Notes under the pieces: generated by a model | The model's database searches: none | What the model was told of the DNA's origin: nothing | Seen by the model: only the letters and a program-made list of their open reading frames with translations | Shown here: piece by piece, positions 1 to 64,000 of the stretch | Numbering within the stretch: the first letter of the stretch is position 1 | How the letters are laid out: each line of letters begins with the position of its first letter | Assembly: GCF_003334385.1 (NCBI RefSeq) | Contig: NZ_QOWN01000009.1 | Direction: 5' to 3' (one strand) | DNA from: Escherichia coli | GTDB taxonomy: Bacteria; Pseudomonadota; Gammaproteobacteria; Enterobacterales; Enterobacteriaceae | DNA length: 64,000 nt | Made by a program: the position numbers and the translations under genes

Positions 1-2771
1 CACATGCTGAGGGTGCTGTCCGGGTGCAGCTCCGGGTCGGGCAGGCGGTTACCTGCCGGGTCTGTGGCATACGGGATGCGGATATCCAGATTCGCTGCGG
101 TGGTGTGAACGCCGGTCAGCCTGCCGGTGGTGCTGTAGCTGTAACTCCGGGTCTGGCGCGGGCTGCTGATGCGGATGAGTTCGCCGTTGTCGTTCCAGGT
201 GTAATCGCGGTCAGACAGCAGGCTGTTCAGGTGCTGGCTCTGTAACTGCCCGGCAGGGGTATAAGCGGTGGTGAGTTCATAACGGCCGAAGCTGCGCAGC
301 GTTTCCCGGTGCAGGCGGTCGCGGGTGTACTCCACCAGCGGTGTGTCGCCGAGTTTCATGCCTGCCAGGTAACCGCTGCCGTAGGTCAGCCATTCCACGG
401 CGGGCAGGCTGTCCGGTATACAGCGGTTCGCCAGCCCCTGCGCGTTGTACGCATGTCTGGTCTCATGCTGCCAGAGCAGTGCTTCCGTCTGCGGGTGATG
501 CACCGTCTGACGCTCACCGGTCAGCCGGCCTTTCTCATCATACCTGTAATGCACCGCCACCCGGTGCCCTTCGCTGATATGGCTGATGTCTGTCAGCCAG
601 CCACGTTCGTCATACTGCCACCGCTCTGCGGTTTCACCCTTCACGGTGCGGTGCGTGAGGCGGTCTGCTTCGTCATAGTGCCAGTGGGTGACCAGACCCT
701 CATCCTCGCTGCGGATAAGTTTGCCGGTCAGGTCGTGGTGATAACGCTGTGTGCGGCCGTCAAAGCCGGTTTCCTGTATCAGCCGGTCAAGTACATCGTA
801 ACGGAAGGTGGTGTGGCTGCCGTTTTCACTGGTCAGGCGGATGACCCGTCCGGCAGCATCGTATTCCATACTGCGCGTCAGCCCGCCCTGCGTGGTACGG
901 ACGGCCTTTCCCCACGCATCGTACTGTGTCCCGTTTCTGCTGCCGTCCGGGGCAATGACGGCGGTCAGGTCACCGGCGATGTTGTATTCATACCGCGTTT
1001 CATGGCCCTGCGTGTCTTTCACGGCAATTAACTGTCCACGGCTGTCGTATGCGCGGTACTGACTCAGCCCTTCCTCGCGGTGCACCGCCGTCATCTGCCC
1101 GAAGCGGTCATGGTCATAACGGGTTACATAACCGGAACAGTCGGTGAAGCTCAGCAACTGACCGTAACGGCTCCACGTCATGGTTTTCCGGCTGCCGGTG
1201 GCATCTTCCGTTGCGCAGGGTAAGTCACTGTGTGGATTATCATAACGGTAGCGGGTGATATCGCCGTCAGGGGCAGTTTCCTGAATCAGACGGCCCAATT
1301 CATCATATTCCCGGCGCAATTCCAGCCCGTCAGGCCCGGTGGCTGACGTTAACTGGTTGTGGTGGTTATAGTAAAACGCCGATGCCCTGCCATCCGGCGT
1401 GGTTATGCGCGTGATGAGGCCCGTCACCACATCCGGGCTGTACTCTGTTGTCCTGCCTGCGGCATCCGTCTGTGCCCTGAGCCTGCCCACGGCGTCAAAC
1501 TGACTCTGCGTGACGCTGCCGTCCGCGTGTTCCTTTTTCACCACCCGCTTCAGCCCGGCTTCGCCCTGCGTGTGCAGGACTTCACGGCGGTTCAGGCTGT
1601 CGGTGATGGTGATGCGGTCCTTCTCATACTGATACGTGTAACTTAAGCCTGCCGGGTTTAGCTGTTCTGTCACCCGCCCGTCGCTGTCGTAACGGTAACA
1701 GATTTCCGGTCGGCCCGTGTGACGGTGCGCCACCATCCGGCCCCGGTATTTATCATCGTAAGTAAAGCTGCGCACCTGTGTATTGCTGCGGTCATACACC
1801 GCCGCCAGTTCGCCGCGGGGCGTCCAGCCATAGCGCACCAGCGGCGCGGCAGGTAAATTCTCCGGGTATTCCGGGTCGTGCGTCAGCCACACGGCAGACA
1901 GACGGATGCCGTTGTCCCGGCCATATTCGGTGTAACCCGGCAGGGTATCAGGAAAAGCGGACGGTTCCGTCCCGCCGGAAATGGCCTGCTGCCGGGCTTC
2001 TTCTGCCCGCTGCGCCTGCGTGGTCAGTACCAGCCGGAAGTGACGCCAGGCACCATCCGTCACGCCGGTGATTTCGCCGCTGAATTCACCGGCGGCTTCG
2101 CGGTGGAACGTCTGTGTGCGCCCGAAGCGGTCCACCAGCCCGGTCAGTACCCGGTACGGCGGCAGCGGCGCAGGCAGCACCTCATCCGCTTCCGGCACCC
2201 GCTCACACCAACCGAGCAGCCACCACGGCCCCTGCGGACTGTTTGTCGCCAGATAACGATGCGGACTTAAGCGGAGTTCTTCCGGCAGCGCCTGCCAGAG
2301 TGCGGCCAGCCGGTGACCTTCATCCAGTTTCGCCACGCCGCCGCGCACCAGCCACAGTGACTCGCTGCGGCTGTAACCGTCCTCACCGGGAAACAGGTGC
2401 TCAAAATACAGGCTTCTGCCGCCGTTATCACTGAGTATCAGTGTGTTATCGCGCAGCTGTAAGCGGATATCCGCAGGCATTTTCCAGCCGGGGCCGAGGC
2501 TCCCCACCGGCGCGGGCGTTTTTGTCCGGTAACTGCTGTAGGTGCGGGAGAGGATGAACGGCAGCGGGCCGGGCAGGGCGATGTCGGTTTCACCGGGAAG
2601 GACCTTTGCACCGAGCAGGGGATTGACCGGATGGCCGGACGTCACTCCGCCGGGGCACACCGAACAGGCCACGCCGGTGGGGGCACCAATACGTACCCCG
2701 GCTGAACCCTGAACAATGCTACCGCCATACTGCGTCATGTCACCCTGACGCGCCGCCGGTTTTCCGCTCAT
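1..2771 (-). CDS. rhsB: Rhs-family polymorphic toxin core protein, N-terminal part only (runs off the window start)
   Basis: Hand translation of the minus strand from the ATG at 2771..2769 gives MSGKPAARQGDMTQYGGSIVQGSAGVRIGAP..., the conserved Rhs N-terminus. No minus-strand ORF with an in-window stop is listed for 1..2771, consistent with one long frame leaving the window. Position directly downstream of nikR matches rhsB in E. coli. Confidence 0.75.
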   Translation of the reverse strand, partial: MSGKPAARQGDMTQYGGSIVQGSAGVRIGAPTGVACSVCPGGVTSGHPVNPLLGAKVLPGETDIALPGPLPFILSRTYSSYRTKTPAPVGSLGPGWKMPADIRLQLRDNTLILSDNGGRSLYFEHLFPGEDGYSRSESLWLVRGGVAKLDEGHRLAALWQALPEELRLSPHRYLATNSPQGPWWLLGWCERVPEADEVLPAPLPPYRVLTGLVDRFGRTQTFHREAAGEFSGEITGVTDGAWRHFRLVLTTQAQRAEEARQQAISGGTEPSAFPDTLPGYTEYGRDNGIRLSAVWLTHDPEYPENLPAAPLVRYGWTPRGELAAVYDRSNTQVRSFTYDDKYRGRMVAHRHTGRPEICYRYDSDGRVTEQLNPAGLSYTYQYEKDRITITDSLNRREVLHTQGEAGLKRVVKKEHADGSVTQSQFDAVGRLRAQTDAAGRTTEYSPDVVTGLITRITTPDGRASAFYYNHHNQLTSATGPDGLELRREYDELGRLIQETAPDGDITRYRYDNPHSDLPCATEDATGSRKTMTWSRYGQLLSFTDCSGYVTRYDHDRFGQMTAVHREEGLSQYRAYDSRGQLIAVKDTQGHETRYEYNIAGDLTAVIAPDGSRNGTQYDAWGKAVRTTQGGLTRSMEYDAAGRVIRLTSENGSHTTFRYDVLDRLIQETGFDGRTQRYHHDLTGKLIRSEDEGLVTHWHYDEADRLTHRTVKGETAERWQYDERGWLTDISHISEGHRVAVHYRYDEKGRLTGERQTVHHPQTEALLWQHETRHAYNAQGLANRCIPDSLPAVEWLTYGSGYLAGMKLGDTPLVEYTRDRLHRETLRSFGRYELTTAYTPAGQLQSQHLNSLLSDRDYTWNDNGELIRISSPRQTRSYSYSTTGRLTGVHTTAANLDIRIPYATDPAGNRLPDPELHPDSTLSM

Positions 2772-2973
2772 CGTAAAATCCTTTTCTATTATTTTAATGA
2801 CAGTATCTTCATACGAAAAAGCGAAGAAAAACTTGTGGTCACAATGAATTGAAGATTTTTAGGAATATATTTAGAACGTTACAAAAGAGAAGGTTCGGAT
2901 AGGGTATTTAGAGAGGAATCAGGTGTGCTAGTGGCCCTTTGTTGATCGTTCACCAAAGGACCCAATAATAGAC

Positions 2974-5777
<2,804 letters not shown>

Positions 5778-5781
<4 letters not shown>

Positions 5782-6722
5782 GCGTGCGCTCCTTCATGAC
5801 GACGAATGCGCGGGTCCAGCGCGGCGTTGAGCAAATCGACAATCAAATTACAGACCACAAAAACCACCACCATCATCAGCGTAAAGCACTGGATCACCGG
5901 ATAGTCACGGTTAAAAATCGCCGACACCGCATAGCGCCCGACGCCCGGCCAGGCAAAGATGTTTTCGATAATCATCGTCCCGCCAATCAGTTCGCCGATA
6001 TGCATCCCCACGGCGGTGATCATCGGCAGCGAGGCATTGCGCAGGATGTGGCGACGTTCGGTCTGTTTGTCGTTCAGGCCGCGCAGACGCGCCCAGGTGA
6101 CGTGACGCTGACCGGCGACGTCCAGCATACTGGCGCGCAGTAAACGCGCGTTAATCGCCAGCGACATAAAGGCAATGGAAACCGCAGGCAAAATGATGTG
6201 CTGCCAGCCGCCGTAACCCATCGCGGGTAGCCATTGCAGATACACCGAAAACGCCATCACCAGTAAAAACGCCAGCCAGAAGTTAGGCATCGACACGCCA
6301 AGAAACGCGATGAAACGTACGGCGAAATCCGGCAGACGGTCGCGATGGCGCGCCGCCCAGATACCGAGCGGTACGGAAGTGAGCAGAATTAATACCAGCG
6401 CCGCACCTGCAAGTTCCAGCGTGGCGGGCAGGAAGTTCAGCATATCGTCCAGTACCGGGCGTTGGCTGGCGAATGAGATACCAAAGTCAAGATGCAGCGC
6501 CTTCCACAACCAGGTGCCGTACTGGACGTACAGCGGCTGATCCAGTCCCAGCATGGTGCGGGTAGAGGCCAGCATCTCCGGCGTCGGCGGCAGGTTAGAC
6601 AGACGCAAATAATCGAGCGCCGGGTCGCCGGTACCGAGGCGCAGCATCAGAAAAATGATCACCGAGGCGGCGAGCACCATCGGGATCAGCAGCAGAAAGC
6701 GGCGTAATACGTAACGCAACAT
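5778..6722 (-). CDS. nikB: Nickel ABC transporter permease NikB
   Basis: 314 aa hydrophobic ORF, binding-protein-dependent permease family; operon position. Confidence 0.93.
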
Positions 6723-8296
6723 TAAGGTTTCACCGGTTTAATCTGTTCGAACGGAATTTCGGTGGCGATCGGCGCGTAGGGGATGTTACCCAGCTCCGGT
6801 TTTGATACCACCATCATTGAGATGTAACTGATAGGCAGATAAACCGCCTCGTCATGCAGACGGGTCAGAATGTCGCGATACAGCGCCTGACGTTGCGTTT
6901 CGTCATGGGTCGCCAGCACTTCGCCGATCTCTTTATCAATCAGCGGTTTGTCGGCTAATCCTTGCTGTGCCTGGAAGTCAGCGTGTGACGGTACGCGCAT
7001 TGAACTGAGGAAGGCGTGTGGATCATATGGCGCGCCCCAGGTGCGGTGGAAAATCATGCCAAAACGACCGTCGCGCTGACGAGCATAGATACTGCTCTCT
7101 TCTTCGCCAATCAGCGAGACATCTGCGCCAATCTGGCGCATATCAGCCTGAATGATTTCCGCCATCGATTTGCTTAACGCATCGGTGCCGATGAACGAAA
7201 GTTCAATGCGCAGCGGCTGACCATTTTTCTCGCGGATGTCTTTGCCCGCAGGCAGCGTCCAACCGGCTTTTTCCAGCAACGCTTTCGCTTTTTGCGGATC
7301 GTACTGGCTCGGTTTCAGGCCGAGGTTGGCGTAGGGCACAGAAGGGGCAAACAGGGTGTCGGCGACCTGCTGGGTGCCATACAACGCGTTATCAATCAGC
7401 GATTTTTTGTTTACCGCGTAATTAAGAGCTTCACGTACTGCCAGCTCGTTGGTGGGGGCTTTGGCGGTATTGAGCGCCAGCATCACGGTTTCGATCGGCT
7501 GTGACAGTTGGGTGTGGTAAGCCGGATTCTGGCTAAAGCGGGCGAAGGTATCGAGCGGTAATAACCCTTCGTTTCCGTACAGCAGGTCGATATCGCCAGT
7601 TTCAAACGCCACCGCGCGGGTAGTCGGGTCCGGGATGACGTTAAAGGTGATCTTTTTAATCGCTGGCTTTTCGCCCCAGTAGTTTTCGTTACGGACGAAG
7701 ACATCGTACTGATTCAGTTTCGATTCCTGCAAAATCCACGGTCCGGTGCCAATCGGCGCTTTAATTCCGTTCATGGTTTCATGGTTTTTAAACTGCGAGG
7801 GAGCGATAAAACGGAAAGGACGGGGCAGGGCCAGTTCTTGCAGGAAAGGATAGTAGGCGCTTTTCAGGGTAATTTGCAGCTCTGTTTTACTGAGTGCTTT
7901 AACATCAACAATCTGGTTTGCCAGCTCCAGCCAGGCGTGACGTTGACGGTTATCGAGCACTGCGCGGAAGTTTTCTGCCGCCGCCTCGGCATCGAACGGT
8001 TCACCGTTGGAGAATTTCACGTCATCACGCAGGGTGAAGGTCCAGGTTTTACCATCTTCTGAATGAGTCCAGCTTTTTGCCAGCCACGGGATCACCGAAC
8101 CGTCTGCCTGATATTTCACCAATGGTTCATAAACCATGCTCTGGGCGAACATCTGGTTAGGCGTGTAAAGGTGCGGGTTTAGTGGCCCGACATTCACCGG
8201 CCAGGCGGTGGTGATTTCATCTGGTGCAGCGGCATGGACGATAAAAGACGCACAAGCCAGCAGCGCAAATAGAGTGCGGCGGAGTGTGGAGAGCAT
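6722..8296 (-). CDS. nikA: Periplasmic nickel-binding protein NikA
   Basis: 524 aa ORF with signal peptide [24 protein letters not shown]; family 5 solute-binding protein; first gene of nikABCDE-nikR. Confidence 0.95.
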
Positions 8297-8344
8297 GGTA
8301 ACCCCAATGGATTAAAATAGATGGCGGAAATAAGTATGACGATT

Positions 8345-8372
8345 TTAAGTATTCGTCATACTGATTACCTGT
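8345..8372 (-). promoter_or_regulatory. NikR operator in the nikA promoter: GTATGA-N16-TCATAC inverted repeat
   Basis: gtatgacgattttaagtattcgtcatac read directly about 50-75 bp upstream of the nikA start; matches the known NikR operator architecture. Confidence 0.8.
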
Positions 8373-8406
8373 TCTGGATCAATAGATGGGCAGTCGGGTG
8401 GGCGGA

Positions 8407-8994
8407 TCAGTTAACTGAATCGATCCATTGCACACTGTCGGCGGTGAGCGTAAAGGGAGTAGGGGTGCAGATCGCAAGGCTTAAATTTTCAAGCTGACAA
8501 TGGCTGACTGACAGCGAGGAGTGATAGGTGCTGTCTACGCTGACGATTTGCCAGGCGCTGCCGCCACGCTGTTTAACGATGGCTTCTTTGCGCGTCCAGA
8601 TGCGCCAGAACATTTCCAGTTGCTGATCAGGATGCACGGCGTCCATCTCAGCGTGTTCCCCGAGGCTGAATACGGCGTTCGCCAGCCAGCGCCAGTTGGC
8701 GCGCGGGCGAATCACTTCGATATCGCAGCCGACTTCGCCTTCATCACTCAACAGCAGGGCGATATCGTCACCGCTATGGCTTAAGTTGAACCATAGCGGC
8801 ATTTCCGGCGCAAATGCAGGTTTGCCTTGTTCGCCATAGATGATCTCCGGTAGCGGGGAAAGCGTGTGCGAAAGCAATGCACGCCCCGCCAGCCAGCGTT
8901 CGCGTCGTGGACCTTGCGGTGCTTGCTCGCGTAAACCCGGTGGCAGTGGAGCTGCGCTTAAGGTCGAAACTTTCCCCAGAACTATCCGATACAT
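8407..8994 (-). CDS. acpT: 4'-phosphopantetheinyl transferase AcpT
   Basis: 195 aa ORF MYRIVLGKVSTLSAAPLPPGLREQ...; synteny between nikA and yhhT. Confidence 0.9.
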   Translation of the reverse strand: MYRIVLGKVSTLSAAPLPPGLREQAPQGPRRERWLAGRALLSHTLSPLPEIIYGEQGKPAFAPEMPLWFNLSHSGDDIALLLSDEGEVGCDIEVIRPRANWRWLANAVFSLGEHAEMDAVHPDQQLEMFWRIWTRKEAIVKQRGGSAWQIVSVDSTYHSSLSVSHCQLENLSLAICTPTPFTLTADSVQWIDSVN

Positions 8995-9048
8995 ATCAGG
9001 GCCAACGTTTAATGGAAAATGAAAGTGCGTATCGTATCACTTGTCGCC

Positions 9049-10098
9049 TCATCCCGGTAACCGACTTTTCGGTCTGCCCGGCCCCAGTAAAATCGCCAGT
9101 TTGCTACCGCCTTTGGTGGTTTCCATCCAGATTTTACACACGCTGGTTAATGGCACCGAAAGTAGCATCCCTACCGGGCCGAGCAGCCATCCCCAAATTA
9201 ACAATGAAAGAAATACCACCATGGTGGACATCCCCAGGCGATGGCCCATCATCCGTGGTTCTAAAATATTGCCGATGACCATATGGACCACTAAAAACAA
9301 TGCGCCGACCAGAATACATTCGTAAACACCATTAAACAGCAGCACCTGAATCATTGGCGGTACGGCGGAAATTACCGCGCCGATATTGGGCACGTAGTTG
9401 AGCAAAAACGCCAGTACTGCCCACATCAGCGCAAACTGCACCCCCATCAGCTCCAGCCCCAGCCAGACGATGACACCTGTCCATAAACTGAGTAGCGTCT
9501 TCAATGCAAGATAGTGCGAAACGCCTTTAAGTGCGCGGTGTAATCCCGCGATGTGAATCTGTGGATTATTCAGCGCAAAACGCATTTTGTAAGGGACGTG
9601 GCGCACTTCAAACAGCATAAAAACTACGGTCATCACCAGCAAAAGCACGCTCGCCATTGCCCCGGAAAGCCCGGTCATTAGCGCTGTGGTGAAGGTAACC
9701 ACTTTTTCCGAGTCCATCCGCTGCAGCATTCGCTCCGGCGACATATGCAAATTAAGAAAAGGCAACATCTCCTGCAATTTAAAAAGTTTGCGCGTCAGCT
9801 CCTTATTAAACTTCGGCAGCATAGAGATAAATTCGTTAAACGATGCCGCCAGTACGCCGACCAGCGCGGTTAGTGCGATCAGCATCACCACCACTACAAT
9901 CGTAATGGCAACGGGGCGTTGTACTCCCCGACGAATAAACCAGGTGACGAGCGGGTTGAGGACGATGGCAAAAAACAGCGCCAGTAACAGCTGCACAATG
10001 ATATCTGCCGCTGCGTGAATGCCCGCGAGGATCACTACCAGCGAGGCCAGCTTGAGCAGAATGTGCATGCCCGTTTTATCGGGTTGAGGGGTTTCCAT
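9049..10098 (-). CDS. yhhT: AI-2E family (PerM-like) inner-membrane transporter
   Basis: Track ORF 9049..10179 is polytopic membrane protein; start trimmed to the internal METPQPDKTGMHILL... giving 349 aa; synteny. Confidence 0.85.
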   Translation of the reverse strand: METPQPDKTGMHILLKLASLVVILAGIHAAADIIVQLLLALFFAIVLNPLVTWFIRRGVQRPVAITIVVVVMLIALTALVGVLAASFNEFISMLPKFNKELTRKLFKLQEMLPFLNLHMSPERMLQRMDSEKVVTFTTALMTGLSGAMASVLLLVMTVVFMLFEVRHVPYKMRFALNNPQIHIAGLHRALKGVSHYLALKTLLSLWTGVIVWLGLELMGVQFALMWAVLAFLLNYVPNIGAVISAVPPMIQVLLFNGVYECILVGALFLVVHMVIGNILEPRMMGHRLGMSTMVVFLSLLIWGWLLGPVGMLLSVPLTSVCKIWMETTKGGSKLAILLGPGRPKSRLPG

Positions 10099-10229
10099 TG
10101 GGGCTTCCTTGTGACTTTTTGTATTAAGTGTAGCGGGAGTCACGCCAGCAATATTCTGATTCTTACTGCTGATTTTCACGTCAGCACGTGGTAAAAATGA
10201 AACACTGTTGTAAAAATGTGGTGATCCTC

Positions 10230-11447
10230 ATGCCCGAACCCGTAGCCGAACCCGCGCTAAACGGATTGCGCCTGAATTTGCGCATTGTCTCTATAGTCAT
10301 GTTTAACTTCGCCAGCTACCTCACCATCGGGTTGCCGCTCGCTGTATTACCGGGCTATGTCCATGATGTGATGGGCTTTAGCGCCTTCTGGGCAGGATTG
10401 GTTATCAGCCTGCAATATTTCGCCACCTTGCTGAGCCGCCCTCATGCCGGACGTTACGCCGATTCGCTGGGACCCAAAAAGATTGTCGTCTTCGGTTTAT
10501 GCGGCTGCTTTTTGAGCGGTCTGGGGTATCTGACGGCAGGATTAACCGCCAGTCTGCCTGTCATCAGCCTGTTATTACTTTGCCTGGGGCGCGTCATCCT
10601 TGGGATTGGGCAAAGTTTTGCCGGAACGGGATCGACCCTATGGGGCGTTGGCGTGGTTGGCTCGCTGCATATCGGGCGGGTGATTTCGTGGAACGGCATT
10701 GTCACTTACGGGGCGATGGCGATGGGTGCGCCGTTAGGCGTCGTGTTTTATCACTGGGGCGGCTTGCAGGCGTTAGCGTTAATCATTATGGGCGTGGCGC
10801 TGGTGGCCATTTTGTTGGCGATCCCGCGTCCGACGGTAAAAGCCAGTAAAGGCAAACCGCTGCCGTTTCGCGCGGTGCTTGGGCGCGTCTGGCTGTACGG
10901 TATGGCGCTGGCACTGGCTTCCGCCGGATTTGGCGTCATCGCCACCTTTATCACGCTGTTTTATGACGCTAAAGGTTGGGACGGTGCGGCTTTCGCGCTG
11001 ACGCTGTTTAGCTGTGCGTTTGTCGGTACGCGTTTGTTATTCCCTAACGGCATTAACCGTATCGGTGGCTTAAACGTAGCGATGATTTGCTTTAGCGTTG
11101 AGATAATCGGCCTGCTACTGGTTGGCGTGGCGACTATGCCGTGGATGGCGAAAATCGGCGTCTTACTGGCGGGGGCCGGGTTTTCGCTGGTGTTCCCGGC
11201 ATTGGGTGTAGTGGCGGTAAAAGCGGTTCCGCAGCAAAATCAGGGGGCGGCGCTGGCAACTTACACCGTATTTATGGATTTATCGCTTGGCGTGACTGGA
11301 CCACTGGCTGGGCTGGTGATGAGCTGGGCGGGCGTACCGGTGATTTATCTGGCGGCGGCGGGACTGGTCGCAATCGCGTTATTACTGACGTGGCGATTAA
11401 AAAAACGGCCTCCGGAACACGTCCCTGAGGCCGCCTCATCATCTTAA
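10230..11447 (+). CDS. yhhS: MFS transporter YhhS
   Basis: Track ORF 10188..11447; start trimmed to MPEPVAEPALNGLRL... (405 aa); 12-TM MFS-like hydrophobic profile; divergent from yhhT. Confidence 0.88.
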   Translation: MPEPVAEPALNGLRLNLRIVSIVMFNFASYLTIGLPLAVLPGYVHDVMGFSAFWAGLVISLQYFATLLSRPHAGRYADSLGPKKIVVFGLCGCFLSGLGYLTAGLTASLPVISLLLLCLGRVILGIGQSFAGTGSTLWGVGVVGSLHIGRVISWNGIVTYGAMAMGAPLGVVFYHWGGLQALALIIMGVALVAILLAIPRPTVKASKGKPLPFRAVLGRVWLYGMALALASAGFGVIATFITLFYDAKGWDGAAFALTLFSCAFVGTRLLFPNGINRIGGLNVAMICFSVEIIGLLLVGVATMPWMAKIGVLLAGAGFSLVFPALGVVAVKAVPQQNQGAALATYTVFMDLSLGVTGPLAGLVMSWAGVPVIYLAAAGLVAIALLLTWRLKKRPPEHVPEAASSS

Positions 11448-11450
11448 AAC

Positions 11451-12008
11451 TTACTGAATAACCAGCGTATTAATGATGTTTTCTGCGGTGGTCTGCGCTT
11501 TTTGCTGATCGTCAGCGGGCAGCGTAATTTGCATGGTCAGCAGTTGATTACCCACGTTACCCAGAATAACGGAAGAGTACGCCGTCTGGCCTTTCGCGGA
11601 GATAATACTGTCTAACTGCTGCATTTTGTGACCTTTCAGCTCAATGGCTTTATTGGTTACCACTTGCAGCTGCGGATCGCGGCTACGTTGCTGATCTTCC
11701 AGACGCTTCGCCAGCACCGCCAGATCTTCTTTCGGATCATCGCCCATGATGACGATGACTGCTTTCTGCCCGGTGGCGTCGGACCAGACATGCATGTTAT
11801 TGGCCTGCGTTCCCAGCTTACCGCTCTGGTCGGTCATATCCGCTGGCAGCGAGAAACTTAACTTGCCATCAAGCAGGTTGACGGGATTCCCGGTAGCGTT
11901 ACTTTCCGCGACCGAACCCTGCGCCGTAGCGTTAGTGTCTTTATCATCACAGGCCGCAAGCCCCATAACCAGCAGGCCAATTCCGACATATTTAACCAGA
12001 TTGCGCAT
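11451..12008 (-). CDS. dcrB: Periplasmic lipoprotein DcrB
   Basis: Track ORF 11451..12062; start trimmed to [20 protein letters not shown] (lipobox LAAC), 185 aa. Confidence 0.88.
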
Positions 12009-12080
12009 TGACTTCTTCCTTTCGATAAACGGCCATAACGGCTCATTCATCCATCTTATCACAACTCTGATAACGAACCT

Positions 12081-12746
12081 TTAACTCGCCTGCAAAGCGT
12101 TGATTTCGGATTTATCTGCCAGTCTTTTCAACAGCATATTGAGTAATACGCCATACATTGGCAGGAAGAAAACGATACTGATTAACACTTTGAAACAGTA
12201 ATCGACCAGCGCGATTTCCATCCAGTGTTCAGCCATAAAGGCATCCGGGCTACGCCAGAAGGCAATGAAGAAAAAGGCCAGCGTGTCGCTGACGTTACCG
12301 AACAGTGTGGACGCTGTCGGTGCCAGCCACCAGCGGCGACTCTGACGCAGGCGGTTAAAAACGTGCACGTCGAGGATTTGCCCCAGCGCGTAGGCCATGA
12401 AACTGGCGGTGGCGATACGGGCGACAAACAGGTTGAAGTGGGCGAGTGCGCCGAATCCCTGCCAGGAACCCATATAGAATAGCGACGAGATGACGTAGGA
12501 GATTAATAACGCAGGGATCATTACCGCGAAGATAATGCGTCGGGCCAGCGGTGCGCCAAAAATACGCACGGTCAGGTCGGTAGCAAGAAAAATAAACGGA
12601 AAGCTAAACGCGCCCCAGGTGGTATGGAAACCCAAAATGGAGACGGGAAGCTGAACCAGATAGTTACTGGAGGTGATCACCAGCAGATGAAATAACGATA
12701 ACCAGAACAACGCCTTATAGCGTTGAGTTTGCGAGAAAACGTTCAT
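12081..12746 (-). CDS. yhhQ: Queuosine-precursor transporter family inner-membrane protein YhhQ
   Basis: 221 aa hydrophobic ORF MNVFSQTQRYKALFWLSLFHLLVITSSNYLVQLP...; synteny. Confidence 0.88.
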   Translation of the reverse strand: MNVFSQTQRYKALFWLSLFHLLVITSSNYLVQLPVSILGFHTTWGAFSFPFIFLATDLTVRIFGAPLARRIIFAVMIPALLISYVISSLFYMGSWQGFGALAHFNLFVARIATASFMAYALGQILDVHVFNRLRQSRRWWLAPTASTLFGNVSDTLAFFFIAFWRSPDAFMAEHWMEIALVDYCFKVLISIVFFLPMYGVLLNMLLKRLADKSEINALQAS

Positions 12747-12966
12747 ATTGTACCTTTTTGATTAACCATTGGGGTGAGGGAACCCAATACGTACGACACG
12801 TCTGTTACCTTAACATAATAACGTGCTTACCCTTTTTTCGAGCCGCCGCATGATACTGCTTTACGTTGACAATGCAATGGTTAATTTTCACGCAATCGTT
12901 AACCTAGTTTGCTTACGGACTCACAGGGCGTAAACTAGCGCCGTTTTTTTAAGTGATGAGAAGAAA

Positions 12967-13212
12967 ATGACCGATCTCTTTTCCAGCCCTGACCACACAC
13001 TCGACGCGCTTGGCCTGCGCTGCCCGGAACCGGTGATGATGGTGCGCAAAACCGTGCGCAATATGCAGCCTGGCGAAACGTTGCTGATTATCGCCGACGA
13101 TCCGGCCACTACCCGCGATATTCCTGGGTTTTGTACCTTTATGGAACACGAACTGGTTGCTAAAGAGACGGATGGACTGCCTTATCGTTATTTGATTCGT
13201 AAAGGCGGTTGA
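12967..13212 (+). CDS. tusA: Sulfur carrier protein TusA
   Basis: 81 aa [31 protein letters not shown]... with the conserved CPxP motif. Confidence 0.95.
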
Positions 13213-13243
13213 TAGGGGCTGATTGGCTTCGATGCCGCCTTTT

Positions 13244-13306
13244 CCCCTCACCCTAACCCTCTCCCCAGAGGGGCGAGGGGACCGATCGCGCTCAATGTTG
13301 CGATCG
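13244..13306. repeat. GC-rich imperfect palindromic intergenic element plus a second hairpin, between convergent tusA and zntA; probable bidirectional terminator
   Basis: cccctcaccctaaccctctccccagaggggcgaggggac followed by cgatcgc-N10-gcgatcg, read directly. Family assignment (boxC-like) is from memory and uncertain. Confidence 0.5.
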
Positions 13307-13313
13307 GTTTGCC

Positions 13314-15512
13314 TTATCTCCTGCGCAACAATCTTAACGCATTCGCTGTCACCAGCACCGTCGCCCCCGTATCTGCCAGCACTGCCAGCCACAACCCGGT
13401 CATCCCTAACAGCGTGGTGACGAGGAAGATCCCTTTCAGCCCCAGCGCAATAGTGATGTTCTGGCGGATATTGGCGTGAGTGGCGCGTGCCAGTTCAATC
13501 ATTTGCACCAGGCCGCGCAGGTGGTTATGGGTTAATGCTGCGTCGGCGGTTTCCAGCGCCACGTCTGTGCCGCTACCCATTGCAATCCCGATGGCGGCAG
13601 CTTTCATCGCTGGCGCGTCGTTAATACCGTCACCGACCATCGCCAGCGGCGCATGTTGATTCAGCTCGGTCACCGCTTTGACTTTATCTTCCGGCAACAG
13701 GCCCGCTTTAAACTCCAGCCCCAGCTCCCCGGCAATTGCCGCCGCTGCGCGTGGATTATCGCCGGTGAGGATCACCCCTTTGACGCCCAGCGCGTTCAGT
13801 TCACTGATGGCAGTTGCAGCATCGGCGCGCAGGGTATCCTGTAACGCAATGACACCAAGCACGTCATCGTTACGTACTACCAGCACTACCGTTTGCCCGG
13901 CGCTTTCCAGTTCGTTAATTAAACCAGTAAATGCATCAGCGGGATGTTTCCCGGCAGCGCAAATCAATACGCGCTCACCGTTAACCTGCGCTTCAATGCC
14001 AGACCCGACCAGCGCCCGCTGTGATTCGGCGGTGGGAATGGCGAGTTCAGCAACCTGTGCTTCGCGTACGATGGCTTGCGCCAGTGGATGCGTCGCGCCT
14101 TGCTCGACCGCCGCCGCCAGTGTCAGCAGTTCAGATTCACTAATACCCGTTGCCGGATGAATCGCGGTAACGCGCGGTTTACCGACGGTCAGCGTACCGG
14201 TTTTATCAAACGCCACCTGAGTAACACGACCCAGCTGTTCCAGCGCCGCTCCGCCTTTAATCAACGCCCCACGACGCGCTGCCGCCGCCAGCCCGGAGGT
14301 AATCGCCGCAGGCGTTGAGATAACTAACGCACACGGGCAGCCAATCAGCAGCAGCGTCAGCCCTTTATAAATCCACTCCTGCCAGCTGGCGGCAAACAGC
14401 AGCGGTGGCACCAGCGTCACCAGCAGAGCGACGGCCATAATCGCGGGCGTATAGATACGGCTGAAACGGTCGATAAACCGCTCAATGGGAGCGCGACGCT
14501 CTTCGGCTTCTTCGATCAGTTTCAGAATCCGGTCAATGGCGCTGGCTCCCGGTTCTGACAGCACTTCCAACGTCACCAGACGGTCTACGCTGGTGGCACC
14601 AGCAGGGACTTTATCGCCCGTTGCGCGCTCCACCGGAATGGATTCGCCGGTCAGGGCGCTTTCATCAAAACTGGCAAACGGTGAGAGCAGTTTACCGTCG
14701 GCAGGCAAACGCCCACCTGCGGCGACTTCAATCACATCGCCAGGGCGCAGGCTGTTAATCGCCACCTCTTCCCGCTCACCCTTACGCAGGCGCGTGGCGG
14801 TTTCTGGTTTCAGCGCCATTAACGCGCTAACGCCCTGACGCGCGCGGCTGGCGGCCCAGCCTTCCAGTCGTTCACCAATCAAAAACAGCAGCAACACCAT
14901 CGCAGCTTCAGCCGTTGCGCCAATAAACAGTGCACCAATAGCGGCTACGCTCATTAAGGTTTCAATGGCGAAGTAGCTGCCGGATTTGATCAACCGTAAT
15001 GCCTGACGAGCAATCGGGTACAGCCCAACCAGCGTGGTCGCGATAAACGCCAGTTGCCCGAACGGATGATTGAACTGCTCCAGACCCCAGCTGATTGCCA
15101 TCATCACGATTAGCGTAATCAGCGGCAGATTCTCTTTCAGGCGTGATGCTTGCGGTTCTTCGGCGGCCTGTTCATCGCGCAGGGAATAGCCTGCTTTTTG
15201 CAGCGCAGATTCAACTTGTGCACGAATGTCATTGTCGGCATCGACCACCAGTTTTTCGGTGGCGAACAACACCTGCACCTGATTCACGCCTGCAAGCTGG
15301 CGCACGGCATTTTCTACCTTGCGCGCACAGGCGGCGCAGTCCATGCCGCTGACTTTCCAGCTATAGCGGGTGCCGGAGACGTTTTCAGAGAGAGTTGGCG
15401 TGCTGGAACATGCGCCGTCGCAGCAACAGTCGTTGGCGTTCTGTACCGTGGTTAGCGGTTTGAACGCAGCAAATTGAGGGGCTTTCTTGCCGTGATTGTC
15501 AGGAGTCGACAT
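13314..15512 (-). CDS. zntA: Zn/Cd/Pb-exporting P1B-type ATPase ZntA
   Basis: 732 aa ORF with N-terminal metal-binding GMDCAAC, CPC transmembrane motif (IGCPCALVISTP), DKTGTLT phosphorylation site and GDGINDAPA. Confidence 0.96.
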   Translation of the reverse strand: MSTPDNHGKKAPQFAAFKPLTTVQNANDCCCDGACSSTPTLSENVSGTRYSWKVSGMDCAACARKVENAVRQLAGVNQVQVLFATEKLVVDADNDIRAQVESALQKAGYSLRDEQAAEEPQASRLKENLPLITLIVMMAISWGLEQFNHPFGQLAFIATTLVGLYPIARQALRLIKSGSYFAIETLMSVAAIGALFIGATAEAAMVLLLFLIGERLEGWAASRARQGVSALMALKPETATRLRKGEREEVAINSLRPGDVIEVAAGGRLPADGKLLSPFASFDESALTGESIPVERATGDKVPAGATSVDRLVTLEVLSEPGASAIDRILKLIEEAEERRAPIERFIDRFSRIYTPAIMAVALLVTLVPPLLFAASWQEWIYKGLTLLLIGCPCALVISTPAAITSGLAAAARRGALIKGGAALEQLGRVTQVAFDKTGTLTVGKPRVTAIHPATGISESELLTLAAAVEQGATHPLAQAIVREAQVAELAIPTAESQRALVGSGIEAQVNGERVLICAAGKHPADAFTGLINELESAGQTVVLVVRNDDVLGVIALQDTLRADAATAISELNALGVKGVILTGDNPRAAAAIAGELGLEFKAGLLPEDKVKAVTELNQHAPLAMVGDGINDAPAMKAAAIGIAMGSGTDVALETADAALTHNHLRGLVQMIELARATHANIRQNITIALGLKGIFLVTTLLGMTGLWLAVLADTGATVLVTANALRLLRRR

Positions 15513-15549
15513 GGCATCCTCCGGTTAAGTTTTTTCTCATTAACCGAAG

Positions 15550-15580
15550 GATACACTCTGGAGTCGACTCCAGAGTCAAG
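15550..15580 (-). promoter_or_regulatory. zntA promoter with ZntR (MerR-family) operator: perfect 22-bp palindrome in the spacer
   Basis: Plus-strand actctggagtcgactccagagt at 15555..15576 is a perfect inverted repeat; on the minus strand it directly follows a TTGACT -35 hexamer, as in the known PzntA. Confidence 0.8.
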
Positions 15581-15585
15581 TTTTA

Positions 15586-16212
15586 TCAGAGATACAGCGA
15601 GCGGACGATCAGGAAGTGACCGGCAAAGTAGCAGGCCGCAGCAATCGCGTTATCCGCACGGAAGCGTCGGCGATAGTGGCTCCCCAGCCAGACAAAGTTA
15701 CTGATAAACAGCAACGAAGCGCCAACAAACGCAGAGAGCGCCGGAGCGGTCGGACGGAAGAACCACAGTTCACCTGCCAGCCACACCATCACCAGCGTCA
15801 TGCCGATAAACGTGCAGATAGGCCAACGGTACTCTTCCAGGCGCGTCCAGATAATCGCCAGTAACAGCGCACCCAGAACCAGCAGCACCAGTGGTAGAGG
15901 CCAGAAGAAAGAGAGCGTCATCTGACTGGCGAAATAGATGGTGTACAGCAGGTGCGAGAGGAAAAACGCGCCGATGGCGTACATCAGACGTTGACGTGGC
16001 AACAGGGTTAGCGCATCGCCCAGCAGTGAGGCGCACAGCCCTGCCAGCACCAGATAGCTAATGGCGTCGAACATCGGCGCTTGCCAGGCCAGTAACAGCA
16101 GGAGAAGAAGGGTTAACGGTTTAAACACCCAGCGTTGCCAGGTTGGCCCACGATACGATGCATCCACAGATAGCCATGCGGAAAGACAGACAGCGATAAA
16201 CGACCAAAGCAT
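15586..16212 (-). CDS. yhhN: YhhN-family integral membrane protein
   Basis: 208 aa hydrophobic [31 protein letters not shown]...; synteny. Confidence 0.85.
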
Positions 16213-16352
16213 CTTAGTTCCTTGAATTCGTTATTTTTTCGTAAGCGGAATGCCTACGGTCTTGCTTCCAGTTTAGTGGCGAGGGTGGACGGATGACAAC
16301 ACCATAACTGGCAGGGTATGCTTATTTCCGCATTTTCCGATGAGGGATAAAG

Positions 16353-16712
16353 ATGAGCAAACCACCTCTTTTCTTTATTGTTATCATTGGCTTAATTGTC
16401 GTCGCCGCATCGTTTCGTTTTATGCAACAGCGACGGGAAAAAGCTGATAATGATATGGCTCCGCTCCAGCAAAAGCTGGTGGTGGTGAGCAACAAGCGGG
16501 AAAAACCGATTAACGATCGCCGTTCGCGCCAGCAGGAAGTGACTCCGGCAGGCACCAGTATACGCTATGAGGCAAGCTTCAAACCGCAAAGCGGAGGAAT
16601 GGAGCAGACGTTTCGCCTCGACGCCCAGCAGTACCACGCCCTGACAGTGGGCGATAAAGGTACGCTGAGCTATAAAGGAACGCGCTTTGTCAGCTTTGTA
16701 GGCGAACAATAA
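16353..16712 (+). CDS. yhhM: Small membrane-anchored protein YhhM (DUF2500-like)
   Basis: 119 aa ORF with one N-terminal TM helix; divergent from yhhN. Confidence 0.8.
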   Translation: MSKPPLFFIVIIGLIVVAASFRFMQQRREKADNDMAPLQQKLVVVSNKREKPINDRRSRQQEVTPAGTSIRYEASFKPQSGGMEQTFRLDAQQYHALTVGDKGTLSYKGTRFVSFVGEQ

Positions 16713-16714
16713 GG

Positions 16715-16984
16715 TTATTTTTTAACTTTAAATTTCTTCTGCCAGGCCAGCAGTTCAAACACGCCGAAAAGGAAAATCCGTACCTTTTCGGCGGTGGTCA
16801 TCTGCGGGCCATCTTTCGGTAAAGTGGATTTCAATAGCGCCAGCTGCATACCATGCATCAGCACGGTAAAAATCAGCGCCACGTTAACGAAGATATTCAG
16901 CGGGCGTGGGAAGGGATGCACCAGGTTGAGGATTAAAAATCCCCAAACGCAGAGCATTAACAAACGACCAATATTAATCAGCAT
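16715..16984 (-). CDS. yhhL: Small inner-membrane protein YhhL
   Basis: Track ORF 16715..17107 trimmed to the internal MLINIGRLLMLCVWGFLILNL... (89 aa); overlaps the rsmD 3' end by 11 nt. Confidence 0.75.
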   Translation of the reverse strand: MLINIGRLLMLCVWGFLILNLVHPFPRPLNIFVNVALIFTVLMHGMQLALLKSTLPKDGPQMTTAEKVRIFLFGVFELLAWQKKFKVKK

Positions 16985-17570
16985 CACTTTCTCCTTGTGC
17001 TTCGCGTTGATACAGCCGATAAGCCACCTGACCCGCCACTTTTTCCCGATGTAATGACCAGTTTGCTGGAACAGTGGGCAGACCGTTTTCGACTTCGCTT
17101 TCGACATAAATCAGGGCTTCGTCAGCCAGCCAGCCGTTATCTTCCAGTAAATTTATCGTCTCTTCTAACAAGCCACGGCGGAACGGTGGATCGACAAACA
17201 CGATATTATGCGGTGTACCTTTTTGCGCCAGGAATGACATCGCGTTGCTGTTCACCACGCGTGCATTGCCTGCTTTTAGTGTCGCCAGATTCTTAATTAA
17301 CTGCTGAGAAACCGCGCGATCCATCTCAATCAACGTTGCCCCCGCAGCGTAGCGCGATAACGCTTCCAGCCCCAGCGCGCCGCTCCCGGCGAAGCAATCC
17401 AGACATTGGGCGTCAACAATGACCGGAGCCAGCCAGTTAAACAACGTTTCGCGTACGCGGTCGGTGGTGGGGCGCAGACCTGGGCTATCAGGAACCGGGA
17501 GTTTACGGCCTCGCCACTGCCCGCCAATAATGCGGATTTGGCCGCTGCCGGAATGATTCGGTTTTTTCAT
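16974..17570 (-). CDS. rsmD: 16S rRNA m2G966 methyltransferase RsmD
   Basis: 198 aa ORF with SAM-binding LDCFAGSGALGLEALSR and DPPF motif. Confidence 0.93.
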   Translation of the reverse strand: MKKPNHSGSGQIRIIGGQWRGRKLPVPDSPGLRPTTDRVRETLFNWLAPVIVDAQCLDCFAGSGALGLEALSRYAAGATLIEMDRAVSQQLIKNLATLKAGNARVVNSNAMSFLAQKGTPHNIVFVDPPFRRGLLEETINLLEDNGWLADEALIYVESEVENGLPTVPANWSLHREKVAGQVAYRLYQREAQGESDAD

Positions 17571-17719
17571 GATAAATTGCTCAATCCGCCAGATAACACA
17601 TACTTGCAGGCGGTGATGTGAATTAAGTTAAGTGATAGACTATTTCATCATTTTTTTAGCTGCTATGTACATAGCGTTAACGCTGTGCCATGAAGCAACA
17701 GCGAGGAGTGTAGTCGCAA

Positions 17720-19213
17720 ATGGCGAAAGAAAAAAAACGTGGCTTTTTTTCCTGGCTGGGCTTTGGTCAAAAAGAGCAGACCCCGGAAAAAGAGACAGAA
17801 GTTCAGAATGAACAACCGGTTGTAGAAGAAATCGTTCAGGCGCAAGAGCCTGTGAAGGCCTCTGAACAAGCCGTTGAAGAGCAGCCGCAAGCGCATACTG
17901 AAGCCGAGGCGGAAACTTTTGCTGCCGACGTTGTGGAAGTCACTGAACAGGTTGCTGAAAGTGAAAAAGCGCAGCCTGAAGCGGAAGTCGTTGCACAGCC
18001 GGAACCGGTCGTAGAAGAAACGCCGGAGCCAGTGGCTATCGAACGTGAAGAGCTGCCGTTGCCGGAAGACGTCAACGCCGAAGCGGTTTCGCCAGAAGAG
18101 TGGCAGGCTGAAGCGGAAACCGTAGAGATTGTCGAAGCGGCGGAAGAAGAAGCGGCTAAAGAAGAAATTACCGACGAAGAGCTGGAAACGGCGCTGGCTG
18201 CCGAAGCGGCAGAAGAGGCGGTGATGGTGGTTCCTCCGGCAGAAGAAGAGCAGCCGGTGGAAGAAATCGCTCAGGAGCAGGAAAAACCGACCAAAGAAGG
18301 TTTTTTCGCGCGCCTGAAACGCAGCCTGTTAAAAACCAAAGAAAATCTCGGTTCCGGATTTATCAGCCTGTTCCGCGGTAAAAAAATCGACGATGATCTG
18401 TTTGAGGAGCTGGAAGAGCAGCTTTTGATCGCCGATGTGGGTGTGGAAACCACACGTAAAATTATCACCAATCTGACGGAAGGCGCATCCCGCAAGCAGC
18501 TTCGTGACGCCGAGGCGCTCTATGGCCTGCTGAAAGAAGAGATGGGCGAGATTCTGGCGAAAGTCGATGAGCCGCTGAATGTTGAAGGCAAAGCGCCGTT
18601 TGTGATCCTGATGGTGGGCGTCAACGGTGTGGGTAAAACCACGACGATTGGTAAGCTGGCGCGTCAGTTTGAGCAGCAGGGTAAATCGGTGATGCTGGCG
18701 GCGGGTGATACTTTCCGTGCAGCTGCGGTTGAACAGCTTCAGGTCTGGGGTCAGCGCAACAATATTCCGGTGATTGCCCAGCATACCGGGGCGGATTCCG
18801 CCTCTGTTATCTTCGACGCCATTCAGGCAGCTAAAGCGCGTAATATCGACGTCCTGATTGCCGATACAGCCGGACGCCTGCAGAACAAATCGCACCTGAT
18901 GGAAGAGTTGAAGAAAATCGTCCGCGTGATGAAGAAACTCGACGTTGAAGCGCCGCATGAAGTTATGCTGACTATTGATGCCAGCACCGGGCAGAACGCG
19001 GTAAGCCAGGCCAAACTGTTCCATGAAGCCGTTGGCTTAACCGGCATCACGCTAACGAAACTGGACGGCACGGCGAAAGGCGGGGTAATTTTCTCGGTGG
19101 CTGACCAGTTTGGTATCCCTATCCGCTACATTGGTGTCGGCGAACGTATTGAGGATTTGCGTCCGTTTAAGGCGGACGACTTTATAGAGGCACTTTTTGC
19201 CCGAGAGGATTAA
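17720..19213 (+). CDS. ftsY: Signal recognition particle receptor FtsY
   Basis: 497 aa ORF: acidic low-complexity N-terminal domain, then SRP GTPase domain (GVNGVGKTTTIGKLA, DTAGR). Confidence 0.96.
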   Translation: MAKEKKRGFFSWLGFGQKEQTPEKETEVQNEQPVVEEIVQAQEPVKASEQAVEEQPQAHTEAEAETFAADVVEVTEQVAESEKAQPEAEVVAQPEPVVEETPEPVAIEREELPLPEDVNAEAVSPEEWQAEAETVEIVEAAEEEAAKEEITDEELETALAAEAAEEAVMVVPPAEEEQPVEEIAQEQEKPTKEGFFARLKRSLLKTKENLGSGFISLFRGKKIDDDLFEELEEQLLIADVGVETTRKIITNLTEGASRKQLRDAEALYGLLKEEMGEILAKVDEPLNVEGKAPFVILMVGVNGVGKTTTIGKLARQFEQQGKSVMLAAGDTFRAAAVEQLQVWGQRNNIPVIAQHTGADSASVIFDAIQAAKARNIDVLIADTAGRLQNKSHLMEELKKIVRVMKKLDVEAPHEVMLTIDASTGQNAVSQAKLFHEAVGLTGITLTKLDGTAKGGVIFSVADQFGIPIRYIGVGERIEDLRPFKADDFIEALFARED

Positions 19214-19215
19214 CA

Positions 19216-19884
19216 ATGATTCGCTTTGAACATGTCAGCAAGGCTTATCTCGGTGGGAGACAGGCGCTGCAGGGCGTTACGTTCCATATGCAGCCGGGTG
19301 AGATGGCGTTTCTGACCGGTCATTCCGGCGCAGGGAAAAGTACCCTCCTGAAGCTGATCTGTGGGATTGAGCGGCCCAGCGCCGGGAAAATCTGGTTTAG
19401 CGGCCATGACATCACGCGTCTGAAAAACCGTGAAGTTCCGTTTCTGCGCCGCCAGATTGGCATGATTTTCCAGGATCACCATCTACTGATGGACCGTACT
19501 GTCTACGATAACGTGGCGATCCCGCTGATTATCGCCGGTGCCAGCGGTGACGATATTCGTCGCCGGGTGTCGGCGGCGCTGGATAAAGTCGGGCTACTGG
19601 ACAAAGCGAAGAACTTCCCTATTCAGCTTTCGGGCGGTGAACAACAGCGTGTTGGCATTGCCCGCGCGGTGGTGAACAAGCCCGCGGTACTGCTGGCGGA
19701 CGAACCGACTGGTAACCTGGACGACGCGCTGTCGGAAGGCATTTTACGTCTGTTTGAAGAGTTTAACCGCGTTGGGGTAACCGTATTGATGGCAACGCAC
19801 GACATCAACCTGATCTCGCGGCGTTCCTATCGCATGCTCACCCTGAGCGATGGTCACTTGCATGGAGGCGTGGGCCATGAATAA
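19216..19884 (+). CDS. ftsE: Cell-division ABC transporter ATP-binding protein FtsE
   Basis: 222 aa ORF with Walker [10 protein letters not shown] and signature LSGGEQQRV; ftsYEX operon. Confidence 0.96.
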
Positions 19885-20935
19885 GCGCGATGCAATCAAT
19901 CATATTCGGCAGTTTGGCGGGCGTCTTGATCGCTTCCGTAAATCGGTCGGCGGCTCAGGCGACGGCGGTCGTAACGCACCAAAACGCGCGAAATCCTCGC
20001 CAAAACCGGTAAATCGCAAAACCAACGTTTTCAACGAACAGGTGCGCTATGCCTTCCACGGCGCATTGCAGGATCTGAAAAGCAAACCGTTCGCCACGTT
20101 TTTAACGGTGATGGTTATCGCCATTTCTCTGACGCTGCCCAGCGTCTGTTATATGGTGTACAAAAACGTTAACCAGGCGGCGACGCAGTATTATCCGTCA
20201 CCGCAAATCACTGTTTATCTGCAAAAAACGCTGGACGATGACGCTGCTGCGGGCGTGGTGGCACAGTTGCAGGCCGAGCAAGGCGTGGAGAAAGTGAACT
20301 ATCTTTCTCGTGAAGACGCACTGGGTGAGTTCCGTAACTGGTCTGGTTTTGGTGGTGCGCTGGATATGCTGGAAGAAAACCCGCTTCCGGCAGTGGCGGT
20401 GGTGATCCCGAAACTCGATTTCCAGGGGACGGAATCACTGAATACGCTGCGTGATCGTATCACGCAGATTAACGGCATTGACGAAGTGCGGATGGATGAC
20501 AGCTGGTTTGCCCGTCTGGCGGCGTTGACCGGGCTGGTCGGGCGCGTTTCGGCGATGATCGGCGTGTTGATGGTGGCGGCCGTGTTCCTCGTCATCGGTA
20601 ACAGTGTGCGTCTGAGTATCTTTGCTCGCCGTGACTCCATTAACGTACAGAAACTGATTGGTGCGACAGATGGATTCATCCTGCGCCCGTTCCTGTATGG
20701 TGGCGCACTGCTGGGATTTTCTGGCGCATTGTTGTCATTAATTTTGTCAGAAATTCTGGTGCTGCGATTGTCATCGGCGGTTGCGGAAGTGGCACAGGTT
20801 TTCGGAACGAAGTTTGATATCAATGGCTTATCATTCGATGAATGCCTGCTATTGCTGCTGGTATGCTCGATGATTGGCTGGGTGGCAGCGTGGCTTGCCA
20901 CGGTACAACATTTACGCCACTTTACGCCTGAATAA
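19877..20935 (+). CDS. ftsX: Cell-division ABC transporter permease-like protein FtsX
   Basis: Track ORF 19850..20935 trimmed to [15 protein letters not shown]... (352 aa); 8-nt overlap with ftsE. Confidence 0.93.
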
Positions 20936-21059
20936 TAAAAGCGTGTTATACTCTTTCCCTGCAATGGGTTCCGTAGCAGGGAAAGAGACCCCGTTGTCTC
21001 TTCCCGGTATTTCATCTCTATGTCACATTTTGTGCGTAATTTATTCACAAGCTTGCATT

Positions 21060-21086
21060 GAACTTGTGGATAAAATCACGGTCTGA
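21060..21086 (+). promoter_or_regulatory. rpoH sigma-E-type promoter (P3) with embedded DnaA box
   Basis: gaactt-N16-tctga matches the sigma-E -35/-10 consensus; tgtggataa at 21066..21074 is the reverse complement of a TTATCCACA DnaA box; about 100 bp upstream of rpoH. Confidence 0.7.
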
Positions 21087-21179
21087 TAAAACAGTGAATG
21101 ATAACCTCGTTGCTCTTAAGCTCTGGCACAGTTGTTGCTACCACTGAAGCGCCAGAAGATATCGATTGAGAGGATTTGA

Positions 21180-22034
21180 ATGACTGACAAAATGCAAAGT
21201 TTAGCTTTAGCCCCAGTTGGCAACCTGGATTCCTACATCCGGGCAGCTAACGCGTGGCCGATGTTGTCGGCTGACGAGGAGCGGGCGCTGGCTGAAAAGC
21301 TGCATTACCATGGCGATCTGGAAGCAGCTAAAACGCTGATCCTGTCTCACCTGCGGTTTGTTGTTCATATTGCTCGTAATTATGCGGGCTATGGCCTGCC
21401 ACAGGCGGATTTGATTCAGGAAGGTAACATCGGCCTGATGAAAGCAGTGCGCCGTTTCAACCCGGAAGTGGGTGTGCGCCTGGTCTCCTTCGCCGTTCAC
21501 TGGATCAAAGCAGAGATCCACGAATACGTTCTGCGTAACTGGCGTATCGTCAAAGTTGCGACCACCAAAGCGCAGCGCAAACTGTTCTTCAACCTGCGTA
21601 AAACCAAGCAGCGTCTGGGCTGGTTTAACCAGGATGAAGTCGAAATGGTGGCCCGTGAACTGGGCGTAACCAGCAAAGACGTACGTGAGATGGAATCACG
21701 TATGGCGGCACAGGACATGACCTTTGACCTGTCTTCCGACGACGATTCCGACAGCCAGCCGATGGCTCCGGTGCTCTATCTGCAGGATAAATCATCTAAC
21801 TTTGCCGACGGCATTGAAGATGATAACTGGGAAGAGCAGGCGGCAAACCGTCTGACCGACGCGATGCAGGGTCTGGACGAACGCAGCCAGGACATCATCC
21901 GTGCGCGCTGGCTGGACGAAGACAACAAGTCCACGTTGCAGGAACTGGCTGACCGTTACGGCGTTTCCGCTGAGCGTGTACGCCAGCTGGAAAAGAACGC
22001 GATGAAAAAATTGCGTGCTGCCATTGAAGCGTAA
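21180..22034 (+). CDS. rpoH: RNA polymerase heat-shock sigma factor sigma-32
   Basis: 284 aa [57 protein letters not shown]... with the sigma-70 family regions 2 and 4. Confidence 0.97.
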
Positions 22035-22055
22035 TTTCCGCTATTAAGCAGAGAA

Positions 22056-22087
22056 CCCTGGATGAGAGTCCGGGGTTTTTGTTTTTT
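22056..22087 (+). terminator. Rho-independent terminator downstream of rpoH
   Basis: ccctggatgagagtccgggg stem-loop (7-bp stem with one G-U) followed by tttttgtttttt. Confidence 0.7.
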
Positions 22088-22304
22088 GGGCCTCTGTAAT
22101 AATCAATTTCCCCTCCGGCAAAACGCCAATCCCCACGCAGATTGTTAATAAACTGTCAAAATAGCTATTCCAATATCATAAAAATCGGGTATGTTTTAGC
22201 AGAGTATGCTGCTAAAGCACGGGTAGTCATGCATAAAACGAAATAAAGTGCTGAAAAACAACATCACAACACACGTAATAACCAGAAGAATGGGGATTCT
22301 CAGG

Positions 22305-23408
22305 ATGAACATAAAGGGTAAAGCGTTACTGGCAGGATGTATCGCGCTGGCATTCAGCAATATGGCTCTGGCAGAAGATATTAAAGTCGCGGTCGTGGGC
22401 GCAATGTCCGGTCCGGTTGCGCAGTACGGTGACCAGGAGTTTACCGGCGCAGAGCAGGCGGTTGCGGATATCAACGCTAAAGGCGGCATTAAAGGCAACA
22501 AACTGCAAATCGTAAAATATGACGATGCCTGTGACCCGAAACAGGCGGTTGCGGTGGCGAACAAAGTCGTTAACGACGGCATTAAATATGTGATTGGTCA
22601 CCTCTGTTCTTCATCAACGCAGCCTGCGTCTGACATCTACGAAGACGAAGGCATTTTAATGATCACCCCAGCGGCAACCGCGCCGGAGCTGACCGCCCGT
22701 GGCTATCAGCTGATCCTGCGCACCACCGGCCTGGACTCCGACCAGGGGCCGACGGCGGCGAAATATATTCTTGAGAAAGTGAAACCGCAGCGTATTGCTA
22801 TCGTTCACGACAAACAGCAATACGGCGAAGGTCTGGCGCGAGCGGTGCAGGACGGCCTGAAGAAAGGCAATGCAAACGTGGTGTTCTTTGATGGCATCAC
22901 CGCCGGGGAAAAAGATTTCTCAACGCTGGTGGCGCGTCTGAAAAAAGAGAATATCGACTTCGTTTACTACGGCGGTTATCACCCGGAAATGGGGCAAATC
23001 CTGCGTCAGGCACGCGCGGCAGGGCTGAAAACTCAGTTTATGGGGCCGGAAGGTGTGGCTAACGTTTCGCTGTCTAACATTGCGGGCGAATCAGCGGAAG
23101 GGCTGCTGGTGACCAAGCCGAAGAACTACGATCAGGTTCCGGCGAACAAACCCATTGTTGACGCGATCAAAGCGAAAAAACAGGACCCAAGTGGCGCATT
23201 CGTTTGGACCACCTACGCCGCGCTGCAATCTTTGCAGGCGGGCCTGAATCAGTCTGACGATCCGGCTGAAATCGCCAAATACCTGAAAGCGAACTCCGTG
23301 GATACCGTAATGGGACCGCTGACCTGGGATGAGAAAGGCGATCTGAAAGGCTTTGAGTTCGGCGTATTTGACTGGCACGCCAACGGCACGGCGACCGATG
23401 CGAAGTAA
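22305..23408 (+). CDS. livJ: Periplasmic Leu/Ile/Val-binding protein LivJ
   Basis: Track ORF 22248..23408 trimmed to [23 protein letters not shown] (signal peptide), 367 aa; paralogue of livK. Confidence 0.93.
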
Positions 23409-23460
23409 TCATTAATCGGCAACTTTGGGTTGCCGCCAAATTGCTAATATCGAGTACGTT

Positions 23461-23567
<107 letters not shown>

Positions 23568-23595
23568 ATATCACTTTTGAAATCAAACTTGACGA

Positions 23596-23979
23596 TTAAC
23601 ACTTCTCCCAGCCGCCCTGTTGTGCCGTAAACCCCAGCGCCTGCATAAACGCCGTCATCACACCGCGATCTTCCACGCCTGCATCCGCCATCCACCAGCA
23701 TGAAACGCCAGGATTGTTACGCAAAACCTCTTCCAGCAGATATTGCCCCACACCGCGACGGCGGGTGACTTCCCGCACGCGCAGGGAATCCAGTGCCCCC
23801 TCGGTGCCGCTTAAGGTTACCCGCACGGCAGCGAGCAGGCGCTCGTTAAAACGCGCGGCGTAGATACGGTGGTTATCGTCAACCTGTAACGAGGAAGGGG
23901 AATACTCCGGCCAGATCTTTTGCAGGTCAATCCGGTCTTGGTCGCTAAATTTTTCTAATCGAATGATGGTCAGCTTCAT
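23596..23979 (-). CDS. panM: PanD maturation factor PanM/PanZ (GNAT fold)
   Basis: 127 aa ORF MKLTIIRLEKFSDQDRIDLQKIWPEYSPSSL...; acetyl-CoA-binding-like RRRGVGQYLLEE; between livJ and livK. Confidence 0.88.
   Translation of the reverse strand: MKLTIIRLEKFSDQDRIDLQKIWPEYSPSSLQVDDNHRIYAARFNERLLAAVRVTLSGTEGALDSLRVREVTRRRGVGQYLLEEVLRNNPGVSCWWMADAGVEDRGVMTAFMQALGFTAQQGGWEKC

Positions 23980-64000: not shown

Follow-up and report, generated by a model that had tools for sequence, protein, structure and literature searches.

The 5' part of rhsB at the edge of an Escherichia coli DNA window, and the toxin tip and immunity gene predicted beyond it

We compare an Rhs gene of Escherichia coli with the described Rhs systems that come closest to it. 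The closest solved structure is that of Tse5 from Pseudomonas aeruginosa (PA2684; PDB 8cp6), a proven T6SS Rhs effector. In Tse5 the chain is cut between K47 and P48, the N-terminal fragment is described as a PAAR-like domain that is needed for secretion, DUF6531 is the N-terminal plug, and the YD shell encloses the toxin (PMC10684867). In Salmonella, Rhs tips are under internal promoters and behave as type II TA modules (PMC7043789). Tox-JAB-2 and Imm-NTF2-2, the former being the name given to DUF4329 in the literature, are described as a toxin/immunity pairing (PMC3482391). As to RhsA-C of E. coli, an in-silico study of EHEC leaves it unclear which VgrG, if any, carries them (PMC7216683). 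In the literature library searched, yhhH plus rhsB led to nothing but a genome announcement, and to no experimental or functional study of RhsB/YhhH. Among the Rhs ('rearrangement hot spot') elements of E. coli, rhsB counts as a founding member.

The window (the whole stretch of DNA that was analysed, 64,000 nucleotides) starts within such a gene. According to the initial annotation, an Rhs polymorphic-toxin gene begins at 2771 on the minus strand, has its first ~920 codons in the window and leaves it at position 1. The RHS_core, YD-repeat and DUF6531 matches together with the open frame bear this out, and the number of codons present is 923 of 1,411. The translation begins MSGKPAARQGDMTQYGGSIVQGSAGVRIGAP, as the annotation had it. 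The gene and the parts of its product are located as follows:

1..2771, minus strand: 5' part of rhsB, codons 1-923 of about 1,411, with positions 1-2 as the first two bases of codon 924.
2685..2768, minus strand: single PAAR-type repeat, residues 2-29, SGKPAARQGDMTQYGGSIVQGSAGVRIG, by alignment to the final repeat of stand-alone PAAR proteins.
2604..2633, minus strand: predicted N-terminal self-cleavage site between H47 and P48 (HPVNPLLGAK), by alignment to the Tse5 shell chain.
2403..2636, minus strand: DUF6531 domain, residues 46-123, N-terminal plug of the Rhs cage (Pfam PF20148, E=1.6e-17).
96..1820, minus strand: RHS/YD repeat region, residues 318-892, wall of the beta-cocoon, by Pfam RHS_repeat, TIGR01643 and the solved Rhs shells.

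The frame had been said to stay open to the window edge, and in-frame stops on the minus strand within 1..2771 had been named as what would speak against the gene. Six-frame translation finds none of them, and the minus strand reads 923 codons without a stop from 2771 to 3. The remaining five frames of 1..2771 carry 12-46 stops each; with their pooled stop frequency (3.5%) the chance of an open run of 923 codons is ~4e-15, and these stop-codon statistics rule out a chance ORF as the origin of the frame. RefSeq relatives have their rhsB start annotated at the ATG that lies at 2771 here, and the translation of the 923 visible codons is free of signs of degeneration.

It is virtually certain that positions 1-2771 are the 5' 65% of E. 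coli rhsB. The gene lies directly after the nickel-uptake operon nikABCDE-nikR and is nearly identical to annotated rhsB: the DNA identity to the alleles of H10407, SCU-104, SHP24 and K-12 is 99.6-99.9% with 1-5 amino-acid differences in 923, and an ungapped DNA comparison with these four alleles gives 5-13 substitutions and zero indels over 3,400 bases. The rhsB-yhhH loci of K-12 (WP_000015298.1), H10407 (WP_000015288.1) and SCU-104 (WP_174147616.1) share with the window the site after nikR, the start codon and an indel-free alignment, and the visible part shows no substantive difference from them beyond the few substitutions. Among 5,426 complete genomes, that of SCU-104 is the best match to the window: over 61.9 kb the two are collinear and differ by 21 mismatches, and there is one 10-bp indel in 62 kb. 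This rhsB is an ordinary gene, already catalogued and named in RefSeq. The substitutions relative to K-12 rhsB cluster at 1578-1801. As a separate observation, SCU-104 has a second Rhs copy that is identical to the window at positions 1540-1830, which points to sequence exchange between paralogues.

The upstream neighbourhood consists of the following:

2974..8296, minus strand: nikA-nikB-nikC-nikD-nikE-nikR, the locus-defining neighbours, outside the toxin system, by NCBIfam equivalog matches.
2772..2973, minus strand: nikR-rhsB spacer, 202 bp with 35% GC, read from the sequence.

All six nik proteins score above their NCBIfam equivalog cut-offs, and the gene order is the same in the annotated relatives. 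The spacer has a Shine-Dalgarno-like AAGGA at 2779-2783, 7 nt upstream of the rhsB start. The promoter scan finds no sigma-70-like promoter on the minus strand of the spacer and the terminator scan finds no terminator-like site after nikR; rhsB may be transcribed either from a weak promoter of its own or by read-through from nikR.

We turn to the domains of the visible protein. The NCBIfam profile RHS_core (NF041261) aligns residues 1-923 with its positions 1-937 of 1261 at 1939 bits, a score that falls just short of the 2000-bit cut-off, for the sole reason that a third of the protein is missing. The long repeat array of the Rhs/YD-repeat family is present (at least 11 Pfam RHS_repeat matches at E<=0.001, and the YD repeat TIGR01643 at 9e-38), and the repeat region matches the solved Rhs shells of Tse5 (E=3.4e-91) and Rhs1 (8e-54), as well as those of Tse15 and RhsP. 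The N-terminal plug of the Rhs family (DUF6531) is found in RhsB too. Ahead of the plug, residues 2-29 align solely to the last PAAR repeat (71-98 of 99 in 9rce_c, 67-93 of 93 in 4jiv_D), and the PAAR proteins 4jiw_D and 8gra_J also align to these residues by their last repeat. Since there is one repeat and the Pfam PAAR_motif (PF05488) has no match in the RhsB N-terminus even at E<=10, a complete PAAR domain, with three repeats forming a cone, is rejected. In the alignment, P48 of RhsB pairs with the residue that opens the Tse5 shell chain 8cp6_B (PVNPMLGSK), and from this we infer that RhsB is probably cleaved between H47 and P48. The translation has no hydrophobic helix in residues 1-47. 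A CDI toxin of the CdiA/CdiB type was also considered and rejected: Pfam and NCBIfam give no filamentous haemagglutinin-repeat or TPS match, and there is no cdiB-like neighbour.

The plus strand of 1..2771 also carries open reading frames, among them:

309..1031, plus strand: antisense ORF artefact, 240 aa, in codon register with rhs, with no NCBIfam match and unannotated in the RefSeq relatives.

Of the sense codons, only TTA, CTA and TCA give an in-register stop on the opposite strand, and the rhs frame has only 12 of them. Two such rare codons, at positions 1031 and 245, bound the ORF 309..1031 as antisense stops. Three plus-strand ORFs (309..1031, 1878..2270 and 2114..2434) were compared with NCBIfam and none has a match, and the RefSeq relatives have nothing annotated at the plus-strand ORFs of this region. 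These ORFs had been called antisense artefacts before; they are by-products of codon bias on the opposite strand, and the codon register and the stop statistics reject them as true genes.

The toxin tip and the immunity gene had been placed past the window start, and the closest genomes agree: there, 488 codons hold the PxxxxDPxGL motif and a 164-residue tip, with the immunity gene beyond. Because the near-identical relatives have them at this place, it is almost certain that the 488 codons absent from the window, and the immunity gene with them, are to be found past position 1 here as well. The rhsB of these near-identical annotated alleles has 1,411 codons. In four of them the core-end domain (Pfam RHS, PF03527) is at 1143-1179 and PISDIDPLGL, which would fall beyond window position 1, at 1238-1247; the tip of the relatives contains Pfam DUF4329 at 1280-1398 (E=6.8e-39). 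The GC content is 62% in the rhsB core vs 36% in the AT-rich tip. The yhhH gene overlaps rhsB, and its product in the relatives is an NTF2-fold Imm-NTF2-2 protein (Pfam, E=3.4e-26). Neither the tip nor YhhH of the relatives has an NCBIfam match, the classification coming from Pfam. In the known rhsB-yhhH loci, rhsB is followed by yhhH, a HEAT-repeat pseudogene and ISEc1. Among 60 genomes sampled at even spacing, with 23 nikR-linked loci, the RhsB tip and yhhH are directly present in 20 of the 23 (~87%), and about one in three complete E. coli genomes has the whole nikR-rhsB-yhhH arrangement.

The locus is not linked to vgrG or to a T6SS cluster, its upstream neighbour being nikR. The 64-kb window contains no T6SS structural gene, no vgrG and no eagR, and the sole T6SS-related gene in it besides rhsB lies 35 kb away: yhhZ, which encodes an Hcp domain. 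It had been suggested that the window touches two separate contact-dependent toxin systems. The two genes do belong to separate effector/immunity modules, but the delivery machine is of one kind for both, the T6SS, and neither is linked to a T6SS cluster. SCU-104 has a complete T6SS-1 cluster at aspV-yafV. K-12 and H10407 keep rhsB without T6SS-1 at the aspV site, where K-12 has an ISAs1 scar left by deletion of the cluster and H10407 has a metal-resistance island.

Combining these observations, we read the locus as the 5' part of rhsB with a DUF4329 tip and yhhH beyond the window, encoding a T6SS-type effector, and give this whole reading a probability of roughly 0.85. The visible part encodes a 47-residue N-terminal piece with one PAAR-type repeat, the DUF6531 plug and the greater part of the wall, built of YD repeats, of a closed beta-cocoon. 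The unseen 488 codons, judged by the near-identical alleles, would supply what remains of the shell, the RHS core-end domain, the self-cleavage motif PISDIDPLGL and the AT-rich DUF4329/Tox-JAB-2 tip of 164 residues, to be followed by the overlapping yhhH. By homology with Tse5, Rhs1 and the T6SS-1 Rhs, RhsB would cut itself at both ends of the shell while the toxin stays caged. Its PAAR-like N-terminal piece, again by homology, may dock RhsB on a VgrG spike, the T6SS would fire it into neighbouring bacteria, and YhhH would shield sister cells. That RhsB is really delivered by a T6SS in the source strain is a claim that we hold with some confidence, though with less than the reading as a whole.

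The delivery step is where another explanation enters, in which RhsB is an orphan that is not delivered at all and serves as an internal toxin/immunity pair (for addiction or growth control) or as a recombination reservoir of tips. The distance of rhsB from any vgrG or T6SS gene fits this explanation, as does its retention in K-12 and H10407 with the aspV sites described above. The internal promoters of the Salmonella tips (PMC7043789) and the unclear VgrG carrier of RhsA-C in EHEC (PMC7216683) agree with it as well, and the frameshifted or pseudogene state of yhhH in SCU-104 and SHP24, the closest relatives, would fit weak selection on a silent toxin. However, the 923-codon frame is intact and the DNA identity is 99.6-99.9% across the four alleles, the delivery-type N-terminus is kept and matches that of the vgrG-linked T6SS-1 Rhs and of Tse5, the closest relative SCU-104 has a complete T6SS-1, and a 140-kDa cage is needless for a role as TA module only. 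We consider the orphan role rather unlikely. A narrower form of it, in which rhsB is kept where T6SS-1 was lost (K-12; H10407 at that site) with internal expression of the tip and YhhH as a pair for self-addiction or growth control, appears quite unlikely; under such internal expression the 140-kDa cage could be a leftover or a recombination platform, and not a working delivery vehicle. In a weaker variant of this form, the unseen 3' end of the source strain would carry a tip so far undescribed.

The remaining explanations concern the part beyond position 1. The J53-type Rhs after nikR equals K-12 RhsB over the first 923 residues and then continues with PVTNTDPLGL, the RhsA tip and yibA..mtlA, and in 2 of the 23 sampled nikR-linked loci the gene has another tip and the RhsB tip is displaced downstream. 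A hybrid of an rhsB head and an RhsA tip, or a displaced tip, with an immunity gene other than yhhH, might be met here, and the exchange between paralogues at 1540-1830 is in keeping with it. The J53-type structure, however, is seen only in J53-derived laboratory assemblies, whereas DUF4329 is found in all four nearest non-laboratory alleles (SCU-104, SHP24, H10407, K-12) and the RhsB tip in 20 of the 23 sampled loci, which makes a different tip improbable. As for an rhsB that is truncated or interrupted just past the window, a pseudogene without a tip, there is a precedent in one BL21(DE3) assembly, where rhsB breaks off at about codon 916 and is fused there to tRNA-Cys/yecA, and some genomes have IS1 insertions within the locus or close to it. 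Such a break is seen in just one of the 23 sampled nikR-linked loci, the BL21(DE3) rhsB is 98.6% identical to that of K-12 while the window is 99.6-99.9% identical to intact alleles, and the 923 visible codons show no degeneration; we regard truncation as highly improbable.

The finding itself is already known and its weight is mostly that of a correct annotation: the earlier call of the gene was right, the antisense ORFs can be ignored, and the missing part is predictable with good confidence. For the family, the mildly useful point is that RhsB-class proteins carry an N-terminus of the Tse5 type, PAAR-like and with a single repeat, and persist both in strains that have T6SS-1 and in strains that lack it.

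How RhsB stands among the known Rhs systems can now be laid out. With Rhs1 of Photorhabdus (PDB 7q97) and RhsA of P. protegens (PDB 7pq5) it has in common the YD shell, the DUF6531-type plug and the logic, predicted for RhsB, of double self-cleavage. These two, however, are prePAAR-TMD-PAAR effectors, with an N-terminal region of 25-29 kDa that holds prePAAR, transmembrane helices and a full PAAR and that needs EagR, whereas the start of RhsB is the equivalent of their last PAAR repeat (a weak local alignment, Rhs1 147-179). The prePAAR motif is AARxxDxxxH (PMC8636562). In RhsB the corresponding stretch is AARQGDMTQY, where Y replaces the zinc-binding H; RhsB also lacks a hydrophobic helix and an eagR gene, the latter because nikR adjoins, and was rejected as an effector of this type. 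The Salmonella Rhs proteins (PMC7043789) resemble RhsB in pairing an Rhs tip with an immunity protein, a pair that may be kept without delivery.

Closer in sequence is the vgrG-linked Rhs of T6SS-1 in SCU-104 (WP_097748248.1, at aspV-yafV), which is 68% identical to RhsB over all 923 residues, has a similar size (1,414 aa) and the same short N-terminus, GKPAARQGDMT...IVQGSAGV.IGAPTGVACSVCP...PVNPLLGAKVLP, and has no eagR-type chaperone gene between vgrG and rhs. It lies directly after vgrG and hcp in the T6SS cluster, whereas rhsB lies after nikR, about 3.9 Mb away, and the tip and the downstream gene of the two differ. In Tse5, finally, the order of parts is that of RhsB: a 47-residue N-terminal fragment, a cut site, predicted in RhsB, before PVNP(M/L)LG(S/A)K at 48, the DUF6531 plug and the YD shell. 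The length of the fragment and the cut-site motif match in register, while residues 1-47 of RhsB matched no Tse5 N-terminal chain. Tse5 has K ahead of its cut, and RhsB has H at the matching position. The tip of Tse5 is pore-forming and its cognate VgrG spike is needed (PMC10684867), whereas the relatives of RhsB carry a DUF4329/Tox-JAB-2 tip and have no vgrG neighbour.

On the minus strand, translation from position 2771 gives 923 codons with zero stops up to the edge of the window, so that the Rhs gene start reported here in the initial annotation, open to the edge, holds. The protein starts with MSGKPAARQGDMTQYGGSIVQGSAGVRIGAP, identical to the conserved Rhs N-terminus read there. In the six-frame check of 1..2771 only the rhs frame is open, the remaining five having 12 to 46 stops each; with the stop frequency pooled over these five (3.5%), the chance of a 923-codon open run is about 4e-15. 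The G+C content is 62% in the rhs region and 72% at its third codon positions, compared with 53% in the whole window and 35% in the 202-bp spacer upstream of the gene, and an AAGGA motif lies 7 nt upstream of the ATG.

The plus-strand ORFs in this region are antisense artefacts, as had been claimed. The ORF at 309..1031 starts at a position divisible by three, where each rhs codon also has its lowest coordinate, and the ORF is therefore in codon register with rhs. An antisense stop in that register requires a sense TTA, CTA or TCA, codons that make up 12 of the 923 in the rhs frame, and two of these 12, at 1031 and 245, bound the ORF. The three plus-strand ORFs tested in 1..2771 have no family match in NCBIfam and no RefSeq annotation.

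Which Rhs gene is this? Residues 1-923 match positions 1-937 of 1261 in the NCBIfam RHS element core protein profile (NF041261, 1939 bits), with Pfam DUF6531 at residues 46-123 and at least 11 Pfam RHS repeats in residues 318-892. Upstream of it lies the following operon, each gene above its equivalog cut-off:

2974-8296, minus strand: nikR, nikE, nikD, nikC, nikB, nikA

When 5,426 complete E. coli genomes are searched by megablast, the segment falls on the annotated rhsB beside nikR. Over 3,400 ungapped bases there are 5 substitutions relative to ETEC H10407, 6 relative to SCU-104 and to SHP24, and 13 relative to K-12, with no indels against any of these four, whose rhsB alleles differ from the window at 1-5 amino acids per 923 residues. 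The whole window is a standard chromosomal segment, rhsB to rtcA, collinear with SCU-104 over 61.9 kb with 21 mismatches. The feature is thus the already known rhsB, cut by the window edge, and its visible 923 codons show no departure from catalogued alleles; the initial observation is confirmed and its interpretation supported.

We turn to the part of the gene beyond the edge. In H10407, K-12, SCU-104 and SHP24, rhsB is 4,236 bp (1,411 codons) long, and the core ends with PISDIDPLGL (1238-1247), followed by a 164-residue tip in which an HTH motif is seen. By Pfam, residues 1143-1179 are the RHS core-end domain and residues 1280-1398 are DUF4329 (E=6.8e-39). The G+C content is 62% in the core and 36% in the tip, the contrast of a classical Rhs composite. 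After rhsB comes yhhH, which has a 29-bp overlap with the rhsB stop and encodes an NTF2-fold immunity protein (Pfam Imm-NTF2-2, E=3.4e-26). DUF4329 has been described as Tox-JAB-2, with the motifs E, H[ST]H, S and D, and its immunity partner as Imm-NTF2-2, in E. coli only (Zhang et al. 2012, PMC3482391), which is exactly the pairing of tip and YhhH in the relatives. Zhang et al. favour nuclease over peptidase activity, as a suggestion; an in-silico EHEC paper (PMC7216683) refers to it as an RNase domain and also mentions a structural match to the proteasome lid (JAB-like). On the 3' side of yhhH come a HEAT-repeat pseudogene, ISEc1 and yhhJ, and the arrangement is complete through these in 1,827 of the 5,426 genomes. 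We infer from the relatives that the window strain very probably continues likewise beyond position 1. In both closest relatives yhhH is damaged: in SCU-104 (10180-10446 of its locus) an extra A in the A7 run just past the end of rhsB costs the gene its first 39 codons, which encode a hydrophobic, signal-like segment, and in SHP24 (5437-5820) the gene is an annotated pseudogene.

Arrangement of the nikR-rhsB locus in 60 evenly spaced genomes
nikR-rhsB-yhhH intact: 20/60
nikR, then a different tip, with the RhsB tip moved downstream: 2/60
rhsB broken (BL21(DE3) assembly): 1/60
rhsB-yhhH without nikR at the same place: 11/60
match through another Rhs core only: 9/60
nikR, no Rhs of the RhsB clade: 17/60

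By these counts the DUF4329 tip is directly attached in about 87% of nikR-linked RhsB-like heads. One exception, of the J53 type (NZ_CP034595.1 117414-121547, and others), joins the rhsB head to the RhsA tip (PVTNTDPLGL...), then yibA..mtlA, and arose by recombination of rhsB with rhsA. A normal rhsB is present in other J53 assemblies, so the hybrid reflects either a true rearrangement in the laboratory or a choice made in assembly. In the other, BL21(DE3) (NZ_CP081489.1 6002-8749), rhsB breaks off at about codon 916, where tRNA-Cys/tRNA-Leu/yecA follow. The rearrangement is large, and one of its ends is in the Rhs core; this break falls within about 25 bases of the window edge, a coincidence. 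Within the core, window 1540-1830 (291 bp) is 100% identical to a second SCU-104 Rhs paralogue (NZ_CP053284.1 99154-99444), about 140 kb from rhsB, and also to rhsC of another strain, and all 13 sites differing from K-12 rhsB lie inside 1578-1801. Such identity patches and clustered differences fit patchy gene conversion among Rhs paralogues.

Elsewhere in the window, the features of concern are:

38145-39323, minus strand: yhhZ (392 aa)
37654-39323, minus strand: yhhZ with yrhA (164 aa, YrhA family), intact and overlapping the yhhZ end
40199-40263, plus strand: RyhB small RNA (Rfam RF00057, 83 bits), the only Rfam family at gathering score in the window
61321-62909, minus strand: rtcR, broken at about 61931

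The Hcp half of what had been called an Hcp-HNH module is clear (TIGR03344, 118 bits; Pfam T6SS_HCP, 2.5e-11), while the HNH label rests on a weak signal (Pfam E=0.013) and a faint colicin-DNase match. In rtcR, 10 bp (GTTCCGGCGA) of SCU-104 are missing, which splits the gene into ORFs 61599..62909 and 61321..61929; full-length matches among the 5,426 genomes reach at best 91.7% identity and are gapped there. The break is a private frameshift in the regulator RtcR or else a sequencing error.

The 64-kb window holds no T6SS machinery, and yhhZ, about 35 kb off, is its sole T6SS-related gene besides rhsB; the two are thus detached effector/immunity modules of one machine kind. Of the two separate contact-dependent toxin systems first proposed, the two modules stand and the separate delivery systems do not. 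In SCU-104 a complete T6SS-1 cluster (tssA-tssM, two hcp, and a vgrG that bears an internal-stop flag) lies between aspV and yafV (4131001-4160206). The same site in K-12 (237099-240357) has T6SS-1 cleanly deleted, so that part of a gene is fused to part of ISAs1, and in H10407 (240420-275000) it holds a sil/pco metal-resistance island and an Rhs remnant, giving three states among close relatives; rhsB is intact in both K-12 and H10407. An ETEC paper (PMC10761095) treats MG1655 as without known competition systems and counts 3-9 PAAR-Rhs effectors per strain over nine chromosomal loci. Could orphan Rhs genes such as rhsB be kept as internally expressed toxin/immunity pairs? There is a precedent in Salmonella (PMC7043789), and the damaged yhhH of SCU-104 and SHP24 mildly favours it, yet we consider it unlikely. 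A literature search found no experimental work on RhsB/YhhH.

Delivery by the T6SS is the most likely mechanism, drawn by homology in everything beyond the cage protein. The RhsB cage would cleave itself at each end, its N-terminal piece would attach to a VgrG spike, and T6SS-1 would fire it into neighbouring cells, where the DUF4329 toxin would be set free; kin would be protected by YhhH.

The N-terminus can be compared with solved structures. A full PAAR domain is rejected: Pfam PAAR_motif has no match in RhsB, and the alignment of residues 2-29 is confined to the last repeat of three in free-standing PAAR proteins (9rce_c 71-98 of 99; 4jiv_D 67-93 of 93; 4jiw_D; 8gra_J). The sole equivalent in Photorhabdus Rhs1 is a weak local alignment at residues 147-179, a stretch preceded by its prePAAR motif, its transmembrane segment and the greater part of its PAAR domain. 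Among solved homologues Pseudomonas aeruginosa Tse5 matches best (E=3.4e-91). Tse5 is cleaved between K47 and P48, and an aspartyl protease at its C-terminal plug frees the toxin (PMC10684867); the start of its shell chain, PVNPMLGSK, aligns to P48 of RhsB (HPVNPLLGAK). The single PAAR repeat and this alignment at the predicted cut site make RhsB, by sequence, a probable member of the Tse5 architectural class and set it apart from the prePAAR-TMD-PAAR/EagR effectors. The Rhs directly after vgrG in SCU-104, the closest relative, lends independent support, with 68% identity to the window's 923 residues and the same short N-terminus; it is this likeness, with the Tse5 class, that makes the T6SS mechanism the most likely.

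Follow-up and report, generated by a model that had tools for sequence, protein, structure and literature searches.

Where in the nikA upstream region does the nickel-responsive repressor NikR bind, and how does its operator lie relative to the promoter that it would control? The DNA analyzed here (the window, a 64-kb stretch of the Escherichia coli chromosome) has the gene order rhsB-nikREDCBA-acpT-yhhT...; its minus strand carries the nik operon. An earlier note, made from the letters of the window, had placed an exact match to the NikR operator at 8345..8372. The motif and its N16 spacing are as described but the coordinates are not: the match lies at 8334..8361, both ends having been displaced rigidly by +11, and the interval first given contains only one half-site, TCATAC at 8356..8361. 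Positions in that note can therefore be offset by about +11 in this window although the motif call itself is correct. We conclude that 8334..8361 is almost certainly the well-characterized E. coli NikR operator of the nikABCDE-nikR promoter, at which Ni-NikR represses an FNR-dependent class II promoter. The NikR operator at this locus is already known; it is a textbook site and, as such, an ordinary one.

The nik operon and the position of its operator

The six nik open reading frames are all full length, which bears out the description of the operon as intact. They are listed below together with a putative ribosome-binding sequence.

nikA, 8296..6722, minus strand: periplasmic nickel-binding protein, 524 aa, 1575 bp; intact open reading frame, RefSeq annotation of identical DNA
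nikB, 6722..5778, minus strand: 314 aa, full-length open reading frame
nikC, 5781..4948, minus strand: 277 aa, full-length open reading frame
nikD, 4948..4184, minus strand: 254 aa, full-length open reading frame
nikE, 4187..3381, minus strand: 268 aa, full-length open reading frame
nikR, 3375..2974, minus strand: Ni-responsive ribbon-helix-helix repressor, 133 aa, full-length open reading frame
Shine-Dalgarno-like GGGG, 8302..8305, minus strand: 5 nt 5' of the nikA ATG, a reading of the sequence

The nikBCDE products, permeases and ATPases, are together encoded by 3381..6722. The lengths of nikB, nikC, nikD, nikE and nikR equal those in the RefSeq annotation of strain ER1709, and the 1575 bp of the window nikA equal the length annotated in strains other than ER1709. 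In ER1709 itself (L001:5524-7097) nikA is annotated as a frameshifted pseudogene, whereas the window gene is intact and encodes 524 aa. The window NikR is identical at 133 of 133 residues to the crystallized E. coli protein (PDB 1Q5V, 2HZA, 2HZV and 3OD2), of which 2HZV is the NikR-operator complex.

The acpT gene shares the strand of nikA and has its stop at 8407; with the nikA start at 8296 this gives a 110-bp intergenic region, 8297..8406, exactly as delimited in the earlier note. It contains the following elements, for which positions within the operator are counted in the nikA sense (minus strand, GTATGACGAATACTTAAAATCGTCATAC), operator position n being window position 8362-n.

NikR operator, 8334..8361, palindromic: GTATGACGATTTTAAGTATTCGTCATAC, an exact match to GTATGA-N16-TCATAC
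distal half-site GTATGA, 8356..8361, minus strand: operator positions 1-6, with 1.55-2.0 bits per column over 76 distinct sequences
proximal half-site TCATAC, 8334..8339, minus strand: operator positions 23-28, with 1.44-2.0 bits per column, overlapping the putative transcription start
extended inverted repeat, 8333..8362, palindromic: arms of 10 bp each, AGTATGACGA at 8333..8342 and TCGTCATACT at 8353..8362, around a 10-bp centre

A fixed-gap pattern search (N{16,16}) returned a spacer of 16 bp between the hexamers, so that the spacing stands on recount, and an operator length of 28. The operator ends 37 nt upstream of the nikA ATG, that is, in the nikA promoter as had been proposed, and the acpT end is 45 nt upstream of the operator.

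The exact pattern GTATGA-N16-TCATAC has a single match in the window, and none of 100 dinucleotide-preserving shuffles yields one. When up to two mismatches are allowed the window contains 3 sites against 1.3 expected, a number reached by 13 of the 100 shuffles. The two additional sites are GTCTGT-N16-TCATAC at 588..615, on the rhsB side, and GAATGA-N16-TCATTC at 53674..53701, a perfect hexamer palindrome inside glgA; each has two mismatches, and both were set aside as look-alikes within chance expectation. The earlier note had proposed a scan with a NikR position weight matrix. With a matrix built from 51 distinct non-Escherichia operators, the half-site columns alone score 8334..8361 at 26.3 bits and the next best site in the window at 11.1 bits, in agreement with the call. 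Use of all 28 columns gives the site 43.9 bits (minus strand) and 21.4 bits (plus strand), a difference that we attribute to asymmetry of the signal in the spacer.

Conservation and proposed architecture of the nikA promoter

The 301 bp around the operator found a match in all 5426 of 5426 complete E. coli genomes, in each case between annotated nikA and acpT. The 110-bp intergenic region has at least 99% identity in 5199 of these genomes and 95-99% in the other 227. Alignment of three divergent E. coli alleles shows both hexamers unchanged, as are the FNR halves TTGAT and AACAG (see below), and in one divergent strain GTATGAT replaces GTATGAC, a change at position 7 beyond the hexamer.

The comparison was then extended to 80 loci, collected by a scan with the NikA protein taking one genome per species; most are from Enterobacterales, and the others include some alpha-proteobacteria, Halomonas, a Desulfovibrio MAG and two Firmicutes. 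The N16 motif is found upstream of nikA exactly in 53 of the 80, with one mismatch in 22 and with two mismatches in one, and nothing comparable to the E. coli-type motif is found upstream of nikA in three (Desulfovibrio, Paenibacillus and Domibacillus). Of the 77 loci with a site upstream, 76 have their best match at N16 and one (L075) has it at N15. Elsewhere in these loci, in the remaining 989 kb, there are no sites with at most one mismatch.

A NikR homologue is encoded in 62 of the 80 loci within the fetched DNA. An operator with at most two mismatches is also present in ten loci that lack nikR up to 6 kb from nikA (L016, L021, L028, L046, L047, L050, L052, L053, L055 and L083). These are Enterobacterales (Citrobacter, Samsonia, Atlantibacter, Edwardsiella and Arsenophonus), and their regulator is presumably encoded elsewhere in the genome. 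In the alpha-proteobacterial and unclassified proteobacterial loci nikR is found just upstream of nikA and not at the operon end, on the strand opposite to nikA in L071, L072, L073 and L076 and on the same strand in L075; nikR was not found in loci L069 and L078.

Two Escherichia loci have additional DNA between operator and gene. In Escherichia sp. E1V33 (L005:5502-6000) about 427 bp of inserted DNA (5531..5957) lie between the operator (5502..5529) and nikA. The insertion contains repeated G+C-rich palindromic units (GTCCCCTCGCCCCTCTGGGnAGAGGG...) and is followed by a degenerate copy of the right half-site; the FNR box, operator and -10 are intact upstream of it, and the operon would have a very long leader if the promoter is still used. 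In Escherichia sp. MOD1-EC7003 (L007:5852-5980) the operator (5824..5851) and the nikA ATG are separated by an element of about 110 bp. Its end carries GTATGACG, a look-alike of the NikR half-site, and we take the element to resemble an ERIC/IRU repeat (AATCCCCAGGCGCTTACTAAAGTAAGTGACTGAGGTG).

To read the conservation column by column we brought 76 distinct sequences into register at the operator, all in the nikA sense. This footprint carries approximately zero information outside operator positions -21 to +29. Within the operator, positions 7-8 and 21-22 (YG/CR) are conserved in addition to the hexamers, with T at position 7 in 58 of the 76 sequences. In the proximal half-site TCACAC is the most frequent variant (10 of 76). 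Two elements of a core promoter can be assigned from this footprint, and a third conserved block lies upstream of the operator.

-10 hexamer TAAAAT, 8347..8342, minus strand: operator positions 15-20, inside the spacer; putative, from conservation
transcription start, A at 8335 +/-1 nt, minus strand: operator position 27; predicted
FNR box TTGATccagAACAG (plus strand CTGTTctggATCAA), 8382..8369, minus strand: centre 8375.5, 8 of 10 matches to TTGAT-N4-ATCAA

The sequence TAnAAT occupies operator positions 15-20 in 70 of the 76 loci (TAAAAT in 53, TAGAAT in 10, TACAAT in 5 and TATAAT in 2). Given that only the third base varies, as expected for a sigma-70 -10 element, we read it as the -10, and a conserved -10 at 8347..8342 would imply a start at about 8335. 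With the start at 8335 the -10 extends from -12 to -7, the FNR box is centred at -40.5, the operator covers -26 to +2 and the leader is 39 nt. These putative assignments draw on sequence conservation and on their fit to the published FNR position of -40.5 (below). The -35 region, AGGTAA at operator positions -9 to -4, matches TTGACA at two of six bases and is not conserved in the 76-sequence footprint. A sigma-70 consensus scan of 8200..8520 found no promoter, as would be expected for an activator-dependent promoter with a poor -35, for which such a scan is uninformative.

The FNR box spans operator positions -21 to -8 and consists of the halves TTGAT and AACAG on either side of the spacer CCAG. 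The earlier note had reported only a partial ATCAA half-site near 8385..8395. That half-site exists, although at 8378..8382, and it is the strong half of the box at 8369..8382, which is the FNR site that the note was looking for. Over the 76 sequences TTGAT has 1.4-1.8 bits, and in the second half C has 1.1 and A 1.7 bits. A box at this fixed offset with at most three mismatches is present in 70 of the 76 loci scored (L075, with the N15 operator variant, was not included) and is kept in every Enterobacterales locus among them. All six exceptions (L069, L071, L072, L073, L076 and L078) are non-Enterobacterales in which the NikR operator is kept and the FNR box is replaced; five have a TTGAC or TGGAC -35-like sequence, and L078 has none. 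Hence these non-enteric relatives appear to carry an ordinary TTGAC -35 in place of the FNR box while retaining the operator.

A count of FNR consensus sites across the window is not significant (37 sites with at most two mismatches against 27 expected), and for that reason our call does not depend on it. The call is based instead on how well the box is conserved, on where it lies and on published ChIP results. In Myers et al. 2013, nikABCDE appears among the operons under direct FNR activation, with an FNR-dependent change in expression (Table 1, PMC3688515); these authors report an FNR ChIP-seq peak upstream of nikA with one FNR site, at -40.5 (PMC3688515).

Three features conserved across genera are not accounted for by the NikR hexamer contacts or the -10, namely GAAT, CCAG/GATC and TACTTAT. 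The inner operator bases GAAT (positions 8-11; window 8351-8354) have 1.2-1.8 bits outside the hexamers and the -10 and are partly symmetric with positions 18-21; from their conservation they may be an extra contact for NikR or RNA polymerase. The FNR-box spacer CCAG is conserved across genera at 0.8-1.4 bits (window 8374-8380, operator positions -19 to -13). Together with the left FNR half-site it forms a GATC Dam site (8380..8377), which is created, with C at -16, in 68 of the 76 sequences. To our knowledge, FNR recognition does not account for the CCAG/GATC conservation. TACTTAT is considered below.

Other readings of the conserved block

The palindrome and the T-rich run next to it could also function mostly at the RNA level, as a hairpin that forms a weak intrinsic terminator of acpT read-through, with the NikR match being secondary. 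In the nikA sense the predicted folding energy of the RNA is -15.6 kcal/mol (z = -5.6 relative to shuffled sequences), UUAUUUCC (RNA UUAUUU) comes after the stem, and the acpT end is 45 nt away with no other terminator between the genes in our scan. Any palindromic operator folds well on paper, however, and the terminator scan of 8200..8520 does not call this one; it has an A+U-rich stem with G-C at only four of ten pairs, a loop of 10 nt and an interrupted T-run. Moreover, if transcription begins at 8335, the hairpin would be absent from the nikA mRNA. Among 55 distinct operators the stem shows uncompensated changes, with A.C at pair 3/26 in nine of them and mismatches at 6/23 and 8/21, and pair 9/20 is the sole one to show AT to TA swaps. 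The sequence rather than the pairing is thus conserved, which is the pattern of a protein-binding site. The T-rich tail also does not follow acpT synteny, with 4.3 T per 8 in the 69 loci that lack an adjacent co-oriented acpT against 3.9 in the seven that have one. On the strength of the uncompensated changes and of this independence we rejected an acpT terminator as the main role, and consider it very improbable.

It is likewise conceivable, at a probability that we put lower still, that the block is chiefly the target of another regulator, such as NarL through TACTTAT, and that NikR is not its main binder. TACTTAT (8336..8330, minus strand) is a perfect TACYYMT heptamer overlapping the proximal half-site and the putative +1, and NarL control of nikA has been reported with its site unmapped as of 2009 (PMC2718512). 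Against this, the window holds 23 NarL heptamers, which amounts to about 0.1 expected in 110 bp, and heptamer positions 4-7 are weakly conserved (0.5-1.05 bits). The dyad symmetry, the 16-bp spacing and the co-occurrence of nikR in 62 of the 80 loci fit NikR and not NarL, and a NarL site could coexist with the operator without replacing NikR. TACTTAT could be a candidate for the unmapped NarL site at nikA; with a chance expectation of about 0.1 such heptamer between the two genes, we treat it as a lead only. A further functional contact in the operator region, whether NarL at +1 or a methylation-sensitive binding of FNR, is in our estimate unlikely, though with some real chance of being correct.

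The remaining idea, that the palindrome is a chance feature of AT-rich intergenic DNA and regulates nothing, has as its sole point that short palindromes do arise by chance, and it has practically no likelihood left: it is already refuted by the conservation data, in which 75 of 80 orthologous loci keep the motif in its position while the flanks have randomized, as well as being at odds with the 100 shuffles that gave no match, the lack of comparable sites in the 989 kb of neighbouring DNA, and the existence of published biochemistry and a co-crystal structure.

Proposed control of the operon and comparison with known systems

We therefore return to 8334..8361 as the NikR operator. The present analysis shows the sequence of the site, that it is unique in the window and where it lies relative to nikA; it further shows an intact operon and repressor and the conservation across species of the operator, FNR box and -10. 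Ni-dependent NikR binding and the occupancy and activation by FNR are taken from the literature. According to a review, Ni-NikR has nanomolar affinity for GTATGA-N16-TCATAC in the nikABCDE promoter and represses the operon (PMC7055735, citing Chivers & Sauer 2000 and 2002 and Bloom & Zamble 2004). In the NikR tetramer each ribbon-helix-helix domain inserts a beta-sheet into the major groove, one at each half-site (PMC4486848, PMC6332059).

Applied to the window, these data suggest the following model. Under nickel sufficiency, each GTATGA half-site would receive in its major groove one ribbon-helix-helix domain of the Ni(II)-loaded NikR tetramer. From one half-site centre to the other there are 22 bp, approximately two helical turns, so that both half-sites would be on one face of the DNA. 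The operator (about -26 to +2) would enclose the TAAAAT -10 and the start site, and bound NikR would consequently exclude RNA polymerase and switch nickel import off; steric exclusion is the most likely mode of repression, although the occlusion step is deduced from this geometry. The promoter would have no usable -35 and would depend on FNR at TTGATccagAACAG, centred at -40.5, for class II activation. FNR dependence combined with NikR repression would lead to expression of the operon anaerobically and only at low nickel.

The window thus carries an intact nickel-uptake operon, complete with regulator, operator, activator site and core promoter, which would be repressed by nickel and induced under anaerobiosis. 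In the footprint drawn from the 80 species, the interleaving of the NikR operator with the -10 and the FNR box is clearly seen.

Among more distant systems, the Desulfovibrio, Paenibacillus and Domibacillus nikA-like loci are without the E. coli-type motif. Helicobacter NikR belongs to the same repressor family, and the H. pylori sites are without an identified consensus operator. The delta-proteobacterial NikR box, GTGTTAC-N13/14-GTAACAC, shares with the present operator the repressor family and the two-half-site layout of 27-28 bp but differs in its half-site sequences.

As an FNR-activated promoter, nikA would resemble the class II promoters of the dmsA, narG, yfiD and focA type, in which a box centred about 40.5-41.5 bp upstream of the start is combined with a poor -35 and a good -10. 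Myers et al. 2013 place nikABCDE in Category 1, with class II FNR-activated promoters (PMC3688515). It differs from others of this class in its degenerate second half-site, AACAG instead of ATCAA, and in the unusual conservation of the spacer CCAG.

Closer to E. coli, comparative genomics has given an enterobacterial NikR box consensus of GTATGAT-N13/14-ATCATAC (quoted in PMC545781), which agrees with our 76-sequence footprint, GTATGA-Y-G...C-R-TCATAC. E. coli departs from this consensus at positions 7 (C) and 22 (G), a minority CG/CG version, and it is owing to C7/G22 that the perfect palindrome is longer in E. coli. The operator of E. coli is usually described as 6-16-6; in the window its flanks extend this to a 10-10-10 inverted repeat. 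The E. coli K-12 nikABCDE operator for NikR is reportedly the work of Chivers and Sauer in 2000, and the co-crystal is said to be that of Schreiter et al. in 2006. The window matches the K-12 nik operator in its half-sites, spacing and genomic position, and its repressor is identical residue for residue; the site in the window is hence the published E. coli nik locus itself.

Follow-up and report, generated by a model that had tools for sequence, protein, structure and literature searches.

Genomic context of the tusA/zntA spacer

The stretch of DNA analysed here, referred to below as the window, comprises 64,000 nucleotides of an Escherichia coli genome, and the feature of interest lies in the gap between two convergent genes, namely tusA, which encodes the sulfurtransferase TusA, and zntA, which encodes a P-type ATPase for Zn, Cd, and Pb. 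The DNA at this locus is identical to that of K-12-type E. coli strains. The intervening spacer is 101 bp long (13213-13313), and the initial annotation, made from the letters of the window, had described in it a GC-rich imperfect palindrome followed by a second hairpin. Both are present, the former as the string cccctcaccctaaccctctccccagaggggcgaggggac at 13244-13282 and the latter as the inverted repeat cgatcgc-N10-gcgatcg at 13283-13306, and the element has a G+C content of 67% compared with 53% for the window. The features to which we refer are the following, in window coordinates:

12967-13212, plus strand: tusA (sulfurtransferase TusA), from the open reading frame and the RefSeq annotation of identical DNA
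13229-13243, minus strand: family flank on the other side of the core, GAAAAGGCGGCATCG on the minus strand and CGATGCCGCCTTTTC on the plus strand, from the alignment of K-12 copies
13244-13279, minus strand: BoxC/PIT/TMECO core, type A mm, 36 nt, an exact consensus match and equivalent to no. 16 of the published Table 1
13245-13253, plus-strand coordinates: outer block of the core
13254-13256, plus-strand coordinates: loop TAA
13257-13265, plus-strand coordinates: middle block
13266-13270, plus-strand coordinates: loop
13271-13279, plus-strand coordinates: inner block
13257-13279, RNA of either strand: BoxC Watson-Crick hairpin CCCTCTCCCC-AGA-GGGGCGAGGG, 10-bp stem with one mismatch
13280-13299, minus strand: type-A family flank, GACCGATCGCGCTCAATGTT as plus-strand sequence, holding the near arm of hairpin 2 (13282-13289) and its loop
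13282-13307, plus strand: hairpin 2, CCGATCGC, a 10-nt loop, and GCGATCGG, with the far arm at 13300-13307
13308-13322, plus strand: U-rich tail TTTGCCTTATCTCCT, a candidate tail of a tusA intrinsic terminator, overlapping the zntA stop codon (13314-13316)
13314-15512, minus strand: zntA (Zn/Cd/Pb P-type ATPase), from the open reading frame and RefSeq annotation
23468-23501 (plus), 29366-29399 (minus), and 57507-57540 (plus): canonical REP units with 0-3 mismatches to the Y-type consensus

The fold prediction that the initial annotation had proposed as a check gives structures more stable than those of dinucleotide shuffles on both strands of the spacer (plus strand, -47.7 kcal/mol, z = -3.8; minus strand, -47.4 kcal/mol, z = -3.1). 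The tusA 3' UTR crosses BoxC in the C-rich-first orientation, and the zntA 3' UTR crosses first hairpin 2 and next BoxC, the latter in the published TMECO orientation.

Two further observations concern the surroundings of tusA. A mechanical 65-aa open reading frame with a TTG start (13223-13420, plus strand) crosses BoxC as ...PFPLTLTLSPEGRGD... and overlaps the 3' end of zntA in antisense; it is almost certainly spurious, and an example of the way in which repeats seed false gene calls. The divergent yhhQ/tusA spacer holds a terminator-like hairpin, GGCGTAAACTAGCGCC followed by GTTTTTTT (12927-12951, plus strand), which lies on the tusA strand only about 25 nt before the tusA start codon; it could be a leader or an attenuator, or it could mark where a small transcript without annotation ends.

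Identity and copy number

The literature on BoxC and PIT elements reportedly runs from Bergler 1992 and the Bachellier reviews to the work of Hoyne and Maher in 2000-2002. BoxC (1990s), the PIT elements of Hoyne and Maher, and TMECO have since been recognized as one family, for which a consensus has been given (Holder et al. 2015, PMC4666352). This consensus, CCCTCNCCC-N3-6-GGGNGAGGG-N3-GGGNGAGGG, is matched exactly on the minus strand at 13245-13279, which is the single match in the window against none expected in shuffled sequence, and a loose, hairpin-only pattern finds no further copy in the window. Table 1 of the same study lists 23 copies in MG1655, with no. 16, of type A mm, at 3,608,684-3,608,719; the 36 nt of NC_000913.3 at this position are base-for-base those of window 13244-13279, and they sit between zntA, which ends at 3,608,649, and tusA (3,608,751-3,608,996). 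The resemblance to a boxC-like class that the initial annotation had offered thus understated the case, as the exact consensus match and the catalogued position make the element a full member of the family, and we regard it as practically certain that it is the already known copy no. 16.

Copy number was assessed with a 55-bp BLAST query against 5,426 complete E. coli genomes; every one of them contains the element, the median being 19 places (range 2-35), and one MG1655 record has it at 21 places. An independent survey also lists BoxC among the known stem-loop families of E. coli, with a length of 56 bp and about 32 copies in the older literature. The initial annotation had named a single copy and the lack of a stable predicted structure as grounds for abandoning its reading; the element is multi-copy and has a stable predicted structure. 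For comparisons within K-12 we used the 18 MG1655 sites that hold the 23 copies of Table 1 (Holder et al. 2015); all 18 were retrieved, and a regular expression recovered 23/23 copies at their published coordinates. Two copies, at MG1655 282,101-282,136 and 289,246-289,279, lie inside the cryptic prophage CP4-6, so that the published statement of no association with mobile elements needs qualifying.

Other identities were considered. The initial annotation had set the element apart from the REP units elsewhere in the window, and correctly so, since matches to the REP consensus occur in the window only at 23468, 29366, and 57507, and an identity as REP/BIME is rejected on this ground. The two families do share a number of properties: both are GC-rich, intergenic, dispersed, and often located in 3' UTRs, REP hairpins can fix RNA 3' ends, and a BIME adjoins the tusA/zntA BoxC copy in roughly a tenth of strains. 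Their sequences are, however, unrelated, BoxC numbers about 20 copies whereas REP units number in the hundreds, the three-block architecture is specific to BoxC, and BoxC is without a known RAYT-type transposase. Among Rfam models, the Hrs13 sRNA (RF02631), whose terminator hairpin resembles hairpin 2, gave a full-length hit of 19.7 bits, where the gathering score is 52, and it is rejected as an Erwinia-specific RNA encoded between ansP and EAM2411, the tusA/zntA spacer of Erwiniaceae being only 17-19 bp long; the remaining matches (Antizyme_FSE, mir-3059, Pab91, ylbH, and others) are chance hits far under threshold.

Architecture of the repeat unit

BoxC is a non-coding repeat dispersed through the intergenic DNA of E. 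coli and many other bacteria. Its core consists of three 9-nt blocks, one C-rich and two G-rich, which fold into a GC hairpin and can also adopt an intrastrand purine-motif triplex in vitro (PMC4666352). At the tusA/zntA locus the core reads CCCTCGCCC-CTCTG-GGGAGAGGG-TTA-GGGTGAGGG-G on the minus strand, and the BoxC hairpin is formed by pairing of the first two blocks in the published orientation, with one G-A mismatch. Its predicted free energy is -15.6 to -17.2 kcal/mol on the plus strand and -16.7 kcal/mol on the minus strand, and reaches -25.4 to -26.2 kcal/mol with the third block added. The third block can be laid antiparallel along the purine block; 9/9 third-strand triads are then compatible with a purine-motif triplex, and the one Watson-Crick mismatch corresponds to the mm class.

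The whole repeat unit is longer than the core, extending over some 70 bp from about 13229 to 13299. Alignment of the K-12 copies gives a type-A flank consensus of ...G.GC.CGaACGGTC on one side of the core and GAAcAG.cCGgCac on the other, and the flank at 13280-13299 is identical to type-A K-12 copies at 9-16 of its 20 positions, against 2-8 of 20 for type-B copies. The near arm and the loop of hairpin 2 are thus family sequence, as they lie in the flank shared with type-A copies, and the sole local part is the far arm, GCGATCGG at 13300-13307, which is specific to the locus and to the allele. Hairpin 2, with a predicted free energy of -13.9 kcal/mol on the plus strand and -12.4 kcal/mol on the minus strand, is therefore an allele-specific chimera of BoxC family flank and local sequence. 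In summary of the comparison with the BoxC/PIT/TMECO family, the locus shares the exact consensus, type A mm, the catalogued position, the intergenic site within the tusA/zntA spacer, the flanks, and the dispersal, and its core shows no differences, whereas hairpin 2 with its U-rich tail is local: it arises from pairing of the family flank with 8 nt specific to the locus, and is not a family feature.

Variation among E. coli and related genera

Across the 5,426 genomes the tusA/zntA spacer is dimorphic. The short junction is found in 4,571 genomes, and 1,825 of the 5,426 match the window at 99% or more. The long allele (526/5,426 genomes, about 10%) has a spacer of 260-268 bp with a BIME of three REP units between BoxC and zntA; in this allele (compared as L002:414-681 and L003:414-673) GCTGCTTGAAACCGG stands in place of the hairpin 2 far arm, and hairpin 2 is consequently absent. 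The three short-allele variants examined (O157:H7, ZH063, and WCHEC4533) keep hairpin 2 intact, and all three carry G13272A, a substitution that changes CCCTCGCCC to CCCTCGCTC, departs from the strict consensus, and leaves the BoxC hairpin with two mismatches instead of one. In strain UPEC957C, 8 nt of the outer block are deleted. Judged by this substitution and this deletion, sequence variation suggests that the BoxC copy at tusA/zntA is weakly constrained.

Related genera have filled the same place differently. In Erwiniaceae tusA and zntA are also convergent, and their 17-19 bp spacer contains one palindrome, and in Klebsiella the spacer holds a REP unit. A type-B-like BoxC hairpin with a 2-nt second loop directly follows the tusA stop in one enterobacterial genome (L144:1831-1925), and a degenerate BoxC-like hairpin occupies the same position in Enterobacter cancerogenus (L147:1837-1880); in both cases the downstream gene is not zntA. 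Such hairpins in other enterobacterial genomes point to either ancient presence or repeated insertion at the tusA 3' end. The different repeats found across lineages indicate that the 3' flank of tusA has been colonised repeatedly by intergenic repeats. A clean empty site was sought in the Klebsiella and Erwiniaceae spacers, which were too diverged or occupied, and yielded neither a target-site duplication nor an exact boundary. The unit of about 70 bp makes up most of the E. coli spacer, and, with the spacer of relatives being only 17-19 bp long or filled by a different repeat, this points to secondary colonisation rather than to a dedicated regulatory site.

Wider distribution and mobility

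A scan for the consensus with one genome per species returned at least 120 loci, and Enterobacteria were not among the matches listed. Exact matches in this list come from Polaromonas, Desulfobacterota, Planctomycetota, Nitrospirales, Lysobacterales, and Aestuariivirga, and one Armatimonadota metagenome-assembled genome (JAUSGG01; L032-L116) accounts for dozens of exact cores; across the matches listed, the three blocks are almost invariant and the flanks are lineage-specific. This agrees with the wide bacterial occurrence reported by Holder et al. 2015 (PMC4666352). The JAUSGG01 cores form subfamilies with at least 30 nt of common flank on both sides, for example ...gagcgtaatc, the core, and then tgaaagttctctccatttctgaactcttac, a pattern in the sequence that suggests that these cores are embedded in longer MITE-like repeats.

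Inverted A+B pairs with spacers of 17-45 nt occur in E. coli and Polaromonas; inverted pairs with spacers of 35-51 nt are recurrent in Polaromonas, as such pairs are in E. coli, and direct tandems occur as well. Inverted A+B pairs are a point of resemblance to REPINs and MITEs, next to which single BoxC copies look like half-elements; the differences are that BoxC has neither an identified transposase nor an identified target-site duplication, and that direct tandems exist. Among phage records 3/50,697 contain BoxC, as do 446/72,556 plasmid records, some of which are mislabelled chromosomes. The Campylobacter phages MG065686.1 and MG065691.1 have three BoxC-unit matches each, the best at 96% over 52 nt, which is unexpected for their host and may reflect contamination or misassembly.

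Relic, triplex, and terminator readings

These comparisons bear directly on a reading in which the tusA/zntA copy is a functionless relic, namely the decaying half of a once-mobile REPIN- or MITE-like element whose presence in a non-essential spacer is tolerated. Single copies do resemble halves of the inverted A+B pairs, with a flank that matches the spacer of the pairs, point mutation and deletion have caused decay across strains, other genera carry different repeats in the same spacer, and distant genomes have the same core within longer conserved flanks. Against it stand core blocks that hardly vary between very distant phyla, which pure neutrality does not predict, the lack of a known transposase for the family, and the near-absence of the element from phages together with its rarity on plasmids, so that we consider the relic reading unlikely, albeit a serious contender.

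A second reading places the biology at the level of DNA: once single-stranded in the course of replication or transcription, the three blocks would fold into an H-DNA-like intrastrand triplex that brings polymerases to a halt and turns the locus into a hotspot of rearrangement. Triplex instability has been proposed as the biological significance of the family (Holder et al. 2015, PMC4666352), type A mm oligonucleotides form the triplex in vitro by CD and NMR, and polymerase stops and greater variability at TMECO loci have been reported (PMC4666352). At tusA/zntA the register is intact, with nine compatible triads and one mismatch, and the locus is variable, as seen in the BIME of 526/5,426 genomes, the 8-nt deletion of UPEC957C, and G13272A in 3/3 short-allele variants examined. 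REP/BIME turnover together with neutral decay could nevertheless account for this variability equally well, and triplex potential is not preserved at the variable sites. DMS footprinting in vivo gave no sign of the triplex, and functional tests in vivo were negative as well (PMC4666352). A role of this kind at the tusA/zntA copy therefore appears improbable to us.

The initial annotation had assigned the element a probable role as a bidirectional terminator, in which BoxC and hairpin 2 would together terminate both tusA and zntA intrinsically, and this claim is not supported. Two stable GC-rich hairpins (-12 to -26 kcal/mol, both strands) between convergent genes do invite it, as does the placement of 7 of the 18 K-12 BoxC sites between convergent genes, the coincidence of some BoxC copies with RNA 3' ends, and a terminator-like tail after hairpin 2 in the tusA sense. 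In this sense hairpin 2 is followed by TTTGCCTT, with a tail score of -3.84 against -2.08 for random sequence, and a mapped terminator, that of ppiC, has a free energy of -14.5 kcal/mol, a tail score of -3.31, and a Term-seq end. The spacer thus shares with intrinsic terminators between convergent genes a GC-rich hairpin and, in the tusA sense, a hairpin 2 tail like that of a mapped terminator. It differs from bidirectional ones in that no U-tract follows the BoxC hairpin on either strand, with tail scores of -1.54 on the plus strand and -2.34 or -1.50 on the minus strand, and in that the zntA-sense strand has no U-tract after hairpin 2 either (-2.34), all against the same random value of -2.08. 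On the plus strand, the 8-mers upstream of the zntA-sense hairpins are CGAGGGGA and CACCCTAA, and neither is an A-tract. A scan of the spacer with a consensus terminator pattern likewise found nothing. Because the tail of hairpin 2 is terminator-like only on the tusA-sense strand, the element would at best be unidirectional: hairpin 2 and its tail are at most a putative one-way intrinsic terminator for tusA, and zntA, as read from these tails, is without an intrinsic terminator in the spacer.

Published data point the same way. Earlier reporter work, as cited by Holder et al. 2015 (PMC4666352), found PIT elements to be without promoter or terminator activity. Term-seq, which the initial annotation had named as a test, shows no 3' end in the spacer: Supplementary file 1 of Adams et al. 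2021, covering three growth conditions, has no curated end in 3,608,5xx-3,608,7xx, both genes being perhaps too weakly expressed, and the curated tables have no end labelled tusA or zntA. The supplementary tables of SMRT-Cappable-seq and TERMITe have no tusA or zntA entries. Adams et al. 2021 do report a Rho termination region (Rho score, 2.9) at MG1655 3,607,955 on the minus strand, which corresponds to window position ~14008 on the plus strand, that is, in the tusA sense, inside antisense zntA and about 0.7 kb past the spacer. Its position suggests that some tusA-sense transcription passes the spacer and hairpin 2 and is stopped by Rho within antisense zntA, which, together with the loss of hairpin 2 in the long allele, weighs against a tusA terminator in the spacer. 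Taken as an observation in its own right, the region implies either read-through from the spacer or an antisense transcript that arises within zntA. Adams et al. 2021 list another Rho region at MG1655 3,606,645 on the plus strand, which corresponds to window position ~15318 on the minus strand, about 195 nt into zntA on the sense strand. With no zntA-sense U-tract, negative reporter assays, no Term-seq end, and Rho termination further downstream in the tusA sense, a bidirectional intrinsic terminator is very improbable.

RNA 3' ends at BoxC copies

To our knowledge, no function has been demonstrated for the BoxC family. The K-12 copies do offer a lead at the level of RNA, in that Term-seq ends (Adams et al. 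2021) lie 4-12 nt past the BoxC hairpin at 4 of the 18 loci:

BoxC no. 2: 3' end at 164,636, plus strand, after ...GGGGACCG and before ATCG, in a flank almost identical to that of the window
BoxC no. 7: 3' end at 624,567, minus strand, 12 nt past the core
BoxC no. 17: 3' end at 3,781,065, plus strand, the "primary" lldD end, after ...GGGGACC
BoxC no. 20: 3' end at 3,959,467, minus strand, downstream of the own terminator of ppiC, after ...GGGAGAGGGTCGG

Three of these four loci have the orientation of the tusA mRNA (C-rich-first), and bin-limited look-ups found no Term-seq end after the hairpin at the remaining 14 of 18. About 0.2 coincidences would be expected by chance under a uniform model with 12-nt windows after 23 hairpins and 9.3 million strand positions, a back-of-envelope estimate that uses at most 3,110 curated ends and that enrichment of 3' ends in intergenic DNA would bring up to no more than about 1. 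For the lldD end the intrinsic-terminator score is 1.3, which is below 3, and the end lies within a Rho termination region; it fits trimming rather than intrinsic termination. A very strong Term-seq end at MG1655 624,680 on the minus strand (scores of 103,563 and 243,213 in two conditions) is located 4 nt before BoxC no. 8, in the fepB 5' UTR and the divergent region between fepB and entC, and here the RNA stops upstream of the element and not after it.

The simplest reading of the four loci would be that BoxC hairpins fix 3' ends after termination further downstream. Applied to the locus studied here, BoxC would be transcribed into the 3' UTRs of both tusA and zntA, where its stable hairpin, in the manner of REP elements, would halt 3'-to-5' exonucleases or set the RNA 3' ends in some other way. 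For tusA, termination would most plausibly be helped by hairpin 2 and the U-rich tail, half of hairpin 2 being BoxC flank, and zntA would probably end by Rho-dependent termination followed by trimming back to a hairpin. Predicted 3' ends could then lie near 13283-13284 for tusA and near 13253-13256 for zntA, and no such ends have been observed.

Several points limit this proposal. At the tusA/zntA copy no 3' end was mapped in three growth conditions, the earlier reporter work recorded no terminator activity for such elements, any stable hairpin can yield trimmed 3' ends, so that selection is not required, and the copy is weakly constrained, with G13272A, the 8-nt loss in UPEC957C, and only 1,825/5,426 genomes at 99% identity or more to the window. 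An RNA-level role of this particular copy is accordingly a real possibility that we would stop short of calling likely. The broader proposal, according to which BoxC hairpins are REP-like definers or protectors of RNA 3' ends in vivo, with the inverted A+B pair by extension being a mobile REPIN-like unit and single copies its decayed halves, we put forward as tentative.

Conclusions

Overall, the explanation that we favour, and hold to be reasonably probable, is that the element is BoxC copy no. 16, a secondary colonist of the spacer whose most likely effect is at the RNA level. The best reading of the locus itself is a known selfish or structural repeat in the spacer between convergent genes, whose hairpin may incidentally define RNA 3' ends and whose flank supplies half of a plausible terminator for tusA alone in the common allele, and the annotation of this spacer should read BoxC, not bidirectional terminator. 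The family has been known since the 1990s and was taken up again in 2000-2002 and in 2015, and finding it at this locus matters little in itself; the one mildly new lead is that mapped RNA 3' ends coincide with BoxC hairpins at four other loci. If the RNA-level proposal is true, it would give the BoxC family a role in RNA, one that studies centred on the DNA triplex would have overlooked.

Follow-up and report, generated by a model that had tools for sequence, protein, structure and literature searches.

Organization of the yhhN-zntA region

The DNA analysed here, a 64-kb stretch from Escherichia coli that is referred to throughout as the window, carries yhhN and zntA on its minus strand, with the promoter of zntA (PzntA) starting just past the end of yhhN (Table 1). 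The product of the zntA open reading frame scored 1449 bits against the NCBIfam model NF033775 (cut-off 1240), and this match, together with the RefSeq annotation, supports the preliminary description of this DNA, in which zntA was named as the regulated gene. The yhhN stop codon is followed by 6 bp and then by the −35 hexamer of PzntA, and inspection of both strands located a palindrome of 22 bp, ACTCTGGAGTCGACTCCAGAGT, which begins 9 nt past that stop codon. A repeat search resolved it into two arms of 11 nt each (15555-15565 and 15566-15576) that are 100% complementary and separated by a gap of 0 nt, confirming the perfect 22-bp palindrome that had been described. The interval originally given for it, 15550-15580, does contain the palindrome but is slightly wider than the actual element. 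Similarly, its placement between the two hexamers holds in that it fills the spacer and ends 1 bp before the −10; however, its first 3 bp (ACT) are common to the −35, and the two elements therefore overlap. The palindrome also contains a SalI site, GTCGAC.

Table 1. Coordinates of features in the zntA promoter region; positions are those of the window.
Feature	Position	Strand	Basis or remark
yhhN (lysoplasmalogenase), upstream same-strand gene	15586..16212	-	Stop codon TGA at 15588-15586
−35 of PzntA, TTGACT	15579-15574	-	Last 3 bp are the first 3 of the palindrome; same −35 named in PMC3431237
ZntR operator, ACTCTGGAGTCGACTCCAGAGT	15555..15576	.	Perfect, unique and longest in the window; identical to the consensus in PMC1526738
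Conserved core of the ZntR operator, 9-N4-9 (ACTCTGGAG-N4-CTCCAGAGT)			Arms near-invariant in 114 species genomes
Spacer of PzntA, exactly 20 bp	15573-15554	-	Counted on the sequence; 20 bp also in PMC1526738, PMC3431237 and PMC7911910
−10 of PzntA, TATCCT	15553-15548	-	Sequence; TAnnnT kept across species
Putative zntA transcription start	15541	-	Inferred from the usual sigma-70 geometry, 7 nt past the −10
Shine-Dalgarno sequence of zntA, GGAGG	15522-15518	-	GGAG kept upstream of ATG in the cross-species alignment
zntA, Zn(II)/Cd(II)/Pb(II)-exporting P-type ATPase, 732 aa	13314..15512	-	ATG at 15512; NF033775; RefSeq annotation

The preliminary description had also assigned a TTGACT −35 and a −10 to the zntA strand, and both hexamers were found there, separated by exactly 20 bp where a spacer of about 20 bp had been expected. 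In its −35 (TTGACT), the length of its spacer (20 bp) and its dyad of 22 bp, the promoter agrees with the published PzntA (PMC1526738, PMC3431237). A generic promoter scan in which only spacers of 16-18 bp were allowed returned no conventional sigma-70 promoter between 15300 and 15800, and a mapped zntA transcription start was not found in the literature searched.

The palindrome is real and non-random. ACTCTGGAGTCGACTCCAGAGT is present as a single copy in the window, also at a tolerance of 3 mismatches, compared to 0 copies expected from 100 shuffles, and no further ZntR site was found there when the complete 22-mer or the relaxed form 9-N4-9 was searched at this tolerance. When every possible centre was scanned, it was the longest uninterrupted perfect palindrome of the 64 kb, with an arm of 11, whereas the four next longest have arms of 7. 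Analytically, an arm of at least 11 is expected 0.016 times per 64 kb, and such an arm was reached in 2 of 200 first-order Markov simulations.

Assignment of the palindrome to ZntR

The operator is identical at 22 of 22 positions to the ZntR consensus printed by Permina et al. (PMC1526738), where this exact 22-mer is given as the ZntR site within the 20-bp promoter spacer. Hobman et al. 2012 (PMC3431237), citing Brocklehurst 1999, likewise give PzntA a −35 of TTGACT and a 20-bp spacer, and describe ZntR as an exception among the metal-sensing MerR regulators in having a spacer of 20 bp rather than 19 bp; a 20-bp spacer is also reported in PMC7911910. Parisutham et al. 2022 (PMC9189660) state a spacer of 19 bp for PzntA, which conflicts with our count of 20 and with the three other papers. 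As cited in PMC3431237, protection of DNA from DNase I by ZntR spans the hexamers and the spacer (Brocklehurst 1999, Outten 1999), and both there and in PMC9909328 these two studies are cited for footprinting with DNase I and for assays of DNA distortion. With a reporter in which ZntR was titrated, PzntA was nearly silent in the absence of ZntR, was mildly repressed by ZntR at low zinc and was activated about 10-fold at high zinc, while a ZntR site moved downstream acted as a pure repressor site; the binding energy of ZntR was given as −13.8 kBT (PMC9189660).

Taken with the promoter anatomy, the gene identities, the conservation and the presence of zntR observed in our analysis, this literature, from which binding, the switch and the distortion of the DNA are known, leaves us with hardly any doubt that the site is the ZntR operator-promoter of E. 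coli zntA. It is the already published ZntR site of PzntA, and the feature itself is not new. This is the textbook zinc-efflux switch, and its confirmation adds no new biology; its value here is that of a positive control, in that a MerR-type promoter was correctly recognized from raw sequence. What is new is the comparative footprint presented below, which, as read from aligned sequences, consists of near-invariant 9-bp arms at a fixed spacing around a free centre.

Conservation within E. coli and location of zntR

The 501 bp around the site were found in all 5426 complete E. coli genomes, many of them with 100% identity, including K-12 MG1655, where the matched 501 bp are annotated yhhN and zntA. 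The K-12 locus shows the same 22-mer, −35 and 20-bp spacer with zntA downstream, and the window maps one-to-one onto the K-12 gene table. Over its whole length the window is 99.93% identical to the K-12 MG1655 record NZ_CP032667.1 (32 substitutions in 63 kb). About 770 bp of that record, with an IS1A transposase near yrhA/yrhD, are absent from the window at about 37756-37767, some 22 kb from the operator. The 60-bp promoter core was at least 99% identical in 5398 of the 5426 E. coli genomes, compared to only 2128 of 5426 for the surrounding 501 bp. Only 28 of the 5426 genomes deviate within these 60 bp, and one of them, strain 2022H048 (NZ_AP029609.1, 303691-303790), carries a C-to-T change in the right operator arm (CTCCAGAG to CTCTAGAG), and this arm variant could serve as a natural test of operator strength.

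The gene for the regulator lies outside the window. In the K-12 record, zntR (444245-444670) is 167 kb from zntA (274724-276922), and its product scored 247 bits against the ZntR equivalog model NF007069 (cut-off 143) and 206 bits, also above cut-off, against TIGR02043. No MerR homologue or zntR was detected within the 64-kb window (best tblastn E = 0.2). zntR adjoins arfA and lies immediately upstream of it (444245-444944 in the K-12 record). The two genes are reported to be co-transcribed, and PNPase decay of the non-stop arfA mRNA, coupled to trans-translation, to repress ZntR levels (PMC10107115), which would be an additional layer of control on the regulator acting at the zntA operator.

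Cross-species footprint of the operator

In order to compare orthologous promoters independently of the operator, loci were selected with a degenerate pattern for the metal-binding motif of ZntA, GMDCAACARKVE, which is encoded about 230 nt downstream of the promoter. A scan of species-representative genomes gave at least 120 loci, of which 115 had enough upstream DNA. Among the matches listed, 114 of these 115 loci carry TTGACTCTGGAG-N4-CTCCAGAG at the same relative position. The operator-bearing loci come from at least 28 named genera of Enterobacteriaceae, and the sole locus lacking the operator among the matches listed belongs to Aureimonas, an alphaproteobacterium. In 108 of the 115 related loci among these matches, a YhhN homologue precedes zntA in the same orientation. 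One assembly labelled Chryseobacterium sp. 18061 (Bacteroidota; CACSKA010000004.1) contains a zntA promoter and leader of the Enterobacteriaceae type, with Pluralibacter-like sequences as its nearest relatives, which suggests that this assembly may be mislabelled or contaminated.

The promoters from the matches listed were aligned with MAFFT as 107 distinct sequences. Among these, the −35 TTGACT was invariant in 107 of 107, as were CTTGACTCTGGAG and CTCCA-AG, and no insertion or deletion was present between the −35 and the −10 in any of the 107 promoters. Variation in the matches listed was limited to the central 4 bp, the base beside the −10 and the inner positions of the −10, except for rare arm variants of only two kinds, namely CTCCAAAG in 5 sequences and a T-to-A change at the outermost arm position. 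The central 4 bp took 14 forms among the same matches (TCGA in 82 sequences, TCAA in 9, TAAG in 5, TCCA in 5, and others). The −10 of these matches occurred as TATCCT, TATGCT, TAACAT, CATACT, TAGGAT and other forms, in which A2 and T6 were conserved at 100% and T1 at 96%; this TAnnnT conservation fixes the register of the −10 and therefore supports the 20-bp spacer. In the flanking columns, identity dropped to 30-60% among the matches listed. Perfect symmetry over 22 bp was present in only 78 of the 115 loci among these matches and is thus not itself conserved. The constrained unit, as far as the alignment tells, is the 9-N4-9 arrangement rather than the full 22-bp dyad.

PzntA is widely used as a part of zinc, cadmium and lead biosensors. 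A footprint that combines 9-bp arms and an exact spacing of 20 bp with four free base pairs at the centre, the presumed kink site, could guide the design of such sensors.

An inverted repeat of this kind might also act as RNA, and the palindrome could, instead of or besides being an operator, form a hairpin that serves as a terminator or 3'-end stabilizer for yhhN or as an antisense terminator on the plus strand. The position fits, since the repeat begins 9 nt past the yhhN stop codon, and RNA folding predicted a stable hairpin on either strand (−17.9 and −16.3 kcal/mol, z-scores −2.3 and −2.5); a simple terminator scan also flagged the palindrome, on the plus strand only, with a stem of 9 pairs followed by CAAGTTTTAT. 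However, a terminator on the plus strand, which is antisense to both genes, would have no gene before it to act on, only antisense zntA, and on the minus strand, in the sense of yhhN, the stem is followed by GUGUAUCCUUCGG, without a U-tract. The pattern of variation also speaks against a hairpin. Among 106 distinct sequences from the matches listed, 7 of the 11 dyad pairs are the same throughout, no compensatory change was seen in the 9-bp arms, and the arm variants that do occur break the pairing, while the centre, which would form the loop, varies freely. It is the sequence and not the base-pairing that is conserved, which indicates a protein-binding site rather than an RNA hairpin. In addition, the −35 and the TAnnnT −10 are kept in a fixed register that a terminator would not need. 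Overall, we consider a role of the palindrome as an RNA hairpin very unlikely.

A Rho-independent terminator was rejected, as the stem on the yhhN/zntA strand is followed by GTGTATCCTTCGG, a short T-run is present only on the antisense plus strand, and there is no covariation. An RNA-family explanation was likewise rejected, as a scan of the window at the Rfam gathering thresholds returned only RyhB (40199-40263), and a permissive Rfam scan of 15450-15650 returned only sub-threshold matches to eukaryotic miRNA precursors (15-20 bits, compared to cut-offs of 80-90).

Comparison with other MerR-family promoters and proposed switch

The copA promoter of the same genome, which is regulated by the MerR-family protein CueR, was compared with PzntA. 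PcopA consists of TTGACC, a 19-bp spacer and TAACCT, with the dyad ACCTTCC-N7-GGAAGGT. The two promoters have in common a −35 of the form TTGACN and a dyad whose edges lie at the fourth base of the −35 and 1 bp short of a weak −10. In both, the spacer is over-long, the downstream gene encodes a P-type ATPase for efflux and the regulator gene is unlinked (PMC9189660, PMC7911910). They differ in spacer length (19 bp in PcopA, 20 bp in PzntA) and in the dyad, which is 7-7-7 over 21 bp in PcopA and 9-4-9, or 11+11, over 22 bp in PzntA, and their half-site sequences are unrelated. Because the edges of the dyad are placed alike in the two promoters, the extra base pair of PzntA lies at the dyad centre. 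The promoters PmerT/MerR (Tn501, Tn21) and PpbrA/PbrR (Cupriavidus metallidurans) resemble PzntA in having a −35 of TTGACT and a dyad in the spacer, and in being repressed without metal and activated with metal by allosteric underwinding (PMC3431237, PMC9909328). Their spacers, however, are 19 bp compared to 20 bp for ZntR. The genes for MerR and PbrR usually sit beside the regulated promoter in divergent orientation; zntR, in contrast, is unlinked and does not control its own expression (PMC1526738).

These similarities raise the question of whether the site might serve mainly a different regulator, for example the MerR paralogue CueR, with ZntR being incidental. MerR-family operators are placed alike relative to the −35 and −10, and the paralogues are related, as reflected in weak scores of ZntR on the CueR, CadR and MerR models. 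Nevertheless, the CueR dyad of the same genome differs from the palindrome in both sequence and geometry (19-bp spacer), the titrated-ZntR reporters showed direct ZntR- and zinc-dependent control of PzntA (PMC9189660), and in the cited literature zinc induction was lost in a zntR deletion and kept in deletions of other MerR paralogues, all of which renders this alternative highly improbable. Chance symmetry, with a coincidental resemblance to a promoter, can be dismissed as next to impossible, because, although short palindromes do arise by chance (the window holds 18 with an arm of 6 and 4 with an arm of 7, and nothing else favours this view), an arm of 11 is expected only about 0.016 times in 64 kb, and the element is near-invariant in at least 28 named genera while its flanks diverge and equals the published ZntR site (PMC1526738).

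Returning to ZntR as the regulator of PzntA, the preliminary description had proposed a MerR-type architecture in which ZntR remodels an over-long spacer, and this proposal agrees with the anatomy, the 20-bp spacer, the identity of zntA and the cited literature. With a spacer of 20 bp instead of 17, the hexamers would have neither the distance nor the rotational phase that sigma-70 requires, so that the promoter alone would be almost silent. According to a review (PMC9909328), a spacer of 19-20 bp displaces the −10 and rotates it away from sigma region 2, and the ligand-bound dimer kinks the dyad centre, by which the hexamers are realigned. In the proposed mechanism, a ZntR dimer, encoded 167 kb away in K-12, would bind with one winged-helix domain on each 9-bp arm (ACTCTGGAG and CTCCAGAGT), a contact assignment that we infer from the footprint, and in its metal-free form would slightly repress the zntA promoter. 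Binding of Zn(II), Cd(II) or Pb(II) to ZntR would then cause the DNA to be kinked and underwound at the dyad centre, and the kinked centre would shorten and re-phase the spacer, allowing RNA polymerase to use both hexamers and the ZntA pump to be made. The freely varying central 4 bp would be in line with a centre at which the DNA is deformed and its bases are not read.

A second inverted repeat in the zntA leader

Between the −10 and the Shine-Dalgarno sequence, the minus strand of E. coli carries a second inverted repeat, with CGGTTAA at 15546-15540, a loop at 15539-15529 and TTAACCG at 15528-15522. Among the matches listed, this leader repeat is longer in most other genera of Enterobacteriaceae (CCGGTTAATGA-GAAAATTA-TCATTAACCGG; alignment columns 43-53 and 64-73), and its 30-bp consensus is CCGGTTAATGAGAAAATTATCATTAACCGG. 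In Mangrovibacter it seems to be replaced by CAGGCCCTG, in which a possible small hairpin was seen by eye. Unlike the operator, the leader repeat covaries: in the matches listed, pairing is kept in 91% of cells, and at 5 of the 10 pairs both sides have changed, one pair, for example, occurring as UA in 57 sequences and as GC in 23. The covariation score of the whole structure, which includes the operator and the extension helices, was reached by 0 of 500 shuffles. The hexamers TAATGA and TCATTA within the repeat resemble a Fur box, although they are 8 bp apart.

The 5' arm of the leader repeat starts 2 nt past the −10, before the putative transcription start at about A15541, and the 3' arm abuts the Shine-Dalgarno sequence. 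With the 5' arm placed in this way, the full hairpin should be found only in yhhN read-through RNA, or the repeat could act as DNA. The yhhN-zntA gap has no recognizable terminator, and in related loci among the matches listed the YhhN homologue mostly ends 6-13 nt before the −35. Read-through from yhhN into zntA is plausible because the stop codon lies 6 bp before the −35 and there is no recognizable terminator between the two genes. In folding predictions, the unpaired probability of the region from the Shine-Dalgarno sequence to the AUG was 0.485 for RNA from the inferred start, 0.266 for read-through RNA and 0.335 when the upstream part was shuffled. As the value was already 0.335 with shuffled upstream sequence, most of the masking effect is non-specific, which leaves a limited specific part, and the sequences cannot be counted as independent of one another. 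These predictions hint weakly that the leader repeat may mask the ribosome-binding site of zntA in read-through RNA.

As RNA, the repeat could be a structure of the yhhN read-through transcript or a hairpin at the 5' end; as DNA, it could be bound by another protein. In one such scheme, the leader repeat and the operator hairpin would fold only in yhhN read-through RNA and mask the zntA ribosome-binding site, which would confine translation of ZntA to transcripts started under ZntR activation; in an alternative version, the repeat might be the DNA site of a second regulator overlapping +1. We regard this scheme, in either version, as speculative and rather doubtful. Our search of the literature found nothing relevant on a stem-loop in the zntA leader. 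Of the elements described here, the leader repeat is the only one that might deserve new experiments.

A further pairing was observed between 15548-15552 and 15516-15520 on the minus strand, where a −10 of the TATCCT type and the bases that follow it, ATCCTTCGG or ATCCTCCGG (resembling an anti-Shine-Dalgarno sequence, CCTCC), pair with the Shine-Dalgarno region CCGGAGGAT. In E. coli and other species with TATCCT, this pairing lengthens the leader hairpin to 13-17 bp. Over all sequences among the matches listed, only 74.6% of cells pair in this extension, and there is little covariation. The sub-threshold Rfam matches to miRNA precursors can be attributed to this long hairpin potential of the leader.

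A half-site copy at the zntA start and other features of the window

At the start of zntA, codons 1-5 (15499-15510, minus strand) contain ATGTCGACTCCTGA, which matches the right half of the operator, GTCGACTCCAGA (15557-15568), at 11 of 12 positions, and in many other genera this copy of the operator half is exact (ATGTCGACTCCAGAG). The sequence GTCGACTCCTGA at the zntA start codon was considered as a conserved additional ZntR half-site and rejected; its synonymous positions vary freely across species (ACT/ACG/ACA/ACC and CCA/CCC/CCT), indicating that the copy is not constrained as a DNA site.

Elsewhere in the window, the small RNA RyhB is encoded on the plus strand at 40199-40263 (Rfam RF00057, 83 bits compared to a gathering score of 55) and is the sole Rfam family that reached its threshold in the window. 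Three intergenic repeat copies of about 110-118 bp, about 84% identical and with one pair inverted, are located after livJ, after livF and after glgP (23459-23579, 29288-29404 and 57499-57605); these copies probably belong to a known family of E. coli extragenic repeats.

Follow-up and report, generated by a model that had tools for sequence, protein, structure and literature searches.

The 64,000-nucleotide stretch of Escherichia coli DNA analyzed here (contig NZ_QOWN01000009.1 of assembly GCF_003334385.1; hereafter the window) is the chromosome segment running from rhsB to rtcB and is near-identical to that of K-12. The RefSeq annotation of MG1655 was transferred to window coordinates, and a start codon, a stop codon and an open frame were found in every mapped CDS with the exception of rtcR. 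The gene order begins with rhsB, nikREDCBA, acpT, yhhT, yhhS, dcrB, yhhQ, tusA, zntA, yhhN, yhhM, yhhL, and rsmD, continues with ftsYEX, rpoH, livJ, panM, livKHMGF, ugpBAECQ, yhhA, ggt, yrhB, yrhD, yrhA, and yhhZ, and ends with yhhY, yhhX, yhhW, gntRKU, yhgN, asd, glgBXCAP, glpD, glpEGR, rtcR, and rtcB. The junction on which we focus lies between rsmD and yhhL. The rsmD gene (16974..17570, minus strand; ORF list, RefSeq and NF008157) encodes the 16S rRNA m2G966 methyltransferase of 198 amino acids and ends in a TAA at 16974..16976. Its product matches NF008157 over the full length (401.3 bits, cut-off 302) and TIGR00095 with 264.4 bits (cut-off 117.5). The yhhL gene (16715..16984, minus strand; RefSeq and NF008158) encodes an inner-membrane DUF1145 protein of 89 amino acids, homologues of which carry Pfam PF06611, and opens with an ATG at 16982..16984. 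As read from the sequence, the two coding regions share 11 nt, ATGCTGATTAA, at 16974..16984 (minus strand).

Positions 14000-20000 are 100% identical to K-12 MG1655, and the first 35 kb of the window differ from it by 24 substitutions and no indels. The 14000-20000 segment, including the rsmD/yhhL junction, was found in 5426 of 5426 complete E. coli genomes, and the 11-nt overlap is annotated identically in the most divergent complete genome of the species. Of the 24 substitutions, 14 fall within about 240 bp of rhsB (1578..1818), a clustering that suggests a recombination patch between Rhs copies; the 3-kb query has matches at a median of 5 sites in each genome. In MG1655, yrhA is interrupted by an IS1 copy that the window lacks (777-bp offset; ~37.7-38.2 kb, yrhA at 37654..38148), which leaves the yhhZ-yrhA pair whole, as it is in NCTC86 and many other strains. 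The window comes from a close relative of K-12 and not from K-12 itself. In rtcR (minus strand), a 10-bp deletion relative to MG1655 (GTTCCGGCGA, at 61930/61931) causes a frameshift, and the ORF is split into fragments at 61321..61929 and 61599..62909. These 10 bp are present in every full-length match among those listed (best 91% identity; 5426 complete E. coli genomes searched), so the deletion looks private to this sequence, or else an assembly error; the sole match of at least 99% identity to this region among those listed is partial. An Rfam scan of the window returned the RyhB small RNA as its only family match (RF00057, 83 bits; 40199..40263, plus strand, between yhhY and yhhX) and a tRNA scan of the window returned none, so that neither scan gave a match at or near the rsmD/yhhL junction.

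Start/stop overlaps in the window

Among the 39 same-strand neighbour pairs of the window, 13 overlap, by 4 nt in eight cases, 1 nt in three, 8 nt in one and 11 nt in one. An earlier note on this DNA had listed overlapping genes and attributed them to ordinary operon compaction. All 13 pairs were found at their annotated coordinates with none extra, the lengths agree wherever the note gave them, and the overlaps are indeed standard junctions of E. coli operons. On the minus strand, the nik operon contributes four of them, namely nikD/nikE (4 nt, ATGA, 4184..4187), nikC/nikD (1 nt, TAATG, 4948), nikB/nikC (4 nt, GTGA, 5778..5781) and nikA/nikB (1 nt, TAATG, 6722). The same strand carries rsmD/yhhL and yhhZ/yrhA (4 nt, ATGATGA, 38145..38148). 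On the plus strand, overlaps were observed for ftsE/ftsX (8 nt, ATGAATAA, 19877..19884), livH/livM (4 nt, 26483..26486), livM/livG (4 nt, 27757..27760), ugpA/ugpE (4 nt, 31936..31939), ugpC/ugpQ (4 nt, 33850..33853), glgB/glgX (4 nt, 49867..49870) and glgC/glgA (1 nt, TAATG, 53153). All of these coordinates are those of the RefSeq annotation. Five more pairs on the same strand are 1-5 nt apart. Some starts in the window are not ATG: nikC begins with a GTG that sits inside the nikB stop (GTGA), gntK with TTG (43594) and gntU with GTG (44125), the latter 3 nt past the gntK stop.

The downstream starts were compared with curated NCBIfam models, and 8 of the 10 overlapping downstream proteins checked match from the first residue. 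Specifically, NikE matches NF007739 from residue 1 and LivM its family profile from residue 1, while the full alignments pair residues 1-277 of NikC with positions 1-277 of NF007738, 1-314 of NikB with 1-314, 1-255 of LivG with 1-255, 1-281 of UgpE with 1-281, 1-657 of GlgX with 1-657, and residues 1-246 of UgpQ with positions 4-250 of a 251-position profile. The models for NikD and FtsX are shorter than the proteins and are uninformative on start position. Of the 21 junctions within -20..+20 nt, 11 have a distance of precisely -4 or -1 (binomial p = 8e-9 if the 33 possible distances were equally likely), a pattern beyond chance. Distances of -8..+6 occur in 17 of the 39 pairs of the window versus 707 of 2987 (24%) genome-wide in E. 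coli, the latter figure being taken from PMC10666635 (p = 0.005). Close junctions are 4.5-fold enriched for subunits of heteromeric complexes (PMC10666635), and the excess fits the ABC-transporter and FtsEX operon content of the window. In the same study, co-directional genes are most often found at distances of -4, -1 and -8, and its supplement tabulates K-12 distances of -11 for rsmD-yhhL, -8 for ftsE-ftsX and +2 for ftsY-ftsE. The overlaps are thus real, ordinary and already catalogued in E. coli.

One of the pairs, yhhZ/yrhA, had been called a toxin/immunity pair in the earlier note. YhhZ carries an N-terminal Hcp (TssD) domain (TIGR03344, 118 bits, cut-off 58.9; PF05638, E = 2.5e-11) and, at residues 322-343, no more than a weak HNH match (E = 0.013); YrhA matches the YrhA family NF038335, a family without assigned function. 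The label is plausible, and the pair is a candidate.

Convergent, tail-to-tail overlaps are also present outside the earlier list, at ugpQ/yhhA (14 nt, 34580..34593) and glpR/rtcR (19 nt, 61321..61339), and two convergent pairs nearly abut, yhhM and yhhL with a gap of 2 nt (16713..16714) and yhhS and dcrB with a gap of 3 nt (11448..11450). A scan of the yhhM-yhhL-rsmD region (16300..17750) gave no terminator-like site between yhhM and yhhL; given this and the tiny gap, transcripts must enter the opposite gene. Three of these pairs (yhhM-yhhL, yhhS-dcrB and yhhA-ugpQ) are on a published list of candidate excludons (PMC12288877).

The rsmD/yhhL junction and the yhhL start codon

On the minus strand, the flagged site reads AAGGAG-AAAGTG-ATGCTGATTAA. 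Translation of this site (CAAGGAGAAAGTGATGCTGATTAAT, minus strand) gives Q G E S D A D stop in the rsmD frame and M L I N in the yhhL frame, and the rsmD stop is made from yhhL codons 3-4 (Ile3-Asn4, ATT AAT). The Shine-Dalgarno (SD) motif of yhhL, AAGGAG (16991..16996, minus strand), lies within the rsmD codons Q-G-E, 6 nt before the ATG. The last seven codons of rsmD cover the ribosome-binding site of yhhL as well as its first 11 nt.

The earlier note had pointed out that the length of this overlap hinges on which yhhL start is correct. We aligned the orthologues and looked for any that backed a different start; they back 16984 instead, and both the ATG at 16982..16984 and the 11 nt stand. 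The comparison comprised the window and 80 loci from different enterobacterial species (81 junctions). Across about 20 genera, YhhL orthologues are 88-96 amino acids long, and their N-termini line up at MLIN or two residues ahead of it. An ATG serves as the start codon in 80 of the 81 junctions and a GTG in one, at MLIN or two codons before it. An SD motif, AAGGAG in most, precedes the start by 6-10 nt in all 81, and by 6-8 nt in all except two Chimaeribacter loci. In Kosakonia, Enterobacter, Cedecea and others, the longer MPxLIN and MSVLIN N-termini come with six additional bases, the ATG having shifted together with the SD. In addition, YhhL of the window matches the NF008158 equivalog end to end (residues 1-89 on positions 1-89 of 89; 173.4 bits, cut-off 118), and distant DUF1145 proteins of 28-51% identity align to it from their own residues 1-7. 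By comparative sequence analysis, the yhhL start may be regarded as settled at the ATG at 16982..16984, giving a protein of 89 amino acids. Sergiev et al. 2012 (PMC3384335) had noted that yhhL partially overlaps rsmD and proposed the pair for experimental study, without an analysis of the start codon or of the evolution of the junction, both of which are given here.

Searches of published resources were also made. Neither yhhL nor rsmD is present in the TRAINSPOTTER N-terminomics supplements, yhhL appears in the INRI-seq supplements only among antisense off-target sites, and no functional or start-site data were found in the literature mentioning yhhL.

Variation of the junction among relatives

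The spacing between the rsmD stop and the yhhL start takes several values among the 81 enterobacterial junctions: -11 in 47, -17 in 12, -7 in two, -1 in eight, 0 or +1 in two, and +10 or +11 in ten. Overlap is thus found in 69 of the 81. The -17 form belongs to Kosakonia and Enterobacter, and the -7 form, anchored on the C-terminal motif of RsmD, to Pseudescherichia. In the +10/+11 forms, RsmD is shorter by six or seven residues, and the stop of its gene (TAA or TGA) either takes the first SD bases or lies one base before them. Buttiauxella, some Citrobacter and some Cedecea (TAAGGAG...ATG) have rsmD/yhhL junctions of the kind described as the +10/11 peak in PMC10666635; in the window, by comparison, that rsmD stop is lost and the frame continues for seven codons into yhhL.

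Two of the 13 overlaps are listed members of the phase-1 class of PMC10666635, namely rsmD/yhhL (-11, and -17 in Kosakonia and Enterobacter) and ftsE/ftsX (-8). According to that study, long overlaps of the -8/-11/-14 phase are more often retained than their counterparts in the other phase, and they persist because a single mutation cannot shorten them to -4 or -1.

Free variation is seen in the RsmD tail overlapping yhhL (DAD, DVD, HAD, NAD, DAN and others) but not in the YhhL N-terminus, which indicates that the overlapping bases are constrained by yhhL; from this comparison, the C-terminal tail of RsmD looks dispensable. The Ile3 codon was considered as a sign of constraint from the rsmD stop and rejected, since ATT is found in 78 of the 81 loci but is equally dominant in lineages without the overlap. 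Taken together, the junction drifts among -17, -11, -7, -1 and stop-in-SD (+10/+11) forms while the ribosome-binding site and the start stay fixed.

Gene order is more constant than distance. A DUF1145 gene follows rsmD in 80 of 80 enterobacterial loci, and for seven of seven distant DUF1145 representatives the gene immediately upstream belongs to the RsmD family (PF03602), the spacings being -11, -4, -1, +9, +17, +35 and +75 nt. All DUF1145 genes examined, from 100% to 28% identity to YhhL, are accordingly placed directly downstream of an RsmD-family gene at -17 to +75 nt. As judged from these loci, the gene pair is kept across the sampled range of the family and the overlap is not. The DUF1145 family itself is small, with 89 cluster representatives at 50% identity.

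Ribosome-binding site and transcription signals

The SD/anti-SD duplex of yhhL (-8.5 kcal/mol) is among the strongest in the window, and the predicted cost of opening positions -15..+5 (3.8 kcal/mol) is among the lowest. Accessibility was computed with a thermodynamic model of 90-106-nt fragments, and the ribosome-binding site of yhhL is predicted to be both strong and open. Shuffled sequences fold at least as well as the 106-nt junction region (z = +1.46). This value and the low opening cost led us to reject a structure masking the yhhL site, as assumed in the "unfolding" model of coupling. Over the window as a whole, the overlapping junctions (n = 13) were compared with the other starts, and neither SD strength (p = 0.09) nor accessibility (p = 0.17) differed significantly. 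A consensus scan of the minus strand returned no promoter-like or terminator-like site between rsmD and yhhL, and an internal yhhL promoter inside rsmD was discarded on the same scan. The yhhL SD is located within the rsmD coding sequence, and the motif is kept across genera.

Possible translational coupling and alternative interpretations

The earlier note had taken the overlaps to indicate translational coupling. That interpretation is supported in part; for these 13 pairs the move from overlap to coupling is an inference, and a literature search found no published coupling test for any of them. In reporter assays, four of five native E. coli pairs at -4 were coupled, and removal of the SD cut re-initiation in four of the five (PMC6728339). 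Distances of -8..+10 are treated as the range predictive of re-initiation (PMC10666635), and coupling efficiency falls as the overlap grows beyond -4 (PMC12548453). The coupled pairs hyfH-hyfI, astD-astB, ydbH-ynbE and menD-menH (Huber et al. 2019, 2023) resemble the junctions described here in that the downstream start overlaps the upstream stop and the SD lies inside the upstream gene; none of the 13 pairs of the window is among those tested in these studies. Twelve of the 13 fall within the distance range of Huber et al., -8 to about +10 (-4 in eight, -1 in three, -8 in one). In contrast, rsmD/yhhL, a rarer long phase-1 overlap, lies just outside it at -11. By analogy, coupling is plausible for the other 12 pairs; for rsmD/yhhL, the predicted site would make it plausible but not required.

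The reading that we favor, with considerable confidence, is that rsmD and yhhL form a two-gene unit in which yhhL is translated from the ATG at 16982..16984 by way of its SD and coupling is partial, the other 12 being standard compact junctions. Both genes would be read from one mRNA, and yhhL would be initiated through the SD at a strong, accessible site. The initiating ribosomes could be fresh ones or ones that have just terminated rsmD 8 nt downstream and been recaptured by the SD; because either is possible, any coupling between rsmD and yhhL would be partial and not obligatory. The remaining overlaps (-4, -1 and -8) are the usual compact junctions within the nik, fts, liv, ugp, glg and yhhZ-yrhA operons, and for overlaps of this class experiments on other E. 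coli pairs have demonstrated coupling.

Obligatory termination-reinitiation would go further: yhhL would be translated only by ribosomes that finish rsmD and slide back 8-11 nt, and the overlap would have been selected to fix the RsmD:YhhL ratio. On the one hand, the coupled reporters and the effect of SD removal (PMC6728339), the overlap in most enterobacterial junctions, and the rsmD-DUF1145 order of every locus examined all speak for such a mechanism. On the other hand, efficiency drops at overlaps longer than -4 (PMC12548453), -11 is outside the predictive range, and the yhhL SD is strong in a site predicted to be unstructured. The ten enterobacterial species in which rsmD stops within the SD or immediately ahead of it also argue against it, as do distant relatives whose genes stand +17, +35 and +75 nt apart, spacings at which re-initiation is weak or absent. 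According to PMC10666635, the ribosome profiling of RRF-depleted cells by Saito et al. 2020 is likewise read as pointing to a dominance of de novo initiation. The strong open site, the -11 distance and these cautions from the literature make obligatory coupling of rsmD and yhhL the less likely reading, and we consider it rather unlikely. A functional extension of the tight junction is more doubtful still: it seems improbable that YhhL is a dedicated functional partner of RsmD, serving as a membrane tether or regulating late 30S maturation, and that the junction is there for co-translation of the two.

Both readings take the 11-nt overlap as given. It would be wrong if yhhL started at the GTG at 16987 (14-nt overlap), at the ATG at 17107 (134-nt overlap) or at Met10 (no overlap). 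Each of these codons has something in its favor, since the GTG adjoins the ATG in E. coli, Met10 is invariant, and the mechanical ORF (130 amino acids, 16715..17107) extends to an upstream ATG at 17105..17107 on the minus strand, in line with some automatic public gene calls of 113-156 amino acids. The longest form is contradicted by about 20 species in which a stop closes the yhhL frame 18-63 nt ahead of the conserved ATG and no ATG, GTG or TTG lies between; the position of the upstream in-frame stop, and with it the length of the extension, varies even among Escherichia genomes. Met10 is excluded by the residues before it: L2, N4, G6 and R7 are invariant in the 81 loci while their synonymous codons vary (all four GGN for G6, six codons for R7). 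Codons 2-9 are thus under purifying selection at the protein level, translation must begin upstream of residue 2, and no SD precedes Met10. The GTG (16985..16987, minus strand), one codon before the ATG, is an unlikely start because the SD is only 3 nt away and the codon is not conserved, being found in Escherichia, two Kluyvera loci and one Buttiauxella locus, with GCG, ACG, AAC, AGC and others in the remaining genera. Salmonella and a few others have ATGATG at this position, so that a minor 90-amino-acid form of YhhL is formally conceivable, in which case the overlap would become 14 nt and still be present. The end-to-end match to the curated 89-position NF008158 model points the same way. 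A start elsewhere is thus already largely refuted, and we give it very little weight.

Several public "YhhL" calls are over-long, at 254 (with the YhhL part from residue 171), 153 and 156 amino acids, and are probably over-extended starts or frameshifted assemblies fused to RsmD.

Finally, although gene callers err on start codons and the SD motifs at nikB, ugpQ and yrhA are weak, we attach next to no credence to the overlaps being annotation artefacts or chance juxtapositions without biological meaning, given the excess of junctions at -4 or -1, the downstream proteins that match curated profiles from residue 1, the same K-12 distances tabulated independently (PMC10666635 supplement) and the conservation of the rsmD/yhhL junction across genera.

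Significance of the junction

These results confirm the annotated yhhL start and the 11-nt overlap, which in itself matters little, and the list in the earlier note accurately describes what are standard operon junctions of a well-studied genome. Since the rsmD/yhhL overlap was already listed, the present addition is only the cross-species history of the junction. The constant order of rsmD and its DUF1145 neighbour in the sampled loci lends support to the earlier proposal to study the pair functionally.

Follow-up and report, generated by a model that had tools for sequence, protein, structure and literature searches.

In this work, we analyzed the regulatory region upstream of the heat-shock sigma factor gene rpoH within a 64,000-nucleotide stretch of Escherichia coli DNA, referred to hereafter as the window, whose coordinates are used throughout. 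Our results support that positions 21060-21086, GAACTTGTGGATAAAATCACGGTCTGA (GAACTT-GTGGATAAAATCACGG-TCTGA), constitute the core of the known sigma-E promoter rpoH P3; this identification follows from the fit of the segment to the published sigma-E promoter model and from its position upstream of rpoH, where P3 is documented. Taking the explanation as a whole, we consider it very likely that this core is transcribed by sigma-E and repressed by DnaA through promoter occlusion.

Results

The window carries the ftsYEX-rpoH locus of E. coli K-12. Between positions 20700 and 22300 it is 100% identical, with zero mismatches, to the reverse strand of MG1655 (NC_000913.3, 3599700-3601300), and MG1655 coordinates are obtained by subtracting the window coordinate from 3621963. 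The ORFs encoding FtsY (17720-19213), FtsE (19216-19884) and FtsX (19877-20935, plus strand; MG1655 3601028-3602086) far exceeded the corresponding NCBIfam equivalog cut-offs, and rpoH itself, which the promoter drives (coding sequence 21180-22034, plus strand; sigma-32, 284 aa), scored 430 bits against NCBIfam TIGR02392 (cut-off 323). The gene 5' of rpoH, ftsX, forms the upstream boundary of a 244-bp rpoH regulatory region. A 351-nt query from the ftsX-rpoH intergenic region found a match in each of the 5426 complete E. coli genomes, located in every case between ftsX and rpoH, and the downstream gene is annotated as rpoH in all of them. Promoter features were sought in the RefSeq record of MG1655, which annotates only the rpoH and ftsX coding sequences there, and an Rfam search returned no RNA family in the rpoH leader. 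The sole Rfam family above threshold in the window was the RyhB small RNA gene at 40199-40263 on the plus strand (RF00057, 83 bits), an ordinary occurrence that is consistent with the E. coli map.

The segment was compared with the sigma-E promoter model of Rhodius et al. (2006), built on 28 mapped E. coli sigma-E promoters. This model comprises a -35 motif GGAACTTTT, i.e. GGAACTT(TT); a spacer of 15-19 nt with 16 strongly preferred; a -10 motif (T/C)GGTCAAAA with an invariant C; and a discriminator of 5 or 6 nt followed by a purine start (Rhodius et al. 2006). The -35 element GAACTT lies at 21060-21065 on the plus strand and is assigned from the unique pattern match, the published consensus and conservation; with its flanks (TGAACTTgt, 21059-67) it has six of the seven bases of the consensus GGAACTT. 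The spacer GTGGATAAAATCACGG (21066-21081) is exactly 16 nt long, the strongly preferred length. The -10 element TCTGA (21082-21086), for which the pattern match, the published model and conservation agree, places the invariant C at 21083 and ends 94 nt 5' of the rpoH ATG. Its extended form CGGTCTGAT (21079-87) matches six of nine consensus positions including CGGTC, the final three bases of the spacer, CGG, joining the TC of the -10 element in the extended -10 motif (T/C)GGTC. From the sigma-E spacing rules, that is, the discriminator length and the purine preference, together with coordinate mapping, we infer a transcription start at about A21093 (MG1655 3600870), 87 nt 5' of the rpoH ATG. 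This predicted start lies 6 nt 3' of the -10 element, as the rules expect, but is an A in only 28 of the 49 enteric relatives described below.

The pattern GAACTT-N15-17-TCTGA has a single match on both strands of the 64-kb window, where 0.06 are expected (6 of 100 shuffles contained one match). A previous sequence-only reading had described a GAACTT-N16-TCTGA element fitting the sigma-E consensus, and both the sequence and its fit are borne out by this single match and by the agreement with the model. Databases reportedly place rpoHp3 at this very position. The sigma-E-dependent promoter P3 of rpoH was reportedly described by Erickson and Gross in 1989, Wang and Kaguni in 1989 and Rouviere et al. 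in 1995. In published work it is presented as "exclusively transcribed by sigma-E", as the promoter that led to the discovery of sigma-E, and it serves as a standard sigma-E reporter and as a control template for in vitro transcription. Sigma-E control of rpoH, which the same reading had called established, is indeed attributed to P3 in many papers, which describe it as a sigma-E-only promoter. The supplements of an E. coli/Klebsiella transcription start site paper contain no rpoH entry, and the plasmid table of the TraR paper does not state the end-points of rpoH P3.

A perfect DnaA box, TTATCCACA, is present at 21065-21073 on the minus strand (plus-strand reading TGTGGATAA, 9/9 matches). The reading mentioned above had located this box within the spacer and had called the overlap between promoter and box visible in the sequence. 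The overlap is there and the box is perfect, as the reverse complement of TTATCCACA, but it does not lie wholly in the spacer: it includes the final base of the -35 element, T21065, along with the first eight spacer bases, and straddles the -35/spacer junction. It is the sole perfect DnaA box in the window. Since 0.36 such boxes are expected per window and 29 of 100 shuffles contained at least one, a perfect box alone is not improbable by chance; it is the placement of the box within the promoter, combined with its conservation, that goes beyond chance. Boxes with one mismatch were also counted over the whole window (1-64000), and 24 were found against 11.5 expected, a number that none of 100 dinucleotide shuffles reached. 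Codon or oligonucleotide bias may account for this excess, as may the DnaA-box-rich chromosomal region that PMC12371093 discusses.

On the plus strand, positions 21041-21049 form a second DnaA box, TTATTCACA. It has one mismatch to the consensus, fits TTATNCACA, and is inverted relative to the perfect box, from which it is separated by a fixed gap of 15 bp. The one-base overlap with the -35 element and this conserved upstream box are the two refinements that we bring to the earlier reading.

Occupancy of this region by DnaA in vivo is published. By ChIP-seq, Stringer, Fitzgerald and Wade (2024, PMC11317965) identified 16 DnaA-bound regions in E. coli, rpoH among them, with a peak at MG1655 3600944, equivalent to window position 21019. 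The site sequence tabulated for rpoH in PMC11317965, tTTATCCACAagTTCAATGCAa, is the exact reverse complement of positions 21053-21074 of the window, which substantiates the statement of the sequence-only reading that DnaA binding at rpoH is established. As for the consequence of binding, the passages of PMC11317965 and of two other papers that cite Wang and Kaguni (J Biol Chem 1989) attribute to that work the repression of rpoH by DnaA. According to the double-box model of PMC11317965, DnaA recognizes tandem boxes 2-3 bp apart, and Table 1 of that paper lists a "double box" whose weak partner, TTCAATGCA (21054-21062, minus strand), overlaps the -35 hexamer. At rpoH, this partner, at a spacing of 2 bp, matches the consensus at only four of nine positions, and its distal half falls in a hypervariable linker (identity about 0.5).

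Other signals were sought around the promoter. A sigma-70 consensus scan of 20880-21200 recovered none of the promoters P1, P4 and P5; its single match, at 21166-21193 (TTGAGA-16-CAAAAT, with a TG 5'), lies over the ribosome-binding site and start codon of rpoH and is probably due to chance, 0.5 matches being expected. P1, P4 and P5 are sigma-70 promoters of rpoH, P4 overlapping or neighbouring P3. Both P3 and P4 were reportedly found by Wang and Kaguni in 1989 to be repressed, in work that also described two DnaA boxes. The possibility that the upstream TTATTCACA is solely a CRP half-site (TCACA) was rejected, given that TAT at its positions 2-4 is conserved while position 5, the T of TCACA, is free; it may nevertheless overlap CRP/CytR sites. 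Adjoining this box upstream, the block TCACATTTTGTGCGTAAT (21023-21040) is strongly conserved (0.93 identity), and presumably forms part of the CRP/CytR binding region of rpoH. Just 3' of the ftsX stop codon, a strong RNA hairpin is found at 20951-20987 (CUCUUUCCCUGC...GCAGGGAAAGAG). The 63-nt stretch that contains it (20950-21012) has a folding energy of -26.7 kcal/mol (z = -4.5), and the stem CCCTGC/GCAGGG also occurs in Enterobacter and Citrobacter, where the loop is different. Because no U-run follows the stem, this hairpin is not a typical intrinsic terminator; it lies at about the start of the P1 transcript.

To follow the conservation of these elements in enteric bacteria, metagenome contigs were scanned with a promoter-independent pattern made of the rpoH ribosome-binding site and first codons, with E. 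coli excluded. Out of 85 stretches, 80 were taken as loci, and together with the window and the Enterobacter (L002) and Citrobacter (L017) loci they yielded 49 distinct upstream sequences, whose RpoH proteins show 83-97% identity to the query. Over these 49 sequences, identity to E. coli averaged 0.993 for the -35 element (21060-65), 0.986 for the perfect DnaA box (21065-73) and 0.984 for the -10 element (21082-86), compared with 0.837 for the remaining spacer (21074-81), 0.916 for the upstream DnaA box (21041-49), 0.504 for the linker between the boxes (21050-59) and 0.711 for the whole region (20990-21165). T21082 and C21083 of the -10 element are invariant in all 49 sequences, and the spacer has no indels in the 48 that could be aligned. 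The motifs, their uniqueness in the window and this conservation are direct observations, and the conservation pattern supports a function of both promoter and box.

The two most diverged alignable sequences (L109 and L139) keep GAACTTGTGGATAA while other spacer bases have changed, and this retention of the DnaA box next to a diverged spacer argues for selection on the box itself; a single sequence (L110) has lost the box and kept GAACTT. In close enterics the whole spacer is fairly well conserved, and part of the conservation of the box could come from overlapping signals such as the sigma-70 promoter P4 or CRP/CytR sites. The upstream box varies in the manner expected of a DnaA site: CAC at positions 6-8 never changes, 48 of the 49 sequences have the final A and 46-47 have TAT at positions 2-4, whereas position 5, the N of TTATNCACA, is free (T in 33, A in 12, C in 2 and G in 2). 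Across enterics, the two boxes stay at a constant distance, even though the sequence of the linker varies. As regards the weak partner TTCAATGCA, its CACA-equivalent end (21054-57) falls within this hypervariable linker (identity about 0.50) and, with its distal half so placed, the weak box is not conserved. The 10-bp linker itself (21050-21059) is hypervariable both in E. coli and in enterics (about 50% identity) and of constant length in the sequences examined, which suggests a constraint on spacing with an unconstrained sequence.

Among 5426 complete E. coli genomes, 4941 have a 40-mer identical to positions 21057-21096, and 479 more carry it with the sole change G21080T, located in the spacer and outside the DnaA box and both hexamers, so that at least 5420 of the 5426 genomes retain both hexamers and the box unaltered. 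The polymorphisms sampled in E. coli concentrate at 21050-21056, in the linker between the DnaA boxes. Two positions differ between E. coli and its relatives. At 21080, 2 nt 5' of the -10 element, K-12 and the 4941 genomes have the G that gives CGGTC and the extended -10 fit, whereas the 479 genomes and 45 of the 49 enteric sequences have T; at 21059, E. coli has T, while 35 of the 49 enteric sequences have the consensus G of GGAACTT. These differences may represent a trade-off between the two halves of the promoter.

At a larger evolutionary distance, 80 gamma- and beta-proteobacterial genomes, eight of them Enterobacterales, were sampled through their RpoH protein. A strict sigma-E-type motif (GAACyy-N15-17-TCnnA) was found 72-203 nt 5' of the matched rpoH start in 32 of the 80 loci, with 16 falling between -107 and -124, against 1, 0 and 0 of 80 in three control regions of equal size. 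Among the same 80 loci, only those of Enterobacter and Citrobacter have the embedded DnaA box; in this sample it is absent upstream of rpoH in Photorhabdus, Acerihabitans and Pantoea symbionts, as well as in Vibrio, Haemophilus, Pseudomonas, Xanthomonas and the beta-proteobacteria. The widespread occurrence of the sigma-E motif, with the embedded box present only in close enterics, points to an old sigma-E input to rpoH on which the DnaA box would be a later, enteric-specific overlay. The enteric conservation of these elements had reportedly been noted already by Ramirez-Santos et al. (NAR 2001).

Discussion

Taken together, these results are best explained by a promoter read by one stress sigma factor and covered in part by the replication initiator. 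For the sigma-E dependence and for the repression by DnaA we draw on the literature. The holoenzyme of the envelope-stress sigma factor sigma-E (RpoE) would transcribe the heat-shock sigma factor gene rpoH from P3, with region 4 of sigma-E reading GAACTT, region 2 reading TCTGA 16 bases downstream, and transcription starting from about A21093. A DnaA molecule on the perfect box (21065-73) would cover the -35 element at its 3' edge as well as the upstream half of the spacer, and a second one, probably bound at 21041-49, would occupy the place expected for an UP-element or alpha-CTD contact. Given that DnaA would thereby occupy DNA that the polymerase must contact, repression by occlusion is the geometry that we infer, in agreement with the published repression. 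In this way, the supply of sigma-32 would depend on how much DnaA is present or how active it is. Judging from the weak ChIP signal, DnaA would have a modest effect in fast growth.

Several observations could be accommodated by a different view of the box, namely that P3 is real and the DnaA box marginal, the conservation of TGTGGATAA deriving mainly from overlapping signals (the -35 element of P4, CRP/CytR sites) and the binding being weak and of little consequence. The rpoH region shows the lowest ChIP enrichment of the 16 sites, 4x the control (PMC11317965), the tandem partner that the double-box model requires is a 4/9 match and is not conserved, and the remaining spacer (21074-81) is also fairly conserved, at 0.837. 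Notwithstanding, the box is a perfect 9/9 match and is better conserved than that remaining spacer (0.986 vs 0.837), it is kept in L109 and L139 despite changes in the adjoining spacer bases, the upstream box displays the DnaA-type variation of TTATNCACA with a free position 5, and repression is what the papers citing the 1989 work ascribe to it. On balance, we find a marginal role of the box improbable. As for a chance overlap of a sigma-E-like motif and a DnaA-like 9-mer, neither of them functional here, chance alone would produce 0.36 perfect boxes per 64 kb and, at low frequency, short ECF promoter motifs (6 of 100 shuffles), but the position directly 5' of rpoH where P3 is documented, the near-perfect conservation in 5426 E. 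coli genomes and 49 enteric sequences beside a hypervariable linker, the ChIP-seq peak at the site (PMC11317965) and the sigma-E motif 5' of rpoH in 32 of 80 distant species vs at most 1 of 80 in controls leave it next to no probability, and the conservation and ChIP data, on which the box as a chance occurrence was rejected, effectively refute it.

Within the preferred explanation of a sigma-E promoter occluded by DnaA, the identity of the partner box deserves a comment. It is tempting to speculate that the overlay is specific to the Enterobacteriaceae and their closest relatives and that, at the same time, the functional partner of the perfect box is the inverted TTATNCACA box at its fixed distance of 15 bp and not the abutting weak box of the tandem model, although we hold this combined proposal only tentatively and regard it as rather doubtful. 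If it were true, rpoH would be an exception to the rule of tandem pairs spaced by 2-3 bp, with two DnaA molecules bracketing the -35 element. This is, in any case, a minor point.

The relevance of this promoter lies in its being the entry of envelope stress, through sigma-E, into the cytoplasmic heat-shock response governed by sigma-32, and rpoH is besides one of the few confirmed targets of DnaA, the replication initiator, in its role as a transcription factor. Both rpoH P3 and its DnaA box are already known, from a literature that goes back to 1989 and from the ChIP-seq reconfirmation of 2024. The modest addition of this work is a comparative footprint, in which the sigma-E promoter is widespread 5' of rpoH in gamma- and beta-proteobacteria, the box is found in close enterics only, and the conserved second box is the inverted one located upstream and not the weak neighbour.

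Comparison with known systems leads to the same identification. With respect to E. coli rpoH P3, locus and sequence are the same (100% identity to MG1655), the architecture is that of a sigma-E promoter and there is no difference, the segment being the known element itself. The DnaA site is likewise identical to the published one, tTTATCCACAagTTCAATGCAa in the ChIP-seq table of PMC11317965. That paper pairs the perfect box with the weak box at 2 bp, whereas in our comparison the weak box is not conserved and the inverted TTATNCACA 15 bp upstream is; this disagreement is an interpretive detail concerning the same element. The other promoters of the sigma-E regulon share with P3 a GGAACTT-like -35 element, a 16-nt spacer, a TC-containing -10 element and a discriminator of 5 or 6 nt, and the micA promoter has been published as 85% identical to rpoH P3 in its -35 and 100% in its -10 element; unlike them, rpoH P3 has a DnaA box over the -35/spacer junction. 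Among DnaA-repressed promoters, dnaA, mioC and uvrB are published negative targets that, like rpoH, have a consensus DnaA box in or next to the core promoter. The rpoH promoter differs from these three in being read by an ECF sigma factor and not by sigma-70, and from the other confirmed DnaA targets in having the lowest ChIP occupancy (PMC11317965).
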